Positions 1-18,283 are shown, counted from the first letter of the stretch. The stretch is 18,283 nt of DNA from Nitrosopumilales archaeon (GCA_044507735.1 JBIQJB010000001.1:297007-315289), one strand, 5' to 3'. Made by a program: numbers and translations. The notes: generated by a model not told the origin, from the letters alone.

Positions 1-1254
1 TCAGCTGACTACTTTGAACTCTATTTCCTTTTGCTTGAGGAATTCTACGAGCTTGTGGGCGTGTTTCTCATCCTCCATTTCGAGACTGAGGTAGACGCCT
101 GCGGTGCCTGCCGGGATGTGCGAGCTGAGTCTGTCGTGTTCCACTTCAACTATGTTGATGCTCAGCTCGGCAATGCTGTCAACCACGCTCTTGAGTGCGC
201 CCGGTTTGTCTGGCAGCAAGATAAAGATCTTTAGCATCCTGCCCATCTGCATGAGCCCCTTTGCCACAACCTGACCGAGAAGGTACATGTCCACGTTACC
301 GCCTGACAGAATCGTTACTACCTTGTCTTTCCTATTGGCATGCACACCATTTGCAAGCAGGTATGCCAGACTTGCGGCCCCTGCTGGCTCGACCACCAGC
401 TTGGCGCGCTCCATGAGTAGGAACATCGTTTTGACTATTGATATGTCATCGACAAGAACAACATCATCCAGATACTTGCTTGCCACCTCAAATGTCAGCT
501 TTCCCGGTTGCTTCACAGCGATGCCATCTGCTATGCTGTAGCCCTTCTTGGTGGACTGGAGCGAGCCCTTGGTCATAGACTCCTTCATTGCCGGAAATGC
601 CTTTGACTCCACTCCAATTATTTTAACATCAGGCTTTCGTGACTTGACTGCTATTGCGACACCTGCTGCAAGTCCTCCGCCTCCGACAGGCAGGTATATC
701 CTGTTTACATCAGGCAGGTCCTCCAGTATTTCTAGTCCGATGGTTCCCTGCCCTGCGATTACGTCAGAATCATCAAAAGCATGAATTATGGTTCTGCCCT
801 CTGTCCTTGCTATCTCTTGCAAGGCCTCCCATGCCTCGTCATAGTTTGAGCCGCGTCTCACCACAGTCGCGCCGTATGACCTGGTTGCAGCCACCTTGGC
901 CGGCGATGCGTTCTGTGGCATGACAATTGTACATGGGATCTTTTTTATCGCAGCCGCATAAGCCACACCTTGCGCATGATTGCCTGCAGAAGCAGCAATG
1001 ACTCCGTGGCTCGCCTGCTTGTCTGATAGCCTGCTTACTTTGACAAAGGCTCCGCGCGCCTTGAAAGAACCGGTCACCTGGAGACACTCAAGTTTCATGA
1101 AGAGATTCGCGCCAGCAAGGTCGGAGAATGTCTTTGAGTTCTGAAGCGGAGTCTTTCTGATGGTTCCCGCCAGAAGATCTCTGGCCTCTAGGATATCCTC
1201 AACCTTTGGCATCTGCTGCCTCTTGTCAGGATCCCATACACTACCATCATTCAT
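1..1254 (-). CDS. ilvA: Threonine ammonia-lyase (PLP-dependent threonine dehydratase) with one C-terminal ACT domain
   Basis: KLECLQVTGSFKARGA contains the PLP lysine; ASAGNHAQGVA, PVGGGGL, VEPAGA and ILSGGNVD motifs are present; C-terminal ACT signature LPDKPGAL...INIVEVEHDR. Stop codon at 1-3, so the gene is complete. Confidence 0.95.
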   Translation of the reverse strand: MNDGSVWDPDKRQQMPKVEDILEARDLLAGTIRKTPLQNSKTFSDLAGANLFMKLECLQVTGSFKARGAFVKVSRLSDKQASHGVIAASAGNHAQGVAYAAAIKKIPCTIVMPQNASPAKVAATRSYGATVVRRGSNYDEAWEALQEIARTEGRTIIHAFDDSDVIAGQGTIGLEILEDLPDVNRIYLPVGGGGLAAGVAIAVKSRKPDVKIIGVESKAFPAMKESMTKGSLQSTKKGYSIADGIAVKQPGKLTFEVASKYLDDVVLVDDISIVKTMFLLMERAKLVVEPAGAASLAYLLANGVHANRKDKVVTILSGGNVDMYLLGQVVAKGLMQMGRMLKIFILLPDKPGALKSVVDSIAELSINIVEVEHDRLSSHIPAGTAGVYLSLEMEDEKHAHKLVEFLKQKEIEFKVVS

Positions 1255-1280
1255 GAATACCCATCAGCAGTTGACGCCTT

Positions 1281-1305
1281 AATTATAATTATCTCTATAA
1301 AAATC
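1281..1305 (-). promoter_or_regulatory. Putative TATA-box region for ilvA
   Basis: Minus strand reads GATTTTTATAG...AATTATAATT, 27-51 nt upstream of the ATG at 1254. Confidence 0.5.
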
Positions 1306-1802
1306 CAAGAGTGCATCTCGGAATGGTTGGCTGCTGCAGTCGGCAAGAACAATAATCCAATAATAAACAATCATGCCAACCCGTTGTATTCTTCGACCGA
1401 TGGGTGAATTGTGCTAGCTGGTAAATCATTATTGTTTCACCTGTTGTTCATCCATATCTCGCACATGTCGAGCAATAGTCACCAATATGCATATAGTTGT
1501 CATTCCAAAGAAAGCCACTTCTCGTGCGGTGAGTGGGAAATCACATGGCCATATTTTTCTGTCCCGAAAGACTGAACTGGGACCTCTGCAGCTTGGGGTC
1601 GTGATCAAACCCGAAGTGGACGGGACACCCTGCTGGAATTGGCAGGCCGCAACATCACAAGGCTCTCAAGGTTGTGCCCTTACGAGGATTGAGGTTCTAC
1701 TCAATCTCTGAATTGATTCACCATGCTTTCCATCTCTGTTGTAGGAAAACCGACTAAGGGTTGCAGAACTTGCGAGCATCTGCTTGATGCATCAATTGCA
1801 GC

Positions 1803-1835
1803 CCAAAAAACCGAATCAAAAATAATAGAAGAAGG
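1803..1835 (-). terminator. Putative oligo-T terminator after the DUF2024 gene
   Basis: Minus strand has a T5 tract (TATTATTTTTG) and a T6 tract (GGTTTTTTGG) immediately after the stop at 1838. Confidence 0.4.
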
Positions 1836-1837
1836 TC

Positions 1838-2101
1838 CTATGGTGGACAGCCTTCCATCTTTTGTATCCAGTAGCCATTCTGCTTGATTGCTTTCTCTAC
1901 AAAGGGCGGTGCTTCCTGTATGTGGCAAAACTGGCATTCCTCTGACGTCATCTTTTGCCCACCTTGGCCTGCTGTTTCAAGGTACTGCTTGCCGTATTCA
2001 ATTGCCTTTTCATGAGGTGTGCTCGCTTCCACTACGACGTCAAAGTGCATAATCTTGCCATCCTTCTTAGTTACGTATGTGTCATAGACTGCGCATTCCA
2101 T
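1838..2101 (-). CDS. DUF2024 family small protein (NE1680-like)
   Basis: Recognised family pattern V[YF]DTYV.KKDG..MHFD.VV, then AIEYGKQYL and ECQFCH; 87 aa, ATG start, A-rich/TAAATA element about 25-40 nt upstream. Confidence 0.85.
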   Translation of the reverse strand: MECAVYDTYVTKKDGKIMHFDVVVEASTPHEKAIEYGKQYLETAGQGGQKMTSEECQFCHIQEAPPFVEKAIKQNGYWIQKMEGCPP

Positions 2102-2197
2102 TTTACGATTGATTCTGTTCTATGGTATTTATTCTATTTCCTTTTTCTCGATCTGTGCAATACGTGATTTCGCAGGCAGTTATAGCCAGCGCCACAG

Positions 2198-2204
2198 TTT
2201 AAAT
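2198..2204 (+). promoter_or_regulatory. Putative TATA box (TTTAAAT) for the thioredoxin-NHL gene
   Basis: Lies 24-30 nt upstream of the ATG at 2228, the spacing expected for a leaderless archaeal transcript. Confidence 0.55.
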
Positions 2205-2227
2205 CGGTTCTCTGTGATAATCTTGTC

Positions 2228-3724
2228 ATGTTTCGCCGACCCTCGCTTGTCAATTCAAAGGCAAAGGACTTCCCAAAAGATTTTGTCTGGCTCAATACTG
2301 ATAGGCCTCTATCCCTTGAAGATCTAAAAGGCCACGTGGTGATTCTTGATTTCTGGACCTACTGCTGCATTAACTGTATGCACACACTTCCCGATCTGGA
2401 ATGGATCGAAAAGAAATACCGCGGCAAACCTGTTGTGGTGGTGGGGGTCCACTCTGCCAAATTCTACAACGAGCAGGAAGTTGAAAACATCCGCGAAGCA
2501 ATTGCCCGGTACGAGATTAGCCATCCCGTTATTGCCGATCGGAACATGGAGATCTGGCAGTCATACGGCGTGAGTGGGTGGCCGACCCTCGTAGTAGTTG
2601 ATCCAAGAGGCAACATCGTCTATCAGCAGTCAGGCGAGGGTCAGCGTGAGAACCTCGATGATGTGATTTCAGTATTGCTTGAGCGCAACAAGGAAATGCT
2701 GGCAAAAGAGCCTATTACAATAAGAAGACCCGCAGGTGCGCCCTCCCGGACGCTATCGTACCCCGGCAAACTGTCAGTTTCACCAGACGGTGGAATGCTC
2801 GCCGTCAGCGACTCAAACCACAACCGCGTTCTTGTTATCGATGCCCGCAGCGGTAAGATAATTCACAAGGTTGGAAGCGGAGCAAGGGGTCTCCAAGACG
2901 GCAGTTTCGAACAGGCGCACTTTTTCCGTCCGCAAGGTGTACTATGGGTGGGCGAAAAGATCTTTGTCGCTGACACTGAGAATCATGCCCTCAGGGAGAT
3001 TGACCTGAAGTCAGGAGCAGTCAAGACACTTGCCGGCAACGGTAGGCAGGGATACTGGATCCAGTCGGCGCGGGAAGGCAGGACAACCCAGCTGAGCTCG
3101 CCCTGGGATCTTGCGTACGACAGCGGCTTTATCTTTATCGCCATGGCCGGCCTGCACCAGATATGGGCATACCACCTAGAGACTAACATCATAGGTCCAT
3201 TTGCGGGTAGCGGCTATGAAGACATTGTAGACGGCTCGCTTGAAGAGGCCCAATTCGCGCAGCCAAGTGGCCTTTCAATATCTGGGGGCAATCTTTTCGT
3301 TGCAGATAGCGAGGTTTCAGCAGTGAGAAGAATAGACCTCGACCGCAAGATTGTTCAGACCGTAGTGGGAGAAGGGTTGTTTGTCTTTGGTCATCGCGAC
3401 GGCCCGTTTGATTCTGCGAGATTCCAGCACCCTCTCGGTGTCTCATGTGGGGATAACAATAGAATTTATGTTGCAGACACGTACAACCACGCGATAAGAC
3501 TTTTGGATCTTGCCGGTCGAAAAGTGACGACGCTTGTAGGCAGGCCAGAGATGAAAGCAGTTTGCAACATCGACGATCCCTCGTGCGACACGCTTGGCCT
3601 TTACGAACCTGGTGATGTTAAGGTGCATGGCAACACGCTCTACATTGCTGACACAAACAACCACTTGATCAGGATGTATGACCTTGAGAAGAAAGTGCTC
3701 AGGACTTTGGTCGTCCATGAATAG
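2228..3724 (+). CDS. Thioredoxin-like domain plus NHL-repeat beta-propeller protein (NHLRC2/SOQ1-like)
   Basis: N-terminal LDFWTYCCINCMH, GVHSAKF and WPTLVVVDP; six NHL-type blades (SDSNHNRV, ADTENHALR, AMAGLHQIW, ADSEVSAVR, ADTYNHAIR, ADTNNHLIR). Confidence 0.93.
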   Translation: MFRRPSLVNSKAKDFPKDFVWLNTDRPLSLEDLKGHVVILDFWTYCCINCMHTLPDLEWIEKKYRGKPVVVVGVHSAKFYNEQEVENIREAIARYEISHPVIADRNMEIWQSYGVSGWPTLVVVDPRGNIVYQQSGEGQRENLDDVISVLLERNKEMLAKEPITIRRPAGAPSRTLSYPGKLSVSPDGGMLAVSDSNHNRVLVIDARSGKIIHKVGSGARGLQDGSFEQAHFFRPQGVLWVGEKIFVADTENHALREIDLKSGAVKTLAGNGRQGYWIQSAREGRTTQLSSPWDLAYDSGFIFIAMAGLHQIWAYHLETNIIGPFAGSGYEDIVDGSLEEAQFAQPSGLSISGGNLFVADSEVSAVRRIDLDRKIVQTVVGEGLFVFGHRDGPFDSARFQHPLGVSCGDNNRIYVADTYNHAIRLLDLAGRKVTTLVGRPEMKAVCNIDDPSCDTLGLYEPGDVKVHGNTLYIADTNNHLIRMYDLEKKVLRTLVVHE

Positions 3725-3965
3725 GATTGACGTTCATTTAGCATTTCACGTCGACTTTGGCAAAGCTGGTGCCTATCAAAAAAAATATTGATACCTCCCA
3801 TTGCATTCCACTCGTCCTCTGTCTTCTATCTGTGACTCAAGAAACATCCTTTTGTCTGAACCAATTCTCCAGCGATCAATAACGTGAAGATGGCAGGGAC
3901 GACATGTTCTTGCCTTATCCCGATCGAAAGTCTTTAGTGCTGGGGTCCCCATTACTGATCTTCAG

Positions 3966-4583
3966 ATGAAGATATTTCCTAGCGACATTTTGTCACGGAT
4001 GTACGCGGGCGAGAACAGCGAGATAGAGTTGCCCAAGAAGGAAGAGACACCGTCGGAAGTAGATGATGTGCTCCAGACCAACATCTTTAATGTAATGCTT
4101 AATCGACGGTCCCAGCGCAGATTCGAGGATCGGCAGGTGGAGGACTGGAAGCTGGAGATGATATTTGCTGCCGCTGACACTGCCCCAACGGCCGGCGGCT
4201 TTCAAGGCTTTGAAATTTACCACATAAAGAACCCTGATGTAAAGTCAAAGCTAGTGGAGGCTGCAAACAACCAGCCATACGTTAACGCCCCGGTCCTGCT
4301 TGTATTCTGCATGGATCCGTCAAGGGTCAAGATGAACTTCCCCCAGGACATTATCAAGAAATTTTCAGTGCAGGATGCAACCCTTGCCGCAGCATATGCG
4401 CAGCTGGCAGCCCACGCGCTAGGACTGAGTACAGTTTGGATTGGAATGATAGATGAAAAGAAGGTGATGGAGGCACTGAGCACCGACCTTGTCCCTGCAT
4501 GCATGCTTTGCATAGGCTATCCGCAAAAGATGCTGCATCCAAAGCCAAAGAGGAAGCTGTCTGAACTGATACGCGAGATCTAA
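3966..4583 (+). CDS. Nitroreductase family FMN-dependent oxidoreductase
   Basis: RRSQRRF FMN-binding motif, APTAGGFQ, DATLAAAYAQLAAHALGLSTVWIG and LCIGYP; GAAAGTCTTTAGT promoter-like element about 30 nt upstream. Confidence 0.9.
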   Translation: MKIFPSDILSRMYAGENSEIELPKKEETPSEVDDVLQTNIFNVMLNRRSQRRFEDRQVEDWKLEMIFAAADTAPTAGGFQGFEIYHIKNPDVKSKLVEAANNQPYVNAPVLLVFCMDPSRVKMNFPQDIIKKFSVQDATLAAAYAQLAAHALGLSTVWIGMIDEKKVMEALSTDLVPACMLCIGYPQKMLHPKPKRKLSELIREI

Positions 4584-4595
4584 CATTCGTCTGGT

Positions 4596-5342
4596 TTAGT
4601 ATCCCGCGTCCATCAGGTATACCAGTGTTTCCTCCTTCTTTGCCACACTGGTCTTGTCGGGGCGCTTTACCTTGGTGTTCATCAAGCGAACATTGACTAT
4701 ATCTTTGCCAAAAGACGAGTCGAGATCCATCTCTACCGTTCCTGGCAACCATGTGTCATCGTGGGCATGGTCAAGCAACACGCCTCCCATGGGGATTACC
4801 ACCTTGCTGACTTTGACGACATTTTCAATATCGTTTCTTATCTTTATGCGCACTAGTGCCTCTTCATACTTTGCCGGCTTGATGTCCTCGCTGCTTGTGC
4901 TTATCTCGGTCTCGATGTACCTGCATACCGACCCGCTCTCAGGAGTGCCATAGAGTGCATACTGTTGGCGTGAGCGGGAAAAGACGTCGATCATTACCTC
5001 TTCATCTTTCGTCTGCCTGTATACTCCGATTTCAATGGGCATCTTTGCGTAAATGACGGCCTGGCTAGTCTGGTCCACAACCACCGGTGCTTTGAACTTC
5101 ATGTACAAGTTCTGTGCTACAACAGCAGGAGTGAACAGGGGAGGAACTGGAAAAACACCTATTGTCATTGTGTCTTCGTCTGAAACTATCATTGCTTCCG
5201 TTGCCAGCGTACTTCCTGCATATCGTCTGTATTGAAGAGCCGAGCCGACACTATTAATCTCGATCCTGTTTTCGCCAAACACAAGCTGGTAGTCCTTTGT
5301 TGCCTTTGATTGCAGCCGGTGTCGTCCAAGTAGCCCTTCCAA
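4596..5342 (-). CDS. DUF432 domain-containing protein
   Basis: 248-aa ORF with TTG start. Segments resemble archaeal DUF432 (FPVPP, PIEIGV, IDVFS, YALYGTPESGSVCRY, VSKVVIP); family recognised from memory and the exact start is uncertain. Confidence 0.7.
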   Translation of the reverse strand: MEGLLGRHRLQSKATKDYQLVFGENRIEINSVGSALQYRRYAGSTLATEAMIVSDEDTMTIGVFPVPPLFTPAVVAQNLYMKFKAPVVVDQTSQAVIYAKMPIEIGVYRQTKDEEVMIDVFSRSRQQYALYGTPESGSVCRYIETEISTSSEDIKPAKYEEALVRIKIRNDIENVVKVSKVVIPMGGVLLDHAHDDTWLPGTVEMDLDSSFGKDIVNVRLMNTKVKRPDKTSVAKKEETLVYLMDAGY

Positions 5343-5623
5343 ACTAGGGAATTTTGATTGCGATCATTTGTAAACCTATCTGCCAAGACAATTATGGGAG
5401 GATTGGACACGATTCCAAGATCATACTCTTGACTCTGGCAATTGATGGACGATGAACATGAACTTAGCCTTTGAGAGGTTGTTACAGCTAGCTTGCTTGA
5501 AATGAGGTTGCCGATAGCGAGCTTATCGGGTATGCATACCTGACAGAACTGCTGCCACTGTGTACGCGACTAGCCATACATACGCATAAGGAGAGAGAGC
5601 GCTGCAGTTTCTGCGAGCGTACA

Positions 5624-6490
5624 CTAGGCGATCTTTGACTTTTTCAGCGCCTTTGTAACCTTAACAAGCTCGCCTTCAATGAGATCTGCCTCTTCTTTCT
5701 TTATCTTTGGTGTGTCAAGGAATGGCTCCCTTGATTTTGTCCTCTTGTTCTTTATCACTTCGATATCAAAGTAAGAAGTGACTCCCTCTTCTCCCTGCAT
5801 GAGTCTGTTGTAGTCAATAATGACGGGCGCTGTCTGGTAAAGCTCTATTAGAAGGTCACTGAGCTCTGAAAATAGCCTATTCTTCTTATTGCCCAGTTCT
5901 TCGAACTCGGGGAACTGACTCTCGACCGCTGACGCCTTTTGGTCAAGCTCCTGTACGAGCTTTTCATCATCAAACATCTTTGTGAAAAGCTCCTGAAAGT
6001 CCAAGTTGGCAAAGCCACGCTTTTGAAGCTCTGCAGCAAGCGCCTTGTCGGCGGCTCCTGACATGTCTTTGAAGATTGTTGTCGCTTCTTCTGCGATCTC
6101 TGCCAGTTCTTTCTGTATCTCTATGACACGCCTGTCTACTCTATAGTAGGGAAGCACATGAAACTGGACACCAAAATACCCGCTGATATAGAACCTGCCA
6201 ACTTCCTTCGTGAACTGGCAATAGAGTCTGTGCAAGTCCTCTGTGGCGGACTTGAGAATCCCTGAAAAGACCCAGCCTTTGAGCTCAGTTGCAAGCCGCT
6301 GGTAGAACATTTGCACGTTCTGGGGATCAAATGTATCTGCCTGCGTCACCGTCCCATCGCCCAACATTGCACTGACCCTTTGCATCGCTATTGCCGGACC
6401 TATCGCCTCCAGGTAGGCCTGTTCTACCTCTTGCACGGCGGCATTGACTTGGCTACAGAAATAGTCGTCTCCCTTGAACGGTGCCCTCAC
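5624..6490 (-). CDS. Hypothetical soluble protein, largely helical/coiled-coil
   Basis: 288-codon ORF with protein-like composition (E/K/L-rich heptads) and no longer competing ORF; the true start may be a few codons downstream of the GTG at 6490. Confidence 0.8.
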   Translation of the reverse strand: MRAPFKGDDYFCSQVNAAVQEVEQAYLEAIGPAIAMQRVSAMLGDGTVTQADTFDPQNVQMFYQRLATELKGWVFSGILKSATEDLHRLYCQFTKEVGRFYISGYFGVQFHVLPYYRVDRRVIEIQKELAEIAEEATTIFKDMSGAADKALAAELQKRGFANLDFQELFTKMFDDEKLVQELDQKASAVESQFPEFEELGNKKNRLFSELSDLLIELYQTAPVIIDYNRLMQGEEGVTSYFDIEVIKNKRTKSREPFLDTPKIKKEEADLIEGELVKVTKALKKSKIA

Positions 6491-6562
6491 GCCTAGGTTG
6501 GCGTCTTTCTGTCTAATATATATCCATGTTTAAATGCAACAACCCAGCAACATAGTGCGAGC

Positions 6563-7384
6563 TTGGCCGAGGGAAAGGAAAAACACGAGGGAGAAGATCA
6601 GGAGAAGACCAGCAAGTCTCTTGTGGACATGATGATGAGCAACAACAATGGCACAGCACTCGGAGCTGGTGCCAAGACTGTCGATTCAGAGACTCTGGTG
6701 TCTCAGACACAGGACCGGCTGTGGAGGGCACTCAAGAGGCGTTTCCAGTATGACGTGACGCTGGAACCGGGGCAGAAATATCTTCTCAACCACGTAAGCA
6801 GTAAGATCCCCCTTGTGATAATGTACGCCGACCTCGTGGGCTCAACCAACATGAGCATGACGCTGCCTGCAGACAAGCTCACGACCATAATCAGGGCCTT
6901 CACCTACGAGATGTCCCAGGTGGTTTACAGCCACGAAGGCTATGTGCTAAAGTACGTGGGAGACGCAGTCATCTCTTTCTTTCCGGCGAGCTATAACAAA
7001 TTGCTTGCATGCGACAGGGCAGTCCAGTGCGCCAAGTCAATGCTTGCTGTAGTAAAGAATGGCATCAACCCCATTTTGAACCAGTATGACTACCCTGAAC
7101 TAAACGTCAAGATCGGAATGGACGAGGGGGAGAACGTAATCGTGCAATACGGACACGACAAGAGCTCGCAGATAGACATCCTCGGCTACTGCATGAACAT
7201 AGCCGCCAAGATAACCTCTTTGACTGGACCCAACAAGATCTCTATTGGAGAAGACGTTCACAAGATGCTGCATCCTTCGATAAGGGCAAAATTTAAGGAA
7301 ATGAAGCTCAACCCGGATGATTGGAAGTACACGAACCGGCAAACAGGCAAGTTGTACAGAGTATACACATTGGCCTCCGGTTAG
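6563..7384 (+). CDS. Class III adenylate/guanylate cyclase domain protein, stand-alone and soluble
   Basis: IMYADLVGST (metal Asp 1), VLKYVGDAV (substrate Lys and metal Asp 2), VKIGMDEG, IDILGYCMNIAAKI (substrate Asp and catalytic Asn); TTG start. Confidence 0.9.
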   Translation: MAEGKEKHEGEDQEKTSKSLVDMMMSNNNGTALGAGAKTVDSETLVSQTQDRLWRALKRRFQYDVTLEPGQKYLLNHVSSKIPLVIMYADLVGSTNMSMTLPADKLTTIIRAFTYEMSQVVYSHEGYVLKYVGDAVISFFPASYNKLLACDRAVQCAKSMLAVVKNGINPILNQYDYPELNVKIGMDEGENVIVQYGHDKSSQIDILGYCMNIAAKITSLTGPNKISIGEDVHKMLHPSIRAKFKEMKLNPDDWKYTNRQTGKLYRVYTLASG

Positions 7385-7390
7385 CTCTCT

Positions 7391-7645
7391 TTAGTTCTTG
7401 TCTTGTAGCATCCCTTCTATTGACTGGTGTGCCCTGAGGAATTCATGGCCCTTCTGAGTGATACGGTACCTCTTGTCTGTCTTGTTATATGACAGCATTC
7501 CGTTATGAAGTAGAAGGCTAAGGTATTCTTTCAACTGCGAGAACGATAGATATGCACCATACATGATTCTCGTTTTGCTTACGCCGTCGCCCTTGGCAAC
7601 TTCTAGAATCTCTGAAACAATTTCTGTCCTGCTTCTATACTTCAC
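7391..7645 (-). CDS. Small winged helix-turn-helix transcription regulator (HTH_45/ArnR1-like family, common in Nitrososphaerales)
   Basis: MKYRSRTEIVSEIL...SKTRIMYGAYLSFSQLKEYL..L...GML....RYRITQKG.EFL matches the family pattern; GTG start. Confidence 0.9.
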   Translation of the reverse strand: MKYRSRTEIVSEILEVAKGDGVSKTRIMYGAYLSFSQLKEYLSLLLHNGMLSYNKTDKRYRITQKGHEFLRAHQSIEGMLQDKN

Positions 7646-7666
7646 TGTTTCAATGGAATCAATTTT

Positions 7667-7677
7667 CCTTAAAAATC
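7667..7677 (-). promoter_or_regulatory. Putative TATA box for the wHTH gene (GATTTTTAAGG)
   Basis: 22-32 nt upstream of the GTG at 7645; the identical 11-mer occurs upstream of rpoD at 10093-10103. Confidence 0.6.
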
Positions 7678-7822
7678 AGACGATATTAGATTCTATAATA
7701 TTCCTCTATAATTATGTCTAGTAATAGATGGGAAAGATCCGGGAGCCTGCGGCAGTTCAAAATTCAGTCATCTTGAAGGATCTGTCAAGTCCTCACGTCA
7801 TACGATCCTCTCGCCATCGCTA

Positions 7823-7957
7823 TCATTGCTGTCCTTGCTGCTCAATGTATTCTCTGTGGCCAGTTTGTGCCCTGTGCTGGACCAACTCTGATGTAGAAAT
7901 GAGCAGTTGATTGCAAGATCTGCAGATATAGCCAACAATTTTGCTGTCAGTTTCCAA
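7823..7957 (-). CDS. 44-aa C2H2 zinc-finger microprotein (not in the ORF track)
   Basis: Hand translation from TTG 7957: METDSKIVGYICRSCNQLLISTSELVQHRAQTGHREYIEQQGQQ*. Fits C-x2-C-x3-L-x8-H-x5-H. GGGAG SD-like motif at 7971-7967 (9-nt spacing) and TTAAAT at 8008-8003. Confidence 0.8.
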   Translation of the reverse strand: METDSKIVGYICRSCNQLLISTSELVQHRAQTGHREYIEQQGQQ

Positions 7958-8069
7958 CCTTCTCTACTCCCTATGGATGAGGGAGGGAAAGCCACGCGTC
8001 TCATTTAAGCAAGGTGGAATCATTTTCTAGAATTATCTATCTGCGCGATGCGCTACAAGAATACAAATC

Positions 8070-8100
8070 CCAAAAATGGAAGGGAGAAAAGAAGAGACAG
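8070..8100 (-). terminator. Putative pyrimidine/T-rich terminator after rps9
   Basis: Minus strand CTGTCTCTTCTTTTCTCCCTTCCATTTTTGG directly follows the rps9 stop. Confidence 0.45.
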
Positions 8101-8101
8101 T

Positions 8102-8548
8102 CTAACGGTAGGATTTCTGTTTCCTGCGCCTTGCGCCAGGGCCGCCAAACTTCTTTGATTCTGACTGCCTGCTGTCACCTGATAACAGATGCCTGTCATA
8201 TTCAGTGATCTTCTTCCTAATCTCTTCTCGTATGCTCTTTGTGAATGGATGATCCTTTGGGTCCTTACCTCCCTTCTGCTGACCCGTGAGTGCCCGTGAA
8301 ATCGCAACCGCGCTCGCAAAGGCCCTGCCCATAAAGCCACCCCCGCTTACTCTTACGTCTATGTCGATTCTGTTGCGATAGTCGCCAACAAGCGTCAGCG
8401 GAGTGAGCACCAACTCTTTTGCAACATCTGGTGTCAGCATTTCTGCCGGTATGTTGTTTATTCTGACCTTTCCTGAGCCTTTCGCAATCGTGGCAACTGC
8501 GCGGCTGGTCTTGCGTTGGCCTGGATAGAGCTCTATTTTAGTTGTCAT
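8102..8548 (-). CDS. rps9: 30S ribosomal protein S9 (uS9)
   Basis: GQRKTSRAVA, GSGKVRIN, VSGGGFMG, YDRHLL.GD.R, ESKKFGGPGARRRKQKSYR. The ATG at 8548 lies just past the rpl13 stop and is preferred over the track start at 8566. Confidence 0.97.
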   Translation of the reverse strand: MTTKIELYPGQRKTSRAVATIAKGSGKVRINNIPAEMLTPDVAKELVLTPLTLVGDYRNRIDIDVRVSGGGFMGRAFASAVAISRALTGQQKGGKDPKDHPFTKSIREEIRKKITEYDRHLLSGDSRQSESKKFGGPGARRRKQKSYR

Positions 8549-8550
8549 AT

Positions 8551-9024
8551 CTACTGTCCCTTCCACCCTATTTGCTTGGCGATCTCGCCGAGCGAAATAT
8601 AGTATGCTTCTGGCTTGGTAATCTTAGAATCTTCAAACGATTCCATTTTGGCGTTCTTCATTTCTTCAGGCACCCCGATATATACCCTCAAGCGCTTGAA
8701 CGCTGTCATGCCACTTGACTTTCTCTTTGGAACCATTCCTCTCACCATCTTGGATAGGATCGTGTCTGGTCTCCTTGGATGGAACGGTCCATGTATGGGG
8801 TTGGTAACCGAGTTAATCTCGAGGTGCTCCTTGTAAAGCTCTATAGTCTTGTAGCGGTTGTTGCCAGACAACATCGCTTTCTCTGCATTCACAATGGCGA
8901 CCTTGTTCCCCTGAAGCAAGAGCTTCGAAACGTGAGAGCACATCCTGCCTGCTATGCAATTGGTCGCGTCCACGACTATTGTTGTTGCTTTTTGCTGCTT
9001 TTGCACTGTCTTTTGTTCAGCCAA
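8551..9024 (-). CDS. rpl13: 50S ribosomal protein L13 (uL13)
   Basis: IVVDATNCIAGRMCSHVSKLLL, NAEKA, GPFHPRRPD, VRGMVP, RLRVYIGVP; position in the L18e-L13-S9 cluster. Confidence 0.97.
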   Translation of the reverse strand: MAEQKTVQKQQKATTIVVDATNCIAGRMCSHVSKLLLQGNKVAIVNAEKAMLSGNNRYKTIELYKEHLEINSVTNPIHGPFHPRRPDTILSKMVRGMVPKRKSSGMTAFKRLRVYIGVPEEMKNAKMESFEDSKITKPEAYYISLGEIAKQIGWKGQ

Positions 9025-9367
9025 TTATTCTCACTCCCTTTCCGTCAGGATATTTCTTTACCAGGTCTTCAAATGATACTATCTTGCCACCGGATTCGAC
9101 TACTTTTCTTGCTGCCGATTCAGATAGCGAATAAGCGCAAACAGTTAGCTTGTGCCCCAAGTTTCCTGTGCCCAAAATCTTACCGGGCACGACTATTACC
9201 TCCCCATCCTTTGTGACCTCTGCCAGCTTCCTCATGTTTATCTCGCGCCTATTTGAGCGAGAGCCAGCAAGCTCTTTTTCAAGTGCACGCCAGATCGGGG
9301 CCTTGTTCTTCTTGAATGCTGAGCGAAGAGTCCAGATGGTGTTGTCAATCATTGTATTGGCAAACAT
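9017..9367 (-). CDS. rpl18e: 50S ribosomal protein L18e (eL18)
   Basis: APIWRALEKEL, REINMRKL, VVPGKILGTG, AYSLSESA, PDGKGVRIIG; lies between rpoD and rpl13. Confidence 0.96.
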   Translation of the reverse strand: MFANTMIDNTIWTLRSAFKKNKAPIWRALEKELAGSRSNRREINMRKLAEVTKDGEVIVVPGKILGTGNLGHKLTVCAYSLSESAARKVVESGGKIVSFEDLVKKYPDGKGVRIIG

Positions 9368-9410
9368 GCGTTATGTCAACTCGTAGTAAAAGCTCCCCAA
9401 ATAAATGTAC

Positions 9411-10067
9411 CTAGGCATTCTTTGGAACCTTGAGCGACGACATTGCCTGCTTGAAGTTCTTGGTCTTTGACGACAGACGCTCAGCAGCAGCCACCAGTAT
9501 TTCTTCTGCTGTCAGCGCTCCTGTGGATTCGATCATCAGAATTATTTCGCTTTCGTCCTTGCCATCCTTGACTACCGCCGCCGAAGTCGGCTGCCACTTT
9601 GCATGGTCCTTGCCTATGCCGAGCCTTGCATACGCTTCAAACTTTAGCTTTTGATTTGGCGCCAGAACGACAATTGGTATGTCTTTGCTTACTGGCTTGA
9701 CCAGCTCGTCTTCAGATACGAGCTCGCCGGAAGTGACTACCGAAGTCTTTTCACCTGCCTCTGCATCAAGCACCAAGAGAACTCTGCATTTGCTACAGCC
9801 AAGAGTACTCTTGCAATCGCACTCGTGGGGCATTACAAACCTTCCGGGGTCGGCGCGAAGGGGAATCATGCCCAGCCTGTGGGCCAGAGCCTCATCGTGC
9901 ATGACCGATGAATTTTCAAGAATTACAACATCGTCGATGGCAAGTGTTGGAACTTCGCTTATTGCAAGTCTGCGGAGCGAGTTGACATATTGTCTTGGAA
10001 TATTGTTAAACTTGGTGACGATCCTCTCGTCTGATTTTTCTACAACCTCGATAGAAGGAGAAGCCAA
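9411..10067 (-). CDS. rpoD: DNA-directed RNA polymerase subunit D (Rpo3)
   Basis: NSLRRLAISEVPTLAIDDV, NSSVMHDEALAHRLGMIPL, CDC...CSKC, ARLGIGKDHAKWQP, ESTGAL. TTG at 10067 is preferred from TATA spacing; ATG at 10082 is the alternative. Confidence 0.96.
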   Translation of the reverse strand: MASPSIEVVEKSDERIVTKFNNIPRQYVNSLRRLAISEVPTLAIDDVVILENSSVMHDEALAHRLGMIPLRADPGRFVMPHECDCKSTLGCSKCRVLLVLDAEAGEKTSVVTSGELVSEDELVKPVSKDIPIVVLAPNQKLKFEAYARLGIGKDHAKWQPTSAAVVKDGKDESEIILMIESTGALTAEEILVAAAERLSSKTKNFKQAMSSLKVPKNA

Positions 10068-10092
10068 TACTTGTGAAAGCATGCCAGATCGA

Positions 10093-10149
10093 CCTTAAAA
10101 ATCTACCGAACGTTGCAATTTTTTCAGCATCTTGACATGCATATATATT
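10093..10149. promoter_or_regulatory. Divergent promoter region for the rpoD operon and SBDS
   Basis: Minus-strand GATTTTTAAGG (10103-10093) lies about 30 nt before TTG 10067; plus-strand ATATATATT (10141-10149) lies about 30 nt before ATG 10174. Confidence 0.6.
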
Positions 10150-10173
10150 CCATAAGTGATCAACTGGCTATCA

Positions 10174-10860
10174 ATGACTGACCGATTCATAGTCGCCCGG
10201 CTCACGGAAGACGGCGACAAGTTTGAGCTGGTTGTCAAGCCTGATCCTGCCTTGGAATACAAACTTGGCAAGAGGACTGACATTTCGAGCGTGCTCGTGT
10301 CCGACGAGGTCTATTCGGACGCTCAAAAGGGTTCCAGGGCCTCGAGCGAGAAATTGCTAAAGCACTTCAAGACTACCGACTCCATAGAAGTCGCTAAACA
10401 GATCCTTGCGAGGGGTGAACTGAACCTCACCACGGATCAGAGGAGAAAAATGGTCGAGGAAAAGAAGAAGCAAATTGTACAGTTCATCAACCGAAGCTTT
10501 GTCGACCCCCGGACTCATTTACCCCACCCGATAGTCAGGATAGAGGCTGCTATGGAGGAGTCAAGGGTTGTAATTGACCCGTTCAAAAAGGCTGAGGATC
10601 AGGCAAAGACTGTTGTGGACGCGCTACGCAAGATACTGCCCCTAAAATCTGAGACCTCAAAGCTGACCATAACTGTTCCTCCACAGTTTGCGGCCCAATC
10701 GTACAGTGTGCTAAAGTCTACTGGTGACCTTAAGAGCGAAGAGTGGCTTTCTGATGGCTCCTTGAGGGCAACTCTTGAAATGAACACCGGCCTGAAAGGA
10801 CAATTCCTCGACAGGCTCGGCTCGGTCACGAAGGGCTCAGCTCAAGTCAGAGAAGACTGA
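10174..10860 (+). CDS. sdo1: Ribosome maturation factor SBDS/Sdo1
   Basis: FELVVKPD, VYSDAQKG.RAS, GELNLTTDQRRKM, DPRTHLPHP..RIE.AMEE, IDPFK.AEDQ; canonical position before rrp4. ATG 10174 preferred over the track GTG at 10156. Confidence 0.96.
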   Translation: MTDRFIVARLTEDGDKFELVVKPDPALEYKLGKRTDISSVLVSDEVYSDAQKGSRASSEKLLKHFKTTDSIEVAKQILARGELNLTTDQRRKMVEEKKKQIVQFINRSFVDPRTHLPHPIVRIEAAMEESRVVIDPFKKAEDQAKTVVDALRKILPLKSETSKLTITVPPQFAAQSYSVLKSTGDLKSEEWLSDGSLRATLEMNTGLKGQFLDRLGSVTKGSAQVRED

Positions 10861-10979
10861 TCTACACTTAAAATATAAGTCAGCCATAACTAACCCAAAA
10901 GGAGCGAGAAAGAGAAAAAATGAGTAGTGATGTGATATTTTCAGAAGGGCATTTTGCCCCGGTGGTGAGCCTTTGAGAT

Positions 10980-11807
10980 ATGCACGATGTCAAGAGAAGG
11001 TATGTCATACCGGGAGACAAGATAGCCGAAGGAAATTTTAGGCCACTTATGAACGTGGTCAAGGCTGGCAACGCTCTGATTGCCACAAGGATTGGAATTG
11101 CAGAGACAGGTAGAGATGGCGTCAAGGTCATCCCGCTTTCAGGCGTCTATATCCCACGCGTTAACGACCTTGTGATCGGCAAGATAGTCGACCACTCTTC
11201 GTTGTCATGGGAGGTTGACATCAATTCATGCTTCTCGGCTCATCTGCCGGCCCAGGATGTATTTGGAAGAGACTTTTCACCAGCAAGGGACGACATGAGC
11301 AGGCACTTTGCAACGGGCGACATGATAACCGCCCGCGTCATTGCATTTGACAGAACGCGCGATCCAATGCTGACGGTGCAGGATCGCGACCTTGGCAAGA
11401 TCCCAAGAGGCGAAGTGTTGAAGATATCTGCTACACGTGTTCCGAGACTGATTGGCAAGCGCGGGTCGATGATCCAGACTATAGAACAGGCGACCCAGAC
11501 ACGAGTACTGATAGGGCAGAACGGCGTCGTGGTCGTGACCGGCAGAACTCCTGACGGGATACAACTGGCGGTTAGGGCGATCAAGATGGTAGAAGAGGAA
11601 GCGCACACTGCGAACCTGACACAGCGCATCAAGATGCTACTAAACGTGCCTGATACGCCACAGCCACCGTCATCACCAGCATCACAGCAGCAGGAGGCAC
11701 AACCAAGTGCTTCACAAATTGCTGACGGAGACGACAAGCCAAATCCAGCAGAGGAATCAGCAGCCGTAGAAGAAATCAAAGAAGAATTGGAGGTTGACAA
11801 GAAATGA
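10980..11807 (+). CDS. rrp4: Exosome complex RNA-binding cap subunit Rrp4
   Basis: [16 protein letters not shown] (S1 domain), [12 protein letters not shown] and IGQNGVV (KH domain), EEEAHT; SD-like GGTGGTGA at 10961-10968. Confidence 0.96.
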
Positions 11808-12547
11808 CTCAAACAAGAAATTTGATAGATGAAAATGGAAAAAGGACGGATGGGCGGGGAATAGATGATCTCCGCGAAGTGAAGATAACCGTCGGTGTTG
11901 TAAAGAATGCCGATGGCTCTGCTTTCATTGAATTTGGAAATAACAAGATACTGGCGGCAGTGTATGGACCGCGCGAGGTGCACCCAAAGCATATGGCACA
12001 GTCCGATAGATGTGTGCTCCGATGCAGGTATCACATGTCGCCGTTCTCAACAGACACCCGCAAGAATCCCGCACCATCTAGGAGAGAAGTCGAGATTTCA
12101 AAAGTTATGCGCGAGGCGCTCGAACCAGCAGTGATGCTGGAAGACTACCCACGCGCGGCGATTGATGTCTTTGTCGAAGTGCTCCAGTCGGACGGCGGGT
12201 CGCGCTGCGCGGGCATTACAGCTGCTTCAGTGGCGCTTGCAGACGCGGGCATAAACATGCGCGACCTGGTCGCTGCATGCGCTGCAGGCAAAGTCGATGA
12301 CAAGATTGTCCTTGACATCAACGATACGGAGGACAAGGAAGGGGGTGCAGATATGCCTGTCGCATACTTGCCCCGCTTGGAGCAAGTGACCTTGCTACAA
12401 CTGGATGGCAAGTTGAGCCCTGAACAGTTTAACGAATGCCTTGACAAGGCTATTGTCGGCTGCAAGATGGTCTATGAAATTCAAAAGCAAGCGCTTATGC
12501 AAAAGTACTTTGGAAATGAAACTGAACTAAAGGAGGAGGTGCAGTAA
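11804..12547 (+). CDS. rrp41: Exosome complex exonuclease Rrp41
   Basis: [51 protein letters not shown]; ATGA overlap with rrp4 and GAGGT SD-like motif upstream. Confidence 0.97.
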
Positions 12548-12552
12548 GAAGA

Positions 12553-13377
12553 ATGAGTTCTTCAAAGAGATCAACAATAATTGTTGAACATTTGCGGAAA
12601 CAACAGATGTGGGACGCACTGTCCCGCGGAAAGAGGCTTGACGGGAGGGCATTTGATGAGATGAGGCCGTTGGAGATCGAAGTTGGCGTGATCAAAAAGG
12701 CTAACGGTTCTGCAAGGGTCAAACTTGGCGACTCCGAGGTAATTGCGGGAGTCAAGGTGGAGACAGGCGAACCGTTCGAAGGCCTTGAAGAGAAGGGTGC
12801 TCTGATAGTCTCTGCAGAAGTGTTGCCGACCGCATCACCATATGTTGAGCCCGGGCCTCCAGATGAAGAAGTAATCGAACTTGCAAGGGTAGTAGACAGA
12901 GGTGTCAGGGAGTCAGAAATGATAGATCTTGACAAGCTGGTCCTTGTGCCCGGCAAGATCGTGTACACAATCTTTGTAGACTGCAGCGTGATAAATGCGG
13001 ATGGCAACCTGTTTGATGCAACCTCCTACGCCACAGTGGCATCATTGCTGACTGCCAATCTCCCGGTACTTGAAATGCAGGATGGCAAGGTTGTGGACAC
13101 AGGCAAGACTCAGCCAATGCCGGTGACATCCATACCAGTCTCAATTACCGCTGCAAGAATTGGAGACTATGTTGTGATAGACCCTACTGCCGAAGAAGAG
13201 GGATGCATGGATGCAAGGATAACCATAGACACCAATGAGGCAGGCTTTTGCGCAGTCCAAAAGGGCTACGCGGGCGCCTTTACTGTAGAACAGCTGAAAA
13301 AGGCAGCCGAAACAGCAAGAATTAAAGGAGAGGAAATACGGGCAAGACTGAAGGAGCTGGCAAGGAATAATGGGTAA
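12553..13377 (+). CDS. rrp42: Exosome complex subunit Rrp42
   Basis: [51 protein letters not shown]; GGAGGAGGTG SD upstream. Confidence 0.97.
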
Positions 13378-13600
13378 GAAAGGCTCGACAAACCTGAAAG
13401 GTCTTGGTATCAAGTTCGGTGCAACCGTGCGCAGGCGCTACGGCAAGGTTCACCGTACTCTGCATAAGAAGCGCAGATGTCCGTCATGCGGCTCGCTGAG
13501 GTTCGGCAGGCTCGCTGCAGGCATCTGGAGCTGTCCCAAATGCAACTTCAAGATCGCATCGGGCGCGTACGACATTGACCTTGAAAAACTACAGGGCTAA
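13370..13600 (+). CDS. rpl37ae: 50S ribosomal protein L37Ae (eL43)
   Basis: [13 protein letters not shown]...[11 protein letters not shown] zinc finger, ASGAY; canonical position after rrp42. Confidence 0.93.
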
Positions 13601-13877
13601 GATCAGGATATCTGCAAAGTCGGAGCGCATGTCCGCATCAATCCGCGACGCTCTGGCTCCCGATCTTGTCCGCCTGCCCAAAACCGGAGGGGAAGGTGGG
13701 GGCAGGACAAAAATTTTTCTAAAAAATTCTGATATCGTTCTTGACATCGCGACACCTGATATTCCATCACTTCGGGCGAGCATCAATTCATACGTCAGGC
13801 TGGTAGATGCCTCTAGTCGGTGCTTGCACATGACAGCCTCTGGCAATAACAAGAGCTGGCCCCCAGCGGGTCTCTAA
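13581..13877 (+). CDS. pcc1: KEOPS complex subunit Pcc1
   Basis: ALAPD and I...DIPSLRASINSYVRL signature; position in the exosome superoperon. Start is TTG 13575 or 13581. Confidence 0.85.
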   Translation: MKNYRAKIRISAKSERMSASIRDALAPDLVRLPKTGGEGGGRTKIFLKNSDIVLDIATPDIPSLRASINSYVRLVDASSRCLHMTASGNNKSWPPAGL

Positions 13878-14033
13878 TCGTGACAAATTCACAGGGTTTG
13901 TCCAACGTTACCGGGGGAAATCGCTGCCTGGCCTGTTCTCCTCCGATGCTCGTTTAATGAATCAACAATGATTCTCCCAAGGTGACACAAGTGCTTACGA
14001 GCAGGCAGCTAAATTGTACACTATCGCAACTAC

Positions 14034-14095
14034 TGCAAGTACTGTCCAACTTGCATCGTGAGAAGCAGTTGCAAGTACTATTGGCATTGCAACTG
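14034..14095. repeat. Two dyad sites TGCAA-N12-TTGCA, 36 bp apart
   Basis: TGCAAGTACTGTCCAACTTGCA (14034-14055, 7-bp arms) and TGCAAGTACTATTGGCATTGCA (14070-14091, arms extend to 9 bp over 14066-14095); the first 10 nt are identical. Confidence 0.7.
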
Positions 14096-14582
14096 ATCAG
14101 AGACTCTACACAATTTCGCTGGCTCTGTATGCCTAAATAACAAGGTGTGGGACAAGTCTACGAACCGCCTGTTTGAATGACTTTCTCGAACGGATTTTTT
14201 CGATCCGCCCTACTCAGGAACGGGTAACGTAGACGACATTAGCAAAAGCCGCGATATGATGGTCGCCTCTTCTACAACGGCCGCGTCATGGTACAGAGAC
14301 ACGGTCATGAAACACCGGCACAACATTTTTTCTGCTACTCTGCCTTACCCATTCACTTCTGGCGAAGACGCAACCCAGAGGATTCCAGATGAAACATAAC
14401 AGGAGACTGGGGCTATAAAATACTAGGCTTGATAGTTGCCAAAATAAGTGGCACCTTTGCACGGACGTACCTGCACGAGTGCAGACTCGTGATACGATCA
14501 CGAATCATGTCCAATCGGAAGGTAAAGAAAGCATATGTTGGTCCGAAGTTTCAGACGAGAACACTATCCTTGCCAACGCTAT

Positions 14583-14593
14583 GATTTTATAGG
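14583..14593 (+). promoter_or_regulatory. Putative TATA box for prefoldin beta (GATTTTATAGG)
   Basis: 33-43 nt upstream of ATG 14626; resembles the other GATTTT(T)A promoter elements in the window. Confidence 0.5.
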
Positions 14594-14625
14594 ATACAAT
14601 GTGATTAGTTGCAGAGTAATAGTTT

Positions 14626-15033
14626 ATGAGCGAACAGGAACTTCCACCATGGCTTAGAGAACAGGTATCACGCTTACAGCAGCTCCAGCAGAACCTGCAG
14701 GCTATAATGATGCAAAAGCAGCAGCTGGAGGTCGAGTCAGTAGAAACCGATCGAGCTCTTGAAGAACTGAAAAAGGCTGGCCCCGACGATGCAGTATACA
14801 AGAATGCCGGCTCTGTCCTCATCAAGGCAAAGAAGGAAGATGTCATCAAGGAGCTGGAGGAAAAGAAGGAGCTATCAAACACCCGCGTGATGGTCCTCGG
14901 AAAGCAGGAGGCGAGGGTGAAGGAAAACCTGAAAGAAGTCGAAAACAAGATAAACGAAATGGTTCGCGGCATGCAGGGCGGATCGGCTGGTCCGGCAGCA
15001 GGCGGAGCGGGCCCACGGCCTAGGGCTGAATAA
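14626..15033 (+). CDS. pfdB: Prefoldin subunit beta
   Basis: ELPPWLREQ, QQLQQNLQ...QKQQLE, ALEEL, VYKNAGSVLIK beta-hairpin, LEEKKE coiled coil; Gly/Ala-rich tail. Confidence 0.96.
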   Translation: MSEQELPPWLREQVSRLQQLQQNLQAIMMQKQQLEVESVETDRALEELKKAGPDDAVYKNAGSVLIKAKKEDVIKELEEKKELSNTRVMVLGKQEARVKENLKEVENKINEMVRGMQGGSAGPAAGGAGPRPRAE

Positions 15034-15065
15034 GAAATTATAGGGAAGGCAGACACATTTTTTGT

Positions 15066-15833
15066 GTGCCTGTCCGAATCGTTGTAGACGAGAGGGAGAA
15101 GAATAGTGGCATCCCTGAATTACTAAGAAATGCAGGCGCTATTATCGACTTTGCACAACTGAAGGTGGGCGACTATATCGTTTCTCCTGAAATTGCTATA
15201 GAGCGCAAGACAGTCCGCGACCTCGTCAGCTCCATCTATGACGGTAGGCTCTTTATCCAGTGTTCTGATCTCGTCACGCATTACCAAAAGCCGCTCTTGG
15301 TGGTACAAGGGAATATCGCCGAGCTTGCAGAAGCACCTGAAGAGGGTGAGGATGACAACGCAAAGCAAGCAGGCAATAATAACAATAATGGCGTTAGGCG
15401 TCTGGCAGAGCGCATGCCGCTTGCCTACGATGCGCTTGCGACAGTCGCCACCGAATTCCGGATACCGATAATCCACACGTCGTCGGGGGAACAGACAGCG
15501 CAGCTGCTAGTCACACTTGTGAACAAGAGCCTTCGGGACGGCAAGGCAACAGGGCCTCTCTTAAGAAAGATCAAGAAGGAAAATCCTGTATACATCCAGC
15601 AGCTGTCAGTGCTGTCATCAGTCCCCGGCATCGGGGAGAAGCTTGCAGCAAGGATGCTCGACAAGTTCCAGACACCGAAGAGAGCGCTCAACGCCTCTGC
15701 CGCGGAGCTGGCGACGATCCCGGGATTTGGCATTGCAAGGGCAGAGCGAGTGCGCAAAATACTTGACTCTCCCAACAAGGTAAGTCAAGTGGTGCAGAAG
15801 ACGCTCTTTGAAGAGGATGAAAAGCCTAGTTGA
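15066..15833 (+). CDS. xpf: Short-form XPF/ERCC4 structure-specific endonuclease with (HhH)2 domain
   Basis: IVVDERE, GDYIVS, IERKTVRDLVSSIYDGRLF (ERKx3D motif), HhH motifs VPGIGEKLA and IPGFGIARA; GTG start. Confidence 0.93.
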   Translation: MPVRIVVDEREKNSGIPELLRNAGAIIDFAQLKVGDYIVSPEIAIERKTVRDLVSSIYDGRLFIQCSDLVTHYQKPLLVVQGNIAELAEAPEEGEDDNAKQAGNNNNNGVRRLAERMPLAYDALATVATEFRIPIIHTSSGEQTAQLLVTLVNKSLRDGKATGPLLRKIKKENPVYIQQLSVLSSVPGIGEKLAARMLDKFQTPKRALNASAAELATIPGFGIARAERVRKILDSPNKVSQVVQKTLFEEDEKPS

Positions 15834-16332
15834 CGACCTTGAATTTTCTTCGCAACTTGTTGCCGCAGAGTGGGCACTCTCTTGTGTCGGAGCCAAATGC
15901 TTTCCCGCAAGCACTGCAGTATGTAATCCACCTTCTTTTCTCCCTGAGGCCCTTACTCGACGTGGACTTGACTGTAATACTCAGGGCAGAAGCAACATTT
16001 GCGACGGCATAGTCATCCGTCACAAGAGGTATCTTCAGCTCGGACGCAAGGGCAATTATGGACAAATCCGCAGGTGAAAGCTTGGTATAGTCGCCGGTCT
16101 TCTTAGCTGCTGTCTTTGCTTTTTCGATGTTTGCAGCGCTGGGGTCAATGATCTTTAGACTGCCAGTTTCGAGCAGAGCCTCGTTTGCGCCATGAGATTG
16201 CTTGATGTGTCTTACTTCGTCAAACACTAGCTGGGTCGTAAAATAGTTGTATCTTGCCTGCGATAGAAAGGGGATGCCTGCATAGAATGCGCCAGCGTCA
16301 AGCACGCTAGAATTCGAATTTAGAGAATCCAA
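15826..16332 (-). CDS. nob1: Nob1-like PIN-domain endoribonuclease with C-terminal zinc ribbon
   Basis: VLDAGAF, VFDEVR, TGD...LSPADLSIIALA, TDDYAVANVA, CSACG...CPLCG; exact start uncertain. Confidence 0.92.
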   Translation of the reverse strand: MDSLNSNSSVLDAGAFYAGIPFLSQARYNYFTTQLVFDEVRHIKQSHGANEALLETGSLKIIDPSAANIEKAKTAAKKTGDYTKLSPADLSIIALASELKIPLVTDDYAVANVASALSITVKSTSSKGLREKRRWITYCSACGKAFGSDTRECPLCGNKLRRKFKVVN

Positions 16333-17146
16333 GTTTGGATAGCTGCCTCATTCCTTTTTTCTGGAGGCGTAGAAAGACGGCGTCATCTGCATACCGGGAA
16401 ATTCTGATCGGCTCGTCGGCTCTTACCGTGAAGGACTCTTGGCCGTCAATTACGACGTGCGATTCGTATGTGCTCTGGACAGTGATCTCTTCGACAGGTA
16501 TTACGAGCTGCGGCATCCTGTTCACGGATGCAAGAGGACTGAGGATTAGGCAGCTCATGCCTTCGTGGAGCACCGGACCACCGATCGAAAATGAGTGGCC
16601 TGTCGAGCCAGTTGGAGTAGAGACAACAATGCCGTCCATTCTCTGTTTTATCTCATCGCCCATGAGCCCAATCGATACCAGAGGTGTCCTTGTAAGGTTC
16701 ACTCTTGTTATGAGTATATCGTTGAGTGCTGGTGGAAAGACGTTCTTGCCAACTGATGCCTGGATCCTGATTCGGGAATCATAGAAGTATTTGCCAGAAA
16801 GGATTGCATCGATAGCTTCTTCTATCATGCTGGCGTCGGCTTCGGATAGTATTCCCCTGTGTCCTCCGCTGTTGATGCTGAAAAGCGGAACCTTGCCTGG
16901 TACCATGCGGAATGCTCGAAGAGTTGTGCCGTCGCCCCCGATCGCAAACACGAGGTCTATCTTGAGGTCCTTGAGATCTTCCGCCGCGACAGATGTTGTG
17001 ATTACACTATCCGTCTTCAGCGGCTGCAGAACATACGTGTTCACCTTGCTCTTGCTAAGTAACCCTGCGACCTTGATCGCAGCGGCCTCTGCCTCTCTAC
17101 TCCCAGCTTTTGTTACAATAATCACGTTGCGGATGCTCGGTACCAA
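16307..17146 (-). CDS. nadK: NAD(+) kinase
   Basis: GGDGTTLRA, ALND (variant of the usual NE), DGIVVSTPTGSTGHSFSIGGP, IDGQ; TTG start. Confidence 0.94.
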   Translation of the reverse strand: MVPSIRNVIIVTKAGSREAEAAAIKVAGLLSKSKVNTYVLQPLKTDSVITTSVAAEDLKDLKIDLVFAIGGDGTTLRAFRMVPGKVPLFSINSGGHRGILSEADASMIEEAIDAILSGKYFYDSRIRIQASVGKNVFPPALNDILITRVNLTRTPLVSIGLMGDEIKQRMDGIVVSTPTGSTGHSFSIGGPVLHEGMSCLILSPLASVNRMPQLVIPVEEITVQSTYESHVVIDGQESFTVRADEPIRISRYADDAVFLRLQKKGMRQLSKLGFSKFEF

Positions 17147-17574
17147 TACAATGACCGCACGGCTATATCAGAAGAACAGTTCTTAAATGCCTTTGGTCTT
17201 TGATAGGTTAGTTTCTTATTGTCATTATCTGTGGGAACTTTCCGAGGCAATGGTTTCAACCTCGCTCTGGACGGCGGATGGTGACCATATCCCTCCAGAC
17301 CCGAAAAGACTCCTTCCTGAGGAAATACCAAAGGGGTGATGGCAATAGACAGCTCGTCAAAGCGGCCGCTCTCAAAATTAAGCACTGTACTCGTCAAACT
17401 GGACGATATTTTCTTGTTCTGAACAGTTAGAATGCTGGATGGGGAGCAATGGGATTATACTCTACTGTGAATATTGGCCCTTGCCTGAGCAAACCAAAAT
17501 TGCTACGCCCTTGGAAAATAAATGGAACATATTTGACATCTCTACATGTTGGCGCCGATCCATAAGACACAGCG

Positions 17575-17946
17575 CTATTGCGAGTTGACATAAACTTGAT
17601 TCTCCCTGCTGCCATCTAATGCCTTGTGTTTTTCATTCCAATGCGCTACGAAGCGCTGGATGTCATCTTCAAGCTCATTATATGAGCGCATTCTAAAATA
17701 GCGGGGGAACCTCCGACTGAATTCCTTGCAGTCAGCGCAGTTGTACCAGTAAGAGGAGGATCTGCCATGGGCCTCTCCTACTATGCAATTTTCAGGTGAA
17801 GTAATATCAGAATACCATTTGAGCCACCTAAACGACCATTTGCTGCTTGGCAGGTGCTGGAGCCGGACGCTCCACGAGGGGCAAATTTCAGACAGGGTCA
17901 CGAGTTCTTTTGCAAAAAGACATTTGCTGCGAACTCTTGTCTTCAT
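17575..17946 (-). CDS. Hypothetical protein with Cys/His motifs
   Basis: 123-aa ORF with ATG start; P.WS.RL, DI.....CIVGEAHG..SSY...CADC and F..HWNEKH. I recall similar paralogous hypothetical proteins in Nitrososphaera but have not verified this. Confidence 0.7.
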   Translation of the reverse strand: MKTRVRSKCLFAKELVTLSEICPSWSVRLQHLPSSKWSFRWLKWYSDITSPENCIVGEAHGRSSSYWYNCADCKEFSRRFPRYFRMRSYNELEDDIQRFVAHWNEKHKALDGSRENQVYVNSQ

Positions 17947-18035
17947 TGTTGGGGTACAAATTGATATTAAACAAGTTAAGGATTGTAGAGAAATTTACGG
18001 TCGATACTATTGTAGAAACGACTGAAAGAAATCCT

Positions 18036-18049
18036 GAAAACTCTTTTAT
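18036..18049 (+). promoter_or_regulatory. Putative BRE/TATA promoter of the DPS-like gene
   Basis: GAAAACTCTTTTAT, with TTTTAT about 26-31 nt upstream of ATG 18075. Confidence 0.55.
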
Positions 18050-18074
18050 CCCATATTTCGTCGTCGTTGATAGT

Positions 18075-18283
18075 ATGTCTACGTCTGCAGCTAGTAAAGA
18101 TAGTGTACCAAACGTTGTGGCACTTGAAGTCCTAAGAAAAAACGGAGTGGACGTTGAGAAGCTGATCAAACTCATTACGGCTGGAGTAGGGGCCGAGTTT
18201 ACGACGTACTATTACTATACCATTCTCCGGATGCACTGCACTGGCCTTGAGGGCGAGGGAATAAAGGAGATAGTCGAGGATGC
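18075..18283 (+). CDS. dps: DPS-like (DPSL) ferritin-superfamily protein, 5' part running off the window (not in the ORF track)
   Basis: Hand translation MSTSAASKDSVPNVVALEVLRKNGVDVEKLIKLITAGVGAEFTTYYYYTILRMHCTGLEGEGIKEIVED...; AEFTTYYYYTILR and G.EGEG.KEI.ED are hallmarks of archaeal DPSL. Confidence 0.92.
   Translation, partial: MSTSAASKDSVPNVVALEVLRKNGVDVEKLIKLITAGVGAEFTTYYYYTILRMHCTGLEGEGIKEIVED

Follow-up and report, generated by a model that had tools for sequence, protein, structure and literature searches.

An open reading frame for 44 amino acids on the minus strand of the window, i.e. the whole stretch of 18,283 nt that was analysed, appears to be a genuine gene for a one-finger C2H2 zinc microprotein (7823..7957, stop codon included). 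It would belong to an unnamed family that is expanded in one family of the order Nitrososphaerales, the one from which the window derives. For this reading, including the mechanism proposed below, a probability of roughly 0.6 is given. The C2H2 microprotein gene family is real; for the copy in the window, the status of a gene is probable and that of an orphan in decay possible.

The reading frame begins with TTG (7957-7955, minus strand), and since the frame between stops opens just two codons upstream, this TTG is its sole standard start. The ligands are C12, C15, H28, and H34, the last one being part of a TGH motif at residues 32-34 (Q-T-G-H at 31-34). The hydrophobic core positions are Y10, L19, and L25, of which the second is F in orthologues. 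Read from the sequence, the spacing is Y10-x-C12-x2-C15-x3-L19-x8-H28-x5-H34, which satisfies C-x2-4-C-x12-H-x3-5-H and fits the PROSITE C2H2 pattern (PS00028). The original prediction had described a TTG-initiated minus-strand ORF of this length and position, with the classical Y-x-C-x2-C...H-x5-H spacing; the ORF is present, the quoted peptide matches, and the spacing is as described. Two larger ORFs overlap it, one of 68 aa on the minus strand (7798..8004) and one of 60 aa on the plus strand (7728..7910).

Motif counts were performed on six-frame ORFs of at least 25 aa from the whole genome harboring the window (G000, 2.33 Mb in 55 contigs) and from nine shuffled or reversed controls. In the real genome, 33 matches to the strict motif, which includes the three hydrophobic positions, and 75 to the bare ligand pattern C..C-x12-H-x3-5-H were obtained. 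The reversed genome yielded none and three, respectively, five local shuffles no strict match and 3-10 bare ones each, and three triplet shuffles 0, 0, and 1 strict matches with 9-19 bare ones. The finger motif at 7823..7957 is not there by chance. Counted from the listing, 27 of the 33 strict matches are located in frames of 120 aa or less.

To these counts can be added the score of a family profile from which circularity was removed. It was built from 35 family members, the window ORF and its four nearest orthologues being left out, and it detected the finger ORF among 56,388 genome ORFs with an E value of 1.7e-12 (48.3 bits). The original prediction had proposed a real Zn-binding regulator or adaptor; of this claim, the C2H2 finger of a real and conserved family is borne out by the profile, and the kind of role is taken up below. 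From the very short frame, its TTG start, and its scores below every curated family cut-off, one might suspect that the ORF arose by chance or that the conserved sequence is non-coding, for instance an RNA or the 3' UTR of the rpsI operon. However, by chance the strict motif is expected zero to one times per genome, the profile match would be hard to reconcile with it, no Rfam family was found across the whole window at gathering scores, and substitutions of the coding type, described below, are confined to the finger frame, the other frames having stops in relatives. That the ORF is not a gene is thus considered highly improbable.

Searches in curated collections gave the following results. 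In Pfam, the finger ORF stays below the gathering cut-offs, the best entry being zf-C2H2_OTU1_C (PF24560), whose 20.6 bits (E 3.5e-4) fall short of the required 27, and PF00096 is absent from the Pfam matches of the window at E values up to 1. PF00096 reached 16.2 bits with the orthologue from the related genome G017, and a C2H2-type Pfam cut-off was passed by five out of 20 other small finger ORFs of the genome harboring the window. NCBIfam contained no relevant match for the finger ORF. In PHROGs, no family was detected for the window ORF, the G017 orthologue, or the partner gene introduced below, and one paralogue produced two weak rows (E 0.0045 and 0.0096). A single-sequence search of a 5.8-billion clustered set gave no match, the finger ORF itself included, while a language-model search placed the ORF next to clusters of archaeal hypothetical proteins of 55-66 aa (scores 0.97, 0.96, and 0.95; recognition 2676). 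Compared with PDB sequences, the family profile (alignment A4) matched the consensus finger 1mey with E 3.7e-14 and the single fingers 2eor and 2eok with E 2.4e-5 and 2.8e-5; overall, finger arrays were matched with E values down to 1e-30 and single fingers at about 1e-5. In a 1.84-billion library, 5,211 matches to the family profile were obtained, but the best 150 of them are almost all long multi-finger proteins aligned at profile positions 7-29, and the library search is therefore uninformative on the distribution of the small family.

Members of the family are 40-75 aa long and share C-x2-C-x12-H-x3-TGH, that is, an H-x5-H arrangement with T-G-H at the last ligand. At the position of G33, at least 90% of the 40 alignment rows, which were picked by the ligand pattern, have the glycine. 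Applying the 40-row profile at E <=1e-5, matches were detected in 45 out of 201 genomes sampled from the order Nitrososphaerales. The family of the order to which the window belongs accounts for most of them, 37 of its 40 genomes having a match, and two other families contributed six of 13 and one of nine genomes; no match was found in the remaining families, including two sampled at 40 genomes each. Copy numbers are as high as 27 matches in one complete genome (G042), which also contains two members of the closest subgroup. A profile of four orthologues found matches in 46 of the 72 genomes of the genus at E <=0.001. The tallies of genus genomes for S9, for the partner, and for the four-orthologue profile include the unpublished genomes G009, G022, G052, G053, G054, and G079, the last of which also provided row L084 of alignment A4; no single claim rests on unpublished genomes.

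In a public protein set, 172 small relatives were obtained at E <=0.001 among 190 candidates. Precomputed Pfam domains are lacking in all of the 120 listed. About three quarters of them bear the name "hypothetical protein" and one that of a ribosome-biogenesis protein, the others being unnamed; identity to the window protein is 36% at most among those listed. Two NCBI names among the listed relatives are from Nitrososphaera sp. Longer proteins with a C-terminal finger also exist, e.g. a 225-aa ORF in the genome harboring the window, the N-terminal part of which has no Pfam match. At the level of abstracts, no paper on C2H2 fingers of ammonia-oxidising archaea was found in the literature on Thaumarchaeota, Nitrososphaera, and archaeal small proteins; in the Nitrososphaera papers listed, C2H2 stands for acetylene or belongs to unrelated contexts such as plants.

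The upstream neighbour of the finger ORF is the gene for ribosomal protein S9 (rpsI; 8102..8566, minus strand; Pfam Ribosomal_S9, E 1.9e-30). S9 was found in 70 of the 72 genus genomes at E <=1e-30, and the 30 best S9 loci were examined for finger-profile matches within 1.5 kb. Six loci contained one: those of the window, G066, G073, and G017 are intact, G061 has a partial one, and the sixth is G015. The G015 match is weak and partial and lies on the opposite strand (E 0.0013). The window and the other four species, G066, G073, G017, and G061, share the most similar S9, the identity being 94-96% in these four relatives versus 92% or less in the others. Thus, in three of the four closest species an intact syntenic orthologue is located 3' of rpsI, with identities to the window protein of 66% (G066), 63-65% (G073), and 50-57% (G017). 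Homologues retaining the four ligands, which the original prediction had named as support, therefore exist both as a conserved family and as intact syntenic genes. The ATG codons of G066, G073, G017, and G061 align exactly with the TTG of the window; among the five syntenic copies, none but that of the window has TTG in place of ATG. The tail past residue 40 also differs between the window, G066, and G073/G017, that of the window being altered from ERK-stop to EQQGQQ-stop; the G073 and G017 proteins are 40 aa long.

The copy in G061 is a pseudogene in which a deletion of one nucleotide causes a frameshift, Cys and His codons are lost, and stops are present. Truncated or ligand-less finger remnants were seen in G012 and G005. 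From the pseudogene and these remnants, the finger family apparently turns over by birth and death. Frameshifts or stops in close relatives had been named beforehand as evidence against a gene, and they do occur in one of the four, G061, but not in G066, G073, or G017. In tblastn comparisons the finger frame is open in the latter three, whereas the frame of the 68-aa ORF contains stops in all four relatives and that of the 60-aa ORF in three of four. These comparisons agree with the claim that the interval is better accounted for by a finger gene than by either of the larger overlapping ORFs.

Two of the orthologues are not alone. In G017 and G073 the finger gene overlaps a gene of 84 aa by 14 nt, and the TTG start of this partner lies inside the last codons of the finger gene. 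The same pair, with a partner of 87 aa and again an overlap of 14 nt, is present at a non-syntenic location in G018. The G018 pair adjoins a gene read by eye as L15e, and other partner orthologues adjoin genes read by eye as L39e (L39e/L31e). In the window, DNA alignment with G073 and G017 revealed a remnant of the partner gene (7798..7845, minus strand): a TTG (7845-7843) in the 3' end of the finger gene opens a frame of 15 codons followed by a stop, and about 190 nt of the partner gene are missing. According to this alignment, the 68-aa ORF is a chimera of an out-of-frame finger region and the dead partner, whose remnant is its C-terminal part. No partner-like ORF is located beside the finger in G066 or G061, and no close copy of the partner was found elsewhere in the genome harboring the window, the best match having E 7.7e-4 and 32% identity. 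A partner-like ORF is also found beside another finger gene of this genome (L121). Members of the partner family are present in 34 of the 72 genus genomes at E <=0.01, and partner-like ORFs accompany the finger in six of the 29 finger-centred loci listed, so that a gene for a helical partner (85-105 aa), overlapping or adjacent, is a facultative feature of the finger family. The original prediction had called the microprotein stand-alone. This is correct insofar as the single finger is the whole protein here, but the overlapping partners in G017, G073, and G018 point to an origin as half of a two-gene cassette.

For the partner family, no Pfam family was detected with 19 members at E <=0.01, and seven paralogues searched at E values up to 10 gave chance-level rows only. 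Its members are acidic, with a median net charge of -4. A structural model (pLDDT 92.2) shows strand-helix-helix twice, i.e. four helices and two short strands. The best solved match to this model is the uncharacterised protein PH0832 (Z 7.0, rmsd 2.5, 72 residues), and Foldseek against PDB and BFVD gave no match at E <=0.001. In ESM-Atlas, a NitrOD5 row appeared at rank 23 with a score of 0.79. In one paper, a death-domain-like nature is put forward as an idea for NitrOD2/4/5 (PMC5847659); kinship of the partner to these proteins is a candidate only, to be taken as a lead. Complex prediction with partner and finger of G017 gave a score of 0.00 against a mark of 0.32, which, run without controls, speaks neither for nor against binding. 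In an exact look-up in a 15-billion-protein collection, the G017 partner is present, but the fingers of the window, G073, G017, G066, and G018 are all absent. Although an entry annotated with another start would also escape such a look-up, this is consistent with the earlier description of the gene as easily missed.

The missing partner raises the possibility that the finger ORF of the window is an orphaned relic. The finger would have worked only together with its partner, the partner would have been lost before the window species and G066 (and G061) diverged, and the ORF would be intact merely for want of time, the change from ATG to TTG and the altered tail representing first steps of decay. 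The deletion of the partner in the window, its absence beside the finger in G066 and G061, the decayed copy of G061, and the start codon and divergent tail peculiar to the window are all as expected from such a history. To set against it are the substitution patterns of the finger frame and the sequences upstream of it.

Nei-Gojobori estimates of dN/dS are 0.32 for the window versus G066, 0.22 versus G073, and 0.24 versus G017, and 0.29 for G073 versus G017. The value for the window and G066, the two partner-less species with an intact finger, argues against relaxed decay but is only weakly significant (one-sided Fisher p 0.018), and in this pair the finger frame is not separable from the overlapping +1 frame, both being at about 0.3 (0.32). 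This pair being uninformative on the frame, reliance was placed on a comparison of 11 sequences and on the stops in relatives. The comparison covered a core of 30 codons in 11 sequences of the closest subgroup, i.e. 55 pairs. The median pN/pS was 0.38 in the finger frame and 1.25 and 1.32 in the other frames, and pN was smaller than pS in all 55 pairs in the finger frame, as opposed to 13 and four pairs in the others. Base states by codon position in the core were 37, 27, and 60. Stops were absent from all 11 sequences in the finger frame and present in nine and ten of them in the other frames; since the 11 sequences, like alignment A4, had been picked by the motif in the finger frame, invariant ligands and a lack of stops follow in part from this choice. 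By these substitution patterns, the orthologue group is shown to be under purifying selection.

How far this applies to the copy of the window is indicated by simulations of neutral evolution. With the 26 differences in 123 nt that separate the window from G066, frame and ligands survived in 4.4% of the runs, and frame, ligands, and the three hydrophobic positions in just 1.5%, which disfavors a relic. Over half of this distance, representing one branch, frame and ligands were kept in 21.5% of the runs, a frequency at which survival of a relic would not be surprising. Constraint is therefore evident for the clade, but the branch of the window taken by itself carries little signal.

Upstream of the finger ORF, a block of 32 nt is conserved (8001..8032, minus strand). 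At its start is the palindrome TTCTAGAA (8032-8025), and farther on comes the TATA-like sequence TTAAAT (8008-8003). The block matches at 29 of 32 positions in G066, 26 in G073, and 27 in G017, but at only 21 in G061 with its dead gene. It is not a repeated regulatory word, as it occurs once in the genome even when up to six mismatches are allowed. It is probably the promoter of the finger gene. Genome-wide, TATA-like words peak at -34 to -28 of starts, and TTAAAT is located at -51 to -46 of the TTG; this would leave a leader of about 20 nt, which would carry a Shine-Dalgarno-like GGGAG (7967..7971, minus strand) separated from the TTG by 9 nt (7966-7958). Both elements had been part of the original prediction, GGGAG 9 nt before the TTG and TTAAAT farther upstream, and both were found, at 7971-7967 and 8008-8003. 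GGGAG constitutes weak evidence, with a position poorly conserved among the finger orthologues; genome-wide, a Shine-Dalgarno core at -16 to -5 precedes 14.4% of 1,092 crude long-ORF starts compared to 6.6% in a control window.

The upstream block bears on the question of a relic. In G061 a dead gene goes together with a decayed block (21/32), while in the window both are intact, and 29 of 32 positions agree between the two partner-less species; this was counted in favor of a live gene. Nor is TTG unusual as a start codon in this lineage, as it also opens the L13 gene of the window, G017, and G066. With evidence of this kind on both sides, a relic is regarded as possible, and a gene that is still alive as the probable state.

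A live gene would have its own promoter, situated 3' of the point where the rpoD-rpl18e-rpl13-rpsI operon terminates, and its translation would start at TTG. Archaeal transcription terminates at oligo-T, and T-rich tracts that may represent the terminator of the ribosomal-protein operon are located at 8072..8092 (minus strand), after the rpsI stop codon TAG (8104-8102). The finger ORF lies 145 nt 3' of the S9 stop. It is followed by a gene of the Sso10a winged-helix family (7391..7645, minus strand; Pfam HTH_45, E 3.8e-22; NCBIfam Sso10a_fam, 86.6 bits versus a cut-off of 60) and a convergent cyclase-like gene. The window as a whole is a core region of information processing, with RpoD (Rpb3-like), L18e, L13, and S9 encoded on the minus strand and SBDS, Rrp4, Rrp41, Rrp42, and Pcc1 on the plus strand. 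One RNA run was among the 24 runs listed; the sole RNA contig found spans 8301-8457, inside rpsI. Parts of the finger ORF are also spanned by DNA contigs from two soil runs, which show no differences there.

The original prediction had proposed structure prediction of a beta-beta-alpha fold as a check, and this fold is indeed predicted by AlphaFold2, with a hairpin at residues 8-19 and a helix at 22-32. The model, based on a 40-row alignment, has a pLDDT of 81.4 and contains strands at 8-12 and 18-19, the helix, and a further strand at 37-41. The predicted finger consists of a zinc-held beta-hairpin and a helix, with the conserved REYIE stretch providing a third strand. Foldseek searches of PDB and BFVD with the finger model yielded no match at E <=0.001. 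By VIA-align the best solved match was AFV1p06 (2LVH; Z 4.3, rmsd 1.9, 37 of 45 residues), followed by Kaiso fingers and ZnF-UBP domains with Z 3.0-3.7. With 44 residues to align, such low Z values are to be expected.

AFV1p06 (ORF59a of Acidianus filamentous virus 1) resembles the finger ORF, the latter as modelled, in being a stand-alone archaeal one-finger protein of about 45-60 aa with a beta-beta-alpha fold and a further strand. Foldseek gave a TMq of 0.61 at 18% identity, the BFVD model of ORF59a being at rank 5, and VIA-align a sequence identity of 19%; 2LVH is outside the best 60 PDB sequences for profile A4. AFV1p06 differs in having Glu where the fourth ligand would be and in being viral and hyperthermophilic. 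It has crenarchaeal and euryarchaeal relatives. DNA binding is described for AFV1p06 by its authors, who report that they found no homologue in Thaumarchaeota (PMC3541406).

With the classical eukaryotic C2H2 fingers (PF00096 and its clan), the finger ORF has the ligand spacing and the three hydrophobic positions in common. Classical fingers usually have H-x3-H and a linker of the TGEKP type; the linker is absent from the family described here, and, in contrast to classical fingers, a single finger is the whole protein, H-x5-H contains the fixed TGH, and an extra C-terminal strand is predicted.

The top Foldseek rows were the ZnF-UBP (BUZ) domains of HDAC6, USP49, and Ubp8, with a TMq of 0.65 and an rmsd of 1.5 over 35 columns at 23% identity (E 0.12). 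By VIA-align, Z values of 2.4-3.4 over 38 residues were obtained, and in both the finger continues past a G-H motif into a strand. Identity with ZnF-UBP was rejected: about one third of a domain of about 100 residues is covered, a second or third zinc site and a pocket for the ubiquitin tail are lacking, and there is no match to Pfam zf-UBP. As far as the model goes, the resemblance is a local structural likeness only.

The C(P)XCG micro-proteins of Haloferax volcanii, as presented in three papers (PMC6562870, PMC11241148, PMC10716476), are likewise archaeal, smaller than 70 aa, equipped with one zinc-binding domain, present in many copies, and poorly annotated. They have four cysteines in two C(P)XCG knuckles of a zinc-ribbon-like type, however, and no sequence relation to the family of the window was found.

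In the four orthologues, Y10, S14, N16, S21, A30, T32, G33, R35, E36, I38, and E39 are invariant in addition to the ligands. The N-terminal helix face, with which classical fingers read bases, is variable among them and has no conserved Arg, Lys, or His. The net charge is -1 for the window protein and +1 to +3 for its close orthologues, and 95 of 120 small public relatives examined are acidic, with a median of -3. From the invariant residues in loop and strand (A30, T32, G33, R35, E36, I38, and E39), the variable helix face, the acidic charge, and the coupling to an acidic helical protein, we infer a protein-binding module. The finger protein would be a zinc-stabilised binding module whose surface is formed by the inter-histidine loop and the third strand, not by the DNA-reading face of the helix. 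The ancestral target would probably be the acidic helical protein of 84-87 aa encoded by the overlapping gene in G017, G073, and G018. With this partner gone in the window and in G066, the finger may act there alone or with another target.

The main alternative is that the gene is real and its product binds nucleic acids instead of acting as a protein adaptor, either as a small transcription factor like AFV1p06 or as an RNA binder like eukaryotic H-x5-H fingers. The closest structure is indeed that of AFV1p06, a DNA-binding protein according to its report (PMC3541406), but a Z value of 4.3 is low on an absolute scale. Classical fingers that bind DNA are matched by the family profile as well, but the helix face that they use for this varies among the orthologues, and the conserved surface is that of the inter-histidine loop and third strand. 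The slightly basic charge of the close orthologues would suit nucleic acids, yet the window protein and most of the public relatives are acidic. A chromatin-type winged-helix gene and ribosomal-protein genes as neighbours, along with the L15e and L39e genes read by eye beside partner orthologues, would fit a nucleic-acid binder as well. Altogether, this alternative is considered rather unlikely.

A wider idea starts from the protein-binding module. The finger and the acidic helical protein of about 85 aa could be an undescribed, translationally coupled two-gene module whose copies have multiplied in ammonia-oxidising archaea of soil and have repeatedly come to lie next to genes for ribosomal proteins (rpsI and, read by eye, L15e and L39e/L31e). 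Conceivably, it could serve as a zinc-dependent switch or adaptor, specific to this lineage, with the assembly of ribosomes or RNA polymerase or chromatin as its target. This idea is put forward with considerable doubt. If it were true, these archaea would commonly employ the eukaryote-type finger for contacts between proteins and not for reading DNA.

The C2H2 finger is the hallmark DNA-binding module of eukaryotes, and archaea are considered to have few such fingers. To our knowledge, AFV1p06 is the one characterised archaeal case. The fold class of the finger is known; what appears to be undescribed is the family itself, the TGH signature combined with an extra strand, the expansion in this family of the order, and the gene pairing. 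The genome harboring the window alone contains some thirty small one-finger ORFs, and public copies are named "hypothetical protein" or are unnamed, which points to systematic under-annotation of microproteins in globally important nitrifiers. Pair, orphan, and pseudogene form a natural series for studying the birth and death of microproteins; the copy of the window, partner-less and of uncertain standing, is the weakest member of this series. With 40 aa, a confident model, and a natural partner gene, the family is a tractable one for asking what role a single finger of the eukaryotic type plays in an archaeon.

The gene for the 44-aa C2H2 protein (the finger gene) is preceded by a conserved block that opens with the palindrome TTCTAGAA (positions 8025-8032 of the window). 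A related word, TCTAGAAC, is located upstream of the gene for the winged-helix protein in the relatives' genomes G073 and G017, and its counterpart in the window (7684-7696) reads TATAGAATC. Judged from these sequences, the palindrome and the related word could represent a candidate operator shared by the finger and winged-helix genes.

A second pair resembling finger gene and partner, the latter encoding a small helical protein, was detected on contig C17 (66500-68200) of the genome carrying the window (G000). This contig is also that of the window, from which the pair is 230 kb away. Within the fetched locus L121, the pair spans positions 694-1156 and consists of a partner-like ORF of 104 aa (694-1008, plus strand) and, convergent to it, a C2H2 ORF of 45 aa (1019-1156, minus strand). 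Close orthologues of the partner adjoin ribosomal protein genes in three different contexts, namely beside S9 (loci L002 and L022), L15e (L003 and L029), and L39e/L31e (L025 and L026). Among these neighbours, S9 was checked against Pfam; since the labels L15e, L39e, and L31e were assigned by visual inspection of the translated sequences, the association of the partner with ribosomal protein genes may be due to chance.

Outside the window, contig C9 of G000 harbors four small C2H2 ORFs of 49, 38, 40, and 46 aa, which are clustered on one strand within 1.7 kb (L123, 1542-3179), start with ATG, and are adjoined by a gene for a 208-aa protein. The cluster is included in the 33 strict C2H2 motif hits of the genome-wide scan of G000. 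A finger of the same family as that in the window is also found at the C-terminus of a 225-aa ORF on contig C10 (37712-38386; L120), which matched the profile of the finger family with an E value of 3.8e-10. A Pfam search with its approximately 170 N-terminal residues gave no hit; similar forms of 211 to 237 aa are present in G017, G073, G042, and G078.

Within the window, the genes for L13 (8551-9024) and a cyclase-like protein (6563-7384) are listed with TTG starts, and L13 also starts with TTG in G017 and G066. By a crude count with unconfirmed starts, TTG is the first start codon in 358 of 1,092 long ORFs. Four window ORFs yielded no Pfam family at E <= 1e-4: three on the minus strand, 5624-6490 (288 aa), 14505-15056 (183 aa), and 17575-17946 (123 aa), and one on the plus strand, 17847-18281 (at least 145 aa). 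The window ends where its contig ends.

In the closest finger subgroup, decayed copies are present at L004 (G005), L074 (G012), and L075 (G061). One of them lacks the Cys pair, another the N-terminal half, and the third contains a frameshift and stop codons, followed downstream by a remnant of the partner. Microprotein genes are rapidly gained and lost here.
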